This document shows positions 1-64,000 of a DNA stretch of 64,000 nucleotides, piece after piece. Every line of letters starts with the position of its first letter. Position 1 is the stretch's first letter. The notes beneath the pieces are model-generated. The model worked only from the letters and a program-made list of their open reading frames with translations. It was not told the DNA's origin and searched no databases. The stretch is from Candidatus Obscuribacteraceae bacterium (GTDB lineage Bacteria > Cyanobacteriota > Vampirovibrionia > Obscuribacterales > Obscuribacteraceae): the NCBI GenBank assembly GCA_044226015.1, contig JBGAHS010000002.1, forward strand, positions 851,435 to 915,434, in the 5' to 3' direction. The translations under genes and the position numbers were made by a program.

Positions 1-2138
1 CTCAGGGCAACACTTAGAACGACTGCCTCTGCAATTAACATCTGAATATCGTCACGAGATCTCTTTCTCAAAGCAGGGCTCTTATCTTCAATTTCCTTCT
101 GCTTTTCCAGTACCTTTCCTATCGATTGCGCTACAGCATCTAAACTTGATTCGATAGATGCTACTCGCCTCTTAAAACTGGCAAGCTCTGCAACCGACAT
201 GTTTCCGCCATTATTGAGCATCAATTTACCCGTATGTAATGCAACAAGCTCGGTTTTATGAAACATGCTGCTAACTCTAGATAAAGCACGACGATCATTA
301 CGATTAAGGTCAAACATTTCAGAGCACTGATACAACATGGCAGCAACAGTTACAGAGTAAGAATAGAAGTCCTTTTCATCTCCTTCACGCAAAAAGACGC
401 CCCCAGATGTGGTGCCGAGAGTCACACACTCCCTGAACAAACTATTCGCCGTTTCAGTAACTCGCATGGCGTGCAAAACACGATTAGTCTGTGTTTCAGC
501 TCGCAAGAGCATAGTGCTCAACACGAAAACAAATAGAATCTGAAACAACAGAGGCACCGCAACAACAATAAGCCCTTTATGCCAAATCTTCAAATGCAAG
601 ATACTCTCCAACTCAGGCTCTGCCGAACCGAGTACTGGTCCGATAGAACCCTCTTGCGGCAGCCTTGACGAGCCGCTGTCATCCAAAACAGAAATCTCAT
701 TTCTCGAGACTGGCAGCGCAAACCAGAACTCACTTCCCTGACCGACTTCGCTGTCAACGCCAATATGCCCTCCGTGAGACTTGATGATAATCGCACAAAT
801 ATTCAGCCCCAGACCAGCGCCACCATGAGCAGTGGCATCCTTCCGCTCAGTTTGTTCGTATCGTTCGAAGATCTTCGTTCTCAATTCAGAGGGGATGCCT
901 GGACCCTCATCTTTCACGCGAAACTCGACCCTGTCGTCGAGTTTCTTGCAATTTATAAACAATCTGCTATTTGCCGGCGAGAATTTGATCGCGTTGGAGA
1001 GGAAATTGACGAGAACCTGCGTCAAGCGCCCCTTATCGCCAGCAAACTCAAAGGCTGTTTCGGTGTAGTCGATGGCTATTTTTTTCTTCTCGAGTAAAGA
1101 CTTTACTGCATCAATCGAGTTCTTTACGAGTTCGTCCGTATTCAGCTGCTGTACATTTAATTCAATAAAGCCCTTATCGACATTTTCGAGCTGCAACAAA
1201 TCATCGAGAAGAACAATCAATCGCTCAATATTTTTTGCGGCAGTTTTCAGCCATTCATTTCCATTCTTATTAAGCTCAGCTGTAGCCGCGGTCTGCAATT
1301 CTTTAACTGATTCAACTGTTTGAACCAATGGCTGCTGCAAGCGATCCTTCAACATCGAGGCTAACTGTTGCCGCTGCCGATCAGCAGCCTTCAGCTGTTC
1401 TGACAAGCGATGAATTACCAGATCTAACTGCTCAAGTTCATCACCCCCGCCCAAGAGCGGCAATGGCTCTAAACCTCGAGACACAAGCCTGGTGTTTTCT
1501 GCAAGCTTACTTAACTTGGATGAGATACTCCTGGTAAAGTTCAAAGCTAATACGACGGTGATAGCCAGGTTCGACAAAACACCTGCAAGCAATATCCATT
1601 TTAGATTTTCAGCCAGAAAAGAAGGGCGCCCTTCTGGATGAATAAACTCATCACTGCCAGCCACAGCCGAGAAAGTCCTTACGCTGTTGTTGATCTCTCT
1701 CAAATTCGCATCAACATCAATAAACAGACTCGTATTCGACATGTTGGACATCAAAACGCCGACGTCCTGCCCAGAGAACTGCTTGAACATCTGATACATT
1801 TTTCGAGACGAACGCTTCATCTCCTTATAGGTCAGACGCAAAACTGGGTCGTTCCCCACAAGCTGATCCAACTGCTCAAAGGTGCCCGTGATTGATTGCT
1901 CGCCATTGCTCAAACGCGTCTGGCGATCTGACTGAAAAACTATTGTGTAAAGCCCCATCGAGACTATTTGGCGCAACAGAATGGTGCTTTTTTCTACAAT
2001 TTCCTGACTGCGAAGCTGCCTGTCTGTCTGCGCCTCAGCCTGATTCAGCGCATTTACCAGAGTGTACACGAATGCAATCTCAAAAATGAGAGGCACCGTA
2101 ACCAGTATAATCCCTTTCCCAGCGATGCTTAGCTTCAC
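1..2138 (-). CDS. Membrane sensor histidine-kinase-like protein with two tandem modules (partial, runs off left edge; absent from ORF track)
   Basis: Manual translation from GTG at 2138 (RBS-like GAGGG upstream) gives no stop before the window edge. Module 1: MKLSIAGKGIILVTVPLIFEIAFV (TM) ... WILLAGVLSNLAITVVLAL (TM), HAMP (GGGDELEQL), degenerate H-box LASMLKDRLQQPL, then HATPase boxes QVLVNFLSNAIKFS, DEGPGIP, IFERYEQ, GGAGLGL. After a linker, a second N-terminal module begins LHLKIWHKGLIVVAVPLLFQILFVFVL at 599. Confidence 0.85.
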   Translation of the reverse strand, partial: MKLSIAGKGIILVTVPLIFEIAFVYTLVNALNQAEAQTDRQLRSQEIVEKSTILLRQIVSMGLYTIVFQSDRQTRLSNGEQSITGTFEQLDQLVGNDPVLRLTYKEMKRSSRKMYQMFKQFSGQDVGVLMSNMSNTSLFIDVDANLREINNSVRTFSAVAGSDEFIHPEGRPSFLAENLKWILLAGVLSNLAITVVLALNFTRSISSKLSKLAENTRLVSRGLEPLPLLGGGDELEQLDLVIHRLSEQLKAADRQRQQLASMLKDRLQQPLVQTVESVKELQTAATAELNKNGNEWLKTAAKNIERLIVLLDDLLQLENVDKGFIELNVQQLNTDELVKNSIDAVKSLLEKKKIAIDYTETAFEFAGDKGRLTQVLVNFLSNAIKFSPANSRLFINCKKLDDRVEFRVKDEGPGIPSELRTKIFERYEQTERKDATAHGGAGLGLNICAIIIKSHGGHIGVDSEVGQGSEFWFALPVSRNEISVLDDSGSSRLPQEGSIGPVLGSAEPELESILHLKIWHKGLIVVAVPLLFQILFVFVLSTMLLRAETQTNRVLHAMRVTETANSLFRECVTLGTTSGGVFLREGDEKDFYSYSVTVAAMLYQCSEMFDLNRNDRRALSRVSSMFHKTELVALHTGKLMLNNGGNMSVAELASFKRRVASIESSLDAVAQSIGKVLEKQKEIEDKSPALRKRSRDDIQMLIAEAVVLSVAL

Positions 2139-2347
2139 AAAGCTACCCTCGCAATTGTTATCAGAAACCAGGCAAAATGGCTTGCTCAGTTGTTTTTACT
2201 ATATTCCCATAGATTTGACTTGACCTTACCTGAGGTCCCGAACTTGCTACCGACATTAATCATGAGGATCAGGGCATAAAACAATTAAGCAAATAGCCCG
2301 CATTTTGCTATGCTAGTTGCCCTCTGATCGGACAGGGGCGTTCACAA

Positions 2348-4483
2348 ATGAGTCAAGAGCCAAACATCAAAATTGACGAGAACCCTGGTACTGACTCGTT
2401 GGGCAGACAAGCGGTCATTAGCGCCAAGAGCCATGAAAGCACTCAAAAGACTGTCCTGGACGAGCTAGACGCCACACCCAGTAGCGCGCACTCAGGACAA
2501 AAAAATGCGCGTAATCCTGAACTTGAACTTGTGGGTAAGGTTCTCGCGAATAAATACGAAATCTTAGAACTGGTAGGCAAGGGCGGAATGAGCGTTGTCT
2601 ATAAGGCAAAGCATACCGGCATGGGCAAAATCTTCGCGGTCAAACTTCTTCATTTACACCTGGCTGATGATGAGATATCGCAAAAACGATTTAAGCAAGA
2701 AGCGCAGGCATCTTCCAACCTGAATCACCCGGGTATCGTTTCGGTACACGATTATGGCGAAGACTTTCACAACATGCCTTACTTGGTAATGGACTACATC
2801 GAAGGCCCATCACTGTCCGAAATATTGAAAGAATCTGGGAACCTGTCGCTCGAACGATTTTTGTCCATAATGCAACAAGTCACCTCAGCCCTCGCTCATG
2901 CCCACGCCAGCGGCATTGTGCATCGAGACCTGAAACCAAGCAATATCATGATTACCCGAGCCGAGGGAAAAGAGCAAGCAAAAATAGTCGATTTCGGAAT
3001 TGCAAAAGTACTGAGCCAATCAAATGAAGGTGCCCAGCAGCTAACACAAACAGGGGAAATTTTTGGCAGCCCACTCTACATGAGTCCAGAGCAATGTAGC
3101 GGCTCCATCATTGATCAACGCACGGATATTTACGCTCTCGGCTGCGTCATGTATGAGGCATTAAGCGGTAAGCTTCCGCATAAAGGCAACACCGTGATTG
3201 AGACAATGCATAAGCACGTCAACGAGCAGCCACCGCCGCTGGTTGCACCACAAATTCCAGATGCAGACAGACAGAAAATTGAATTAATGCTGCTAAAGTG
3301 TCTGGCAAAACTTCCGGAAGATCGTTTTCAAAACACAGTCGAAATTGAGTCGGAATTGCACCAGCTAAAGATGCGTTCAGGCACTGGCGTTCTCTCCAAG
3401 CTTGCTGGAGCATGGGACCTCGCTTCTGCAAAAAGACGGGCAGGAAAGAAAACAAAATTACCAATCGTATTGGGTGCCTTAGCAGCTTGTATGCTTTCTG
3501 TATTTATTTTGCTCTTTGGACTATATCAAGCGGATCAGAAATTACATGAGCTTGCCCGAATTCGCAAAATAGTTGACAGCATCGGAGCGACCGAGTCGGC
3601 GTTCTTAAACCTTGGCGAGGCAGTTAGAGAATACTTTGCTGCGATGATGTTTCATCCCGAGAGAGTTAACGCTGCACGAAAGTTCTACATTCGGCATTCG
3701 AAGCATGTGATAGAGAAAATCACGATTGTAGACAAACTCTTGAAGAAAGAAAAACTAATCACAAAAAACGATCGCTTACTCTGGAGAAAACAGTTAGAGC
3801 GCGTTCCAAGAGCAGTTGAACCGCTTAACACATTTAGCGATAGCGTCGCATCAGGTGACGAGTCTCAGTTCAGCCCTAATGCAGTCAACCTATTCAATGA
3901 GCTCTCACTGGTGAGCAGACAAAGTGCTGCAGTTATGCAAGAAATGACGCTTCGCGCTCACCAGCTTGAGAACAGAGCGCTGGAAGAATTTGCAAGAACC
4001 GAGCAAACCGTTGTTCTTTACTCATTTATCTGCATCGTCATCAATGGCACAGTTATGCTCGCCTTGAGCCTCAACTTCGTTAGAGGCAACCCTGACTTGA
4101 AGAAACTTGCAGACCAGGCAAGCAAACTCTCACGACGAAAATCGGCGGGTGCTGAAGGCGATATTGATGACGTAGAAGAATTGAATAATGTTCTGCAAGA
4201 ACTGGCGAATGCTTTGTCCGAGGCAGAGGAACGCGAGAAAGCGCTTCTTTCAAAAATAAAAGAACAAGACAAGCCTCTAGACCAGACTGGCTCTCTAAGC
4301 TCAAAACATACTGCGCAAAAGCTACAAGCTTTCGCCGAGAAAAGCAAAGCTGCGATGGAAGCAGGCAAATCAAATGCTACCGATGAATCACAGGCGACAA
4401 CTGAGACGGTAGCGGTTCTTCAGCTCGACAACGATGACGGAACCTTACCAGTACTCATGCCTCCTATCGACAAGAACAACTAA
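2348..4483 (+). CDS. Ser/Thr protein kinase (Hanks type) with C-terminal TM-sensor-TM-HAMP-like region
   Basis: GKGGMSVVY, AVK, HRDLKPSN, DFG and YMSPEQ motifs; two hydrophobic segments (IVLGALAACMLSVFILLFGL; VVLYSFICIVINGTVMLAL) followed by a coiled coil. Confidence 0.92.
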   Translation: MSQEPNIKIDENPGTDSLGRQAVISAKSHESTQKTVLDELDATPSSAHSGQKNARNPELELVGKVLANKYEILELVGKGGMSVVYKAKHTGMGKIFAVKLLHLHLADDEISQKRFKQEAQASSNLNHPGIVSVHDYGEDFHNMPYLVMDYIEGPSLSEILKESGNLSLERFLSIMQQVTSALAHAHASGIVHRDLKPSNIMITRAEGKEQAKIVDFGIAKVLSQSNEGAQQLTQTGEIFGSPLYMSPEQCSGSIIDQRTDIYALGCVMYEALSGKLPHKGNTVIETMHKHVNEQPPPLVAPQIPDADRQKIELMLLKCLAKLPEDRFQNTVEIESELHQLKMRSGTGVLSKLAGAWDLASAKRRAGKKTKLPIVLGALAACMLSVFILLFGLYQADQKLHELARIRKIVDSIGATESAFLNLGEAVREYFAAMMFHPERVNAARKFYIRHSKHVIEKITIVDKLLKKEKLITKNDRLLWRKQLERVPRAVEPLNTFSDSVASGDESQFSPNAVNLFNELSLVSRQSAAVMQEMTLRAHQLENRALEEFARTEQTVVLYSFICIVINGTVMLALSLNFVRGNPDLKKLADQASKLSRRKSAGAEGDIDDVEELNNVLQELANALSEAEEREKALLSKIKEQDKPLDQTGSLSSKHTAQKLQAFAEKSKAAMEAGKSNATDESQATTETVAVLQLDNDDGTLPVLMPPIDKNN

Positions 4484-4710
4484 ATTTATTTGTCGACCAC
4501 TGTTAAACTCGAAATCTCGCATTGCGAATAATTGACAGGGAACAGTCACCTATACTGAATGATAAATGAGTCTTTTTGCATTACTTTGTCAGCACAATGC
4601 ACACATAATAAGGTCTGCGAAGAGCAATTGATCGGAAAAGTTGAAGGTCCGCTCGATATTCAAAATAGCTTGCTACAGTAGGCGAAGGCGAAATTCAACA
4701 GGAGTATGTA

Positions 4711-5148
4711 ATGAAGCGCACAGCATCTGCCGAATGGCAAAAAGGACTCAAAGACGGTAAAGGCACCATCACGACCCAGAGCGGCGTCCTGGACAAAACA
4801 CAATACAGTTTTGGAACCAGATTCGAAGAAGGCAAAGGCACCAACCCAGAAGAATTGATTGCAGCAGCACACTCTGGTTGTTTCTCGATGGCTCTTTCCA
4901 ATCAATTGGGAGAACTAGGTCTTACAGCTGATCGCATCAACACAACAGCAACAGTTAAGTTGGAAAAGCTGGAAACAGGTTTCACCATCACTGAAGTACA
5001 TCTCGATGTAACAGCTGCTATCCCAGGCGCTAGCGATGAGCAATTCAAGAAAGCAACCGAAGCAGCAAAAACAGGTTGCCCAATCTCGAAATTGTTCAAT
5101 GCAAAAATCACAATGGATGCTAAATTGGAAGCCGCTGTAAAAGCGTAG
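4711..5148 (+). CDS. osmC: OsmC family peroxiredoxin
   Basis: GTNPEELIAAAHSGCFSMAL and GCPIS with both catalytic Cys; RBS AGGAG upstream. Confidence 0.93.
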   Translation: MKRTASAEWQKGLKDGKGTITTQSGVLDKTQYSFGTRFEEGKGTNPEELIAAAHSGCFSMALSNQLGELGLTADRINTTATVKLEKLETGFTITEVHLDVTAAIPGASDEQFKKATEAAKTGCPISKLFNAKITMDAKLEAAVKA

Positions 5149-5178
5149 TTTCAATAACACACCAAAGTAATTGCAAAT

Positions 5179-5210
5179 AAAACGAGTCCCATCGCGGACT
5201 CGTTTTTTTT
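5179..5210 (+). terminator. Rho-independent terminator after osmC
   Basis: AAAACGAGTCC-catcgc-GGACTCGTTTT followed by a T-run. Confidence 0.85.
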
Positions 5211-5510
5211 CTCTCTTGCTCTTGCTGCTTCCTCTATGCAATCTGTTGAGAATCGATCTTGCACTTGGTCTCGAAGGATAATTCAAGTTTGAATGATTGC
5301 GAGCGCATATTATGTATGCGATGAACAATCGGAATCGTAATTGCGACGTAAAACAAAATACAATGTGAACATCGAAAAACCCGAAGAAGAGCGCCACGCG
5401 GAGATGCCAAGAAGAAAGTGGAATTCACTCTAAAAGGCAGCTAATTTGCAAGAGCAAGCGTCTAGAATTGACGTCATTGAGTTACCCGAGTTCATCTGGA
5501 GAACGCCAAA

Positions 5511-5987
5511 ATGACAGTTATCGCAAAAGAACAAATCAAACCAACCTGGAATACAGAAAAGTTGCACGAAATGTACTCACACATGACAGCAAACAACATG
5601 ATGGTTGCTATGAGTGTTCTAGGCAAATTCGGTCCTGAAGCAATGAATGAGTTCAAGACTGCTAGCCGCAAACCAATGGTCGAATACTACAAGCGCCTTG
5701 GCGTTAAGACCCCAATCGAAGTAATCAAAGCTAAAGCTGAACTCGAAGCTAACATCTTCGGCAGCATCATCGAAGTAGAAGGCGATGACAAAGAAGCTCA
5801 CCTCACCTACATCTCCTGCGGAATGTGGGAAGCAATGAAGAAGTGCGGCGGCAACGCTTGCGGCGAAACAGAAGCCAAAATGAAAGAAGGCTTCCAAAAT
5901 TGCGTAAGCGAATTCGCAAAAGAATTCGACCTGATCGGATCAGTCAAATTCGAAGGCGAAAAAGCAATCATCACAATGAAGAAGTAA
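5511..5987 (+). CDS. Hypothetical protein (possibly V4R/ATC-hydrolase-like fold)
   Basis: 158 aa ORF with GGAG RBS, biased codon use and its own terminator; fold assignment is a weak recollection only. Confidence 0.7.
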   Translation: MTVIAKEQIKPTWNTEKLHEMYSHMTANNMMVAMSVLGKFGPEAMNEFKTASRKPMVEYYKRLGVKTPIEVIKAKAELEANIFGSIIEVEGDDKEAHLTYISCGMWEAMKKCGGNACGETEAKMKEGFQNCVSEFAKEFDLIGSVKFEGEKAIITMKK

Positions 5988-6004
5988 GATCATCAACTGA
6001 TCTT

Positions 6005-6034
6005 AAAAGCCCGGGCGCACGCTCGGGCTTTTTT
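6005..6034 (+). terminator. Rho-independent terminator
   Basis: AAAAGCCCGGGCG-ca-CGCTCGGGCTTTT followed by Ts. Confidence 0.85.
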
Positions 6035-6142
6035 CTTTAGGTACAAAAGCTAAGGATTACGGTAGGATCTTCCTCAGCAAACCGCAAAAAACTCATATCT
6101 CTGCAGATTTTGTCAGGCAGAACCCCGTTTTTGAAACTGGAA

Positions 6143-6313
6143 ATGGAAATGAAAAAACGAGTTGTTACAAAGGAAGACGGGCGAAAACTTATCTACTACA
6201 GCTTTCCCTGTTCCGAACAAAAAGAGAATTGCGACGGGCAAGACAGTCGTGTAGACGAAGAACGATCCCAAGCATCAGCAGCGAAATCAGAGAAGGGTAA
6301 AAAGAATGTCTGA
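6143..6313 (+). CDS. Small protein translationally coupled to galT
   Basis: MEMKKRVVTKEDGRKLIYYSF...; its stop overlaps the galT start (ATGTCTGA, 6306-6313). Confidence 0.55.
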   Translation: MEMKKRVVTKEDGRKLIYYSFPCSEQKENCDGQDSRVDEERSQASAAKSEKGKKNV

Positions 6314-7283
6314 AATGCGCTGGAATCCCGTATTGGGGGAATGGGTGGTGACAGCGACTCACCGCCAGGACCGCACATTTCTGCCGCCAGCCGGCTATTG
6401 TCCGCTTTGCCCCACGGCCGAGGGAGGCTTTCCTACAGAAGTGCCAGAAACTGATTACGAGTTTGTTGTTTTCGAAAACAAATTTCCGAGCTTCAGCCCA
6501 CAAGCCGCCGCACCAGGTATAGTGGCGACTGATCTTTACCCGGTCAAGCCATCCGAGGGTGTGTGCGAAGTCGTTTTGTACAGCTCGCAACATCAGAGTT
6601 CTCTGGCAGAAATGCCGCTTTCAAAAATCGAGCAACTTGTTCGGGTTTGGAAAGATCGATATGAAGAGCTATCAAAACTGAACAACATCGAATACGTCTT
6701 GATTTTTGAAAACAAGGGAGAGGCAGTTGGCGTGACCATTCACCATCCCCATGGACAAATCTACGCCTTTCCATTCATTCCGCCCAAGCTTGAGCGCGAA
6801 ATTGAAAACGAAGAGAAGCATGCAAACGAACACGGACGTTGCCTTCATTGTGACGTGCTCAAAGAAGAGAAACAGAACGGTGAACGAATTGTCGCCGAAA
6901 ACTCAAAATTCATTGCTTTCATTCCATTTTACGCGCGATATCCCTATGAGGTTCACATCTATAGCCAGGCTCATGTCGAATCGATGGAGCAGTTTTCAGA
7001 GCAAGATTGCAATGAACTTGCGCAACTGCTGCAGATTGTCCTTAAGAAGTACGACAACCTGTGGGGTATTTCGTTTCCATACATGATGGTGATTCACCAG
7101 AAACCAACTGACGGAAAATCATATCGAGGCGCGCACTTTCACATCGAATTTTATCCTCCAATGCGCACGGAAAAGAAATTGAAGTACCTTGCTGGTTGTG
7201 AGTCGGGTGCAGGCACCTTTATCAACGATACGTTGCCGGAAGTTAAAGCAGCAGAGCTAAGAAAAATCGAACCTGTTAGCTAA
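6306..7283 (+). CDS. galT: Galactose-1-phosphate uridylyltransferase
   Basis: RWNPVLGEWV, CPLCP, FENKG and HPHGQ (HxHxQ) motifs. Confidence 0.95.
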   Translation: MSEMRWNPVLGEWVVTATHRQDRTFLPPAGYCPLCPTAEGGFPTEVPETDYEFVVFENKFPSFSPQAAAPGIVATDLYPVKPSEGVCEVVLYSSQHQSSLAEMPLSKIEQLVRVWKDRYEELSKLNNIEYVLIFENKGEAVGVTIHHPHGQIYAFPFIPPKLEREIENEEKHANEHGRCLHCDVLKEEKQNGERIVAENSKFIAFIPFYARYPYEVHIYSQAHVESMEQFSEQDCNELAQLLQIVLKKYDNLWGISFPYMMVIHQKPTDGKSYRGAHFHIEFYPPMRTEKKLKYLAGCESGAGTFINDTLPEVKAAELRKIEPVS

Positions 7284-7372
7284 CTCGACTTGCTGGCGCT
7301 AGGAAGGCAAAATACATCACCAGGTAGATGCCATCCCTCTGATATCGTTGAAATTTGAAACCGAATTACGCG

Positions 7373-8569
7373 CTAGTGCTTGCTCACACTTGCACCATCT
7401 ACAGCTGAGCAAATGTGAACTTCCTCTGGCTTACTGAACGCATCAAAGTAGTCGCGCTTCAAGCGCTCTCTTAAAGGTTCAATAGCATCGGTCTTAACTA
7501 ATGCCACAACACATCCACCAAAGCCGGCACCAGTCATTCGAGCACCAAAAACCCCTTCCTGATTTCTCGCGATATCAACAATGCTATCAAGCTCAGGACA
7601 GCTCACTTGAAAATCATTCCGCAAAGACTCATGCGACTCATACATCAAAGATCCGAACACTGCAAGATCCTTACTATTTAGAGCTGCAACAGCATCTAGC
7701 ACCCTCTGGTTTTCATAAACAACATGCTTACATCGTTTTGCTACGATAGGCGAAAGCTCAGTAGAATAGCGGTCGAAATCAGCAACACAAACATCGCGCA
7801 AGCTGTTCAATACTCCTCTATTCATTAACCGCGTAAATCGCTCGACACCCTGACGACATTCTTCTCTGCGCTTATTGTATTCGCTGTCGACGAGACCGCG
7901 GCGCACTCCGGAGTTAATGACTAAAATTGACGCACCCAGTGATTCAAGACTTAATGGAACAATCTTGAATTCAAGCGAACGACAATCCAAAAAAATAGCG
8001 CTATCAACTGCTCCGGCAGCCGAGGCGAATTGATCCATGATGCCACACTTAACACCAATGTATTCGTTCTCTGCTTTCTGCGCCAACCTTGCAATATCGG
8101 CAAGACCCATGTTCACAGAGCCAAAATGATTCATAAGTTTCACTACAGCAACTTCGTATGCAGCCGATGAACTCAGCCCTGCGCCCTGCGGAACATTGCC
8201 GCTTAAGACAGCGCGGAATCCGCAGATTGGATATCCGGCATCACGCAAAATTTTTAATACACCACGAAGATAATTGACCCACTGATGCTGAGAACGAGTA
8301 TTCAGATCATCCAAATTAAACTGCACTAGCTGAGCATAGTCGATCGAATACACTTCAACTTCAGGCTTTTCGGTCTTACTTGCTGCAATAAGCATTTCGC
8401 GATCAATTGCAGCGGGAAAAACAAACCCCTCGTTGTAATCAGTATGCTCGCCAATCAAGTTGACGCGCCCTGGAGCTCGCGCCACCATATCTGGAGCCAC
8501 ACCATAGCGCGATTCGAACTCAGAAATGACTGCAAGCTGTCGGCTTTCTACTTTGCTATTGGATACCAT
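7373..8569 (-). CDS. galK: Galactokinase
   Basis: GRVNLIGEHTDYNEG, PQGAGLSSSAA, CGIMDQ, GAGFGG. Confidence 0.96.
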   Translation of the reverse strand: MVSNSKVESRQLAVISEFESRYGVAPDMVARAPGRVNLIGEHTDYNEGFVFPAAIDREMLIAASKTEKPEVEVYSIDYAQLVQFNLDDLNTRSQHQWVNYLRGVLKILRDAGYPICGFRAVLSGNVPQGAGLSSSAAYEVAVVKLMNHFGSVNMGLADIARLAQKAENEYIGVKCGIMDQFASAAGAVDSAIFLDCRSLEFKIVPLSLESLGASILVINSGVRRGLVDSEYNKRREECRQGVERFTRLMNRGVLNSLRDVCVADFDRYSTELSPIVAKRCKHVVYENQRVLDAVAALNSKDLAVFGSLMYESHESLRNDFQVSCPELDSIVDIARNQEGVFGARMTGAGFGGCVVALVKTDAIEPLRERLKRDYFDAFSKPEEVHICSAVDGASVSKH

Positions 8570-8696
8570 GTCAAAGCTCCCGACTAACTATTATGCATTC
8601 TCTGGAAAAAAAATTGCTCAGTCGATTTAATGAACTCAAAAAATCTGAGCGAATCTTTATTGAAATGTAGTCGACAAGCTAAACTCAGAACAAGCG

Positions 8697-11600
8697 TTAG
8701 AAGGAGAACAGGAATTCCAAATCTTCCCGCGTCAATTCTTTGGCAATTGACTCATCATCGCCGATAACCATATCGGCGAGTTCTTTCTTCTTCTGCTGCA
8801 ACGCAATAATTTTCTCTTCTACAGTTCCACGAGTAATCAACTTGTAATTGAATACATGTCTCGTTTGACCAATTCTGTGCGCTCGGTCTGTTGCCTGGCT
8901 CTCTACAGCAGGGTTCCACCATGGGTCATAATGGATGACATAGTCCGCACCGGTCAGGTTCAACCCTGTACCACCAGCTTTTAGACTGATCAAGAATATC
9001 GGAATAGACTGGTCCTCATTGAAGCGATTGACGCGATCTAACCTTTCCTTCGCTGGTACCTGACCGTCAATGTACTCATAAGTGAGCTTGCTCTTCTCAA
9101 GCTCAACCCGAATCAATGAAAGCATCTCGACGAACTGACTGAAAATGAGTATTTTATGACCGGCATCTGCAATTTCAGTAATCATCGCAAGCAACGAAGC
9201 CAGCTTAGCAGACGGTGGCACAGCAGTTTTCTCGTCTCTGTTCTTCAGCAAGCGAGGGTCGCAGCAAACCTGGCGAAGTCGCAACAATGCAGCGAGCACT
9301 GAAATCGATGAACGACCAAATCCGCGAGAAGCAATTTCACCAAATACTTTCTGACGGCAATCATCCAGCACATCCAGGTACAGTGCACGTTGCTCGTCGT
9401 CCATTTCACACTGGCTAATGATGTCAGTACGCGGAGGAAGTTCCTTTTCGACCTGACTCTTCAAGCGTCGCATTATAAATGGATGAACAATCTTACGCAG
9501 CTTCTGTCCTGACTCACCGAGCCCAGCTTCGATTGGGCGCTCGAAATTGTCATTGAAATCTCGATACGTTCCCAAAAATTCAGGCATCAAGAAATCAAAC
9601 AAAGACCAGAGTTCTTTCAGCCTGTTCTCAACTGGAGTACCTGAGAGACAAACGCGATGCAATGCCTTTAAGCTCTTGGACGCGACAGCCCCTACCGACT
9701 CTGGGTTTTTGATGTTCTGTGCTTCATCGAGCACCAGATAATCGAATTGAATCTCTTTCAACTGTTCGTAGTCACGTCGGATGATTCCATACGTAGTAAA
9801 AATTACGTCGGGGAGATTTGCAGCGCCCTTCTTAAGCCTCTGCAAGAGCTCACCACGTTCTCTTCCGAGGAAAAGCGCAGTCGAAAGCTTGGGGCTGAAC
9901 TTTTCAGCTTCAGCCAACCAGTTATAAACCACTGATGTAGGTGCCACCACGAGCGATGGCGCACGCTTCTTGCCATTAGTATGATGCGACAAGAGTAAAA
10001 CGAGAGCTTGAATTGTTTTTCCGAGACCCATGTCATCGGCAAGAATTCCTGCAAGCCCGTATTCGCGAAGGAAAGACAACCAGTTGTAGCCTTCTCGCTG
10101 GTACTCACGCAGGCTTCCCTGAAATGATTTGGGAATTGGCATTGGCGCAAGCTCTTTGAAGTTGCGCAGCTTATGAATGAATTCTTTGAACCCTTCGCTT
10201 GCTTCGATTTCGATGCCTTGTGTTTCAAGCAAATGGGCAATCGGCAAAGCTTGGTAAAGAGGACGCACTGGCTCTTTGCTCGCACCGACCCCTTTCAAAA
10301 CTGCAAGAAGAGTTGCGACTGGCAAACGAACGAAAGAACCAGCCTCCAACTTCAAATAGTTCCTGTTCTTAAAGACTGATTCAAGAACCTGTGGAAGAGT
10401 CAGCTTCACACCTGTAGCAGTGATGGCTTGCAAATCAAACTCGAAATTATAAGAGTCTTTCTGAAGCGATAACACCGCCTTCAGCTTGACTGCGTCGCGC
10501 TCTACCTTGTAATACTTCAGTGTTTCAAGACCAGTGATTTCCCAGTCAGAACTGTCTTCAGAACATGTGTAGTAAAGCGCATCAAGAGCCGGTTCTTCAT
10601 TGAAGAAAAATCTATCAGCCAGAGTACGGGTAGGCTGCAGGTTGGTCAAGAAGCGCCTCAGTTGCCCTTCTTGTTCCCAGGTTCGCTTCACCCAAACACT
10701 CTGACCGGTATCAGTGACGGTGCGGGTATAAGGTTCAGACTCTACCGCACTTGTCTCATCTCTCGATGGCATAACAAGGTCGCCATATCTAAAACCAAGA
10801 ATCACTTCCAGGTCAGGAGGCTGATTTGTGATGTTCGGGTTGTTTCTGTTTGCAGACCTTTCAGCAACTTTGATAGAGGCTTTTGGTGGCTCAGTGATAG
10901 CCATAGGAAATGGCGCAGCACTTTCATCAAGTTCCACATCCATTCTCTTTTTCAGAATTGGTAAGTCCACTGAAAGAAACTTCGGTACAGTCTCAAGCTT
11001 GACTGTCATGTGCCCGTGCGAGTCAAAGAACTGGAAGAGTCGGTGAATTGCACCAAGATCTATTGGGTAGAAAACCTGTTTGGACATTACCCACGATGGT
11101 TGCCCGAGAAAGAAGACAGCCTCAGTAAGCGGCTCTTCATCAGGTCCAATCGCAGAAAGCAGAATGGAAAGTTCACCACTTTCTGTTTCTGTTATTTTGA
11201 TTTTCGGCTTTGCCTGCTGCGCCGAAAAACTCATCGGCGTTCCATCAGAGGCATTAACCAGATTGCAGCAAAGTCCTAGCTGTGCCAGCACAACACCCTC
11301 ATCACCGCGAGGTATGCGATGTCCGCCCGCGGGTCCTTTTGTTGATTGCGGAAGCTGCAAAAGATATTTCACTAGAGTATGAATGCGACTTCCATCTTCG
11401 AGGAAGTTCAACATAGGCTCTGGGACTTTTAGTATGTTCACTTTGCCATGAACTTCATCGGGCAAAGTTCCAACAATAAAAGCCAGCGGTTTTTCGAGAA
11501 CCAGCACGCCCATTGTAAAGTCACGCTGTATGTTGTTTGCCGCAAGCTCTGTCAAAGCGACCTTCGGGTCTTCCAGAAGATCCTTCGCGCGCGGACCGTG

Positions 11601-11954
11601 CTCTTGCGTTGGCTCTTTCAAAGAATCGCCCGTGTCAAACCTGATGCCAGGAAAACTTCGAGCGATGTGAGTCAAAACGACAGAAACTGAATGCTTGCAA
11701 ATCTCTTCAAAGTAAGGACATGAACAAACAGCTTTGAAGTTATCATTCGGTTCAACCGTCACCGTAATCTTGTATGGCTGCGGCTCAGAGCCTATGACCA
11801 GAGCCTCTACTTGCGCACCGTCATTCTGCTCTTCGTATTTCAAAACTTTTTTGCGGCGCCAGTACTGAACACCCCGACGATAGACGGGAGGACTTGCAGC
11901 GTCCTGCAGAGCCTGGAGCGATATGGTTGCTCTTTTGCTGGATACGGGCTTCAT
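8697..11954 (-). CDS. SWIM zinc finger + SNF2 family helicase/ATPase
   Basis: SWIM CSCPYFEEICKH; LADDMGLGKT, DEAQ, SGTPVEN, WWNPAVESQATDRAHRIGQ. Confidence 0.95.
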   Translation of the reverse strand: MKPVSSKRATISLQALQDAASPPVYRRGVQYWRRKKVLKYEEQNDGAQVEALVIGSEPQPYKITVTVEPNDNFKAVCSCPYFEEICKHSVSVVLTHIARSFPGIRFDTGDSLKEPTQEHGPRAKDLLEDPKVALTELAANNIQRDFTMGVLVLEKPLAFIVGTLPDEVHGKVNILKVPEPMLNFLEDGSRIHTLVKYLLQLPQSTKGPAGGHRIPRGDEGVVLAQLGLCCNLVNASDGTPMSFSAQQAKPKIKITETESGELSILLSAIGPDEEPLTEAVFFLGQPSWVMSKQVFYPIDLGAIHRLFQFFDSHGHMTVKLETVPKFLSVDLPILKKRMDVELDESAAPFPMAITEPPKASIKVAERSANRNNPNITNQPPDLEVILGFRYGDLVMPSRDETSAVESEPYTRTVTDTGQSVWVKRTWEQEGQLRRFLTNLQPTRTLADRFFFNEEPALDALYYTCSEDSSDWEITGLETLKYYKVERDAVKLKAVLSLQKDSYNFEFDLQAITATGVKLTLPQVLESVFKNRNYLKLEAGSFVRLPVATLLAVLKGVGASKEPVRPLYQALPIAHLLETQGIEIEASEGFKEFIHKLRNFKELAPMPIPKSFQGSLREYQREGYNWLSFLREYGLAGILADDMGLGKTIQALVLLLSHHTNGKKRAPSLVVAPTSVVYNWLAEAEKFSPKLSTALFLGRERGELLQRLKKGAANLPDVIFTTYGIIRRDYEQLKEIQFDYLVLDEAQNIKNPESVGAVASKSLKALHRVCLSGTPVENRLKELWSLFDFLMPEFLGTYRDFNDNFERPIEAGLGESGQKLRKIVHPFIMRRLKSQVEKELPPRTDIISQCEMDDEQRALYLDVLDDCRQKVFGEIASRGFGRSSISVLAALLRLRQVCCDPRLLKNRDEKTAVPPSAKLASLLAMITEIADAGHKILIFSQFVEMLSLIRVELEKSKLTYEYIDGQVPAKERLDRVNRFNEDQSIPIFLISLKAGGTGLNLTGADYVIHYDPWWNPAVESQATDRAHRIGQTRHVFNYKLITRGTVEEKIIALQQKKKELADMVIGDDESIAKELTREDLEFLFSF

Positions 11955-12070
11955 CAGCTTCGAAGAACTGCCTTAAATTACAGGATAAACACAGACTTCT
12001 CCCCGCTTCAATTCACAAAGAATTGAGCGTGGTTGGTCCCAGCGATTTAAAGCTTAGCATGTAATGCGCT

Positions 12071-13234
12071 TCAAGAGAATGTGGATTGTGAGGTTTGGTT
12101 CTCAGGAGGAGCGTAGGCTTCTGCCATTCCAGCTGCTCGCCCCGTCGGGGCCACTGGAGAACGCTGCTGAAGAAGGCGTTGCAACTCGGTCTGCCGCGCT
12201 TCCAGTTGAGCACAATACGTCTGCCAGACCTCTGCCTGCGAGCGCAGAACCCTTGCGTTGTGCGTTAGCTCAGGAAGAAGGCTTTCAACTTCACCTATTA
12301 AGGATGAGGCTTTGTGCAACGGTGGGCGGACAGAAATCTCGTCTTCGGCTCCTGGCGGAGGCGTCGGGTCATTCGGGTCAGCGATGAAAATGTCTTCTTT
12401 GATTTTGACAAGTGTTTCGCGTATGCGTAGCGCGCGCTGGTAGGCAAGCTCAGCTTCTTGTTCAAGCCATTCTTTGCGTTTTCGCTGAGAAGCAATGTCG
12501 GCATTGAGATGGTCGAGGGCTCTGCGCCTTAGTACCAGTTCAGACTCTTTGGAGTTGAGTTCTTTCTCACGCAACTCAAGAACTCGCTGACGCCAGAGAA
12601 TCATAACAATGAATGAACTTGCAAACCCTACCATCACAAGGGTCAGAAGAATGTAGCCTCTCTTCGACCCTCGCATTTCGGTCCAATTGCTGGCAACAGC
12701 TGAAAGCAAGTCTTCATGAAAAGCAGGGGGCACACCTCGAACGTAATATAGTCGCCCAATGGCGCGACCAGGAGGCTTGCTCAACTTAATAACATCGTCG
12801 ATGCGCGGTCCATTGTGCGAAAACTGTGACGCCAGCGGCGGAGGGTCGGTCAACAGGTCGTAAGGCTCTTTCAGCGATTGAAGATATTCAATGTTCAAAA
12901 GCGGCTGCCAGGACTCTTTCTGGTAAAAATTGCTCGTGCGAAAAAAGATTTCCTGCCCAGACGGGTCAGTCACGACCAGCCCAAATATGCCAAAGTTCGA
13001 ATTCAATACTTTTTGAACTTCATCTACCTTTCCAGCGAGAATCAGCTGCGAAAGGCAGGAAGGCAGAGTGTGATGAAGAATGTTGAAATCGACCGTCTGC
13101 ACTCGATGAATCGTGCCGTTCCAATAGCTTTCATAATGTGAACGACAGAAACCAAGCCACAGCAACAGCGAAACAATAATCACTGATGGGATCAGGAAGC
13201 GCTTTTGAATTGAAAGTACAAGCCGGTTCAACAT
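12071..13234 (-). CDS. Hypothetical two-TM membrane protein with extracytoplasmic domain and C-terminal coiled coil
   Basis: 387 aa; TMs near residues 14-30 and 195-213; heptad-rich C-terminus; no output domain recognised. Confidence 0.75.
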   Translation of the reverse strand: MLNRLVLSIQKRFLIPSVIIVSLLLWLGFCRSHYESYWNGTIHRVQTVDFNILHHTLPSCLSQLILAGKVDEVQKVLNSNFGIFGLVVTDPSGQEIFFRTSNFYQKESWQPLLNIEYLQSLKEPYDLLTDPPPLASQFSHNGPRIDDVIKLSKPPGRAIGRLYYVRGVPPAFHEDLLSAVASNWTEMRGSKRGYILLTLVMVGFASSFIVMILWRQRVLELREKELNSKESELVLRRRALDHLNADIASQRKRKEWLEQEAELAYQRALRIRETLVKIKEDIFIADPNDPTPPPGAEDEISVRPPLHKASSLIGEVESLLPELTHNARVLRSQAEVWQTYCAQLEARQTELQRLLQQRSPVAPTGRAAGMAEAYAPPENQTSQSTFS

Positions 13235-13342
13235 GGTTTCCTGAGAATGCGGGTCATGAGGGATCTTACATTAGGGACAGAGAAAGTACATACGTATTTC
13301 CGCCCACCCTCCGGCAAAATCGGGATTTTCTTTGCAAAAAAT

Positions 13343-13370
13343 GCCCTTGAAAAACGCCCTTGAAAAACGC
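13343..13370. repeat. 13-bp tandem duplication
   Basis: GCCCTTGAAAAAC x2 in an intergenic region. Confidence 0.6.
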
Positions 13371-13406
13371 GTCTCCAGATTAATAATGCAGTTCCAGTTG
13401 GCTAAA

Positions 13407-13724
13407 TCAACCAGATATCAATCGATTGCCGTTGGAGTCTAGACCTAGTGCCTGTTGATTAGAATAGGATTCAGCCAGGCTTTGCTTGTTTTTTTCAAAG
13501 TCCAGAATCCACTGGCTAATCAAGCCACAGCCGGCGCAGCCCAGAGACTTCACACAGGAGTGTTTTGGGCTTCCGGCTTTGAATCGCTTGGCTGGATTCA
13601 TAGGTATACCGAAAAACGATTGTGACACCCATTCCATCAGCCCCCAACGGACAGAAACAAGCGGAAAAAAACCAATCTCTAGCAGCTGAACTGAGCCACA
13701 TCCAGGACATTTGTTTGTATGCAT
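13407..13724 (-). CDS. Small zinc-ribbon-like hypothetical protein
   Basis: Likely start MHTNK (ATG 13724, GAGGG upstream); CPGC and CAGC Cys pairs. Confidence 0.55.
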   Translation of the reverse strand: MHTNKCPGCGSVQLLEIGFFPLVSVRWGLMEWVSQSFFGIPMNPAKRFKAGSPKHSCVKSLGCAGCGLISQWILDFEKNKQSLAESYSNQQALGLDSNGNRLISG

Positions 13725-13991
13725 ATTGCCCTCTGACCTTGCGGAACCTAGAAACAAAGCGGGTAGGGAGTCGCGCAAAGGCAATATTAAACGAACCCTG
13801 CAGTAACAACAATTATGAAGAATCCTTAAGGTTGAAAAGCGTTATGTCTTTTGATCCTACGGGTATTAATACTGTGTGCAGGAAACAGCTTGTGGAGAAC
13901 TCGTTATAGAGTCAAACAAATCCTAAAGCATAATACGTCTGACGCACTTAATACGCCATAGAGGCGCGACCCTACGCGGGTCACAAATATT

Positions 13992-14016
13992 GGCCGCCCC
14001 TTCGGGGGCGGCCTAC
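13992..14016 (-). terminator. GC-rich hairpin (terminator or GTAG-REP-like)
   Basis: Minus strand GTAGGCCGCCCCCGAAGGGGCGGCC, downstream of the 14167-16158 kinase. Confidence 0.55.
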
Positions 14017-14047
14017 CAATTTTAAAACGCTAAAACTGTGAGACAGC

Positions 14048-14158
14048 ACCGGAAAGAACTGAAACGGTACCGGTTGAGTTCTGGGAAAAATCTGCGCCCT
14101 ACCGCCGTAGAAAAACCGGAGAACTGCATCGGTACCGGTTGAGTTCTGGGGAAAATCT
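14048..14158. repeat. Two imperfect ~45-bp direct repeats, each quasi-palindromic
   Basis: accggaaagaactgaaacggtaccggttgagttctgggaaaaatct (14048-14093) and accggagaactgcatcggtaccggttgagttctggggaaaatct (14115-14158). Confidence 0.8.
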
Positions 14159-14166
14159 CACCTAGA

Positions 14167-16158
14167 TCAAATCCACCCCAGAAGGTACTCGGTTTCGACC
14201 GATTTCCCTTTCCACATCAACACGTCACCAGAGCCGTTAAGCTCACTAATTACCTGATCAGTTATCGAAACAATGTTATCCCCTTCATGATGTTCATGCA
14301 AAAGCTTTTTCAATCTAAGCATCGTATCCAGACAGTCTTTCTTGTTACCCTCTAGGTAGCACCACTTCGCCAAACGCAACATTGCTTGTTCTTGCAAGAT
14401 TCTCCGCCCCCGCGATTTGCCAAGATCACACATTACACTATCGACAGCTTCATGGATGAATTTCTCAGCTTCTTTGGCACGTCCAGCTTCTTTGAGCACC
14501 TGGGCTTTCATCACATACATAGGCGAAACACCGCTTGGGTAAGCACCTTCATTCGACCCGAGCGGAATAAGGAGATCGAGATATTTCAAACTCCTTTCAA
14601 AGTCTTTCATTCGATATGCATTAACAGCGCAATAGGTGTAAAGATCGACCCGCCTGTTCAGCGTGTCGAGAACTCTATCAAGAGGAGCAGGAATTTGCAG
14701 GTACAGAAAACTGGAAGCCTCATCCTCAGACAATTGTCGATTTCTCAATATCCTATCAAGCAAGACCTTTTGCCCTTCAAGATCATTTCGCTTTAGCGCC
14801 AAAATCATTTCAGCTGTGTCACAGTAAACAGACTCAAAATAAGGTTTCACAGATTGAGTCGGAATGAGTTGCCTAGCCCGAATGATGGAAGCTTTCATGT
14901 CGTCTAAATCAGGACCCAAGATATCGATGACTCTCGCTCTCAAAATCCAGGCTGCAAATTTTAACCCTCTGTTCTTTTCGGTCAGCGGTCCAGATTCAAT
15001 TTCTTGAAATACGAGCTGTTCTCTGGTCTTAAATTTCTGCAGCAGCTTCGCTTCGGGCTGAGCAGGCAAGTCCTTAAAATCCTTCATTAGCTGAAGTAAC
15101 TGCGCCTCCAGAGATACAAATTTCACCCCTGAACCTTGCTGTATTCCCAACTTTACTTCAGCAGACTTTCTCGTATGCGCAAAATAGAAACAGATTGCAA
15201 GCGAGCTGACAAAACAGAAAGCAAGCACAGGAAAAATCGGAAAGCGTCGCGCGACTACAGCTGGCTGGTGAGCAGCAAAAGCCTCGCGTAGAAGCTTGAG
15301 AAATTCTTCTCCACTTCGCAAGCGCCGTTCGGGATTGCGAGCAAGAGCCCTATCAAACAAACGACGCACCGCCGGCGATACCTTGTTCAACAAAGGAGAA
15401 AGGTGTGCTACAGAATGATGAACCTTGTTATACTGCGTTGACAACTCCGAATCGCCCAGAAATGGCGGCTCACCGAAAACACATTCAAAAATAACACAGG
15501 CACATGAATAAAAATCTGAAGCCGGACCTGGCACCTCACCACGACATTGCTCTGGACTCATATAGGCAGGGCTGCCAGACAGCAACGTAGTTCTGGTCAG
15601 CCCAGCTGCCGAGCTTTCATCTTTTTCTTCAATTTCTCTTGCTATGCCGAAATCCAGAAGTTTAGCCACATAGACACCTGCATCTTCCGAAATCATGATG
15701 TTGCTTGGCTTAATGTCACGATGAATTATTCTGTTTTCGTGAGCATACTGAAGGGCATTAATGATTTGCTGAAAAATCAGATAAATAAGCTCAGGAGCCA
15801 GACGCCCATCTCGCTTTAGAATTGTCTGCAGAGATTCTCCTTCCAGATATTCACAAACCAGAAACGGAGCTGAATTTGCATTTACCCCAACTTGAAACAA
15901 GCGCACTATGTTTGGATGCTCTAGTTTTTTTGCCAGAGTTTGAGCCTCGCGTTTCATACGCTCAGCCTGCTTTTTCATCTCCTCGGAATCTTCGTTTTTG
16001 AGAATCTTCAATGCAACTATGCGGTCAAGATTTGCAGAGCGAGCCTTATACACCACCCCATGAGCGCCCTCACCCAGTGGCGCTATTACGGAAAACCCAA
16101 GCGGCATATTGGGCACTTCCACGAAGCTTTGCGGTTTAATTTTCCCAGGCTCTTCCAT
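14167..16158 (-). CDS. Ser/Thr protein kinase with TM and helical (TPR-like) C-terminal domain
   Basis: GEGAHGVVY, VALK, HRDIKPSN, DFG, YMSPEQ; TM IFPVLAFCFVSSLAICFYF. Confidence 0.92.
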   Translation of the reverse strand: MEEPGKIKPQSFVEVPNMPLGFSVIAPLGEGAHGVVYKARSANLDRIVALKILKNEDSEEMKKQAERMKREAQTLAKKLEHPNIVRLFQVGVNANSAPFLVCEYLEGESLQTILKRDGRLAPELIYLIFQQIINALQYAHENRIIHRDIKPSNIMISEDAGVYVAKLLDFGIAREIEEKDESSAAGLTRTTLLSGSPAYMSPEQCRGEVPGPASDFYSCACVIFECVFGEPPFLGDSELSTQYNKVHHSVAHLSPLLNKVSPAVRRLFDRALARNPERRLRSGEEFLKLLREAFAAHQPAVVARRFPIFPVLAFCFVSSLAICFYFAHTRKSAEVKLGIQQGSGVKFVSLEAQLLQLMKDFKDLPAQPEAKLLQKFKTREQLVFQEIESGPLTEKNRGLKFAAWILRARVIDILGPDLDDMKASIIRARQLIPTQSVKPYFESVYCDTAEMILALKRNDLEGQKVLLDRILRNRQLSEDEASSFLYLQIPAPLDRVLDTLNRRVDLYTYCAVNAYRMKDFERSLKYLDLLIPLGSNEGAYPSGVSPMYVMKAQVLKEAGRAKEAEKFIHEAVDSVMCDLGKSRGRRILQEQAMLRLAKWCYLEGNKKDCLDTMLRLKKLLHEHHEGDNIVSITDQVISELNGSGDVLMWKGKSVETEYLLGWI

Positions 16159-16166
16159 TCTTCATC

Positions 16167-17597
16167 TCAACGAAACATCTGCATCAAAACGAATGTCAGA
16201 GTCAAAACCAAAACCAACACTGTGAAAACTTGGGAAGCTTGTTTATAAGCTCCTACAGCCTCGCTTTTGGTTCTTGCGCGGTAATACGTTCCTTTAATTG
16301 ACTCTACAGAACCATCCAGCGATGCAATTCCGGTCGGCACTTCTTCTTCGAGACTGACAAGCTCATGACCGCTTGCAGCAGAAGCAGCTTGCGATGGTGC
16401 CATAAATAGCTGCGCTAAAGCGGAGTTCGACGCTGACTTCTTAGTAGGCGCCTTCTCACTTGCTACTGGTTCTGTGCCTTTTCGCTGCGCGACATTCACC
16501 CCACCTTTGACCTTACTTCTAGGCCGCTTGGGGTTATGATGGAACGGACCCTGATCAACTAATTCACCGGAAGCCGCAATCAACTCACTTGAACCTGGGT
16601 CTGGCGAAGCATCAAAAACAACTATCTGCCTGGACGATTCTTCCTGATCAACAGGAAGCAACTCTGCAAAATCATCGGGCACTAATAAGTCTGTTCCGAA
16701 GCCGGGCAAATCAGATAGACTGCAGCCCGCAAGATAGCGCAGCTTTCTTGCGGCATCTTTTACAGCAGCTAACTCATGCGCCTCTAGCAAGAAGAACATA
16801 CGTGATGACGCAGGATTTGTGAGGTCAGACTTGCGAAATAACAAAGCATCGTTACCGCAAGAAAAATCGTCCCACAATTCAGGAGCATGTTTCAAAATCT
16901 CAACGCTCAAGTATATGAGCCATGCTGAAAAATTATCCAAGCGCTCATCAAAATCACTTTGCGAGCGCCCCGGATGCTGATAGGCTCCATGCCCTAGCTC
17001 GTTACTTTGCAATCCACGCAATTCAGGAACAAACATCGCATCATAATCAACAATCTTAATTGCGTCGCCATCTATCAAAATATTTCCATGCTGCAAGTCA
17101 CCATGAGCGATACCACACGCCTGCATCGAAGTCACAATTCTTGCGAACTCATTCTGAAATTTCTGCAGCCTCGCTGGATTGCTCTTTGCCTCAGCCAGCC
17201 AGCGCTCGAGAGTTTCCCCTGCACACCATTGCATTTTTAGCAATGGCATCCATTTGCCATGAACGAGTATTCCTTTTGCCTGCAATTCGAAATCAACAGC
17301 AAACGGAAACTTTGCCTTTTCCAAAGCGCCGCAAATTGCCGTATAGCGGTCAATCAAATCTGGAGTTTGACGCAGGAAGCACCGAGCAGCCCATGACTTA
17401 CCACTCTTACGAATCTGGTAGACACTTGCAAACATTCCGCTATAAGGACGCGGCAAACCCAGCGCATCGAGCTCAGGATTAGCCGTCGCCAGCTCAGCAT
17501 CACGAAAGCTGTGCAAGGGATTTTGCACAGCCTCATTGTAATCTTGAGGACTGGGCCACGAAGACGGAATTTTTCCCGACGGAATCTGTTCGTCCAA
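16167..17597 (-). CDS. TerY-triad-associated kinase-like protein with C-terminal TM
   Basis: WPSPQDYNEAVQNP N-terminus, GMFASVY, HGDLQHGNIL, IVDYDAM, YQHP; C-terminal hydrophobic helix. Confidence 0.85.
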   Translation of the reverse strand: MDEQIPSGKIPSSWPSPQDYNEAVQNPLHSFRDAELATANPELDALGLPRPYSGMFASVYQIRKSGKSWAARCFLRQTPDLIDRYTAICGALEKAKFPFAVDFELQAKGILVHGKWMPLLKMQWCAGETLERWLAEAKSNPARLQKFQNEFARIVTSMQACGIAHGDLQHGNILIDGDAIKIVDYDAMFVPELRGLQSNELGHGAYQHPGRSQSDFDERLDNFSAWLIYLSVEILKHAPELWDDFSCGNDALLFRKSDLTNPASSRMFFLLEAHELAAVKDAARKLRYLAGCSLSDLPGFGTDLLVPDDFAELLPVDQEESSRQIVVFDASPDPGSSELIAASGELVDQGPFHHNPKRPRSKVKGGVNVAQRKGTEPVASEKAPTKKSASNSALAQLFMAPSQAASAASGHELVSLEEEVPTGIASLDGSVESIKGTYYRARTKSEAVGAYKQASQVFTVLVLVLTLTFVLMQMFR

Positions 17598-17734
17598 GCT
17601 TCGGCGTGCCCCTGCGTAATATCTGGTGTTACATATTACAACTTACCCAAAGTTTTCTTCGTTCATCCAGATCCACTTGACTCGAATAATCGGGGATAAT
17701 CAATGAATTAAGAACTTATCTGGGGAAGACAAGT

Positions 17735-18574
17735 ATGCCCTATACCGCTGAAATAAGCAGAGCCAACCCGTCTTGCATCGTAATTCTTATAGACCAGTCT
17801 GGCTCGATGGAAGATCCATTCGGCCAGGGCGCCGGCAAGCGCAAGGCAGACGGTGTCGCCGACGCGGTCAACCGGCTGCTGCAAAACCTGGTAATTAAGT
17901 GTGCAAAGTCTGAAGGCATTAGAGACTACTACCATGTAGGAGTTCTGGGCTACGGTGACAGAGGCGTTGGTACGGTGTTTACCGGTATTCTTTCAGGAAA
18001 AGAACTGGTTCCTATCAGCGATATTGCAAACAACCCAGCCCGAGTCGAACAACGTACCAAAAAGGTAGATGACGGCGCCGGCGGTATTCTTGAACAGAAA
18101 ATCAAATTTCCGGTCTGGATCGACCCCTTATACAAGGGCGGAACCCCAATGTGCGAAGCCTTGCGCCAGGCGAAGCGCATTGTGAGTAATTGGCTTCACC
18201 AGCACAACGGCTGTTTTCCACCTATTGTTGTGAACATTACAGACGGCGAAGCGACCGACGGCGACGCTGAAGACCCGGCTGAACAGATAAGAAGAATGTC
18301 CAGCGAAGACGGAAATGTCCTCCTGTTCAATCTGCACATTTCCTCATCCAATCACGCTCCAATCGAATTCCCAGACTCGGAATCGTTGCTGCCAGACGAT
18401 TATGCAAAACTGCTTTTCAGAATGTCGAGCCAGCTGCCCGATTACATGTGGTCGCTGGTGCAGGAAGAAGGAATAATTATTTCCGACAACCCACGCGGCT
18501 TTGTGTTTAACGCTGACCTGGTATCAGTAATTCGCTTCCTCACAATCGGTACACGCCCCAGCAATCTCAGATGA
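17735..18574 (+). CDS. vWA-domain protein (TerY-like)
   Basis: MIDAS residues DQSGS, GGTPM, ITDG; MPYTAEISR N-terminus typical of vWA proteins paired with PP2C and kinase. Confidence 0.88.
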   Translation: MPYTAEISRANPSCIVILIDQSGSMEDPFGQGAGKRKADGVADAVNRLLQNLVIKCAKSEGIRDYYHVGVLGYGDRGVGTVFTGILSGKELVPISDIANNPARVEQRTKKVDDGAGGILEQKIKFPVWIDPLYKGGTPMCEALRQAKRIVSNWLHQHNGCFPPIVVNITDGEATDGDAEDPAEQIRRMSSEDGNVLLFNLHISSSNHAPIEFPDSESLLPDDYAKLLFRMSSQLPDYMWSLVQEEGIIISDNPRGFVFNADLVSVIRFLTIGTRPSNLR

Positions 18575-18581
18575 GGAAACA

Positions 18582-19322
18582 ATGAGAGTAAGCTATCGGG
18601 TGTTCTGGCTTCAGAAAGCGGGCATCAGCGCTGATGAATACGAAGATGCATACGCTCCGGAATCAGCCCCAGACCAGGAATTAAATGAGTTTCGCTGTGC
18701 CGTCGCAGATGGTGCTACGGAAACATCATTTTCTGGACTCTGGGCAAAAATGCTTTGCGATGCTTATACAGAAAAAAAATTCGACCTTATTGAGCTGCAA
18801 GCGGAGTGGCTCAAATCAGTCTCCAGCAAAGAACTTCCCTGGTACGCCGAACAGAAACTGGAATCAGGTGCGTTCGCCACAATACTTGGTCTAGACATTC
18901 GTGAAGAAAACAAAGAATTACACTGGTCAGCACGCGCACTCGGCGACAGTTGTTTGTTTCACATAAGAGGAACAGAAATTCTGAAAGCACTGCCACTAGA
19001 GAAATGGCAAGATTTTGATTACACCCCTATGCTGATTTCTTCACAGCAGAAAGCCAACAAAGGCGTACTGGAAAAACAAGAGCATGAAGTCGGACAATGC
19101 AAGCAAGGTGACGTTTTTTATCTAATGACCGACGCAATTTCAAAATGGTTTTTACGAAGACAGACAGAGCAGCAAGATGCCGTGAGAACCCTCGAAGCCA
19201 TTCGGGACAACGAGCAGTTTCAGAAAATTGTTGATACTGAACGACAGGCTAAAGATGCGGAAGGGCGAGCTCTGATGCCAAATGACGATGTAACGTGGAC
19301 TCGCATTGCATTGCTTGCTTGA
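18582..19322 (+). CDS. PP2C-like protein phosphatase
   Basis: AVADGA, GDS, LMTDA and DDVT metal-binding motifs; 7 bp after the vWA gene. Confidence 0.85.
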   Translation: MRVSYRVFWLQKAGISADEYEDAYAPESAPDQELNEFRCAVADGATETSFSGLWAKMLCDAYTEKKFDLIELQAEWLKSVSSKELPWYAEQKLESGAFATILGLDIREENKELHWSARALGDSCLFHIRGTEILKALPLEKWQDFDYTPMLISSQQKANKGVLEKQEHEVGQCKQGDVFYLMTDAISKWFLRRQTEQQDAVRTLEAIRDNEQFQKIVDTERQAKDAEGRALMPNDDVTWTRIALLA

Positions 19323-19637
19323 ACTTTACCGATCATAGGTGCTCATTATTGTATTTGCATGACTTGTTCGAGACGAACTTGCAATGCCGAAATATTCAAA
19401 CTGCCGCACTTGCACAATCAATTTTCCCGGCTGAAAATTCGGGTTATTCCTATTGCTTTAGCATCCATCGCGATCTACCTTTTCACAAGACATTAAACCT
19501 TCTAATTTCGGCATTAGCGGGAATTTCAAGAGGTGCTGCGAGCGCTAAAATTACAGCTATTCATCTCACAGAAATTATCAAGCGATGCAGGTTTTTATTG
19601 CCGCATTGCGAGTGTTTTCCCTAAAATTGGTGCATCC

Positions 19638-22600
19638 ATGCAAAAGAAACAAGTTTACTCACTCATTGCAGTCTTAATGTGCTTATCAATGGTTATTGAG
19701 CCTGCATCTGTGGCTGCATCTCTTGAAAGAAATAATTCAAAGAAGAGCCTTGCCATGCGCAGATTTCTTCCACCACCAATAACTAACTCGAATGATAATA
19801 CAGTCGAGTTTGATCTATCAGAAGGTGCCGAAAAGATTGAGCACGAAGCCGGCAACAAAGTTGTAGTAGCTACATCCATTCCAGCTGCAAGATTGCAAAA
19901 TCTTTTGAAACGATTGCCACCACAAGAGGCTAATCAGAAGTCAGATGAATTCAATATTCCGCCGAACCCGACTGTTCCACCTAAGCCTGGAAAAATTGTA
20001 AACGTAGAGTTTCCGCCGAAAGAATCTCTAGCGCCACCACAGAAGGTGCGCAAAATCACTTCTCCATTGACGGTATTGCGAAAGAGTCCTGAGGGAAATA
20101 CAGCAAACATTGACCAGGTGAGTGTAACATTCTCTCAGCCAATGGTGCCAATCGCAGATGCCGAGTCTGAGGTTCTTGCCCAGCGACTACCTTTGAAAAT
20201 GAGCCCTCAGCCGAAAGGAAAATGGCGCTGGCAAGGCACGCAAACTTTAGTTTTTACGCCCGAAAATAAATTGCTTCCGAAGGCTACAACTTATAAACTC
20301 GTCATTGAAAAAGGGACGAAATCAGAACTTGGAAATGCTCTGGAAAACGGCGTAAGCTGGACCATCAACACACCAGCACCAACAATAAGATCATTTTTCC
20401 CTAACGACCGGAATTCAAATTATGTAGGACGAAAACTAAACCAAATAATGCTGATTAGCTTCGATCAAAAAATTGATCCGAAAGCAGTTCTTGCTTGCAT
20501 CAATGTCAGTGAAAATAAGGTTAGCAAACAAATAAGACTGGCTAGCGAAGAAGAAATAAATGCTGACGAAGAAATAAAGCTTCAATCAACTTCCCTGCCC
20601 GCAGGCACGTGGCTTGCAGTTCGCGCGACTGAAAAATTCCAGCCAGCACAAGCAATTCATATAACTGTAGGTCCAAATATTCCATCAACAGAGGGTCCTC
20701 TCACCCAAAAAGCAGCATGGAACTACGACTTTTCGACATATCACCCCCTGGGCATTAAGAATGCTTATGATGCTTACTCAAGCTCGGGAAGCTTGACGGT
20801 AACATTCAATAACAGACTCGATACCAAACTCTTTAAACCAGAGATGGTAAAAACAAGTCCTGATATCAAAGAAAAGCGCATTATGGTGAATGATACCAGC
20901 ATCTATATTTATGGCGCCCTGCAAGTCGAGCAAACCTATACAATTACAATAGACAAAGCAATCACTGATATTTACGGACAGACTCTGGGCAGCGACAAAT
21001 CTGTAAAGGCAAAGGTTCGACCGTCATCTCCACAGTTGGTTAACCCAGAGAAGAACATGGTTATCTTGCAACCAAGCAAGAAACCATCATTTTCATTTTT
21101 GAGTTCCAACCATGCACAAGTGAAAGTGAGCGCCTACGCTGCTAGCGGAGCCGCTGATTTCCGCAAATACTTGAGCTCGACGCAAAACTACGCAGAGTGG
21201 CACGAGAAACCGGAAGACTACCGCGAGTTTCAAGGATTCAAAACACTGAGCAGCAAAATCATCAAGATTGACAAATCGGCAGATCAATTCAATGAAACAG
21301 TTGTTGATTTAAGCCCCTACCTGAAAAATGGAATAGGTCATGTAATTCTCACAGCAGAGTCATGGCCCCGCAAAAAAGATCAAGTGCAGAGATTTGCTAT
21401 ATGGATTCAATGCAGTAAAATCGGATTAGATTATTTCACCGACAGTCGCAAGTTGGTCGCTATAGCAAGCAGTCTTGAGGATGGAAGCCCACTGAGCGAT
21501 GTTCAAATTAAAACAGAGGGGAAAACTCCCAACGAAGGAAAAACAGATAAGGATGGGATTTTCCAAACACCTTTTAACCGTACAGTTCCATCAATACTAA
21601 TTGCTCGCAAAAACGACGACGAAACGTTCTTGCCAAGCAACCCGGGCTACATAAGCGATGACTCAGAACCCTACAACACGGTAAATCATCAGGACTTATT
21701 GCGCTGGTACACAGTAACTGATCGCAACCTATATAAGCCGGGCGAGACACTAAAAGCAAAGGGTTGGATTCGCAGATTTGGCAATGGACCCAAAGGTGAT
21801 TTAAGTATTCAAGACGGACTGAACGGCAAAACAATCAGCTACCGAGTTACAGACGGGTTTGGCGTTGAGCTGGGCAAGGGCGAAACCAAAGCGGACGAGG
21901 CTGGCGGATTCACATTCAATTTCGACATTCCCAAAACTGCCAACCTTGGAAATGCATTTATAGAGATAAACAGTTCGGCCCCTTCGAGTGTCGAAAACAC
22001 ATCTACAAGTCTTTCCTTCCAGATTCAGGAATTCCGAAGACCAGAATTTGAGCTCAAAGTCAAAACATCACAAGGCAGTATGGTTCTTGGCGATAAGGCT
22101 GCTGTCACGGCGTCTGCAAACTATTTTGCTGGTGGCGCTCTGGCTGATGCTCCCTTGCACTGGGATGTACAGGCGAACGAAACGAATTATTCGCCCGCAG
22201 GTTGGGACGACTATGTGTTCGGCAAGCAGATGCGCATTTTCAGATTTTTTGACTACGGCATAGCCCCTGCAATCGGTGGAAGCTCACATGCTTACTTCGA
22301 TGGAAAAACTGACGGGACAGGCAAGCATACTCTCGATTTAAAAATCAAAACACTGAAACAGCCTTTTCCAGAATCCATCATTGTTGAGGGAACAGTGACC
22401 GATGTAAATCGGCAGACCTGGACCGACAAAGCAACAATGATTTTGCACCCCGCCGACAATTACATCGGCATTCATAACAATAAACAATTCTACAAAGCAG
22501 ATGAGCCCATCAAGCTAGACGCAATCGTCACCGACCTTGATGGCAAAGCCATCGGCGGGCGAAAGGTTCATATTGATGTTAGCCGCGAAGCTATGGTTAT

Positions 22601-25600
22601 GAAAGACAACCAGTGGAAAAGCGAAGACGAAGTGCTAGTCAGCAACGAGATAAACTCTTCCAGCAAACCAGAAACATGGGAATTCAACCTGAGCAAAGGC
22701 GGAAACATCAAAGTTTCAGCAGTGGTCATTGACGAGAAAGGCAGAAAAAACAAGACAGAACTCTCGTTCTGGCGTGAGGATAAGCAGCCCAAAACGCAAG
22801 ACAAAGTTGAGCAGGGCAAAATTCTTTTGCTTGCAGACCGCAAAACATACGCGCCGGGCGATACTGCCGAAATTATGATACAGGCGCCTTTTGCAAAAGC
22901 CAAAGGAGTTGTGAGTGTTAGACACAACGGCATTTTGGACTCATTCCCAATTGCACTCCAGGAAGCGAGTGGCTCCGTCAAAATTCCTATCACCGAAAAC
23001 TTCATGCCAAACGCACAAATTCAGGTTGACCTCGATGGTGCATCCTGTGCTTACGCATCAGGCAGCTTGGAGCTAAGCGTGCCGGCAGAAATCAGACAGA
23101 TCAAAATGGAAGTATCTCCTGCCGAGAAAGCGCTTGCACCCGGGGCAAGCACAAAACTCTCATTTAAGTTACACGATAACAAAGGCCAAGCCCTCAACAA
23201 CGCGCAAATCGCAGTAGCGGTTGTAGATGAGTCAGTTCTGGCACTTTCGAATTATGACTGGGCTGATCCCCTTTCCATTTTCTATGTCAATACGTCATCG
23301 GAAACAAGCGATTACCACAGTCGTGAATACGTCTTATTGAACAAGAAACCTGAGGCACCAAAAGAGGGTCCTGCTGCATCTCTCGCGCCGCCATCAGCGC
23401 CAGTTGCTGGCGGAGTCGACCGAGGCTTCGGCTCTGCTGGAGGAGGAGAAGTCATGCAACTTGCAGCACCAGCCTCCGCAGAAGAGAAAGGAAACTTCGC
23501 CGCGCCAAGAATGCAAATGGCTAGAGCAAAATCAGCCATGCTGGCTGACGCCCGTGATTTCAAGGACGGCGCCGACCCGCAACCCAAAATTGCTCTAAGA
23601 ACCAATTTCGATAGTCTTGCTTACTTCAACCCGAACCTACTTACAGATTCATCTGGAGAAGCCAGCGTCGAAGTAAAACTGCCAGACAATCTGACGCGTT
23701 ATCGAGTCATGGCAGTCGCAGTTTCAGGAGAAAAGCTTTGCGGTAAAGGTGCCACCACAATTACAGCCCGGCTGCCGTTGATGGTTCGCCCATCAGCTCC
23801 TCGCTTCTTAAATTTTGGCGACAAGTGCGAAATGCCAGTAGTCCTTCAAAATCAAACTGACCATGAGATGAGCGTAGACCTGGGGCTGAGGTCAAGCAAT
23901 CTCAAATTCGTTCCTGAAGCAGGTCCTGCAGGTGCAGCAAGTGGGCTTGACACGGCACACTTATCTGGAGGAACAGTAATCGTTCCGCCAAATGATAGAG
24001 TCGAAGTGAGATTCCCAATGGTCACCGAAGATGATGGCACTGCGAAAATTGACGTAGCTGCCAGCAGCGAGGCATACTCCGACGCTGCAAACGTAAACCT
24101 GCCAGTATATACCCCCGCCACTACTCACGCATTTGCAGCATATGGACAAATAGATGAGGGCGGCGCAGAACAAACATATGAATTGCCAAAAGATGTTTAT
24201 GATCAGATTGGCGGGCTCGAACTAAGCACGAGCAGCACCGCACTGCAATCGCTCACAGATGCATACATCTATTTGCACAATTATTCATTTGCTTGTTCAG
24301 AGCAATTGTCTTCTAGAATTCTTGCTACGGTGGCTTTGCAAAATGTTCTTGCGGCATTTAATAAAATGACGGCAACAGAAATCGCAGCTGTTAAATCCAG
24401 AACGCAAGAAGAGCTGAACGAGCTGGGCAAACGTCAAAACTATGATGGCAGCTTTGGTTTGTGGAAACAAAATGAATCGCATACATGGCCATTCTTAACA
24501 GTACAAGTCACGCGTGCTCTTTATGAGGCAAAACAAAAGAAATATGATGTCTCTGACGCGGTTTTAAGCCGAGCTCAATATTATTTAAAGGCAATCGATT
24601 CACACCTGCCGAGCAAGGAATATAACGTATTCACCAAGCGCTCGATTCAAGCTTACGCCTTGTTCGTAAGACATTTGATGAAAGATGAGCAACCGGAACT
24701 TGCACGAAATCTGGTCAAAACAGCACTTGCCTCATATGACAGCAAAGACTACACATTCCGCCGCAGCGGTGGTGAGCCGGTGAAAGGTATGAGCGACCAG
24801 GACAAATTACTTCAGGTTTTTTCGATGGAAACACTGGGCTGGCTCCTTCCAGTTTTGTCTGCCAAAAACAGTGACTCAAGCGAACTAAAACTAGTTCGTA
24901 CCGCCATCGCATCACACATCAGAGAAACTGCGTCATTAGCAGAAATCAAAGACGACGGTTATGGAGACTGCGATTACTTTGTCTTCTATTCATCACCGAG
25001 AATGAATGCCACCATTTTGGAAGCTCTCATTATGGATCAACCCAAGAATGATGTGATACCAAAATTAGCGGGCGCTCTACTGGCACACCGCAAAGCAGGA
25101 AAGTGGGAAAGCACCCAGGAAAACTGCACGGCGTTGTTGGCACTGAACAGATACTTCGAAACCTATGAGAAGCAGGTTCCAGATTTTGTGGTAAATGCCT
25201 GGCTTGGAGATAGATTCATCAGTTCCTCAAAATTCCAGGGCCGCAGCGTGGATACAAATGTAACCAGAATTCCGATGCGATATTTGCAGGAGCACAAACA
25301 AGATAAGGACATTCTCGTTTCGAAAACAGGTAAAGGAAGACTCTATTATCGACTCGCTCTGAACTATGCTCCACGAAATTTACGATTACCGACTTTCGAT
25401 AATGGCTTCGAAGTAAAACGAACTTATGAGGCGGTAGACAATACATCAGATGTAAGAAAAGATGCAGATGGCACATGGCATTTCAAAGCTGGTGCTACAG
25501 TCAAAGCCAAAATAACCTTGCAGGTTCCAGGGCAAAGATTCCACGTTGCACTTACAGACCCTTTCCCCGCAGGTATGGAACCTATCAATGCTGAACTGGC

Positions 25601-25895
25601 TGGCAATAAAACCATTCACCCAGAACTAAAAGGCGGCTCAGGTTCTGAAGACAGCGGCTCTGGCATCGCGCCGTATTGGCGCTGGTGGAACTGGCGCTGG
25701 TACGAGCACCAGAATCTTCGCGATTTCAGAGCAGAAGCCTTCACTTCAGCTCTCTGGGGAGGCAAATATGAATACAGCTACCTTATGCGTGCCACTACAC
25801 CTGGTGATTACCTTGCGCCTCCCTGCAAAGCCGAGGAGATGTACACACCTGAAACTTTTGGCAGAGCACAATCCGAGCACGTAATAATCGAATAG
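19638..25895 (+). CDS. Bacterial alpha-2-macroglobulin family protein
   Basis: ~2085 aa, signal peptide from MQKKQ (ATG 19638), Ig-like N-terminus, TDRNLYKPGE, QEFRRPEF, LPDNLTRYR, PRFLNFGD, thioester motif CSEQ, EEMYTPE. Confidence 0.93.
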   Translation: MQKKQVYSLIAVLMCLSMVIEPASVAASLERNNSKKSLAMRRFLPPPITNSNDNTVEFDLSEGAEKIEHEAGNKVVVATSIPAARLQNLLKRLPPQEANQKSDEFNIPPNPTVPPKPGKIVNVEFPPKESLAPPQKVRKITSPLTVLRKSPEGNTANIDQVSVTFSQPMVPIADAESEVLAQRLPLKMSPQPKGKWRWQGTQTLVFTPENKLLPKATTYKLVIEKGTKSELGNALENGVSWTINTPAPTIRSFFPNDRNSNYVGRKLNQIMLISFDQKIDPKAVLACINVSENKVSKQIRLASEEEINADEEIKLQSTSLPAGTWLAVRATEKFQPAQAIHITVGPNIPSTEGPLTQKAAWNYDFSTYHPLGIKNAYDAYSSSGSLTVTFNNRLDTKLFKPEMVKTSPDIKEKRIMVNDTSIYIYGALQVEQTYTITIDKAITDIYGQTLGSDKSVKAKVRPSSPQLVNPEKNMVILQPSKKPSFSFLSSNHAQVKVSAYAASGAADFRKYLSSTQNYAEWHEKPEDYREFQGFKTLSSKIIKIDKSADQFNETVVDLSPYLKNGIGHVILTAESWPRKKDQVQRFAIWIQCSKIGLDYFTDSRKLVAIASSLEDGSPLSDVQIKTEGKTPNEGKTDKDGIFQTPFNRTVPSILIARKNDDETFLPSNPGYISDDSEPYNTVNHQDLLRWYTVTDRNLYKPGETLKAKGWIRRFGNGPKGDLSIQDGLNGKTISYRVTDGFGVELGKGETKADEAGGFTFNFDIPKTANLGNAFIEINSSAPSSVENTSTSLSFQIQEFRRPEFELKVKTSQGSMVLGDKAAVTASANYFAGGALADAPLHWDVQANETNYSPAGWDDYVFGKQMRIFRFFDYGIAPAIGGSSHAYFDGKTDGTGKHTLDLKIKTLKQPFPESIIVEGTVTDVNRQTWTDKATMILHPADNYIGIHNNKQFYKADEPIKLDAIVTDLDGKAIGGRKVHIDVSREAMVMKDNQWKSEDEVLVSNEINSSSKPETWEFNLSKGGNIKVSAVVIDEKGRKNKTELSFWREDKQPKTQDKVEQGKILLLADRKTYAPGDTAEIMIQAPFAKAKGVVSVRHNGILDSFPIALQEASGSVKIPITENFMPNAQIQVDLDGASCAYASGSLELSVPAEIRQIKMEVSPAEKALAPGASTKLSFKLHDNKGQALNNAQIAVAVVDESVLALSNYDWADPLSIFYVNTSSETSDYHSREYVLLNKKPEAPKEGPAASLAPPSAPVAGGVDRGFGSAGGGEVMQLAAPASAEEKGNFAAPRMQMARAKSAMLADARDFKDGADPQPKIALRTNFDSLAYFNPNLLTDSSGEASVEVKLPDNLTRYRVMAVAVSGEKLCGKGATTITARLPLMVRPSAPRFLNFGDKCEMPVVLQNQTDHEMSVDLGLRSSNLKFVPEAGPAGAASGLDTAHLSGGTVIVPPNDRVEVRFPMVTEDDGTAKIDVAASSEAYSDAANVNLPVYTPATTHAFAAYGQIDEGGAEQTYELPKDVYDQIGGLELSTSSTALQSLTDAYIYLHNYSFACSEQLSSRILATVALQNVLAAFNKMTATEIAAVKSRTQEELNELGKRQNYDGSFGLWKQNESHTWPFLTVQVTRALYEAKQKKYDVSDAVLSRAQYYLKAIDSHLPSKEYNVFTKRSIQAYALFVRHLMKDEQPELARNLVKTALASYDSKDYTFRRSGGEPVKGMSDQDKLLQVFSMETLGWLLPVLSAKNSDSSELKLVRTAIASHIRETASLAEIKDDGYGDCDYFVFYSSPRMNATILEALIMDQPKNDVIPKLAGALLAHRKAGKWESTQENCTALLALNRYFETYEKQVPDFVVNAWLGDRFISSSKFQGRSVDTNVTRIPMRYLQEHKQDKDILVSKTGKGRLYYRLALNYAPRNLRLPTFDNGFEVKRTYEAVDNTSDVRKDADGTWHFKAGATVKAKITLQVPGQRFHVALTDPFPAGMEPINAELAGNKTIHPELKGGSGSEDSGSGIAPYWRWWNWRWYEHQNLRDFRAEAFTSALWGGKYEYSYLMRATTPGDYLAPPCKAEEMYTPETFGRAQSEHVIIE

Positions 25896-25911
25896 GCTCC
25901 AGGAGAAGAAA

Positions 25912-26889
25912 ATGCATCCGCCCTACTTAGGCAAATACATGAGCCTGCTTGGTGTCCCTATTCAGGGCATGGGTACCACCCACGAATTGAATCACCTGAA
26001 TAGTGTTACTAGCGATAAAAATCCTGCTCATAACACAATATCAGGGCTCGTTCTAGCTTCTGCTATAGCTTTGAGTTCCAGCCTGATTGTGAATTCTGTC
26101 TTCAGTGCCAGCCCAGCCGCTGAAATCTCTCACACAGAACAAAAGTCAAAACAAAACGGCGCCTCAAACACACTCAACGACAAGAATAGATCTGCAGCAA
26201 CGACGGATTCAACAACCGGCAACGAAACACATTCTGGAGAAAATCTCAAAGCGTTACCGATGAAACACTTCGGCACGGTTTCTGCCGCGCTCAGTGAATA
26301 TGGCAACACAGTGCGCTCTAAACTAAAACCAGCTTTCAATAAATTGAATGTTTCCTATCCGCCTCTTGAGCAAAAATGGGTCTGCTTGAAAGAAGAGAAA
26401 ATGCTCTTTATTTTTGCCTTAGACAGAAAAGGAAAAATGAAAAGAGTACTTTCCTATCCAATTATTGGTGCAAGCGGCGTAGCTGGTCCCAAATTAAAAG
26501 AGGGTGATAAGCAAGTCCCCGAGGGATTCTACAAATTTGATGGCTTTCGTCCGAATGTGATAGCTCACCTCGGACTTTCTGTAAATTATCCAAACGCCGA
26601 AGACAAAGCACACGCAAAAGCAGAAAAGCGCAGCAATTTAGGAAAAGACATTCTCATTCATGGAAGCAGATGGTCAACCGGTTGCCTCGCTATGGGCAAC
26701 GAGCCCATAGAAGAAATGTTCGTGCTCACTCATGATAGTGGACTAGACGCAGTGAAGCTTGTTTTCGCGCCCTGCGATTTAACAAGAAAGGAAGCGCAGG
26801 TCGACTATAAACTCCAGCCAGAATGGCTAAGCCCGCTGTACAAACGTCTAAAAGATGAACTCATGCCACTGAGCAATCAGTTGAATTGA
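25912..26889 (+). CDS. L,D-transpeptidase (YkuD) family protein, YafK/DpaA-like
   Basis: GPKLKEGDKQVPEGFY, NYPN, ILIHGSRWSTGCLAM (His/Cys catalytic motif); 16 bp after the A2M gene. Confidence 0.85.
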   Translation: MHPPYLGKYMSLLGVPIQGMGTTHELNHLNSVTSDKNPAHNTISGLVLASAIALSSSLIVNSVFSASPAAEISHTEQKSKQNGASNTLNDKNRSAATTDSTTGNETHSGENLKALPMKHFGTVSAALSEYGNTVRSKLKPAFNKLNVSYPPLEQKWVCLKEEKMLFIFALDRKGKMKRVLSYPIIGASGVAGPKLKEGDKQVPEGFYKFDGFRPNVIAHLGLSVNYPNAEDKAHAKAEKRSNLGKDILIHGSRWSTGCLAMGNEPIEEMFVLTHDSGLDAVKLVFAPCDLTRKEAQVDYKLQPEWLSPLYKRLKDELMPLSNQLN

Positions 26890-27054
26890 TGCTGATAGTT
26901 CCAACCTTTCTGAACTGCTCAATTCCACAGGCGCCTTCCAAAAGCATTTCGGTGCAAGATTTTCAAGCAACTCAGCCGGAATACGAAGATTGAAAGTAAC
27001 GTAATTCCACGATTTTCATTCCGATTCGCGTCAATAAAATCTATCGATGTTAGG

Positions 27055-27594
27055 TTGGTTGGAATTGGAAAAAGAGTGAACAATGAATTTCTCAAGGAAT
27101 GCAAAGCAGCATTTCCAGACTTACAAAACGGCGAACAAACTATCTCACTCACCTCATTGCTAGATGGAAGCAGCAAGAACGGCGAGAAAACAAATCTAGT
27201 CGAACTAGATACAAATCGAGAAGCGATGCTCCAAAAATATGGATTCGCTTCCTCAGGCTCAATGTTGATTGACAAAGCTCAACTTGGAGCAAAATGCACA
27301 CAGGAATACAAAGCAGAACTAGAAGACCAGTTCGTAAAAAGAACACTAGATGATGCTGAAGCGAAGATGGCTGAGGCAATCCTAAACGGCAAGAAGAGTT
27401 TCACTCTGCTCGACCTCGGTCAAGGCAAACAAAGCTTTGACACGGTTTATTCTGCTCCCAAACTCTCCGATAGCCAACAAAAAATCCTCGACGGCATCAA
27501 CGCAAAACAAGCGCTGAAAGCTGAAGTTAAAGCTGTAGAGCCACAGAGAAAAAACTACGTAATCGAGGTTTCCTTGCGAGATAAATCCAAATAG
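27055..27594 (+). CDS. Hypothetical protein
   Basis: 179 aa ORF in a gap between genes; start uncertain. Confidence 0.6.
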   Translation: MVGIGKRVNNEFLKECKAAFPDLQNGEQTISLTSLLDGSSKNGEKTNLVELDTNREAMLQKYGFASSGSMLIDKAQLGAKCTQEYKAELEDQFVKRTLDDAEAKMAEAILNGKKSFTLLDLGQGKQSFDTVYSAPKLSDSQQKILDGINAKQALKAEVKAVEPQRKNYVIEVSLRDKSK

Positions 27595-27669
27595 CACGAA
27601 TGCATATTTTGAATTAATTCATTCAAGCAAAATCAATTGGTGCAACCGATCCTGAATCGACAAAATGAA

Positions 27670-27699
27670 CAGGGGGCTGTGATTAATCACAACCCCCTG
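27670..27699. terminator. Hairpin between convergent genes
   Basis: CAGGGGGCTGTGATT/AATCACAACCCCCTG; a second weaker hairpin follows at ~27716-27746. Confidence 0.6.
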
Positions 27700-27753
27700 C
27701 GCTCCCTTTTAATAACCGGAAGCCACAAATCAGCGTGGCTACCGTTTCTCAAA

Positions 27754-29727
27754 CTAGTTGCTAGATGTCACTTCGGCATCAATGATGTCGTCTGACCCAT
27801 GACTTGAGCTAGCTTTCGGAGCACCATATCCACCACCACCAAAAGGACCGCTATTTGCTCCGAACGGACCGTTAGCAAATGGATTGTTTGCACCTGCTGC
27901 GGCTCCGGCATGCTGCTGTTGAGCGTTCTGAGCGGCTTGCTGCTGGACTTGATTGACTACGTTCTTCATCTCGTCGAGAAGATTCTTGATTTTGCTTACT
28001 TCTGCATTAGCTTTCAAACTAGCCTTGAGTTCGTCAAGGACTATATGCGCTTTAGATGCATCAACAGGCACATTGTTGTCTTTCAAATCTTTCAGTTGAC
28101 GCTCAACCGAGTAACAAACTGAGTCAGCCTCATTTCGAACATCTGCACGTTCTTTGAGTTCGCGATCGCTGACTGCATTGGTTTCAGCCTCTTTCACCAT
28201 TCGCTCAATATCTTCCTTAGTGAGGTTTGTACTTGCGGTTATGGTGATTTTTTGCTCTTTCTGAGTGGAAAGGTCTTTAGCCGTAACATTCAAAATTCCG
28301 TTAGCGTCGATATCAAAAGCCACTTCAATCTGAGGAGTACCTCTTTGAGCAGGCGCGATACCTTCAAGGCGGAAATCTCCAAGCAGTTTGTTATCACGTG
28401 CCATCGGACGTTCACCCTGGAAGACATAGATGTCTACGGCAGGTTGCATATCTTCAGCAGTTGAGAACACCTGAGACTTGTGGGTCGGTATAGTTGTATT
28501 TTTCTCAACTAACTTGGTGAAGACTCCTCCCATGGTTTCGAGTCCCAGAGACAATGGAGTTACGTCGAGAAGTACAACGTCTTTGACTTCACCAGCAAGA
28601 ACTCCGGCTTGAACAGCGGCTCCTACTGCCACCACCTCGTCCGGGTTCACGCTCTGATTAGGCTCTTTGCCACCACTCAAAGTGCGCACCAGTTCTTGCA
28701 CCGCAGGAATACGTGTTGAACCGCCGACCAATACAACCTCATCGATTTCTGATGTAGAAATCTTTGCGTCTTTGATTGCTTGCTCAACCGGCTTGCGGCA
28801 ACGCTCGACTAATTGACGAGTCAGTTCGTTGAATTTAGAACGATTGATTTTGCAATCCAGATGCTTAGGTCCGTCAGCATTGGCTGTAATGAATGGCAGA
28901 GATACAGATGCTTCTGTGATAGAAGACAACTCAATCTTTGCCTTTTCGGCAGCCTCAGTCAAACGTTGCAATGCCTGAACATCTGCACGAAGGTCGATGC
29001 CCTCTTGCTTCTTAAATTCATCAGCAAGATAGTCAACGATACAACGGTCGAAGTCATCACCACCTAAATGAGTGTCACCGTGAGTTGCTTTAACTTCATA
29101 CAATCCATCGCCCACTTCCAGGATGGACACATCAAACGTGCCACCACCCAAGTCGAACACCATGATTGTGTGTTGCTTTGCCCCTTTATCCATACCGTAG
29201 GCAAGAGCAGCAGCTGTCGGCTCATTTATGATGCGCAGAACATCTAAGCCTGCAATAGTGCCAGCATTTTTTGTTGCCTGCCTTTGAGAGTCATTGAAGT
29301 ACGCGGGCACAGTTATAACAGCACTCGTCACCTTCTCGCCCAGATATTTTTCCGCATCTTCCTTCAGCTTGCGAAGGATCATTGCCGAGATTTCCTCTGG
29401 ACTATAATCACGTCCTTGAAGGGTAACTTTACAGCCACCATCTGGACCCTTAACGACTTTATATGAAACTAGATGACGCTCGGAATCGACTTCATCGAAA
29501 TGCCGACCCATAAACCTCTTTATTGAATAAACAGTGTTGGTCGGGTTTAAGACTGCCTGCCGTCGAGCTAGCTGTCCAACCAGGCGCTCACCAGATTTGC
29601 TAAATGCCACTACTGACGGAGTCGTTCTACCTCCCTCAGCGTTTGCAATAACGACAGGCTTACCACCTTCCATTACTGCCACAACCGAGTTCGTGGTGCC
29701 AAGGTCTATACCAACTGATTTTCCCAT
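27754..29727 (-). CDS. dnaK: Chaperone DnaK (Hsp70)
   Basis: [45 protein letters not shown]-terminal DDIIDAEV. Confidence 0.97.
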
Positions 29728-30056
29728 GTTTCAATCCCTCTTAGAGATGCCTAAACCTGCCCCAATCCACGGTTTGACCGTTAGCAACTGAGGTTTGCGC
29801 TGTTCGTTTTACCGAACCAATTTTTTCAAACTAAGCCAGAACGATAGGGAGCTATTACACTTTATTTCGAACTGGTCTCAGACGAAAGTTCGTCTATATT
29901 TTTCATACTACGTGAATGGAGTCATTCCGTAGTCATCAACAATTTCTTAACAGATTTCTCTTGAACACCGGACCCATATTTCCCGATTTCACTACATCTT
30001 GGGGACTTTCCCAGTTAAATTTCGGCTACCCCGAAAAAAGTGGTCCATATTGGAAA

Positions 30057-30752
30057 TTACTCTTTCAACTTATAGTCAAAAGGGAAGCTGTTCGTCTTTC
30101 CATCGGTGGTATCTTCAACATCAACATGCAGTGATTTTGCTCCAGTTTTCTTGTAGACCACTTTGACGTGATGATTTTTATTGCCATTATCAAAAGTCGC
30201 CTCCGAGTCTGATGAGCTGATCAACTTCAAATCTCCAGCCTCGTCTTTGTCCGCCCACGGCACAAAATCAGCATTCAAATGCTTCATCCGCAATACCGTG
30301 GTGTCAGCGAGCTTGACCACAGCAAGCAACTCATAGAATGTGGTGCGAGACTCTTTTATAAATCGACAATACCCCACGAGACTGTCACCCTGCGGTGCTG
30401 ACCATGCTTCCTCTACGTACGCTCCGGACGTGGTTCTACCCTCCCAAACACCTTGCATGAAAGCAAGCGATTTGAGACCAGCTGCGTGCTCTCTGCCAGC
30501 GTCGGTGGAAGGGTCTCGGTTTGCTTCCTCGCTTACCACTGGCTTCGGAGCTGCTGCAGGCGCCTCATCTTTTTTGGCGTCCTTAGTTGGGATAGGACTT
30601 TTTGACACTTCAGCTGCGTTGCCGGCTTGCACAAAGGCATTTGCCAGAAAACTGATGAACATTAGCGTCTTCACCAGGTGGCTCGTTGAAAATGTTATTT
30701 GCATATATGCCTCCAGATCTAGGCGAGTACAAAACAAGTCAGGCGAAAACAA
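30057..30752 (-). CDS. Secreted DUF6265-like protein
   Basis: Signal-like segment, then LAFMQGVWEG...VEEAWSAP.GDSLVG...LRMKH pattern; true start probably at MQITF. Confidence 0.65.
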   Translation of the reverse strand: MFSPDLFCTRLDLEAYMQITFSTSHLVKTLMFISFLANAFVQAGNAAEVSKSPIPTKDAKKDEAPAAAPKPVVSEEANRDPSTDAGREHAAGLKSLAFMQGVWEGRTTSGAYVEEAWSAPQGDSLVGYCRFIKESRTTFYELLAVVKLADTTVLRMKHLNADFVPWADKDEAGDLKLISSSDSEATFDNGNKNHHVKVVYKKTGAKSLHVDVEDTTDGKTNSFPFDYKLKE

Positions 30753-31198
30753 GCTTCCTCAGTTCCTCAGAACCGCTCATCGCTCGGATATTTGACGGAT
30801 GCTCTGACAAAAGAACTCTACAGCAACTCAAATTTTACGAGCAAGAAATTGATTAATGTGCCAATAGTAACAAGACTGGTAGCTTGCTTCGTTAGCGCAA
30901 ACTCTATCGCTAACACAGCGTCCAATTTTGCCTCTGCTTCTCGGAAGCCTTTACTGCTATGTCGTTTCGAGCGAAAAGGCAACTGAGCTAGAAGCTCGAT
31001 GGCAGCTGACTCAAGGCTACCCTAACCATTTCCTCAGTTTATTTAATTCAACTTGTCAAAATATCCGTAAATTGGGGGTTTGCCGATTCTTCCCGATAAA
31101 TTACAGTACTCGGGGAATTCCACCACTGACAAAAGGCTAGTTGTCATGTAGTGTTTAACCATCAAAATACTGGCGTATCTAGAATTGGCGTAATATCA

Positions 31199-31801
31199 AT
31201 GGTTTCAACCTCCAGAACAGTACTTTCTTTGGCCTTATTGGCTTCAGTTGTTACTTGCACGGGCTCTGCTTTAGCAGTTGAGCTAAGCAGCAAGCCAGCA
31301 GTTCCAGCTCATCACAAAATGGTGCAAAAGGCTTACAAAAGCATCAAACAAGGCGACTACGACAATGCAATTCCACTGCTTAAGAAGGCAGTTGAGATTG
31401 ACCCAAGCAACACTGATGCACATAGATATCTTGCATATTCATATCTAAAGAAGGGACTCGTAACACTTTCACTGAGCGAATCAAAAGCTCTAGTGGAAGG
31501 CGGCAGTCGAATTCCTCACGACCATTTCGCGCTCGGAGAAGCAAATTTCTACAACAGCAAATTCAAAGAAGCACTCCGAAATTACAAGGACGCTCTAGTT
31601 CTTGATCCAAAATTCACAGATGCTCGTATGGGCGTGATTCGCTCGCTTCTAGCAATGAACAAGACTCAAGAAGCGAAAGCCATCTGCGAAGACGCAGCGT
31701 ACAACTCTCCAACTATTCAGTCCAAGGGTCAATTTAAGAAACTGTTGAATGAAATGAATTCGCGAACACAAATCGCGACCACAATTAAATACGGGAGCTA
31801 A
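31199..31801 (+). CDS. Secreted TPR-repeat protein
   Basis: Signal peptide MVSTSRTVLSLALLASVVTC...; TPR motifs (AIPLLKKAVEIDPSNTDAHRYLA; YKDALVLDPKFTDARMG). Confidence 0.85.
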   Translation: MVSTSRTVLSLALLASVVTCTGSALAVELSSKPAVPAHHKMVQKAYKSIKQGDYDNAIPLLKKAVEIDPSNTDAHRYLAYSYLKKGLVTLSLSESKALVEGGSRIPHDHFALGEANFYNSKFKEALRNYKDALVLDPKFTDARMGVIRSLLAMNKTQEAKAICEDAAYNSPTIQSKGQFKKLLNEMNSRTQIATTIKYGS

Positions 31802-31803
31802 TA

Positions 31804-32340
31804 ATGACTCGAATGTGTAGATATCGAAGAAAGGGATATACATTAGCAGAAGCACCAGCCGCTCTCTGGGTCACATTTGTCTTGCTGTTTATGCCGCTGT
31901 TTTGCCTGGTCACTTGCTTGATCAGATATTCATTCCTTCTAACAGCGGCACATGAAGCCGCATATGAAGCAGCGATATCCAAAACATTCTCAACAGATGT
32001 CTCATCTGTTGATCTTTCCGCAATAAACACTGCTCAAAATATCGCAAATAACGTGGCGAAGAGTTTTTCGGGTGTGACCGTAAAAACTGTGAATACAAGG
32101 ATTGTTCGCAGCGACACTCAAACCAACGCAATTCAAGTATATACAAGCAAGCTGCCAACACCAGCTGATACCAGCAGATATGTATATGTAATGGAGACCA
32201 CAGTGGCAGGCTCAATTCTGCCAATTATCCAAGGTCACAGCGCAGGATTATTCGGTACAATACCAGGGCTGACAGCTCCGATGGAAGTGCAAGCCACATC
32301 GAGAAAAGTGGCTGAGAATCCGCAGGGACTCAATCTCTAA
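31804..32340 (+). CDS. TadE-like pseudopilin
   Basis: Prepilin-type RRKG|YTLAE, hydrophobic helix, AAHEAAYEAA. Confidence 0.8.
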   Translation: MTRMCRYRRKGYTLAEAPAALWVTFVLLFMPLFCLVTCLIRYSFLLTAAHEAAYEAAISKTFSTDVSSVDLSAINTAQNIANNVAKSFSGVTVKTVNTRIVRSDTQTNAIQVYTSKLPTPADTSRYVYVMETTVAGSILPIIQGHSAGLFGTIPGLTAPMEVQATSRKVAENPQGLNL

Positions 32341-32356
32341 TACACCGAGGAATTTT

Positions 32357-34120
32357 ATGGTACGGGTTCGAAAACAGCGTGGGCAAAGCCTGATCATCAT
32401 GATCTTCGTAATGGCTTTCCTGATACTCGGCGTGGCAGGTATGTTTACTTTCGAGATCACGCGAGCGAACCTGGCACGCGAGCAGCTTCGTTCTGCTTGC
32501 CAGGCAGCAGCTCTTGCTGGCGCAGCAACATTAGCCAGTTCAGATTTGAGTGACCCAAAACAAGCGCAGCTAGATGCCATAAGTGCTGCAATGGTTGTAT
32601 TCAAGAAAAACCTCGTCATAGGACAACCATTAACCTCCGCTACGCAAAGTGGCTCAATTAACCCACTCTTTGCTAACAAGACCCCAAACGCCAGCATGGT
32701 GTTTTTTGAGTTTTTAGATCCCAACCAGGACAACAAAGTAGTCACCCTGGGCGACGCAGATGGAAAAGTCTTGCGGGTAACATCCTCCTTTGGCTTGAAA
32801 CCAAGCTTCGCATCTTACCTCGGACTCAGCACGCTGCCAATCGAAGGAATCGCTTCTGCTGGTGTTCCACAACTCGACATTGTTCTTTGCTTTGATGTCT
32901 CCGGTTCTATCGACGACCAGACCAAGGTAACCTTTGTGAAACGCACCTGGAATGGTGCCACAGGAAAAAATAACTACACAATAACGAACGCCAAACCAGG
33001 TGCTCCGGCAGGCAACCTCGCCGAAGGCACCATCTTTGATATTTTAAAACCACCAGCAACAGGTACTGGATTTAACGCGGACTATCCACAAGGTCTTTCT
33101 GCGGCCCAATCTGGTGGAAGCTACCCACTGAGCTTTTCGGAAGCTGGAGCAGCACCAGGTTTACGCGGCAAAACTAATGCAGGCTCTCCACCAGGAAATT
33201 ACCCGGGACAGGGCGCGGGAACGGGGAATCAATATACATTCACTGACCTTGTAGTAAATATTGATGGCAATACGCATTTCAATGGTTTCAACTCAAACGG
33301 CTATAGCTTCCCAGACCTCGGAACACTAGTTGAAGCTGCCCGTGGAAACCTGGAAGACCAAAATGTTTTCACCGCCAGCAAAGCCGACACAGCACTTACA
33401 GTTCTGCCAAAATCAGGTTATCAGGCTGAGTATTTTAAGAACGCATACAAAAACACACATCCAATTTATGATGCACAACAAGCAGCTGAGCTTTTTTACA
33501 CAATTTTGAATCACGACACTGATGCACATTTTGGATTGGTCTGCTTTAACGGAACCGCTGGAACATCAGCTACCGACTCAACCTCAGACGATAATGTAGA
33601 TTCAAACTACAAGGTTGCTGGCAGCGATAAATTTCCAAAGCCGAACATTTCTGTTGTGCAAACTAAGGGTGTAAGTAATTTCAATTCTGTGATTTCTGCG
33701 CTACCTAACCTGAGAGCTGGTGGCAACACGAACATTGGTGATGCGGTCAAGAAAGCAATAGATCAACTAAAAACCAACAGCAGAATTGGTGCGCGCAAAG
33801 CAATAATCGTATTTACAGATGGTCAGCCAACAGCTGGAAGTCCGTTGGATTCCGACCCGTGGACGAATGCCAGAAAAGCAGCGAAGCTTGCAAAAGACGA
33901 AGGTATTCCAATTTACACAATTGGATTAGCACAAACTCCCGCCATCATCGATGGCGAAAAGAAGATCCTCAACGACTGGGACAACAACCAGAGCACAGGT
34001 GGAATAGCAGCAATTGCTGGAAACGGCGGACGATTTTTTCTTGTAACCAACCAACAAAACTTGCGTTTGGTTTTTGAAAACCTGGCTAGACAACTCGTTC
34101 TTCTGGTGAGAGGACAATGA
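32357..34120 (+). CDS. TadG-like pilin with vWA domain
   Basis: KQRG|QSLIIM, EQLRSACQAAALAGA (Tad_N pattern), MIDAS DVSGS...TNIG...FTDG. Confidence 0.85.
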   Translation: MVRVRKQRGQSLIIMIFVMAFLILGVAGMFTFEITRANLAREQLRSACQAAALAGAATLASSDLSDPKQAQLDAISAAMVVFKKNLVIGQPLTSATQSGSINPLFANKTPNASMVFFEFLDPNQDNKVVTLGDADGKVLRVTSSFGLKPSFASYLGLSTLPIEGIASAGVPQLDIVLCFDVSGSIDDQTKVTFVKRTWNGATGKNNYTITNAKPGAPAGNLAEGTIFDILKPPATGTGFNADYPQGLSAAQSGGSYPLSFSEAGAAPGLRGKTNAGSPPGNYPGQGAGTGNQYTFTDLVVNIDGNTHFNGFNSNGYSFPDLGTLVEAARGNLEDQNVFTASKADTALTVLPKSGYQAEYFKNAYKNTHPIYDAQQAAELFYTILNHDTDAHFGLVCFNGTAGTSATDSTSDDNVDSNYKVAGSDKFPKPNISVVQTKGVSNFNSVISALPNLRAGGNTNIGDAVKKAIDQLKTNSRIGARKAIIVFTDGQPTAGSPLDSDPWTNARKAAKLAKDEGIPIYTIGLAQTPAIIDGEKKILNDWDNNQSTGGIAAIAGNGGRFFLVTNQQNLRLVFENLARQLVLLVRGQ

Positions 34121-34599
34121 GATCACGAACTCAAAAGCGCAGCAAAAAAGGTGTGCAACTCATTGAAGTGGCCGCAAGCGCTGTTGCTTTAACTGTGATG
34201 ACTATCCTTTGTATCGATGCCTGCGTAGTGGTGCTTGGGTTTATGTTTAACGATGCGGCATGTCGTGACGCAGCTAGAGCAGCAAGCCAGGCAAACACAC
34301 TTACCAACGCTATTTCTATAGCCAAAACGACAGTAGCCGCCCACAAGGGAGATGGCATGTTCTGGAGCACCCCGGTAGTAACAAACAGCGACGTAGAGTT
34401 TCAAGACTTTGGTGGAAAAATTACCGCGACTGATGTTCCATACGTAACAGTAACAACAAATTGTTCAATTAAGATGCCGGCGCCGCTGTTCTTTTTGGGC
34501 GCAAATCTAAAACCAGATGGTTCGTTTAACTCAACTTGTCACTATACTTTTCCATTGACGAACATCACTCTAACTATTCCAGGCGAAAGCCAAAATTAG
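34117..34599 (+). CDS. TadE-like pseudopilin
   Basis: KKG|VQLIEV, hydrophobic helix, ACRDAARAA; ATGA overlap with the previous gene. Confidence 0.8.
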   Translation: MRSRTQKRSKKGVQLIEVAASAVALTVMTILCIDACVVVLGFMFNDAACRDAARAASQANTLTNAISIAKTTVAAHKGDGMFWSTPVVTNSDVEFQDFGGKITATDVPYVTVTTNCSIKMPAPLFFLGANLKPDGSFNSTCHYTFPLTNITLTIPGESQN

Positions 34600-34646
34600 C
34601 GCATCTAAGCGTGCGATGGATACTGAAAAATTTGCTAGCAAACAAA

Positions 34647-34675
34647 AACCCGGTTTCAGAAAAGGAAACCAGGTT
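34647..34675 (-). terminator. Terminator between convergent genes
   Basis: AACCCGGTTTC-agaaaag-GAAACCAGGTT with T-run on the minus strand. Confidence 0.6.
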
Positions 34676-34748
34676 ATTCAAATTGATTTGAGAGTTTGTG
34701 AGGCAAGTAATGTGTAGCGGAAATTATTCCACCTGGAGCCGGCCCAGG

Positions 34749-35198
34749 TTAAGCCGCCCAGAAAATTGTGACCTTAGCAGGTGCTACTACGTTGGAATTC
34801 ATACCATGAAACTCAACTGCATTCGGGTCAAATTGAATAGTCTCTAGTAGTTCTTGAAGCTGAGTCAAACCATCTTTTTTAGCGACGATAACCGATGTCC
34901 AGAGTGCATCTAGTTCACTTTGCTGTACTTGTTCATTGTCTAAATGTGGGCTCCAGAAACCATTTTCGCTTAAAGAGATTGTGTGCACCCACACATGACC
35001 GATTGCTAGAAGTTTGTAGTAGAGAGAGCCGTGCTCAACAGTACCGTCAGCTGTCAGACCACAAGATTCTTTAGCCATTACAGGAGTCTCCCATTGCTTC
35101 ACCCAAATGAAGAATACAAAACCATTAGTGCAATAAACGTGCAAGACTTGCACTCTCGGCTCTTTTTTCTTAGACCGAAAACCAGAGCAGTCGCTCAC
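34749..35198 (-). CDS. Hypothetical protein
   Basis: 149 aa ORF, no recognised motif, start uncertain. Confidence 0.45.
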   Translation of the reverse strand: MSDCSGFRSKKKEPRVQVLHVYCTNGFVFFIWVKQWETPVMAKESCGLTADGTVEHGSLYYKLLAIGHVWVHTISLSENGFWSPHLDNEQVQQSELDALWTSVIVAKKDGLTQLQELLETIQFDPNAVEFHGMNSNVVAPAKVTIFWAA

Positions 35199-35608
35199 CT
35201 ACCGAGTTGTAAGTAATCAAGCTTAACGCTTGTTTTTGGCATTCGCATCGGAGCAACAAACTCGGTTGCCGCCTGCTCGCGTCGTGCGGATGTATTGAGG
35301 AAAGTCGTAAAAGTCGCTGACTGTGCTCAAACACAGGGAACGAAAGCGTTTCTCAACAGTGAACTGACTCCGTCAATGGGACTTACCGCCCCCAAATTCA
35401 TCAACAGGAAGACCGAAAACCCCAAAAGGCTTGTCTTGCCATAGTTCGTAAACTCGTTGCGCAAGCCCGCAAACATCGCCAAAAATTATTGAAACATTTT
35501 TAAGCCTGCCTATAATTCTGATCGTTACTAACTCAACTTCTGCAAAGCCACGCCTGAGAAGGCGTGCGTTCCTTTGCGTTTTCCGGGTGCCAATGGGAGG
35601 GAACTTAC

Positions 35609-36647
35609 TATGTCAGCAGAAAAAAGCTCAATTGTCGAAAGCAGAGAAAACAACTCGAAAGATCTTGATTCAAGATTAGTCAGTGACGCACTAGACCTTC
35701 TTTCGAGATTCGATTCAAAGCAACACGCTGCTCAGAAAGAGCTACCGCCTCAGTTCGACAATAAGTGCATCAGCAATCTCAATGACAAAGACATCAATGC
35801 TTGCGTCGCGCGCCATGAAAAGCCATTGTTCCCACAAGCACCTGATGGTGACAAGGACATCAACGCTTGCGTGGCTCGCCATGAGAAGCCATCGTTCCCA
35901 CAAAGTCCTGGTGGTGATAAGGACATCAACGCTTGCGTGGCTCGCCATGAGAAACCATCGTTTCCACAAAGTCCTGGTGGTGACAAAGACATCAACGCTT
36001 GCGTCGCGCGCCATGAGAAACCCTTGTTCCCAAACAAGCCCGAAACTCCCAAAGATGGTGGCACAGGAAAGCCTCACCCGGGCAACGACGGGCTTTATGC
36101 CTGTTCCAATAAAATAGAGATCCCCAAAGATGGTGGCACAGGAAAGCCTCACCCGGGCAACGACGGGCTTTATGCCTGCTCCAACAAAATTGAGATCCCC
36201 AAAGACGGCAAGGGTCAAGGACACCCGGGTAACGATGGCGTTTACGCATGCTCCAACAAAATTGAGATCCCCAAAGATGGTGGCAAGGGTCAAGGACACC
36301 CCGGAAACGATGGCGTTTACGCCTGCTCCAACAAAATTGAGATCCCCAAAGACGGCAAGGGTCAAGGACACCCTGGAAACGATGGCGTTTACGCCTGCTC
36401 CAACAAAATTGAGATCCCCAAAGACGGCAAGGGTCAGGCACACCCGGGCAACGATGGGCTTCATGCTTGCTCCAACAAAATCGAGATCCCCAAGCAAGAG
36501 AATCACGCACCTTCACACCCACAGATAGACAAAACTCCTAGACCCGAATCTCCCCAAACGCCGGCACCAAAGGAATTACCCTCGAAACCTGAACAAAAGA
36601 ATCACCTGCTAGACCTTCTCAAGCAAGAATTGAAAACCAACAGATAG
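35609..36647 (+). CDS. Cys/His tandem-repeat protein (4 x type A + 6 x type B repeats)
   Basis: Likely start MSAEK after GGGAGG; repeats DKDINACVARHEKP.FPQ.P.G and HPGNDG(L/V)YACSNKIEIPKDG; synonymous differences between copies. Confidence 0.85.
35784..36493 (+). repeat. Intragenic tandem repeats, 66-bp unit x4 then 72/75-bp unit x6
   Basis: First type A units start at 35784 and 35850 (66 bp apart); type B core tgctccaacaaaattgagatccccaaaga recurs. Confidence 0.92.
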
Positions 36648-36718
36648 CATTTAGGCAACAATGCTATATACAACTGGAAATTGCGGTGATACCATAGGTA
36701 GGGTCGCCAGGAGAATTT

Positions 36719-36844
36719 ATGCGTTCACTGCCAGGATTTTTGTACCTTGTGTTTGCATCACCAATCGCCTGCTTAGCGCTATTGGCTCGCATTAACCAAC
36801 TTCTGAATTTGGTTGACCCTGCGTACAAGAAAAAGCATCGCTGA
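36719..36844 (+). CDS. Small (41 aa) hydrophobic protein, not in ORF track
   Basis: AGGAGA-attt-ATG; MRSLPGFLYLVFASPIACLALLARINQLLNLVDPAYKKKHR*. Confidence 0.55.
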   Translation: MRSLPGFLYLVFASPIACLALLARINQLLNLVDPAYKKKHR

Positions 36845-36857
36845 ACTCAACTTGAAG

Positions 36858-38072
36858 CTAGACGCTCACATTCATAAGCTCATTTTGGGCTTGCATAGTC
36901 TTTTGAAAAGCTGTCTGCAGATGATTCATAAACTCACCCACAGGCACATCATCAGAAATAAACGACTGGCTTGCACTTCCAAGTGCCGCGTCAGCTGCAT
37001 TGAGAATTGAACGAACACTCTTCACTTTGTCAGCCATGCCTTCATTGGATTTCATGGCTTTCAACTGTGTCTCGATCGCAGCGCGCATTTCAGCCATTCC
37101 TACAATAAGACCCACGGCTGAGGCTTTCTCAAAAGCCTCTTCAAAGCGCGATTGCGTAACCAATCTCTCAGCCGTTTCTATGCTGAATTGAGCCAGGGAC
37201 AAATCAACTTTCACACCGTCAGGCTGTTTATAGTTCTCTAGAATTTGCTTGGAACTATGGAGAACGACCTTAGCCCGCTCTTCCGCTGGATCTACTTCAA
37301 GCTTTTCCGCTTCTTCCTTCTTCTCGGTTTCAACTGCCTCTGCAATAGTAGCAGCAGCTAATGCAAGCTCATTAACCGACTCAGCTTGTGAAGGCGAAAA
37401 GTCCTGCTCGAGCACTTTTTCTGTGGCAGCCTCGCTGAGTTCAGTCGCAACAGAGCTGGCATTCGGCGAAGAAGCAGTAGCCGCACTCGGCTCGTCATTT
37501 GCAGCTCTCTCAATTGCCGCCTCACTCAACTCGGTGCTAACTGTACTTGTATCTGAATGCGGCACCGCTGGAAATGAACCAGAAGTACCGCTACGTCGCC
37601 GTGCTTCGACAGCTCTTTGCGCCGCCGCAGCGGCTTCCTTTGCCTTAGCGACCTTTTCGTTTTTAGCCTGACGTGCAGTAGCTAGCGCCTCTTCTCGCTT
37701 GCGTCGTGCAAGTTCGATCTCAGAAACCGGCTCAGCCGATGGTGTTGCAGCAGGTTGCGCAAGCGGTTTCTCCGAAGCGCTGGAGCTGCCATGGGTTCCA
37801 GAGACAGGCTCGGACGAACCACTATTTGCGCCGCTTGCAGCCGAATGCTTCGCACGAGCAACAGATTCACCGCCGTCACTTCTCGACGACTCACCCTCAG
37901 TCACTTTTGGTCGCAAATCCTCACGAAAGCGATTTTGCTCCTCCGCCTTACGTTGGAGATATCGCCTAGTCAAGAGAGCGGCAATGGTGCAAGAACCTGC
38001 AATAGTTAAAACGCGAAATATAATTGGAAACATAGCTGACCATCGTTCCAAAAGGGCTGAGCGCATATACAC
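36858..38072 (-). CDS. Hypothetical protein with N-terminal TM, Ala/Ser/Glu-rich linker and helical C-terminus
   Basis: 404 aa; MFPIIFRVLTIAGSCTIAALL anchor; low-complexity middle with duplicated STELSEAA/ATELSEAA. Confidence 0.75.
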   Translation of the reverse strand: MYMRSALLERWSAMFPIIFRVLTIAGSCTIAALLTRRYLQRKAEEQNRFREDLRPKVTEGESSRSDGGESVARAKHSAASGANSGSSEPVSGTHGSSSASEKPLAQPAATPSAEPVSEIELARRKREEALATARQAKNEKVAKAKEAAAAAQRAVEARRRSGTSGSFPAVPHSDTSTVSTELSEAAIERAANDEPSAATASSPNASSVATELSEAATEKVLEQDFSPSQAESVNELALAAATIAEAVETEKKEEAEKLEVDPAEERAKVVLHSSKQILENYKQPDGVKVDLSLAQFSIETAERLVTQSRFEEAFEKASAVGLIVGMAEMRAAIETQLKAMKSNEGMADKVKSVRSILNAADAALGSASQSFISDDVPVGEFMNHLQTAFQKTMQAQNELMNVSV

Positions 38073-38117
38073 ACTTTATTCAATTGTATCAGTCCCTGTG
38101 CCGAATAAAATCAAACC

Positions 38118-39638
38118 TTGCTTACGCAAGGCGCTAAGCAGCAAGTATTTAAGGCAAAACAAGCCACGGGCTGCGAAAATACAATCTATCATTTGGCGCA
38201 GATTATGAACTCCAGCTGTTCACAATTTTTGCTCGACGCCGTACTCGAAGACAAATTTGGTCTCGAGTCGTTTCGCATCAAGCAGAAAGAAGTAATCGAC
38301 GCGCTCATGGAAGGCAAACACACGCTAGCACTGTTGCCGACAGGTTACGGAAAATCACTGTGTTATCAGGTTCCTAGCCAGATTTTGCAAGGAACGACTA
38401 TTGTTGTCTCCCCATTGATTGCTTTGATGCAAGATCAATTAAGTGGACTTTCACGACGCGGAATATACAACGCTACAAGCCTGAACAGCAGCATAAGCAC
38501 TTACGAGCTTGAGGAACGTTTCGACGGTATCAAAAGTGGAGACATAAAGCTCGTTTATGTAGCGCCTGAGCGATTTGAATCTCCGCGTTTTCGTAAGCTG
38601 CTAGAGCAAATAAAAGTATCACTGGTGGTAATCGACGAAGCGCACTGCATCAGCGAATGGGGACATGATTTCAGGTTGCAATACAGAAATTTGAGCACCT
38701 ACCTGGCTCGATTTAAGGGCGCCACAATTTTGGCATTAACAGCAACAGCAACACCTCAAACGCAGCGAGATATCGTGAAAACACTCGGACTGCCACGCAT
38801 GCAAATAATTAGCGCAAATTTCGATCGCCCAAACCTTCGCTATGACGTAAAGGCACTCGGTTCTCCAGCGGAGAAAGATAAGCACCTCGTCTCGCTGCTA
38901 GATAAGCATCGCGGCTCTGCGATCGTCTACACTTCTAGCAGGAAAGAGGTTGAAAGAGTTGCCGGACTTCTGCAATCTAACGGCTTTGCAGCGTGTCATT
39001 ATCACGCAGGGCTGGATAGTACTCAAAGACAGAGAACGCAACGAGATTTTGAAACCGAGAAGAAGTCGATCATAGTTTCAACTGTCGCATTCGGCATGGG
39101 AATTGATAAAGCTAATATTCGGCAGGTCATTCATTTCAACATGCCACCGTCTCTGGAAAACTATTACCAGGAAGCTGGTCGCGCCGGGCGTGATGGCGAA
39201 AGTGCTCTTTGTTCGCTTCTATACCAGGCTAAAGACATAAGTACGCTGAAATGGCTCGTAAGCAGAAACTACCCTAGCGAAGATGAGCTGAACATGATTT
39301 TTAACGAGATACACAAACAGGGCATGAACCCGATTCGCGTTTTTGAATTGAGTCAGCGCTTGTCGGTCGGCGAAGGCGCGCTTCTAGCAGGTCTGTCGTT
39401 ATTGCGAAACCTCCAGCTAATTGACGCCACTGCAGATGGTGCATATTTTGACAGACATTGTGGAGCGGCTCCGAAAATTGATATGACGACATTACATCAA
39501 CGAAAGCAGCACGAACTCGATCGCTTGCAACACATGATTAATTACAGCAGCGCTGGGCGATGCCGAAGGGAAAGCATTTTGGATTATTTTGGGCAAGCGC
39601 TTCAATATCCCTGCTCGGGATGTGATGTTTGCTATTAG
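38118..39638 (+). CDS. recQ: RecQ family helicase (no HRDC)
   Basis: LPTGYGKSLCYQ, DEAHCISEWGHDFR, TATAT, YYQEAGRAGRDG, C-terminal CRR...CSGCDVC; start may be the ATG near 38205. Confidence 0.9.
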   Translation: MLTQGAKQQVFKAKQATGCENTIYHLAQIMNSSCSQFLLDAVLEDKFGLESFRIKQKEVIDALMEGKHTLALLPTGYGKSLCYQVPSQILQGTTIVVSPLIALMQDQLSGLSRRGIYNATSLNSSISTYELEERFDGIKSGDIKLVYVAPERFESPRFRKLLEQIKVSLVVIDEAHCISEWGHDFRLQYRNLSTYLARFKGATILALTATATPQTQRDIVKTLGLPRMQIISANFDRPNLRYDVKALGSPAEKDKHLVSLLDKHRGSAIVYTSSRKEVERVAGLLQSNGFAACHYHAGLDSTQRQRTQRDFETEKKSIIVSTVAFGMGIDKANIRQVIHFNMPPSLENYYQEAGRAGRDGESALCSLLYQAKDISTLKWLVSRNYPSEDELNMIFNEIHKQGMNPIRVFELSQRLSVGEGALLAGLSLLRNLQLIDATADGAYFDRHCGAAPKIDMTTLHQRKQHELDRLQHMINYSSAGRCRRESILDYFGQALQYPCSGCDVCY

Positions 39639-39799
39639 AGGATCCCTGCTTCTCACGAATGCTGTGCCAGCGAGTACTTTAACGAATACTTCCCCTATAA
39701 CTTGCAACCCGTTTATTAGCCTAGCCAAAACAGTGCTTAGGACTGGTGGACTGGACACATGCGTCATAATTCGGATCGTTCGGCGACGTGCGTGAGTGC

Positions 39800-41368
39800 T
39801 CATTCAGCGATTGTTATGGAACCGCCAGATTCCTCTAATACGCGATTTGCGTTAGTTCGCGTTTTAGCACCGTGCTCAGCGAGCATTGAGGCAATATCAG
39901 TGTGCCCGTTTCGAAGGGCAACATCCAGGGGGGTATATCCCCAGCCATCTTCCGAATTCAGATTTACACCCAATTCGAGAAGGTACTGCACCACATTCAA
40001 ACGACCTTCGTTTGAGGCAAGATGGAGGGCAGTGCATCCATTGTAGTCTTGAATATCAGGATCTAAACCGCCAGCAATGAGGCGGCGCATTTCATTCAAA
40101 TCACCTTCCATTGCAGCAGAACAAAACGCAATGACTCCAGCATATTTGGCTTCATGCCGATTGCGCCGAGGGTCGATGCGATCGTCCTTCAAACCGATGG
40201 TGCTATCGAATGCGTGAAACTTGAATCGAGCAGAGAGTCGCTTGCAAAAATCAATGCCACGAACTGAATTTCCCAGCTCATCCAAACGAGGTGACCAGAG
40301 AGCTATTCCCATCAGATTTGGAATGACAAGCAAAATAGCACCGGAAACACCACTCTTACCAGGAATTCCCACACGAAAAGCAAATTCACCAGAGAAATCA
40401 TACATACCGCAAGAAGACATAAGTGAAAGGCAATCTTTGACGTGATTTGATCTGAACACCTTGTTGCCAGTCAGAGGGCAGGTTCCGCCATTAGCCAAGG
40501 TAGCTGCAATCACCGACATTGCGCGGGTGGTGACTTCAATAGAACAACATTGAAAGTAGAAATCCAGAACATCCAAGATATCTACACCTTCAGGAAAAGC
40601 GCCCTTTTCTCGCATGAAATATGCAAGTGCAAAATTGCGATCTCCGGTTTGTCGTTCTGAAAGATATACAGCATTGTCAAAACCGACTTTCATATTGCCG
40701 GACAGGTCTTTCCACTTACTCATCACGAAGTCAAAACGATCTGACGCAGTAGAACCACGCCTAATCAAGGCACCACTCATGATGGCACCAGCATTGATCA
40801 TCGGGTTGTGAGGACGCCCCTTCGCGTTGAGAGTCAATTCGTTGAAGGTTTTGCCGCTCGGTTCTGTGCCAACATAATTGTGAACCTCATCCTCACCATT
40901 CTCATCCAGCGCCAGGCAATACGTGATGGGTTTAGAGCAAGACTGAACACAAAAGAAATCGTCTGCATCACCGATTGCAAATTGTTGACCATCGATAGAG
41001 CAAACCGCCATTGAGAATTTGTCTGGGTCGACGCGCGACAGCTGAGGAATGTAGTCCGCAAGGTCGCCTCCCTCGTTGGCGCGCACAATTTCGAAGATGT
41101 GCGCAAGTTCAGAGGAGAAGTTGGCAAAATGCGGAATCGACATTTGCCCACTCAGCACTTTGTCAAACAGGGCAGGAGAGCAAGCCTGGAGTTCACGGAA
41201 TTGTTCAGGTCCCAAATCAGTTTCGACAGCCTTCAATTTTCGAAAGAAGGCAGAGGCGCGGGGATCATTTTCCAGAATGCCAGCTTCCGAAAAGATTTCA
41301 TGGAGGGTTTGTCGAGAAACCTTTGCCCCTGAAGCATACGCTTTGAATAAATCGGTATTATCGGACAT
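39800..41368 (-). CDS. glsA: Glutaminase with C-terminal ankyrin repeats
   Basis: ADYIPQL, QSCSK (catalytic SxxK), HNPMINAGA, CGMYDFSG, KSGVSG; ankyrin motifs TALHLASNEG, TPLDVALRNG. Confidence 0.93.
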   Translation of the reverse strand: MSDNTDLFKAYASGAKVSRQTLHEIFSEAGILENDPRASAFFRKLKAVETDLGPEQFRELQACSPALFDKVLSGQMSIPHFANFSSELAHIFEIVRANEGGDLADYIPQLSRVDPDKFSMAVCSIDGQQFAIGDADDFFCVQSCSKPITYCLALDENGEDEVHNYVGTEPSGKTFNELTLNAKGRPHNPMINAGAIMSGALIRRGSTASDRFDFVMSKWKDLSGNMKVGFDNAVYLSERQTGDRNFALAYFMREKGAFPEGVDILDVLDFYFQCCSIEVTTRAMSVIAATLANGGTCPLTGNKVFRSNHVKDCLSLMSSCGMYDFSGEFAFRVGIPGKSGVSGAILLVIPNLMGIALWSPRLDELGNSVRGIDFCKRLSARFKFHAFDSTIGLKDDRIDPRRNRHEAKYAGVIAFCSAAMEGDLNEMRRLIAGGLDPDIQDYNGCTALHLASNEGRLNVVQYLLELGVNLNSEDGWGYTPLDVALRNGHTDIASMLAEHGAKTRTNANRVLEESGGSITIAE

Positions 41369-41619
41369 CTAACGCTCCAAAACGCCTGTCACAGCATTAT
41401 TCCCCGAATACTACAAGCTATTCTCCATTCATTTTCGGGTGAACTCTGAACCAGATTAACCGCCTCATCTACCTGCCTGCACCCCCATTTGTCCTTTTAA
41501 GTGGGAGAACTACGTGCACTAAATCGCCATTCTTTGGCGCTCGATGTCCAGCCGGGCGGTAGATTTGGATATTAGCGTTTAATGAGGAATAGCCATGCTA
41601 TCTCCCAACTAAGATGCAC

Positions 41620-41655
41620 AAGGAGGTCGTCCGCAGCCGACCTCCTTTCCTTTTT
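41620..41655 (+). terminator. Terminator-like hairpin in a divergent intergenic region
   Basis: AAGGAGGTCG-tccgcagc-CGACCTCCTT followed by TCCTTTTT. Confidence 0.6.
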
Positions 41656-41731
41656 GCCTGCTAAAAATTCCAATTTCTCTGTTGGAAATGATGACGTTAG
41701 TATTGCGATACGGAGAAACGAAAACTTTGGC

Positions 41732-41792
41732 CGGTAGGAGCGGCGCTTGCCGCTCGAAAAAAAGCACGGGCGGCAATCGCGCGCTCCTACCG
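41732..41792. repeat. GTAG-type REP doublet (REPIN-like inverted pair)
   Basis: CGGTAGGAGCGGCGCTTGCCGCTCG ... CGGGCGGCAATCGCGCGCTCCTACCG; each arm is GTAG plus an internal palindrome. Confidence 0.7.
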
Positions 41793-41859
41793 TTCAGGCT
41801 TGCCTTTGCAAAGCTGCCATCAATTACCACGACACTATTTTTCACGAAGGGGAAGGCTC

Positions 41860-42453
41860 ATGAAGACAAGCCTTACAACGATTTTTTCACTGTCTATAGC
41901 GGCTATTCTGATTATCGCTATACCGCCAGCTCCCTCGCTTGCCGATGACAGTGAAGATGAGCAAGCAACGGAGAGCGCTGATGAAAGAGACGAAAACGCG
42001 GCTCCGATCGCCGCTGCCGCCGGACAAAAGCCGCAGGTGAACAAGACAGCGACACATTCTCCGGAAGAAATCGCAAAAGCGCTTCAATCTTGTGAGCAGG
42101 CAATCAATAAGTTCAAGGAAATGGGTGTGGGAGTTGCCCCGTTTGAATCGGTCACTGCACAAGCACACGGCCTTCTTGAGGCAAATCAAATCGGCGAGGC
42201 AGAAGAACTTACTTTCGCGCTGAAGCACTCACTTGAAGATCAGCAGCGGCGCTTCTATGCTAACAAAATTCAAGTCTGGCACAATCAGGTTAAACTTCAA
42301 CAGGAAGAAATGAAGAAAAAGAAAGGACATAACTTAGTAAGCGCAAGCTCACCGAGCACCAAATCTGGTGGCAACCTGGCAAAAGGAGCACATGGTGTTC
42401 TTTCTCGGGCTGACGCTAAGTACACACCGCTGATTTATCCTATAGCCCGGTAG
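41860..42453 (+). CDS. Hypothetical secreted protein
   Basis: MKTSLTTIFSLSIAAILIIAIPPAPSLA signal peptide; GAAGG RBS. Confidence 0.75.
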   Translation: MKTSLTTIFSLSIAAILIIAIPPAPSLADDSEDEQATESADERDENAAPIAAAAGQKPQVNKTATHSPEEIAKALQSCEQAINKFKEMGVGVAPFESVTAQAHGLLEANQIGEAEELTFALKHSLEDQQRRFYANKIQVWHNQVKLQQEEMKKKKGHNLVSASSPSTKSGGNLAKGAHGVLSRADAKYTPLIYPIAR

Positions 42454-42460
42454 GCGAAGC

Positions 42461-43471
42461 TTACTGATTTGCCTGATGCTGAGCCAAAATCTCGTGCACT
42501 GCTTTATGCATATGCGCGCGCACTTCTTCATCTTGCCATTTGACCATGTCATCCAGACTGGCATTCTTTGCTATTTCAGTCACGAGTAAATAGCCCAATC
42601 CATAGCCGAAATGCAGAGGCACGCACTTTTCTTTTTGCTCTTGCTCAAAAAAGCGCGCTTGAATCTTGCCAGCGCGGTCGTCCTCATCAAGATGTTTTGT
42701 GAGTTCACTAGCCATCGCCGGTAGTGCAAGTCGAGTTTGCGCAAGTAACTTGTCGTCAAAGAACAAATCTTTTTCCGATGCATGTGGCGAAAGATGCTTA
42801 GCAGCGTAAATAGCCAGCCCCTCGACCCACAAACGGCTGTGTAGTTTCTCAAAGCGGCAATAGTGCTGTGCATGATACACGCGAAATAATTGCTCATCTA
42901 CGAATGGTTCAAGATTATCAACATGTCTTTGTTTGGCCAAAACATCCACTGCAAAACAAACTAAAACTCTGCTATTCACAAGAGGTGCAAACTCGGGAGA
43001 GTAGCCCAGACAGTGAGCTATATAAAAATTGAGGTCTTCCGTATGAAAATCAGAAAAGCGATGCTCAAATTTCTGTATGTATGCCCCTAAATGACTTCGC
43101 AACTCCTTGTGCAGACTCTCAAATCGCGACCGTATACCGGGAAATTGCGCACAATTGTCATCTAGCAACTTTTGCTTTTCCACATGCAAAGCATGCTTAA
43201 AATGATGAAAAATCACTTCGCTGTAAAGTTCTGGAGCCCTATTCACCACCTGTTGGTAGAAATCAACGCTCCTGTCATGCTCAGCCACCGAAGCACTTTT
43301 CTGGTAAAAAACCAAAAAGTCCTCTGCAAGATCTTTTATTTTTACGGCTGTTGTTTTCACCCCAGCCAGGTGATGAGTAGACATAAGGGCTGAGGTGCTG
43401 CTCGAATTACTGTCTGCAATTTTTGGACCTGCAGCTTTAACACCACTTGTCATGAAAAAAGGAAAACGCAA
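42461..43471 (-). CDS. DUF2268/DUF5700-like metalloprotease homologue, degenerate active site
   Basis: FAVDV, QLFRVYH, LWVEGLAIYAA, GYGLGY family-like pattern; no HExxH; start uncertain. Confidence 0.6.
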   Translation of the reverse strand: MRFPFFMTSGVKAAGPKIADSNSSSTSALMSTHHLAGVKTTAVKIKDLAEDFLVFYQKSASVAEHDRSVDFYQQVVNRAPELYSEVIFHHFKHALHVEKQKLLDDNCAQFPGIRSRFESLHKELRSHLGAYIQKFEHRFSDFHTEDLNFYIAHCLGYSPEFAPLVNSRVLVCFAVDVLAKQRHVDNLEPFVDEQLFRVYHAQHYCRFEKLHSRLWVEGLAIYAAKHLSPHASEKDLFFDDKLLAQTRLALPAMASELTKHLDEDDRAGKIQARFFEQEQKEKCVPLHFGYGLGYLLVTEIAKNASLDDMVKWQDEEVRAHMHKAVHEILAQHQANQ

Positions 43472-43629
43472 GCAAAGCGGATACTAGTTTTGAATGCAAA
43501 CGTTTACCTCAAAATGAAAAATCCATAACACCAAATACATTATATATATTGGAGGTGGATTAATATGCGACAATTCCATAGATTTTGAAACGAGAATTGA
43601 AAAACAAAGCCGCTTGACGGCTTTGCTGT

Positions 43630-45099
43630 TTGAGCACGACTACACAAAAGGTTGATTCCATGAATACAACGGTTCAATCGTCTCCTAGAAATCTGGAAGC
43701 TTTGAAAGCGCTAGAGGAGAGCATAATACGTGACCTCGAGCTTGAAGACTACCCAAAACGAGACTGGGTATTCGAGCGCGTCAGCTCAAGCGGACAGAAA
43801 ATTCTAGATGTTCTAATCATAGGAGCCGGTCAAGGCGGGCTTGCAGCAGCTTTCGCTCTCATGCGCGAAAAAGTCAAAAACATTTTGCTGGTTGACGAAA
43901 ATCCAGAGGGCAGGGAAGGTCCCTGGCTTAATTTCGCACGAATGCACACGTTGCGCACTCCAAAATATATAACAGGACCTGACCTCGGCTTTCCAAATTT
44001 AACTCCTCGTCACTGGTATGAGACGGTTTTTGGCAAAGACACTTGGGACCAACTCACATTGATTCCCAAAGAACACTGGGCTGAATACCTACAGTGGTAT
44101 CGCAAAGTACTGAACATTCCAGTTCGAAACTTGACACAAGCTGGCTCGATAGAGTGGAACAGCAAAGAAAACTGCTTCAACATACCACTCACGGATAAAG
44201 TCAGCGGCAAAGAAGAAATAGCCTTGGCAAGAAAGGTGGTTCTTGCAACGGGCATCGATGGCTCTGGACGCTGGGACGTGCCTCAAATGATCAGCGACAA
44301 TATTGCAAGAACTCATTACGCTCATACTCGTGATGAAATAGATTTTGATCATTTGAAAGGAAAAAGTATCGCAGTACTCGGTGCCGGAGCATCTGCGTTC
44401 GATAATGCCTCTGTTGCTATGGAGACAGGCGCAAAAGAGATTCACCTGTTTTACAGGAGAGAAGACTTACCAAATATCAACCCTTACAGATGGGCGGAAT
44501 TCGTCGGCTTCCTCAAGCACCATGGCGACCTTCCAGACCACATGAAGTGGAAGTTCATTCTGGAAATTCTGAGAATGGGACAGCTTCCTCCAACAGACAC
44601 GTTCCTTCGCGCGACGAAAAATCCTAACTTCTTGATGCACGGCGGTTATGTTTGGAATTCGCTAAAACAAAACAATGGAACAGTGGAAATTACGACGAAC
44701 AAAGAAACCTTCAACGTTGACTATGTAATTGTCGGAACGGGTTGCGTCACAGACCTGACCTTCCGCCCAGAACTGAATAAAGTCTATGACAAAATCGCCC
44801 TGTGGAAAGATCGATATACACCACCCAAAGAGGACTATAACGGCGACCTTTTGAGACACCCATACCTCGGCGCTTCATGCGAATTCACTGAAAAAGTTGC
44901 TGGTGAAGCACCTTACCTGAACTCGCTATTTAACTTCACTTTTGGTGGCTTACTCAGCCTGGGCTTTGCAGGTTCAAGTATTTCAGGCATGAAATACAGT
45001 GTACAGAGATTGGTTTCAGGCATCACAAAACAACTTTATTTCGAAGACGCAGAAAAGTATTACGAGCAACTCAAATCGTTCGATGTGAGGGAATTTTAG
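43630..45099 (+). CDS. hpyO: FAD-dependent monooxygenase, HpyO-like urate hydroxylase
   Basis: GAGQGG (FAD), GPWLNFARMHTLRTPK, LATGIDG, GAGASAFD (NAD(P)H); first gene of the urate/allantoin operon; start may be ATG at 43660. Confidence 0.78.
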   Translation: MSTTTQKVDSMNTTVQSSPRNLEALKALEESIIRDLELEDYPKRDWVFERVSSSGQKILDVLIIGAGQGGLAAAFALMREKVKNILLVDENPEGREGPWLNFARMHTLRTPKYITGPDLGFPNLTPRHWYETVFGKDTWDQLTLIPKEHWAEYLQWYRKVLNIPVRNLTQAGSIEWNSKENCFNIPLTDKVSGKEEIALARKVVLATGIDGSGRWDVPQMISDNIARTHYAHTRDEIDFDHLKGKSIAVLGAGASAFDNASVAMETGAKEIHLFYRREDLPNINPYRWAEFVGFLKHHGDLPDHMKWKFILEILRMGQLPPTDTFLRATKNPNFLMHGGYVWNSLKQNNGTVEITTNKETFNVDYVIVGTGCVTDLTFRPELNKVYDKIALWKDRYTPPKEDYNGDLLRHPYLGASCEFTEKVAGEAPYLNSLFNFTFGGLLSLGFAGSSISGMKYSVQRLVSGITKQLYFEDAEKYYEQLKSFDVREF

Positions 45100-45101
45100 T
45101 T

Positions 45102-46538
45102 ATGAGCGAGAAAACTTCATTTGGTCTCTATAGCAAGAATGTCTACACTCCAGAAGGAGTAAGAGAAGCTGTTGTCGTAATAAATGAGGGAAAGATTTCG
45201 GACATCATTGCGCCAGAGCTTGCTCATCCTGATTGTCAAATCGAAGATTTGAGCGAACTGTGTTTGATGCCTGGTCTCATCGACAGCCACGTACACGTAA
45301 ACGAACCTGGCAGAACTGAATGGGAAGGGTTTCGCACAGCGACTCGCGCTGCCGCCGCAGGTGGTATCACAACAATCGCAGACATGCCTCTCAATTGCGA
45401 CCCAGTAACCACGACTGCAAAAGCTTTCCAAACCAAACTCGACGCCTTAAAAGGCTCAAGCAAAAGCAAATCGAAGAAGGCAAAAGCTAGCGAAACAGCC
45501 AGCGACGCGGATGAAGAAGATAAGCTCTGGGTGGACTGTGCCTTCTATGGCGGCGTCGTCCCCGGCAACAGTGGCGAACTCGAAAAAATGATAGAAATGG
45601 GAGTTAAGGGCTTCAAGTGCTTCTTAATTCATTCTGGAATTGATGAATTCCCAAATGTCACAGAAAAAGATTTGCGCGAAGCTATGCCAATCTTAGCTAA
45701 GCATAAAATCCCCTTGCTGGTACATGCGGAACTCGATTGTGGACAGTGCCATGAAGAAGAGTGGGCAGACCCTCGCTCATACAAATCATTCTTAGCCTCC
45801 CGTCCACGCAAGTGGGAAAATGACGCTATTGAAATGATGATCAATCTCTGCCGCGAATTTGGTGGACCAGTGCACATTGTGCATCTTTCATCATCTGACG
45901 CACTGACACAGATTTCACAGCTAAAACGTGATGGGCTGCCATTTACAGTAGAAACTTGCCCACATTATCTGAGCTTCGAAGCAGAGAATATTCCCGATGG
46001 AGACCCGCGATTTAAGTGTGCACCTCCTATTCGAGAAGCTGAAAATAGAGAGAAGCTCTGGCGTGGTCTTACCGCAGGGCTCATCGACTTTGTCGTTAGC
46101 GACCATTCCCCATGCGTTCCAGACAAGAAATTCCTTCCAGAAGGAGACTTGAAGAGAGCCTGGGGAGGAATTTCCTCACTGCAATTCGGACTTCCAGTCA
46201 TTTGGACTGAAGCGCAAAAGAGAAAGTTGGACCTGACAGATCTCGTAGAGTGGATGTGTGCTCGACCAGCTAAATTTCTGGGCTTGCAAGATCGAAAAGG
46301 CGCAATCAAAGTGGGCTACGATGCAGACCTGATCGCATTTGACCCGAAGGCTGATTTCAAAATCAACAAAGAAATCATTCAGCACAAACACAAAGTAACT
46401 CCCTATGAGGGCAAAGAATTAAAAGGCCTAGTCCGCAAGACTTATGTCAGAGGGCGCCTGGTGTACGAAAACGGGAAATTAACCACACATGCCAGTGGTG
46501 ACCAATTACTGCAAAAACGAGTGGAGATAAATGCATAA
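45102..46538 (+). CDS. allB: Allantoinase
   Basis: DSHVHVNEPGRTEWEGF, GFKCF, VHAE, HIVHLSS, ETCPHYL, KCAPPIR, SDHSP. Confidence 0.93.
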   Translation: MSEKTSFGLYSKNVYTPEGVREAVVVINEGKISDIIAPELAHPDCQIEDLSELCLMPGLIDSHVHVNEPGRTEWEGFRTATRAAAAGGITTIADMPLNCDPVTTTAKAFQTKLDALKGSSKSKSKKAKASETASDADEEDKLWVDCAFYGGVVPGNSGELEKMIEMGVKGFKCFLIHSGIDEFPNVTEKDLREAMPILAKHKIPLLVHAELDCGQCHEEEWADPRSYKSFLASRPRKWENDAIEMMINLCREFGGPVHIVHLSSSDALTQISQLKRDGLPFTVETCPHYLSFEAENIPDGDPRFKCAPPIREAENREKLWRGLTAGLIDFVVSDHSPCVPDKKFLPEGDLKRAWGGISSLQFGLPVIWTEAQKRKLDLTDLVEWMCARPAKFLGLQDRKGAIKVGYDADLIAFDPKADFKINKEIIQHKHKVTPYEGKELKGLVRKTYVRGRLVYENGKLTTHASGDQLLQKRVEINA

Positions 46539-47611
46539 TGGACAAAAATGCGATTCTAGATGCTGCTGCATTTACAGGCACTATCGACCTCGCTTCAGAA
46601 CGGGTTGGCGGCAAAGTTCTCTATGCCAATGACGAATTCTTTGCAGAGAAAGAGAATTTGATAAAGCCAGGTCGCGGTGTTTTCATTGCTGACAAATACA
46701 CTGAGCGTGGCAAATGGATGGATGGCTGGGAAACCAGGCGCAAACGCACTCCTGGGCACGACTGGTGCATATTGAGACTTGGTATTGCTGGACAGATTCA
46801 CGGGGTCGACATCGACACAAATCACTTTCTTGGTAATAACCCAGCTTATGCCTCGATTGAAGCAGCAGAATTACACACGGATGTGCTGGTCTCAGAGCTG
46901 ATTTCAGATTCATTCGAATGGGTTGAAATACTTCCACGCATTCCGCTGAAACCTGGTGCTCAAAATATTTTTGCCGTGACCAGCAAAGAACGATGGACCC
47001 ACCTGCGTTTGAACATATATCCAGATGGAGGTGTAGCACGCTTCCGTGTCCACGGAGAGCCGGTTCCAGACTGGAGTCGCATTGGCGAAAACCAGGAAAT
47101 CGATCTTATCGCGGTAGAGAATGGTGGCAAAGTTCTGTGCGCCAGTGATATGTTTTTTGGAAACAAAGACAACATGATTATGCCTGGCCGAGCCGAAAAC
47201 ATGGGCGATGGATGGGAAACAAAACGTCGCCGTGGACCAGGTTTTGATTGGTCAATAATCAAGCTGGGACATGAAGGCGTGCTCAAGAAAGTTGAAATTG
47301 ACACAAATCACTTTAAAGGTAATTACCCTGACAGTTTCTGGCTGGAAGGTACATATGCGCCTGATGCGGACATATCGCTTCTTAATTGGAACCAATTCGA
47401 ATGGAAACCAATTCACGAACAGACGAAGCTGCAAGCGCACCATCAACACTTTTATGATGTGAAACAAGAACACCAGGGTCCGTGGACACATTTGCGACTG
47501 AGTATCGCGCCAGATGGTGGCGTGAGCCGCTTCCGTGCATTCGGCATGCCACATAGTACACACCACACACAGAAGGAAGAGGCAAAAAGTGGGGCTAAGT
47601 CCGTTAAATAA
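46538..47611 (+). CDS. alc: Allantoicase
   Basis: Duplicated domain: DGWETRRKR/DGWETKRRR, DTNHF.GN.P, PDGGVAR/PDGGVSR. Confidence 0.94.
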   Translation: MDKNAILDAAAFTGTIDLASERVGGKVLYANDEFFAEKENLIKPGRGVFIADKYTERGKWMDGWETRRKRTPGHDWCILRLGIAGQIHGVDIDTNHFLGNNPAYASIEAAELHTDVLVSELISDSFEWVEILPRIPLKPGAQNIFAVTSKERWTHLRLNIYPDGGVARFRVHGEPVPDWSRIGENQEIDLIAVENGGKVLCASDMFFGNKDNMIMPGRAENMGDGWETKRRRGPGFDWSIIKLGHEGVLKKVEIDTNHFKGNYPDSFWLEGTYAPDADISLLNWNQFEWKPIHEQTKLQAHHQHFYDVKQEHQGPWTHLRLSIAPDGGVSRFRAFGMPHSTHHTQKEEAKSGAKSVK

Positions 47612-48092
47612 CGCAAGCAATGCAGAAGCATATCGAAGCCTGGTTCGCTGCTGTGGAGCCGAGAAGTGGGTTGAAGCGATGCTGAACGCACGCCCGTACA
47701 CGTCGATGGACGACCTCTATGACAAAGCAGAGCGTTTTCTGGATGCTCTGGGCGAAGAAGATTGGAGAGAAGCTTTTTCACACCATCCAAAAATCGGCGA
47801 TTTGCATGTATTGCGACAGAAGTTCAACACCACAGCAACATGGGAAGCAGGAGAGCAGTGTTCAGTTGCAACAGCAACTGAGGACCTACTCCGTGAGCTG
47901 CACGAATACAATGTCAGATACGAAGACAAGTTCGGCTACATCTTCATCATTTGCGCCACCGGGCGTAGCGCAGAGTCCATGTTGGACAATTTGAAACTGC
48001 GATTGCCTAACGACAAAGACAAAGAGCTGCAAATTGCAGCGAACGAACAGAAGAAAATTACACTTTTGAGATTGGAGAAACTATGCCAGTAA
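47589..48092 (+). CDS. uraD: OHCU decarboxylase
   Basis: CCGAEKWV, HHPKIG, YEDKFGYIFIICATG, EQKKITLLRL; likely GTG start at 47589 overlapping the alc end. Confidence 0.92.
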   Translation: MGLSPLNNASNAEAYRSLVRCCGAEKWVEAMLNARPYTSMDDLYDKAERFLDALGEEDWREAFSHHPKIGDLHVLRQKFNTTATWEAGEQCSVATATEDLLRELHEYNVRYEDKFGYIFIICATGRSAESMLDNLKLRLPNDKDKELQIAANEQKKITLLRLEKLCQ

Positions 48093-48430
48093 GCCCGATT
48101 ACAACGCATATTCTTGACACAGCAAAAGGTTGCCCGGCTGCCGGAGTTCCAATAAGAATTGAAATAGAAAGAAGCGGCAGATTTGAATTGATTGGCGAAG
48201 GCGTGACCAATGCAGATGGTCGAGTAATTGATCTTCTTCCTTACGATAGACCGCTCGAAACAGGGCGCTATCGCATGCGCTTCGACACGAATAGATACTT
48301 CAGCGATAACAAGATCGAAGGCTTCTACCCTTATGTTGAGGTCGTCTTCGACATCCTACAAGCAGAGCAGCATTATCATGTTCCTCTTCTTCTGAGCCCT
48401 TTCGGCTTCTCGACATATAGAGGCAGCTAG
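48083..48430 (+). CDS. uraH: 5-hydroxyisourate hydrolase (transthyretin-like)
   Basis: ITTHILDT, TNADGR, HYHVPLLLSPFGFSTYRGS signature. Confidence 0.95.
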   Translation: MPVSPITTHILDTAKGCPAAGVPIRIEIERSGRFELIGEGVTNADGRVIDLLPYDRPLETGRYRMRFDTNRYFSDNKIEGFYPYVEVVFDILQAEQHYHVPLLLSPFGFSTYRGS

Positions 48431-48573
48431 AGCTCAAACGCAGTTAATGAGCTAATTTCCAAGCTAGCGCTTTTCGTAACAATTTTAGAATCCAAGTAGC
48501 GAAAAGCTGCGTAATTTAGCGCAGTTCCAGCGAAATTCGGCTATGATTTCGGATCCAAAAATAAGCTCGGGGG

Positions 48574-49587
48574 TTGGAAATCATGGCGACGACAGTGCAA
48601 ACAGATGCTGGACAGATGACTGCTGTCAAGAACTTTATCAAGCATCATTTCAGACACTTCAACGCTGCGGTAGTCATCGATGCTGCCGAAGCGTACAACG
48701 CGCACCTGAACAAAGGCGGCAAGATGTTCATGACTCTTGCTGGTGCGATGAGTACAGCTGAGCTTGGGCTGTCTCTTGCAGAGATGATTCGCCAGGACAA
48801 AGTACATGCAATTTGCTGCACTGGCGCAAATCTTGAAGAAGACATCTTCAATTTAGTGGCCCACGATAGCTATGTAAGAGTTCCCCACTATCGTCAACTG
48901 ACCCCACAGGAAGAGGTCGCCCTTCGCGAAAAGGGAATGAACCGCGTTACCGACACATGCATTCCAGAAGACACAGCCATTCGCGCAATTGAGCATCAGG
49001 TTCTCGACCTCTGGAAAGCCGCAGACAAAGAAGGAAAGCGCTATTTCCCTTATGAGTTCATGTATCAACTGATTCGCAACGGCAGCATTGAAAAGTCATA
49101 TCAAATCGACCCGAAAAACTCCTGGATGATCGCAGCCTGCGAAAAGAACATTCCAATCTTCACACCAGGCTGGGAAGATTCAACATTGGGCAACATCTTC
49201 GTTTCGCACGTATATTCTGGCGACCTGTCCAGCTACCAGATTTACAAATCTGGGCTGGAAGCAATGGCACAACTAATTGATTGGTACAAAGCTAACTCCA
49301 AAGACGAAAGCATAGGCTTCTATCAAATTGGTGGTGGCATCGCCGGTGACTTCCCGATTTGCGTTGTTCCCCTTATTCACCAGGATTTGCAAGAGAAGAG
49401 CTGCCGCTATTGGGGTTATTTCTGCCAGATTTCAGACAGCACCACTTCATACGGTAGCTACAGCGGTGCTGTTCCAAACGAAAAAATCACATGGGGCAAA
49501 CTGGAAATCGACACCCCGCGATTTGTAATTGAATCTGACGCATCGATAGTGGCACCACTCATGTTCGCTTACATACTTGGACAATAA
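48574..49587 (+). CDS. Deoxyhypusine synthase-like protein (polyamine/homospermidine-type)
   Basis: TLAGAM, TGANLEED, QIGGG, SYSGAVPNEKITWGK with the catalytic Lys. Confidence 0.88.
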   Translation: MEIMATTVQTDAGQMTAVKNFIKHHFRHFNAAVVIDAAEAYNAHLNKGGKMFMTLAGAMSTAELGLSLAEMIRQDKVHAICCTGANLEEDIFNLVAHDSYVRVPHYRQLTPQEEVALREKGMNRVTDTCIPEDTAIRAIEHQVLDLWKAADKEGKRYFPYEFMYQLIRNGSIEKSYQIDPKNSWMIAACEKNIPIFTPGWEDSTLGNIFVSHVYSGDLSSYQIYKSGLEAMAQLIDWYKANSKDESIGFYQIGGGIAGDFPICVVPLIHQDLQEKSCRYWGYFCQISDSTTSYGSYSGAVPNEKITWGKLEIDTPRFVIESDASIVAPLMFAYILGQ

Positions 49588-49607
49588 TTCAAGCGGGGGA
49601 ACATAAA

Positions 49608-50111
49608 GTGACAGCGGAAGAATTGATTCAACTTCTAGGTTTAGAGCCCCTGCCCAGAGAGGGAGGCTATTTCCGACGCTCTTATTGTTGCAACGAAGAA
49701 ATTCCACAACCATCGATGCCTCATCGCTATCTGGTGGACCATCCTTTCGGAACTTGCATCTACTATCTTCTTACAAGAGATAGCTTCTCCCATTTTCACA
49801 GCTTACTATCTGATGAGATTTACCACTTCTACCTGGGCGACCCTGTTGAGTTGGTTGAACTGCACCCAAACGGCGAATGCAGCATCACAGTGCTGGGACA
49901 AGACATCCTGAATGGACAAAAGGTTCAACACGCAGTAATGCGCAACACGTGGCAAGCATCATATCTGCGACCGGGTGGAGACTGGGCGTTGCTTGGTTGC
50001 ACCGTAGCACCAGGCTACGACGATAACGACTTCCAGATGGGCAACTGGGAAAACTTACTGCGCACGCATCCGAAACACCATCAGATCATAATGAAGCTTT
50101 CCAGAAAGTAG
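49608..50111 (+). CDS. Cupin_5 (DUF985) family protein
   Basis: LEPLPREGGYFR, IYYLL, SHFH...SDEIYHFYLG, GCTVAPG. Confidence 0.88.
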   Translation: MTAEELIQLLGLEPLPREGGYFRRSYCCNEEIPQPSMPHRYLVDHPFGTCIYYLLTRDSFSHFHSLLSDEIYHFYLGDPVELVELHPNGECSITVLGQDILNGQKVQHAVMRNTWQASYLRPGGDWALLGCTVAPGYDDNDFQMGNWENLLRTHPKHHQIIMKLSRK

Positions 50112-50155
50112 AATTCTGAGTAAGCGTTAAAGACGGAAAACACGAATGATCACGA

Positions 50156-51235
50156 GTGCAATGGATAACCAATGCGCTACTATTGTGCCGGGTTGAATTT
50201 GGAACGCAAGAGAAAGCGCTTCGCCGGGCTGGCATTGCAGTCATGTGGGGCGTCATCGTGGGCGATAGCTTTCTGCCGGATCCTTTAACCAGGGACACTA
50301 CCAACTTCCATTTACCAGATTCTCTGACCGGGGACTTCCATCTGCCAGATCCCCTGAGCAGGGACACTAACAACCTTCTACATCCGGATTTGCCGGAGTC
50401 TCTGTCTCGGGAGTTTTGTCGCTCTGCATTTCATTCAGGGGCACAAGCTCCTATAAATGGTGTGGTTCAGCTAACCGACAAAATGCTGGGCACAAAAATA
50501 CTTCCGCATGTGCAATTCGTTGACGGATGCCAGCACGCTGAGTTTATGACTCGACGCTGGCATGCGCAGCAGTTTGGCGTCTTGTTTGGAACAGCGGTCA
50601 ATCTGCTAGTACTGCAAAAGTGCGTCGGCACAGCAGGGGACAAACTTTTTGGACACATAGAAAACCTGCCCGCCAATCAAATGAAAATGGCACTGAGAAG
50701 CGTGGAAGAAGCGGCTGTTACAGGCTTCATCCACAACACTCTCTTTCGCCCTGTATACAGACACGAGGGCGATTACTGGCAGGCAAAATTAAATGCAGGA
50801 CTTGTTGGCGCCGGCACCTGGGCGTCACTGCAGGCTTCAGCGCTGGGAATCAAACGCCTCGGCAGAGGACAAGACAATTTGATGGGAGCCTTCTTGCGCA
50901 GCGAGATGGGCTCAACTTTGCTTTCCGGCGTTCCCGGAGGAATAGTGCAGGCTGAAATGAAAACGGCTTTGAGCGGCAAAGGCTGGGCTGATGGCAAAGA
51001 ACTCGCCGAATGCATTTACACTCAATCAATCTTGGGCGGACTCTGGGCAGGCGGCAAAGAAGCCATCGGCGGCGTGAGCAGCTCTGATACCAATTTGAAC
51101 ATACATATGAAGATTGCATCCCTAACTGCAAGAGGAAAGGAAATACCGCACGGTCTTCTTCAGTCTTCGCTTCCCTTGCCGAAAGACTATAGCCATCTGG
51201 CGAACCCTCCCATAATTCCCAAATTTGGAAAGTAA
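50156..51235 (+). CDS. Hypothetical Gly/Ala-rich helical protein with short N-terminal LPD-x-L repeats
   Basis: FLPDPLTRD / HLPDSLTGD / HLPDPLSRD repeats, then amphipathic glycine-rich helices; true start probably GTG near 50258. Confidence 0.7.
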   Translation: MQWITNALLLCRVEFGTQEKALRRAGIAVMWGVIVGDSFLPDPLTRDTTNFHLPDSLTGDFHLPDPLSRDTNNLLHPDLPESLSREFCRSAFHSGAQAPINGVVQLTDKMLGTKILPHVQFVDGCQHAEFMTRRWHAQQFGVLFGTAVNLLVLQKCVGTAGDKLFGHIENLPANQMKMALRSVEEAAVTGFIHNTLFRPVYRHEGDYWQAKLNAGLVGAGTWASLQASALGIKRLGRGQDNLMGAFLRSEMGSTLLSGVPGGIVQAEMKTALSGKGWADGKELAECIYTQSILGGLWAGGKEAIGGVSSSDTNLNIHMKIASLTARGKEIPHGLLQSSLPLPKDYSHLANPPIIPKFGK

Positions 51236-51276
51236 AATTCGAGCTGTGTTAGGATGGAAATATCGAGGAGATCGCG

Positions 51277-51831
51277 ATGGATCCAGACAGCGGCAGAGCC
51301 TACATCTTCTTGTCCATCATCGCCATGGTGCTATGGGCAAAATTTGTGCAAGATGACGATCTTGCAGGCCGAGAAGCCATTCTGAATCGCATGTTTCTAA
51401 CAGCCAGCGCTGCTGATAATTTTGCCAGACAACACGGGAAGAGAGAGCCGCAAACGGAGGATGAGTTCCAATCTTATCTAATTCGCGCTTCGCTTCACAT
51501 TCAGGATTCAGACAAAAAATTTTGGGATTGGCTTAGCTGCAGAGCTGTGAAAAGCAAGGCAGAAGCGCTAAAGCTCAGCAAAACGGTTCCTCCACTACAC
51601 GTCTTGTATTGTGTCGAAGAAGGCTCTTCATCCACTCATTACTATGTGATTGGAAAAGACGCACGTGGCGGGCTTGCTCGCTTTTCGGCAGACGACCAAC
51701 TAGCCATCCTCGAGCCAAATGTATATTGCAAGAGTTGGAGCGAAGACGATACAAGCAATGAAGAGAATCGACAAAGCAGGATAGACCTGTTATCCTCAAA
51801 CAAATCAAGTAAGGATAAGGCATTCAAGTGA
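51277..51831 (+). CDS. Hypothetical protein with N-terminal TM
   Basis: GAGGAG RBS; AYIFLSIIAMVLWA; GTGA overlap with def. Confidence 0.7.
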   Translation: MDPDSGRAYIFLSIIAMVLWAKFVQDDDLAGREAILNRMFLTASAADNFARQHGKREPQTEDEFQSYLIRASLHIQDSDKKFWDWLSCRAVKSKAEALKLSKTVPPLHVLYCVEEGSSSTHYYVIGKDARGGLARFSADDQLAILEPNVYCKSWSEDDTSNEENRQSRIDLLSSNKSSKDKAFK

Positions 51832-52334
51832 GCGAGCTTCCAAAGGTTTTGACACTCGGCAATCCAAAATTGCGGGAAATCTCCAAACCAGTAGCAGATT
51901 TTTCAGCACCACCCCTGGTGACAGACGCAGGTGCTTTGCATAACGTTCTCTTGAAGTTTCGAGAGGAACACGGGTTCGGACGAGGCATCGCAGCTCCACA
52001 GCTGGGAATCATGCGGCGAATGATTGCGCTCAATCTGAATGGCAGACAAACAACTATGCTCAACCCAGAAATCACATGGAACAGCCCGGAAGAGTTTTCT
52101 CTCTGGGACGACTGCATGTGCTTCCCCGACTTGTTGGTTCGCTTGAGGAGAAACAGCTCTATTTCGGTAGAGTTTCAAGATGAGTCCGGAAACCTTTGTA
52201 CCTGGGAAAAGCTTGACCCAGCGACATCAGAATTACTTCAGCATGAAATCGACCATTTGAATGGTGTACTCGCGATAGATAGAGCCCTGGACAAAGAATC
52301 AATTAGCTATAAATCAAACGTGAACGATAGATAA
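51828..52334 (+). CDS. def: Peptide deformylase (variant motif 2)
   Basis: GRGIAAPQLG, DDCMC in place of EGCLS, QHEIDHLNG. Confidence 0.85.
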   Translation: MSELPKVLTLGNPKLREISKPVADFSAPPLVTDAGALHNVLLKFREEHGFGRGIAAPQLGIMRRMIALNLNGRQTTMLNPEITWNSPEEFSLWDDCMCFPDLLVRLRRNSSISVEFQDESGNLCTWEKLDPATSELLQHEIDHLNGVLAIDRALDKESISYKSNVNDR

Positions 52335-52464
52335 ATACAGATAGATAGACTGAGCTGCGCATTCTTGCAAAAAAGCTAATTAAACTGAGACCAGCATATA
52401 CTCAAGCCAAGCAATTACAATATAAGGTGTTCAAAAGGCAACACTTCTTGGCTTCGAGGCAATT

Positions 52465-55400
52465 ATGACCCAAATCGGTTATTACCAACATCCTACCGTT
52501 CACGGTGAACGAATTGTCTTTTGCTGTGATGACAGCCTGTGGACAGTCAGCACGAATGGTGGTGTAGCCCGTCGCCTCACGAATGCTAGCGCGGAATGTT
52601 CATCTCCCAGATTTTCACCGGACGGTAAGTGGATAGCCTTTGTCAGCCAGGAAGAAGGGCATCCGGAAGTTTTTGTTATGTCCTCAGACGGTGGTACGCC
52701 AAAACGACTGACCTACCTCGGTAGCCAGGTTTGTTACGTGTCCAGCTGGAGTCCCGATAGCAAGAAAATTTTGATTTGTTCAGATGCTCGCTCGCCTTTT
52801 TTCCGACACAATGAAATATTTGAACTCGCTCTAGACGGAACGCTTACAAATCTCCAACTGGGACATGCGACCTCCTTTGTGCGCGATGAAGACAATCGCT
52901 CTGCGATGGCGCGTAACAATCATGACCCTGCTCTCTGGAAGCGATACCGAGGTGGGCGAGCCGGCGAAATCTGGATTGATGCCGAGGGAAAAGGCAGCTT
53001 CAAACAGCTTACGAAACTTGACGGAAACATGGTATCGCCCATGTTCATCAGTGGCAGAGTTTATTTTCTCAGCGACCACGATGGCATCGGAAATATTTAC
53101 TCATGCAAACGCGATGGGAGAGATCTGCAGCAACACACGTTCAACAAAGAATATTATGTTCGATTTCCATCTACCGATGGTAAACGCATAGTCTTTACCA
53201 GTGCAGGAAATGTATTTTTACTCGATTGCAAATCTGCTGAAGTGAAAGAGCTAAAAATAGAAGCACCATCACAAGAAGCTCGCACCGCGCGAAGATTCGT
53301 AGACCCTACTCATTATCTTGAGAGCTTTTCGCCTCATCCAGATTCTCACACAATTGGATTCATCAGCCGAGGACAGGCATTTTCGATGCCATTCTTCGAA
53401 GGTCCTTGCGTGAATTACAGCGTTGGAAGCGCCGTGCGCAACAGATTTTTCGAATGGCTGCCTGACGGAAAGCACTTCATTACAGTAGATGACAGCGCGA
53501 ACAAAGAACGTATTTGTCGCATAAAAACAGGCGAGAATCCAGAAACAGAATATCTCACAAACGAAGATATTGGACGAGTTATTTCGCTGCGCGTTTCTCC
53601 TAACGGAAAGCTACTTGCTATTTCAAATCAGCGCTACGAGCTACTCTTGCTTGACCTGGAGAAGAAAAAACTGCACCATCTCGACCGGAGCAGTGCAGAA
53701 AGCATGCGAGGTTTAACCTGGTCACCAGACAGCAAATGGATTGCATATACTTTCCGCACACAAATGAACCTCAGTGTTATCAAAATTGCAGACACTTCAA
53801 CCAGAAAAAGCCACCAGATAACACGAGAGATAAAGGCTGACTTTAGCCCCGCTTGGGACCCCGCCGGAAAGTATTTGTACTTCCTTTCAGATCGAGATTT
53901 TCGACCAATTTACGACTCACAGCATTTCGATTTGAGCTTTGTGGAATCTACACGACCATATTTGATAACCTTGCGCAAAGATGTAAGTTCTCCGTTTGCA
54001 CCTGATTTGAAGCCATTCATCAAACAGGAAAAGAAAAGTGACTCTTCCAACAATGATGATGAATCTAACCACAAAAAGACTTCGCAAAAGAAGAGCGCAT
54101 CAGAATCAGACAACACTATTCAAATCGATTTTGACGGAATTGAAGAACGCATACTCGCATTTCCAATCAATGAAGGAACGTATGGTCAGCTGATTGCAGC
54201 CAAAAACAGAATTTTGTTTCTTAGCTACACAAGGCGCGGACTGGGACGTGATCACTCCTGGAACAGTGACTCCGATGGTGCAGCAAAGCTCATGGCATAC
54301 GACTTCGGCGAGCAAAAGTCAGCTGTGCTTCAAACAGGCATTAGTGGTTTAACACTCGGTTTCGATAATCAAACGCTGCTTTACTCCACAAAAGACAAAG
54401 TGAGAGTAATGGATGCTCTGCAGGGCATAAACAAGGGACCAGATGCCAATTCAACTCAAGCCGGACGCTCAACTGGTTTCATCGACTTCAGCAGATGCAA
54501 TCTTCTAGTTGAACCAAGAAAAGAATGGGCGCAGATGTACCGCGAAGCCTGGCGCTTACAAAGAGAAAATTTCTGGGACGAAGCGATGTCCGATGTAGAT
54601 TGGGACCTAGTCTTAGAAAGGTATGAATGCCTGATTCCCAAGATAAGAACAAGAACCGAACTCTCAGATCTAATTTGGGAAATGCAGGGAGAACTTGGAA
54701 CCTCACACGCCTACGAAATGGGAGGTGACCGACCTCGCCCGGCGCCGTATCACAAGGGCTTTCTTGCCTGCGACCTCAGCTACGATAGCAAAAATGACGC
54801 ATATAAAATCAGCAATATTCTGAGAGGTGACTCCTGGGAAAAAGAGGCGGACTCACCTCTTGCAGAACCAGGAGTAGACATTGCCAACGGAGACCTTATT
54901 CTCGCCGTTAATGGACGCAGAGTCAGTAAAACTCTAAGCGTTGACGAGCTGCTTTTGAAAGCTGGCGGAAAACACATTCAACTCACAACCAAGCGCGGCA
55001 ATAAAATCAAGAACGCTACCATTCAACCACTGCACTCAGAACGCTATCTGCGATATCGCCACTGGGTTGAAACCAATCGCAAAATCGTGGAGAAACTAAG
55101 CAAAGGAAAACTTGGCTACATCCATATTCCAGACATGGGTCCGTTCGGCTTCTCCGAGTTCCATCGCAGCTATCTCTCGGAGTTTCACCATGATGGGCTG
55201 GTTGTCGACGCTCGCTATAACCGAGGTGGACATGTTTCATCCCTACTTCTAGAAAAGCTAATGCGCAAACGCGTCGGATACGATGTATCACGCTGGGGTA
55301 CACCGCAACCATACCCGATGGAGTCTCCAGCAGGTCCTATGGTGGCTGTGACAAACCAGTTCGCTGGTTCCGATGGCGACATCTTCAGCCATTGCTTCAA

Positions 55401-55818
55401 GCTCTACGAACTTGGACCCTTAGTAGGAAAACGCACCTGGGGTGGTGTCATCGGTATAGAATCGCGACACCAGCTTGTGGACAAAACGCTAACAACTCAG
55501 CCCGAATTTTCATTCTGGTTCAAAGATGTTGGCTGGTCGGTTGAAAATTATGGAACTGACCCCGACTACGAAGTTGATTTTCGTCCACAGGACTATCATG
55601 CAGGCTCAGACCCGCAACTGGAAAAAGCGATTACGTTGGCCTTAGATTCACTCCGCAAAAACCCATTCCAATTGCCGGAATTCCCAGAACGGCCAAAACT
55701 TACACTTCCGGCAGTGCAGAAGAAAAATGCCTCAACCGGAAAGCGACAAATATCACAAAGTAAGGACTCTGGCAAAGTAGCCGCATCCAGTCGGAAGAGT
55801 TCAAGCCGAAAGAGGTAA
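52465..55818 (+). CDS. Tricorn protease (S41) homologue
   Basis: WD40-like/PD40 propellers, WKRYRGG, GELGTSHAY, PDZ, GYIHIPDM, DARYNRGG, GSDGD, GKRTWGG. Confidence 0.94.
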   Translation: MTQIGYYQHPTVHGERIVFCCDDSLWTVSTNGGVARRLTNASAECSSPRFSPDGKWIAFVSQEEGHPEVFVMSSDGGTPKRLTYLGSQVCYVSSWSPDSKKILICSDARSPFFRHNEIFELALDGTLTNLQLGHATSFVRDEDNRSAMARNNHDPALWKRYRGGRAGEIWIDAEGKGSFKQLTKLDGNMVSPMFISGRVYFLSDHDGIGNIYSCKRDGRDLQQHTFNKEYYVRFPSTDGKRIVFTSAGNVFLLDCKSAEVKELKIEAPSQEARTARRFVDPTHYLESFSPHPDSHTIGFISRGQAFSMPFFEGPCVNYSVGSAVRNRFFEWLPDGKHFITVDDSANKERICRIKTGENPETEYLTNEDIGRVISLRVSPNGKLLAISNQRYELLLLDLEKKKLHHLDRSSAESMRGLTWSPDSKWIAYTFRTQMNLSVIKIADTSTRKSHQITREIKADFSPAWDPAGKYLYFLSDRDFRPIYDSQHFDLSFVESTRPYLITLRKDVSSPFAPDLKPFIKQEKKSDSSNNDDESNHKKTSQKKSASESDNTIQIDFDGIEERILAFPINEGTYGQLIAAKNRILFLSYTRRGLGRDHSWNSDSDGAAKLMAYDFGEQKSAVLQTGISGLTLGFDNQTLLYSTKDKVRVMDALQGINKGPDANSTQAGRSTGFIDFSRCNLLVEPRKEWAQMYREAWRLQRENFWDEAMSDVDWDLVLERYECLIPKIRTRTELSDLIWEMQGELGTSHAYEMGGDRPRPAPYHKGFLACDLSYDSKNDAYKISNILRGDSWEKEADSPLAEPGVDIANGDLILAVNGRRVSKTLSVDELLLKAGGKHIQLTTKRGNKIKNATIQPLHSERYLRYRHWVETNRKIVEKLSKGKLGYIHIPDMGPFGFSEFHRSYLSEFHHDGLVVDARYNRGGHVSSLLLEKLMRKRVGYDVSRWGTPQPYPMESPAGPMVAVTNQFAGSDGDIFSHCFKLYELGPLVGKRTWGGVIGIESRHQLVDKTLTTQPEFSFWFKDVGWSVENYGTDPDYEVDFRPQDYHAGSDPQLEKAITLALDSLRKNPFQLPEFPERPKLTLPAVQKKNASTGKRQISQSKDSGKVAASSRKSSSRKR

Positions 55819-55904
55819 TTTCGCTTCAGAACTTCACCTAACCTTGAATAGATCGGGCTTCAGGCGATAAACTATGCGCTGAATATATTAACGCAGAGGT
55901 TATC

Positions 55905-57005
55905 ATGGCCACCGAACTGCATCTGAAGTCAGACTTAATCGACGACGATATCACACGGGCAGAAACACTTCCGGCTCGCTTTTATCGAGATCAGGAATAT
56001 TTCGAAAAGGCCAGAGAGAGTATTTTTGCGAGAACCTGGCAATTCATTACTGACTCAGACAGATTAACCGTTCCAGGGCAGGTATTGCCGTTATCTATTC
56101 TTCCCGGTTATGTTGATGAACCCATCGTCTTAAGTCGCGACCTCGATGACAAACTCCAGTGTTTATCGAATGTTTGCACACACAGGGGTAACCTTTTAGT
56201 AGAAGGTGAATGCCATGTGCAGAGCTTGCGATGCAGGTATCACGGACGCAGATTTGGTTTAGACGGCAAGTTTACATCTTCGCCGGGCTTCGAGCGTGCA
56301 GCCTGTTTTCCCGGTGAGAAAGACAACCTCGCAAAGGTTCCTTTTGAGCAATTTGAAAAATTCCTCTTCGCTGGCATCAACCCAGCATTTAGTTTTGAAG
56401 AACTCATAGGTCCAATGCGTGAGCGACTTTCATGGATGCCCTGGGACAAGTTTACTTACGACCCGACTCGCTCCCAAGACTACCTTGCTAAAGCCAATTG
56501 GGCGCTGTATTGCGAAAATTACCTGGAAGGTTTCCACATTCCGTATGTACACCCCGCGCTAGCCGCAGCCGTCGACTGCAAGGACTATCACACTGAAGTA
56601 CTTAAATATGGTGTGCTGCAAATTGGTATGGCTCTGAACCCGGCAGATGCATTCAAACTGCCTGAGTCATCACCAGATTATGGCAAGAATGTAGCAGCCT
56701 ACTATTATTGGTTTTTCCCAAACATGATGTTTAACTTCTATCCCTGGGGGCTCTCATTGAATGTTGTGGTACCTCTTGCGAAGGATCGCACACGCATCAC
56801 CTACATCACGTATGTGATGGATGAAACTAAACTTGCCACCGGCGCTGGTGCCAATGTCGACAAAACAGAAAGAGAAGACCAGAACATTATTGAACAGGTT
56901 CAAAAAGGCATACAATCACGCTTTTACGATCGAGGAAGATATGCCCCCGACTGGGAAGCCGGCACACACCATTTCCATCGCCTACTAACCCAATTTTTAT
57001 CGTAA
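55905..57005 (+). CDS. Rieske non-heme iron oxygenase (choline monooxygenase-like)
   Basis: NVCTHRG...CRYHG Rieske ligands; ENYLEGFHIPYVH and EDQ mononuclear Fe ligands. Confidence 0.88.
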   Translation: MATELHLKSDLIDDDITRAETLPARFYRDQEYFEKARESIFARTWQFITDSDRLTVPGQVLPLSILPGYVDEPIVLSRDLDDKLQCLSNVCTHRGNLLVEGECHVQSLRCRYHGRRFGLDGKFTSSPGFERAACFPGEKDNLAKVPFEQFEKFLFAGINPAFSFEELIGPMRERLSWMPWDKFTYDPTRSQDYLAKANWALYCENYLEGFHIPYVHPALAAAVDCKDYHTEVLKYGVLQIGMALNPADAFKLPESSPDYGKNVAAYYYWFFPNMMFNFYPWGLSLNVVVPLAKDRTRITYITYVMDETKLATGAGANVDKTEREDQNIIEQVQKGIQSRFYDRGRYAPDWEAGTHHFHRLLTQFLS

Positions 57006-57017
57006 TCGGAGTATCGA

Positions 57018-57962
57018 ATGAGCAAAATTGCAGTTGTTGGAAGCTTGAGCTATGACCTGGTGATGCAAGTTCCTCGCAGACCACAAGTTGGCGAAACGAT
57101 TATTGGCACCGCATTTAATACCTTTGTTGGCGGAAAAGGAAACAACCAGGCGTTAGCAGCAGCACGCAGTGGAGCCGATGTTGTCTTCGTAGGCAAGGTC
57201 GGAAAAGACAACTTCGGAGATCAAATCGCCAACAAGCTGACAGAAACTGGTGTCAACATAGAATTCCTTTTCCGAGACAACGAAGTAAGCACTGGCATTG
57301 CTGACATATTAGTAGATGCGAATGGCGACAACAGCATCTCCATAGCTCCACAAGCAAATGCAAGACTCTCGACAGCAGATATCGACACCGCAAAATCAGC
57401 TATAGCGAACTGCAAACTCATGCTGATGCAACTCGAAATTCCAATTGCCACCGTTCAACACGCGGCAAAACTGGGCAAAGAACTAGGCTTGATGGTGGTG
57501 CTCAACCCGGCTCCTGCACCGTCGGAAGGGTTGCCAGACGAGCTGTTGAAGTTGGTTGACCTCATAATTCCGAACCAAACTGAGGCAGAACTGCTAACTG
57601 GTATCAAAGTTGTAGACATTCTATCTGCTATTGATGCGGCAAAAGCGCTACAGAATAAAGGAATAAACAAGGTCATCATCACAATGGGCGAAATGGGTGC
57701 GCTTCTTGTGTGCGGCGACAACACGGCACATGTATGCCCTGCCTTCGAGGTCGAGGTGAAAGACACTACCGCAGCCGGCGACGCTTTTTGCGGAGCATTG
57801 CTTGCAGCCCTGGCCAAAGGACATGAGCTAGAAATGGCGATGAACTATGCCTGTGCAGCGGGTGCACTGGCGACCACAAAGCTGGGAGCAGAACCATCGC
57901 TGCCAGCGGCATCAGAAGTAAACAAAATGGTAGACGAACGGCTCACTTGCGCCAACGTTTGA
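57018..57962 (+). CDS. rbsK: Ribokinase
   Basis: GGKGNNQA, LNPAP, PNQTE, DTTAAGDAF. Confidence 0.9.
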   Translation: MSKIAVVGSLSYDLVMQVPRRPQVGETIIGTAFNTFVGGKGNNQALAAARSGADVVFVGKVGKDNFGDQIANKLTETGVNIEFLFRDNEVSTGIADILVDANGDNSISIAPQANARLSTADIDTAKSAIANCKLMLMQLEIPIATVQHAAKLGKELGLMVVLNPAPAPSEGLPDELLKLVDLIIPNQTEAELLTGIKVVDILSAIDAAKALQNKGINKVIITMGEMGALLVCGDNTAHVCPAFEVEVKDTTAAGDAFCGALLAALAKGHELEMAMNYACAAGALATTKLGAEPSLPAASEVNKMVDERLTCANV

Positions 57963-58066
57963 TGGCTGCAGCGCAACTCGTTTCATGGCATCTTATCAAT
58001 CTACGAATCGCCGTCCGGCAAGCAGTTTGAGCATACGCGCTTAGGAGCACTTGCCGAACTTCCAAT

Positions 58067-58129
58067 AAAAATGAAACCCATTAGTGGAGTGGGGACTCTA
58101 CTAATGGGTTTCACACCGTGCGACTTCAA
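58067..58129 (-). ncRNA. Putative small RNA, copy 1
   Basis: TAATAT (-10-like), then TTGAAGTCGCACGGTGTGA, a 19-bp stem and TTTTT; homologous to 58756-58817. Confidence 0.55.
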
Positions 58130-58283
58130 AAACATATTAGTTCGCGCTTGTGAAATTCCCGTACCTGGCTGGGTGCCCATACCCAAACTTCCAGAAAATA
58201 ATCAGTGTCTTTTTGAAAATATCGGGGAACCAAAAGGGATGTCACTATGTCTTAGCTGATCGGATGAGTTAGGGGACTAAAAA

Positions 58284-58526
58284 ATGAACACTCAAGAAAT
58301 TCCTGCGGAGCCAATCGAGCCAGATTTCGAAACTATACTTTCAGAGAACGAACCAATCACTAAGCACAGCGCCCGAATTCTGCGCAAGCAAATCCTGCAA
58401 GATGGACACGTAAGCAAAAGAGAACGCGCCTTCTTGAAGGACGTTTTGGACCATGGCAATTTAATGGATGACGAATCCTACTACATTTTATTGGAAGTGT
58501 TATTGAACGGAAGACGCCTCAGCTAG
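58284..58526 (+). CDS. Small hypothetical protein (weak TerB-like DG-x-x-S-x-x-E motif)
   Basis: AGGGGA RBS; 80 aa; QDGHVSKRERAFL. Confidence 0.65.
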   Translation: MNTQEIPAEPIEPDFETILSENEPITKHSARILRKQILQDGHVSKRERAFLKDVLDHGNLMDDESYYILLEVLLNGRRLS

Positions 58527-58755
58527 GCTGCTTAAGCGTAAACGTAAACGAAAGTCCTCTTATTGGATTTCCAAAACGCACTCACCCAATCCAAATTGTA
58601 ATTCATCGAGTCCATCAGGTAATTAAGCTGATGGACTCGGCGTTTAGCTAGAGGCAGAACCCCTTGCCTCCAAGGCTGAATCAGATCACTAACGCCTGGT
58701 CTAGAAGAATAAATTCTAGGTACCATTTTTACACAATCGATCAGTAACCTGAATA

Positions 58756-58817
58756 TTGAAGTCGCACGGTGTGAGTCCCACGAGAAAGCCCCCAGCTGTC
58801 TCGTGGGACTCATTTTT
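58756..58817 (+). ncRNA. Putative small RNA, copy 2
   Basis: TAACCT (-10-like), then TTGAAGTCGCACGGTGTGA, a 14-bp stem and TTTTT. Confidence 0.55.
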
Positions 58818-58828
58818 CTCTAGGCATA

Positions 58829-60379
58829 TCAGCGCAGTTCAGCCTGATCTTCGCTTACCTTAAGCGCCACAGACGCATCAGGCTTCGACTCCGCCCTTCT
58901 AATCCTAAACCAGAAGGTGCTGCCCTCTCCCAATGCCGAACTTACTCCAATTTTGCCACCATGTTCCTCAATGATAGCTTTGGCTATCGCGAGTCCCAAA
59001 CCGGTTCCACCCTTTGCTTTCTCATCAGACTTTTCGACCTGCTGAAAGCGGTCAAAAACCTTCCCGACGAATTCAACCGGAATACCACGACCTTTGTCGA
59101 TAACACTAACTTCAACCAGATTCTCCGCTGTCAACTCATTGACGCAAACGCGAACATCAGACTTTGGCTCGGAATACTTGATTGCGTTTGAGAGAAAATT
59201 GATCAAGACCTGAACAATTCTATCGTTGTCGGCATGCACTAAAAGCTCAGTTTCATCAAAGGAAATAGTGACCTCTTGCTTCGATGCGAACTCCGAAACA
59301 GCATCGAGCGATACCTTGATGATCTCCGAAAGGCTGCAATCCTTAAGCTCTAACTCAAACTTACCAGCTTCCATTTTCTCAATATCAAGCAAGTCATTAA
59401 TCAATCTGATCAAACGATTCGTATTCGACTCAAGCAGCGCAACCTTCCTCTTAGCCTTTTCGGGCAGCTCACCAGTGGCACCATGAGACATCAGAGCAAG
59501 ATTTACTTGCATTGAACTAAGCGGCGTTTTCAATTCGTGAGACACAATTCCGATCAGTTGCTTTTTGAAATCTTCCAATTCTTCCAAACGTGAAGCAGCT
59601 TTGTGGAACGCAGAATCCAGCTCAGCAATTTCGTCTGTTCCACCCACCGCTGGAACTAATTTCTGCCTTGAGGCCAGGCGCTCAGTATTTTCCCGAACCA
59701 CCAGCAATCTCTTTGTGACACTGCGACTGAAATAGTAGGCAAGCACAATAGCCATAACAACATTGAAAATTACGCCACCGAACAAAACCATTCGAATGCG
59801 ATAGCGCATGCGAGCCTTCTGCTTGGGACTCTCCATCTCAAGTTTGACTTCTTCTGCTATTACAGATTTAGTGACAACACCCAACTGATTGACCAGGCGA
59901 TTAATTGATTGAAATTGCCTTCCACGACCAATGAAGCCAGCAAGCCCGGTAACCTCATCTGACGAATCTTTGGACTGAAGATTGTTCACTACTCGCAAGA
60001 GATCAGAAGTGAGTTTCTCAATCTCTTTTATGTCTTTCATCCGATTAGGCTTACTGCGCAACAACTGCTTTAGTTTTGCCGTATTCCTTCGGGTCATTTC
60101 CATGGCCAATTCTGAACGCGCGCTGAAAAGCGGATTCATAGTTATTCGATAGGCACCAGCTGCGGTGGTAGCATCAACCGTTGTTCTTGTCAGCTCATTG
60201 GCACAGGCGATAATTTCCTTTGAGCGAGCCTCAACGTCAGCCTCATGCTCAGCTTGAGTCAGCAAAGAGGTCAATATGACAACAAAAACGATTTCAAATA
60301 CCGATGGAACCGCCACCAGCAACAAACCCTTTTGAGAAATTTTGAGCCCCAGAGCCATTAGTTTTAAAGCTTCCTCCAA
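58829..60379 (-). CDS. Membrane sensor histidine kinase (TM-sensor-TM-HAMP-HisKA-HATPase)
   Basis: VSHELKTPL, NFLSNAIKY, DKGRGIP, FDRFQQ, GGTGLGL. Confidence 0.95.
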   Translation of the reverse strand: MEEALKLMALGLKISQKGLLLVAVPSVFEIVFVVILTSLLTQAEHEADVEARSKEIIACANELTRTTVDATTAAGAYRITMNPLFSARSELAMEMTRRNTAKLKQLLRSKPNRMKDIKEIEKLTSDLLRVVNNLQSKDSSDEVTGLAGFIGRGRQFQSINRLVNQLGVVTKSVIAEEVKLEMESPKQKARMRYRIRMVLFGGVIFNVVMAIVLAYYFSRSVTKRLLVVRENTERLASRQKLVPAVGGTDEIAELDSAFHKAASRLEELEDFKKQLIGIVSHELKTPLSSMQVNLALMSHGATGELPEKAKRKVALLESNTNRLIRLINDLLDIEKMEAGKFELELKDCSLSEIIKVSLDAVSEFASKQEVTISFDETELLVHADNDRIVQVLINFLSNAIKYSEPKSDVRVCVNELTAENLVEVSVIDKGRGIPVEFVGKVFDRFQQVEKSDEKAKGGTGLGLAIAKAIIEEHGGKIGVSSALGEGSTFWFRIRRAESKPDASVALKVSEDQAELR

Positions 60380-60442
60380 AATGGCATTATAAAGGTCGAA
60401 TAGCAGTTAAACTATTGATTCTCAGGACTGGTTGGATTTCTC

Positions 60443-61126
60443 ATGGCAAAGATTCTAATTGTTGAAGACGACGTTTCATTCGGACAGGGACTTGTAGACT
60501 GGCTCGAATTTGAAAAAAACGAGGTAACCTGGCGCACCGACGGCATCGCCGGGCTAGAGGAACTGCAAAGCGGCAGCGATTTCGACATCATAATCCTAGA
60601 TATAGAAATGCCCAAGATGAACGGCCTTGAGGTTTGCAAGAGATATAGAGATGGCGGAGGAACTACTCCGATTCTCATGTTGACAGGAAAAAACGCTGTC
60701 ACTGACAAAGTTAATGGGCTAGATTGTGGAGCTGACGACTACTTGACAAAACCGTTTCACCCGCGCGAGTTGTCAGCAAGATTAAAAGCTGTCGCCCGCC
60801 GACCAGCAGGGTTGCTTCCCAATATCTTGTCTGCTGGAAACATTAGCTTGAACACGCAATCTTGCCAAGTGTTGAAGGATGGACAAGAAGTCAAGCTGCA
60901 GCGAATGGAATATGCGGTTCTGGAATTCCTCATGAAAAATGCCGGAAAAGTTTACAGCCCAAACGATTTGCTTAACGCGGTCTGGACAGCAGAATCAGAC
61001 CGCTCACCCGAAACAATACGCACATGCATCAAAAAGATTCGCGACAAGATAGATATACCGGGAAAAGATTCAGTAATTCAGAACGTCCACGGCGTTGGCT
61101 ACAAAGTCGTATTGGCCGATAACTAA
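60443..61126 (+). CDS. OmpR-family response regulator
   Basis: IVEDD, LDIEMP, GADDYLTKPF, C-terminal wHTH ending IQNVHGVGY; divergent from the HK. Confidence 0.95.
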   Translation: MAKILIVEDDVSFGQGLVDWLEFEKNEVTWRTDGIAGLEELQSGSDFDIIILDIEMPKMNGLEVCKRYRDGGGTTPILMLTGKNAVTDKVNGLDCGADDYLTKPFHPRELSARLKAVARRPAGLLPNILSAGNISLNTQSCQVLKDGQEVKLQRMEYAVLEFLMKNAGKVYSPNDLLNAVWTAESDRSPETIRTCIKKIRDKIDIPGKDSVIQNVHGVGYKVVLADN

Positions 61127-61269
61127 TCTATATTATCTGACGGTACTGAAGGCGATACCACGCACTTGTGGGCAAAATGTGGTGGCAAAAATTTTCCGCC
61201 ACCACATGTAGAGGCTCGACATTTTCAATAAAAAATTAGATAATTCTCGTACAACTGCGGGGGTTTGGT

Positions 61270-62964
61270 ATGGCTGCAGAGTCTAATGCTCGTTCGCTCG
61301 ATGATGGCGATTTTGTTATTGACAGAATGGATCTTGCTGGGTTAGAGGAGTTCTTTCTCGAACACGAAGAACTTTTCACCAGGGGGCTGAGCATTAAGCA
61401 AGCGGTCTTCTATTACGGCGAAACCAGGAAATCTTTGAAGGCAAAGGTTGAGGATGGCAGCATTCCAGCGATTCGTTTGCCGGAAGAACAAGGCGGGAAA
61501 TGGAGAGTTTTCCCCGATGGTGTTCCTGAGCAGCTGCAGAATTTGATACCAAAGAAGGTGCGCCGCAAACAAGAGCAACCGGAGTCTGAGCCAGTTCAAT
61601 CTGAGACTGCGATTCAAACTGAAAATCATATTGCAGAGTTGCACGTCATCGGACCAGCAAAACCAAAAAGCAAGAATAAAGCAAAGTCCAAAGCTCACGA
61701 GCCTAAAGCACACGAACATGAGTCCAAAGCCCTTGAGTCAAAAAAAGAGGATTACTCTGCCGAGCTAAACGACTGGCAGTGGAACGAAACTTTAGAAAAT
61801 CCGTTTGTAGAATCAAGCACGGTATTCGTAGCCGAGATACCCATCGAGCCTAAAATGCCAGACTTTCCGGTTCTCAATTTCGGCACCGGTGACCTTGAAC
61901 ACAACAAAATTGTTGAACTGCCAAAAGTGGAAGACAACAAGTCCCTCAGCTCGCCAGTTTTAGAACCGGGACAAATTGATGTTCTACAAGAAACAACAGC
62001 AGTAACATCAATGCCCGAGCCACTTATCGATGAAGTAGCAGACCAAATTGCCGATGCATCAGCCCCCTCTGTTTCCGAGCTGTCAGTGGACGCGGAAATA
62101 GAAATGGAGCATGCCCAAATAGCTAACACGGCTCCCCTACTTTTCGACCCTATTTTGATAGACGCCACCACCTCTGACTACTCAATCGAGACAAGCCCGG
62201 AAATTCCTTCGCTTACACAAGATGAAGAAGAGACAGCAGCAGCAATCATAGAAGTTCCAACGAATGAACTTGCTGTTCAAACTGAAACCGTTTCGTATCT
62301 TGCAGACCTTTTCTCGTCAGAAGAAATCAGCGAGCCCACTCACTCAGTTGAAGCAGCGACTTACAATTACGAAGAAACTTGTTATAAACAAAGTGCTGAG
62401 CTGCCTATTACACCTGAAACCAACACTGTTGTGCATGAAGAAATTCCAGTGCCGCCTGCCATAGACTTCGAAAACTCGGCGAGAATCACAAATGATTTCG
62501 CTGCAATGGCAGCACTAGAAATTCCCTGCACTGACTTCTTTCCATCCCCTTCAGGAATTTTGCCCGAATTAAGCCTGACTGATGAAAGAGTCCTTGGCGC
62601 TGAAAACTTTGTCACAGCAATCGCATACGAAAGCTCCAAAACTGACATGTCAATTACGGAAGGCAAGTCATTCATGGCCTTCTCAAAAATGCCTGTGCCT
62701 TCGGTCGATACTACTACCGGTGGCATGATCGAAATTGATAGCCTACTCGACAGGCTCTCGGATCTTGAGAAACAGCTAGACGCAGTTTCAGACCGAAACA
62801 ATTATCTAGAAACAAGAGTGCTTGGGCTGGAAGATCAAATCAAGTTCTTGACGCACAGCCACTACCAGAACAAAGGATTCAACAAATTGATTCTCTTGCT
62901 TCCCGGCTTGGCAATGCTCGCAATCATCTATTTGATTCGCTTTGCTCCGATGGGTACACCCTAA
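61270..62964 (+). CDS. Hypothetical protein: N-terminal HTH-like domain, long acidic disordered region, coiled coil, C-terminal TM
   Basis: LSIKQAVFYYG...GSIPAIRL...KWRV (MerR/excisionase-like); E/P/T-rich middle; LLDRLSDLEKQL...LEDQIKFL; LILLLPGLAMLAIIYLI. Confidence 0.75.
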   Translation: MAAESNARSLDDGDFVIDRMDLAGLEEFFLEHEELFTRGLSIKQAVFYYGETRKSLKAKVEDGSIPAIRLPEEQGGKWRVFPDGVPEQLQNLIPKKVRRKQEQPESEPVQSETAIQTENHIAELHVIGPAKPKSKNKAKSKAHEPKAHEHESKALESKKEDYSAELNDWQWNETLENPFVESSTVFVAEIPIEPKMPDFPVLNFGTGDLEHNKIVELPKVEDNKSLSSPVLEPGQIDVLQETTAVTSMPEPLIDEVADQIADASAPSVSELSVDAEIEMEHAQIANTAPLLFDPILIDATTSDYSIETSPEIPSLTQDEEETAAAIIEVPTNELAVQTETVSYLADLFSSEEISEPTHSVEAATYNYEETCYKQSAELPITPETNTVVHEEIPVPPAIDFENSARITNDFAAMAALEIPCTDFFPSPSGILPELSLTDERVLGAENFVTAIAYESSKTDMSITEGKSFMAFSKMPVPSVDTTTGGMIEIDSLLDRLSDLEKQLDAVSDRNNYLETRVLGLEDQIKFLTHSHYQNKGFNKLILLLPGLAMLAIIYLIRFAPMGTP

Positions 62965-63419
62965 AACCGCTGCAAAAATTTAGCGATGATAGTAAGGGAG
63001 ATGCCTGGTTTTTGCGCTCCCGTCACTCGAACTGAAAATATGAAGGGCTGAGGCTCTCCAGACAAGAGCTGCTGGATATCATACTGCTGTGCCCGCACGT
63101 CGCAAGAGCAAGCAAAAGCGATATACCGCAAACGCAACCTCTGCCTATTGTTCCAGCGCACAGCAGAAACAGAAGCCAGCCATTTTCGGCACAAAAGCAG
63201 CTGTTTCAGAACACATAGCAGAGAATTTTTCGTCAAACCCTTGTCAAATAGCCAACTGTGCTACATAATGAAAGTACTTGACATTTACAACTGCGCTTCC
63301 TGTCAGGATTTGCGAAAGCCTAAGAGAATTCAGACCAATTCTCCGGCTTTGCAGATCAACTTTTGCCGTTAAACCAAAAACGTGTCGAATCCTGTCACAG
63401 CGCAAGTGAGGGCTCGACA

Positions 63420-64000
63420 ATGCAAAGACATCCACCTGCAATTGCTAAGGCAATTTTGATTTGCAAAAGTCGAGCCTTCTTTTTCTACTCGTCCTGGCAA
63501 AACACTGAGCAGCAGAGGCGAAAGAACACACTAACCAGAACATACACAAGAAATCTATTACTTGCTCTTTTACTATGCTCACTTTCAGCGCCCGCAATTG
63601 CCACGGACGAGAATTTGTACGAGCAGTCATTCCACAAAGCATGGAAACTCGTGGAAGATAACACTGCATATACCGAACGCCTTGAACGCTGGAAAGAATG
63701 GGAACACAAGTTCGATGGAAAACTAAAAAACAAGCAAGACCTTGAGCTTGCCCTGACAAAGGCACTCAATAATTTCGGCGATAAGTATACTTATTTCAGA
63801 AACGAGGATCAAACAAGCTCAAGTCGCAAGGCCGACCAGGACCCGGAAGCCGTGAGCTTCGACATGCCAGGTCCACAACTCGCGCACATATCGATTCACA
63901 ATTTCAGTTCAGTACACACAGCAGATGAACTCGAAACTGCTTTACTAAAATGCAAAAACTGCACAGGTTATATTCTCGACTTACGCAACAACCATGGTGG
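63420..64000 (+). CDS. S41 (CtpA/Prc-like) peptidase, partial, runs off right edge
   Basis: Manual translation from ATG 63420: ...LLLALLLCSLSAPAIA...FHKAWKLV...GDKYTYF...AHISIHNF...YILDLRNNHGG. Confidence 0.82.
   Translation, partial: MQRHPPAIAKAILICKSRAFFFYSSWQNTEQQRRKNTLTRTYTRNLLLALLLCSLSAPAIATDENLYEQSFHKAWKLVEDNTAYTERLERWKEWEHKFDGKLKNKQDLELALTKALNNFGDKYTYFRNEDQTSSSRKADQDPEAVSFDMPGPQLAHISIHNFSSVHTADELETALLKCKNCTGYILDLRNNHG

Follow-up and report, generated by a model that had tools for sequence, protein, structure and literature searches.

Sibling small RNAs (sRNAs) that depend on two-component systems are known from several bacteria. OmrA and OmrB of E. coli are usually encoded in tandem, share a 5' seed and a terminator, are controlled by an OmpR-family regulator and pair with their targets through their 5' ends, as described in excerpts of PMC4211561. 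In Streptococcus, the csRNAs of the CiaRH system are short terminated RNAs present in two to six tandem or dispersed copies per genome; in their promoters, a direct repeat of 11-bp period stands a constant 10 nt before the -10 element, and they were found by a box-plus-terminator logic (excerpts of PMC3091779). OmpR/PhoB regulators bind 7+4-bp direct repeats (excerpts of PMC4832192). LhrC1-5 of Listeria are multicopy, two-component-dependent RNAs with C-rich sequences that may pair with G-rich ribosome-binding regions (excerpts of PMC4132741). Within the phylum Cyanobacteriota, NsiR1 of heterocyst-forming cyanobacteria is ~60 nt long and encoded in tandem with one promoter per copy, and one copy may sit specially beside a neighbouring gene (excerpts of PMC9045159), while Yfr1 and Yfr2 are short RNAs of seed plus terminator, with Yfr2 present in 1-9 copies (excerpts of PMC6596454). 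Here, we analysed a 64,000-nt stretch of DNA from a Candidatus Obscuribacteraceae bacterium (the window) that holds two units resembling each of these systems in several of the features just named, the regulator and the pairing being predicted.

Both units are built around the 19-mer TTGAAGTCGCACGGTGTGA, which an earlier, sequence-only reading of this DNA had singled out as the identical seed of two inverted copies. It is present exactly at 58756-58774 (+) and 58111-58129 (-) and, with up to two mismatches allowed, nowhere else in the 8.19-Mb genome. The upstream pattern that this reading had described, AGGTAC-N8-CACAA-N8-TAA(CCT/TAT), precedes both copies with the 19-mer 5 nt (copy 1) or 4 nt (copy 2) past the hexamer; GGTAC-N8-CACAA-N8-TAA occurs twice in the window compared with 0.00 times across 100 shuffles. 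Folding bore out the proposed downstream hairpins, which differ in stem sequence, are followed by U5 and have z-scores of -5.40 and -5.75, with equal stability in 0/200 shuffles. The gene coordinates also agree with the notion that the U-tracts are oriented against the neighbours: each U-tract aims at the 3' end of a convergent gene, i.e. rbsK (+) or the histidine kinase gene (-), and on the neighbours' own strands the hairpins have no U-tract. A generic terminator scan of the window returned no sites, which probably reflects its rule of 3-8-nt loops and the interrupted upper stems of the two units. When the RNA start is set 7 nt past the -10 hexamer, following the csRNA convention (excerpts of PMC3091779), both RNAs would be 61 nt long and have the seed at their 5' end (Table 1).

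Table 1. Features of the sRNA locus and its neighbours in window coordinates.
Feature	Position	Strand	Remarks
PfkB/ribokinase-type gene (rbsK)	57018..57962	+	upstream syntenic marker
Predicted sRNA copy 2, ~61 nt	58067..58127	-	predicted start
Copy 2 intrinsic terminator	58067..58114	-	CCCC loop, U5 tract
Copy 2 invariant seed	58116..58127	-	from the alignment of copies
Copy 2 -10-like hexamer TAATAT	58134..58139	-	from spacing after the box
Copy 2 regulator box	58148..58165	-	pattern match, predicted site
Promoter-like GGGAAC-N17/18-GTC of the 80-aa ORF	58225..58252	+	upstream of 9/9 orthologues; separate from the sRNA units
80-aa ORF	58284..58526	+	conserved, no Pfam family; syntenic neighbour rather than predicted target
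Hairpin after the 80-aa ORF	58607..58639	.	z -3.99; likely the ORF's terminator
Copy 1 regulator box GGTAC-N5-T-NN-CACAA	58719..58736	+	direct repeat with 11-bp period, about -38 to -21; putative response-regulator site
Copy 1 -10-like hexamer TAACCT	58745..58750	+	8 nt past the box
Predicted sRNA copy 1, ~61 nt	58757..58817	+	predicted start 7 nt past the -10 hexamer
Copy 1 invariant seed GAAGTCGCACGG	58758..58769	+	same in 14/14 aligned copies
Copy 1 intrinsic terminator	58771..58817	+	long stem, C-rich loop (CCCCA), U5 tract
Sensor histidine kinase	58829..60379	-	CHASE3, weak HAMP, HisKA, HATPase_c
OmpR/PhoB-family response regulator	60443..61126	+	best candidate activator of the box (predicted)

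The 80-aa ORF is indeed flanked by the two units, as the sequence-only reading had pointed out; the arrangement is incidental, the ORF having a conserved promoter-like motif of its own, which we take to be akin to an ECF-sigma promoter. By language-model features the ORF product is DjlA-N/TerB-like, and a paralogous family of this ORF is present in most genomes of the genus. The end of the copy 2 terminator (58058-58073) and the 3' part of the ORF (58484-58498) share the 13-nt perfect inverted match ACTTCCAATAAAA, which is possibly the scar of an inversion behind the local layout, or chance.

Among 104 genomes of the family, ~61-nt promoter-seed-terminator cassettes of this type (family A) are present in 13 copies in five genomes, all of one genus. 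Twelve of the copies were matches to a box-plus-seed pattern, the reversed-pattern control giving one match, and the 13th was spotted in a fetched locus. A covariance model, as the sequence-only reading had proposed for related genomes, recovered the ~61-nt family: all 13 copies score at least 59.9 bits and nothing else exceeds 31 bits. Because the 13 copies are the training set of the model and match it by construction, the informative part of this result is the absence of further strong matches. An extra copy lies on a metagenome contig (L181), again beside the same 80-aa ORF. Of four weak matches examined outside the genus, none carries the box. The exact seed was found in at least 119 stretches of a species-genome collection and 63 times in viral contigs, and the box accompanies it in 0 of the 80 fetched stretches, which we regard as chance matches, and in 0 of the viral matches. 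A further metagenome match (L180) lies in GC-rich coding DNA; it was rejected as chance and left out of the alignment.

The family A copies in four relatives are arranged head-to-tail, one to three per locus, with rbsK upstream and the 80-aa ORF downstream where the contigs show it. Since the copies in relatives are head-to-tail, the outward-facing layout, correctly described for the window, is a local rearrangement peculiar to this genome rather than a feature of the element. The claimed seed has to be shortened in a similar way: the 12 nt GAAGTCGCACGG are invariant in 14/14 aligned copies, and the identity beyond them in the window copies extends into the base of the stem. The terminator begins within 3 nt of the seed in all copies. 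Ten of its 12 stem pairs are altered on both sides in the alignment, and 95.2% of the cells are paired compared with 29-41% when the partners are slid, a level reached in 0/500 shuffles; the core of the loop is mostly kept as the stem drifts. The GyrB proteins of the seed-bearing genomes are 74-77% identical to that of this genome, and a GyrB tree, used because the rbsK tree is unresolved and included one frameshift-damaged row, places the genomes with the seed and those with the target in a single clade (100/99). Each co-occurrence described below therefore counts as one event and not as five or seven. Two genomes of the same genus, G003 and G005, have a box and a terminator at the locus together with another 5' sequence (L166:1265-1360, L167:1263-1360). 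They form a sister clade that also is without the target gene, which suggests that the seed was replaced or has decayed there. In G007, the rbsK-sRNA-ORF-kinase-regulator locus is present twice (G007:C31:44800-49200, G007:C119:900-5100), and an extra box beside a gap in the assembly suggests a further RNA copy; the contamination of this bin is 6%.

The sequence-only reading had recognised no described family in these units, and Rfam is in line with it: at the gathering scores of its families, Rfam 15 gave 0 matches in the window and 0 in eight loci that hold family A, family B (see below) and the target leader, and what else it returned were three matches at chance level (E 4.6-5.8). A CRISPR-type array was rejected on the grounds that each copy has a promoter and a terminator and that no Cas1 match is present in the 92%-complete genome.

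The box itself points to a response regulator. In a profile of 52 promoters, chosen on the spacing between box and TANNNT, the conserved positions are AC at -35/-34 and CA at -25/-24, followed after a constant gap of 8 nt by TANNNT. The two halves of the box form a direct repeat of 11-bp period, which the variant GTCAC-N5-TGTCAG shows best; another variant of the box is CACA/TCCACA. Thus, of the common regulator or sigma-factor box that had been proposed, the regulator fits better. A sigma-54 (Qrr-type) promoter was rejected because there is no Sigma54_DBD match in the 92%-complete genome and the TANNNT hexamer is conserved instead.

The genome encodes 34 OmpR-type regulators and, therefore, the adjacency of the OmpR/PhoB-family gene is alone a weak pointer. 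Orthologues of this regulator, with 74-80% identity and all at the same locus, are found in 7/104 genomes, which are exactly the genomes with at least two GGTAC-box promoters; three other genomes have a single GGTAC-box match each, i.e. the control level. The recognition helix is identical among the seven orthologues and differs in the four next relatives examined. Named homologues of the regulator come from Candidatus Obscuribacterales. The GGTAC box was not seen in the promoters of the regulator and kinase genes. Pairing of the seed with the leaders of these two genes is weak (best helix scores 5.4 and 6.0, respectively), as it is with seven orthologous regulator leaders (-4.5 to -8.1 kcal/mol) and with the leaders of five neighbouring genes (helix scores 5.0-6.8).

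A candidate target emerged elsewhere in the genome. In 5/5 seed-bearing genomes, the leader of an orphan gene (G000:C1:167186-168352; 388 aa) holds the complement of the seed 36-43 nt upstream of the start codon. The site reads GCGACTTC(A/G) except in G006, where it reads CCGTTCGACTTCAA (13/14 pairs). All 4/4 orthologous leaders keep the site (helix score 9.0-10.4), compared with 0/11 orthologous leaders of four other candidates. The base facing the U of the RNA is A or G in all five genomes, and the G006 site drops one pair and gains four others. In the leader alignment, CGACTTC is the sole invariant run of more than 2 nt from the 5' block of the leader to the start codon, and it stands amid indels. 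The covariance model also matched the antisense strand of this leader in G006. The full-length orphan gene is found in the same 5/104 genomes as the seed; a sixth genome, from outside the genus, encodes the central domain alone and is without the site. Because the five genomes are one clade, this common distribution is not independent support; by contrast, we regard the retention of the site across genomes with 74-77% GyrB identity as independent support for the predicted pairing.

The candidate was chosen post hoc from 19 leaders with a helix score of at least 9, five of which were checked in relatives, and the leaders were taken from crude scripted gene calls; 46/5604 leaders of this genome reach the same helix score. 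The four other candidates, a pirin-like, an SPFH-like and two unnamed genes, were rejected as the site is lost in 11/11 orthologous leaders. Genome-wide approaches gave no further lead: ranking duplexes by energy over the genome leaders produced no standout target, the seed complement is enriched neither in leaders genome-wide nor in box-driven leaders, word enrichment and sense-strand avoidance for the seed are flat, and a scan for 10-nt complements in five relatives (30 loci fetched) gave four leader-like sites, none in common with this genome.

Co-folding of seed and leader yields a modest net gain of -4.2 to -9.0 kcal/mol, which fits with help from a chaperone. The genome has an Hfq-like gene (G000:C7:624641-624775) that is divergent and short and, with an E-value of 7e-5, scores below the Pfam family cut-off. 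With the site blocked, the ribosome-binding site opens at a lower cost in 19/20 folds, and blocking neighbouring leader windows eases the opening equally; the folds thus do not set activation by unfolding apart from the controls. The ribosome-binding region of the target is not exceptionally occluded, its closure being matched by 15-44% of 400 genes.

The orphan gene has a conserved promoter of its own and not the box. In this promoter, an invariant CACCATGGAC lies 18-19 nt before a TAGTAT-like hexamer (L396:1410-1450; G000:C1:167068-167116), and an invariant CAGGCTA is present at the 5' end of the leader. In this genome, the start codon can also be enclosed by pairing of the site with AAGTCGCG, a stretch that copies the seed and lies early within the coding region of the gene itself; the four relatives do not share this stem. 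The orphan protein combines a polar, disordered N-terminus with a small beta-sheet of meandering type and a tail rich in Gln, Tyr and Gly with an invariant terminal RW. It has no Pfam family and no Atlas match, and its structural model is confident for residues 93-205 only. The best fold matches are the sheets of RHS repeats (Z 6.5, rmsd 3.1, 77 aligned residues), below the level of a clear match.

Based on these data, we suggest a model in which both units are ~61-nt sibling sRNAs that are driven by a regulator of the OmpR type, whichever of these it may be, and that pair with the leader of the orphan gene; taken as a whole, we consider this model reasonably likely. Its starting point is what the sequences show: how the cassettes are laid out, that their 5' end is invariant, that the stem covaries and that relatives have sibling copies in tandem. 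The units are very probably transcribed as short RNAs. The 11-bp direct repeat, standing in for a -35 element, would probably be bound by a dimer of the OmpR/PhoB type; that this regulator is the product of the neighbouring gene is slightly favoured. The RNAs would then be likely to pair with the leader site through 8-13 base pairs, and the multiple copies would boost the RNA dose per signal. As for the outcome, repression is the usual one for RNAs with a 5' seed and, because the folding tests gave no direction, this is why we lean towards repression over activation or stabilisation. In this form, the proposal of the sequence-only reading, i.e. paralogous ~60-nt trans-acting sRNAs with a common seed, gains support from the invariant 5' end, the covarying terminator, the promoter of each copy and the conserved complementary site in the leader.

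Other readings of the units can be weighed against the same observations. The RNAs could act chiefly by means of the C-rich terminator loop AGUCCCCAGC on G-rich ribosome-binding regions, as LhrC does, with the 5' seed being secondary. The core of the loop is largely kept despite the drift of the stem, 5/11 long CCC-looped terminators of the genome belong to units of family A or B, GGGG is found in 65/307 leaders of genes for proteins with polar N-termini compared with 411/3778, and CTGGGG clusters at -16 to -11. However, GGGG is expected there as a variant of the Shine-Dalgarno sequence, the GGGGACT match of the 80-aa ORF leader is absent from the other eight leaders, and the loop varies between copies (CCACA, CCTAA and TCCAA in some) while the seed is invariant; we find this reading unlikely. 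A little less likely still is that the RNAs titrate an RNA-binding protein which reads a 5' mini-hairpin of 3 bp (GUC-GCAC-GGY), with the match in the leader inherited by descent. This would account for the strict invariance of the 12 nt, free of wobble-type changes, for the presence of the mini-hairpin in the consensus fold, where the sole change, C to U in 3/14 copies, preserves the pair with G, and for the single target found, and it would suit multicopy small RNAs. Yet neither window copy forms the mini-hairpin when folded as a single sequence, the sequence is without GGA repeats of the Csr/Rsm type, and the leader holds the complement of the seed rather than a copy of it, as an isolated invariant block with variation that is compatible with pairing.

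A complement rather than a copy could also be explained without RNA pairing if a second transcription factor used GAAGTCG as a DNA operator both at the start of these promoters and, in reverse, in the leader of the orphan gene, a DNA site being independent of orientation; the short transcripts would then be by-products or the units decoy sites. GAAGTCG does overlap the predicted start site. Against this stand the strong covarying terminator within 3 nt downstream in all copies, the A or G opposite the U together with the shifted pairing in G006, both of which fit RNA pairing, and family B, which shares the layout and has an unrelated 5' sequence, leaving the operator improbable. GAAGTCG also resembles the 16S decoding site, presumably a short coincidence. 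Finally, the pair might bound a small mobile element as its terminal inverted repeat, or consist of ordinary terminators. Only in this genome are the copies inverted around one ORF between convergent genes, and the sequence-only reading had named a MITE as an alternative; the check found neither genome-wide spread nor target-site duplication. With two copies in the genome, head-to-tail copies in 4/4 relatives, flanks without duplication, a box and a -10 element for each copy and no U-tract on the strands of the neighbours, we have rejected terminal inverted repeats and give this reading hardly any credence. Thus, we return to sibling sRNAs with a pairing 5' seed as the preferred reading.

The same box precedes a second family of cassettes. 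Family B has the seed ACCAGCCCAA(T/C)CAACCCGAT followed by a terminator and is present in 12 copies in this genome behind three variants of the box (e.g. G000:C11:52100-56100, C11:1386948, C11:1387732, C1:1238280, C9:543829 and C6:678358), in 7/7 other genomes of the genus and in 2/2 of one other genus. It forms tandem arrays in the genus, has a variant seed in G003 and G005, has no Rfam match and more copies than family A. The B copies of the GGTAC type share a CCCCAG-like loop with family A; pairing between the two families is weak (-9.2 kcal/mol). Tandem repeats of short period were also noted, one with a period of ~38 nt behind a box-like site in the G000:C1 408231-408467 region and one with a period of 21 nt at a contig end (G002:C31:1-170).

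Coding genes driven by the box (29 in G000, e.g. C11:1031431, C11:502405, C8:691465, C7:105490 and C9:74583) encode polar, weakly hydrophobic N-termini in 11/29 cases, compared with 7% of all genes. Among scanned proteins with such N-termini, 11/20 have no Pfam family. Some of these orphans have weak RHS, LRR, EF-hand, thioredoxin or ChaN/Tiki domains, several have an L-x-x-E-A-F/Y motif past the polar stretch, and their leaders are G-rich. The B seed pairs with the leaders of box-driven genes of this class at -13.0 kcal/mol compared with -9.4 kcal/mol for controls (p 3e-4), a difference of -3.6, compared with which 20 shuffled seeds give -1.8 +/- 0.4; on box-driven genes, the A seed has no comparable effect. 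Pairing of the B seed with the response-regulator leader (L460-L466) reaches -9 to -16 kcal/mol in seven genomes with family B and -5 to -8 kcal/mol in four without it, and feedback of family B on the response regulator is possible on these modelled energies. Our guess is that the proteins with polar N-termini are the cargo of an undescribed export route. More broadly, and rather doubtfully, we speculate that the two RNAs are one arm of a regulatory network of the Obscuribacterales, so far undescribed, in which OmpR-type regulators acting on three box variants drive the polar orphan cargo together with 14 sRNA cassettes of two seed families, every copy having a box to itself, that tune translation of the cargo through its leaders.

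Neither Rfam nor the literature covered, which included few subscription papers, yielded a small regulatory RNA of the Obscuribacterales, and the seed string led to no relevant paper, only to unrelated ones on soil strains. If the model is true, this would be the first small-RNA circuit for the non-photosynthetic, uncultured sister group of the cyanobacteria, with a complete set of candidates: a regulator, a box, an sRNA, a target site and a divergent Hfq. In addition, the box would mark a regulon of orphans with polar N-termini and a larger sRNA family, and thus open a way into how this uncultured group lives.

The systems from which we started allow these units to be placed. They have what defines sibling sRNAs, namely at least two related short genes, each with a promoter and an intrinsic terminator, and a common conserved single-stranded region, and their promoters have the 11-bp direct repeat at a fixed distance from the -10 element that is typical of sRNAs under two-component control. 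Unlike OmrA and OmrB, which are 82-88 nt long (excerpts of PMC4211561), the predicted RNAs have 61 nt, diverging stems and no Rfam match and belong to another phylum; feedback on the mRNA of the activator is also unsupported here, pairing of the seed with the regulator leader being weak. The CiaR box is TTTAAG-N5-TTTAAG at 10 nt from the -10 element, and csRNAs have two stem-loops (excerpts of PMC3091779), whereas here the halves are GGTAC and CACAA at 8 nt and there is one stem-loop; the anti-SD and anti-AUG sequences are absent from the seed, whose predicted site is upstream of the ribosome-binding region. LhrC has three redundant sites (excerpts of PMC4132741), in contrast to the one C-rich loop here, which has no Rfam match, and invariance here falls on the 5' seed, which is not CU-rich. 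NsiR1 copies are identical repeats (excerpts of PMC9045159), whereas the stems of the units diverge. The units have no match to NsiR1 by sequence or Rfam and lack the DIF1 motif, which has the sequence TCCGGA, and their host is without heterocysts. Yfr1 and Yfr2 are phylum-wide (excerpts of PMC6596454), while, across the 104 genomes searched, family A, which has no Rfam match, is confined to a single subclade of one genus. Thus, the units are likely two-component-driven sibling sRNAs in kind that fall outside OmrA/B, csRNA, LhrC and NsiR1 by box or sequence. We regard the sRNA family as real and new, with a specific candidate regulator and a specific candidate target, while the mechanism, i.e. 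siblings driven by a two-component system, is one already known in kind.
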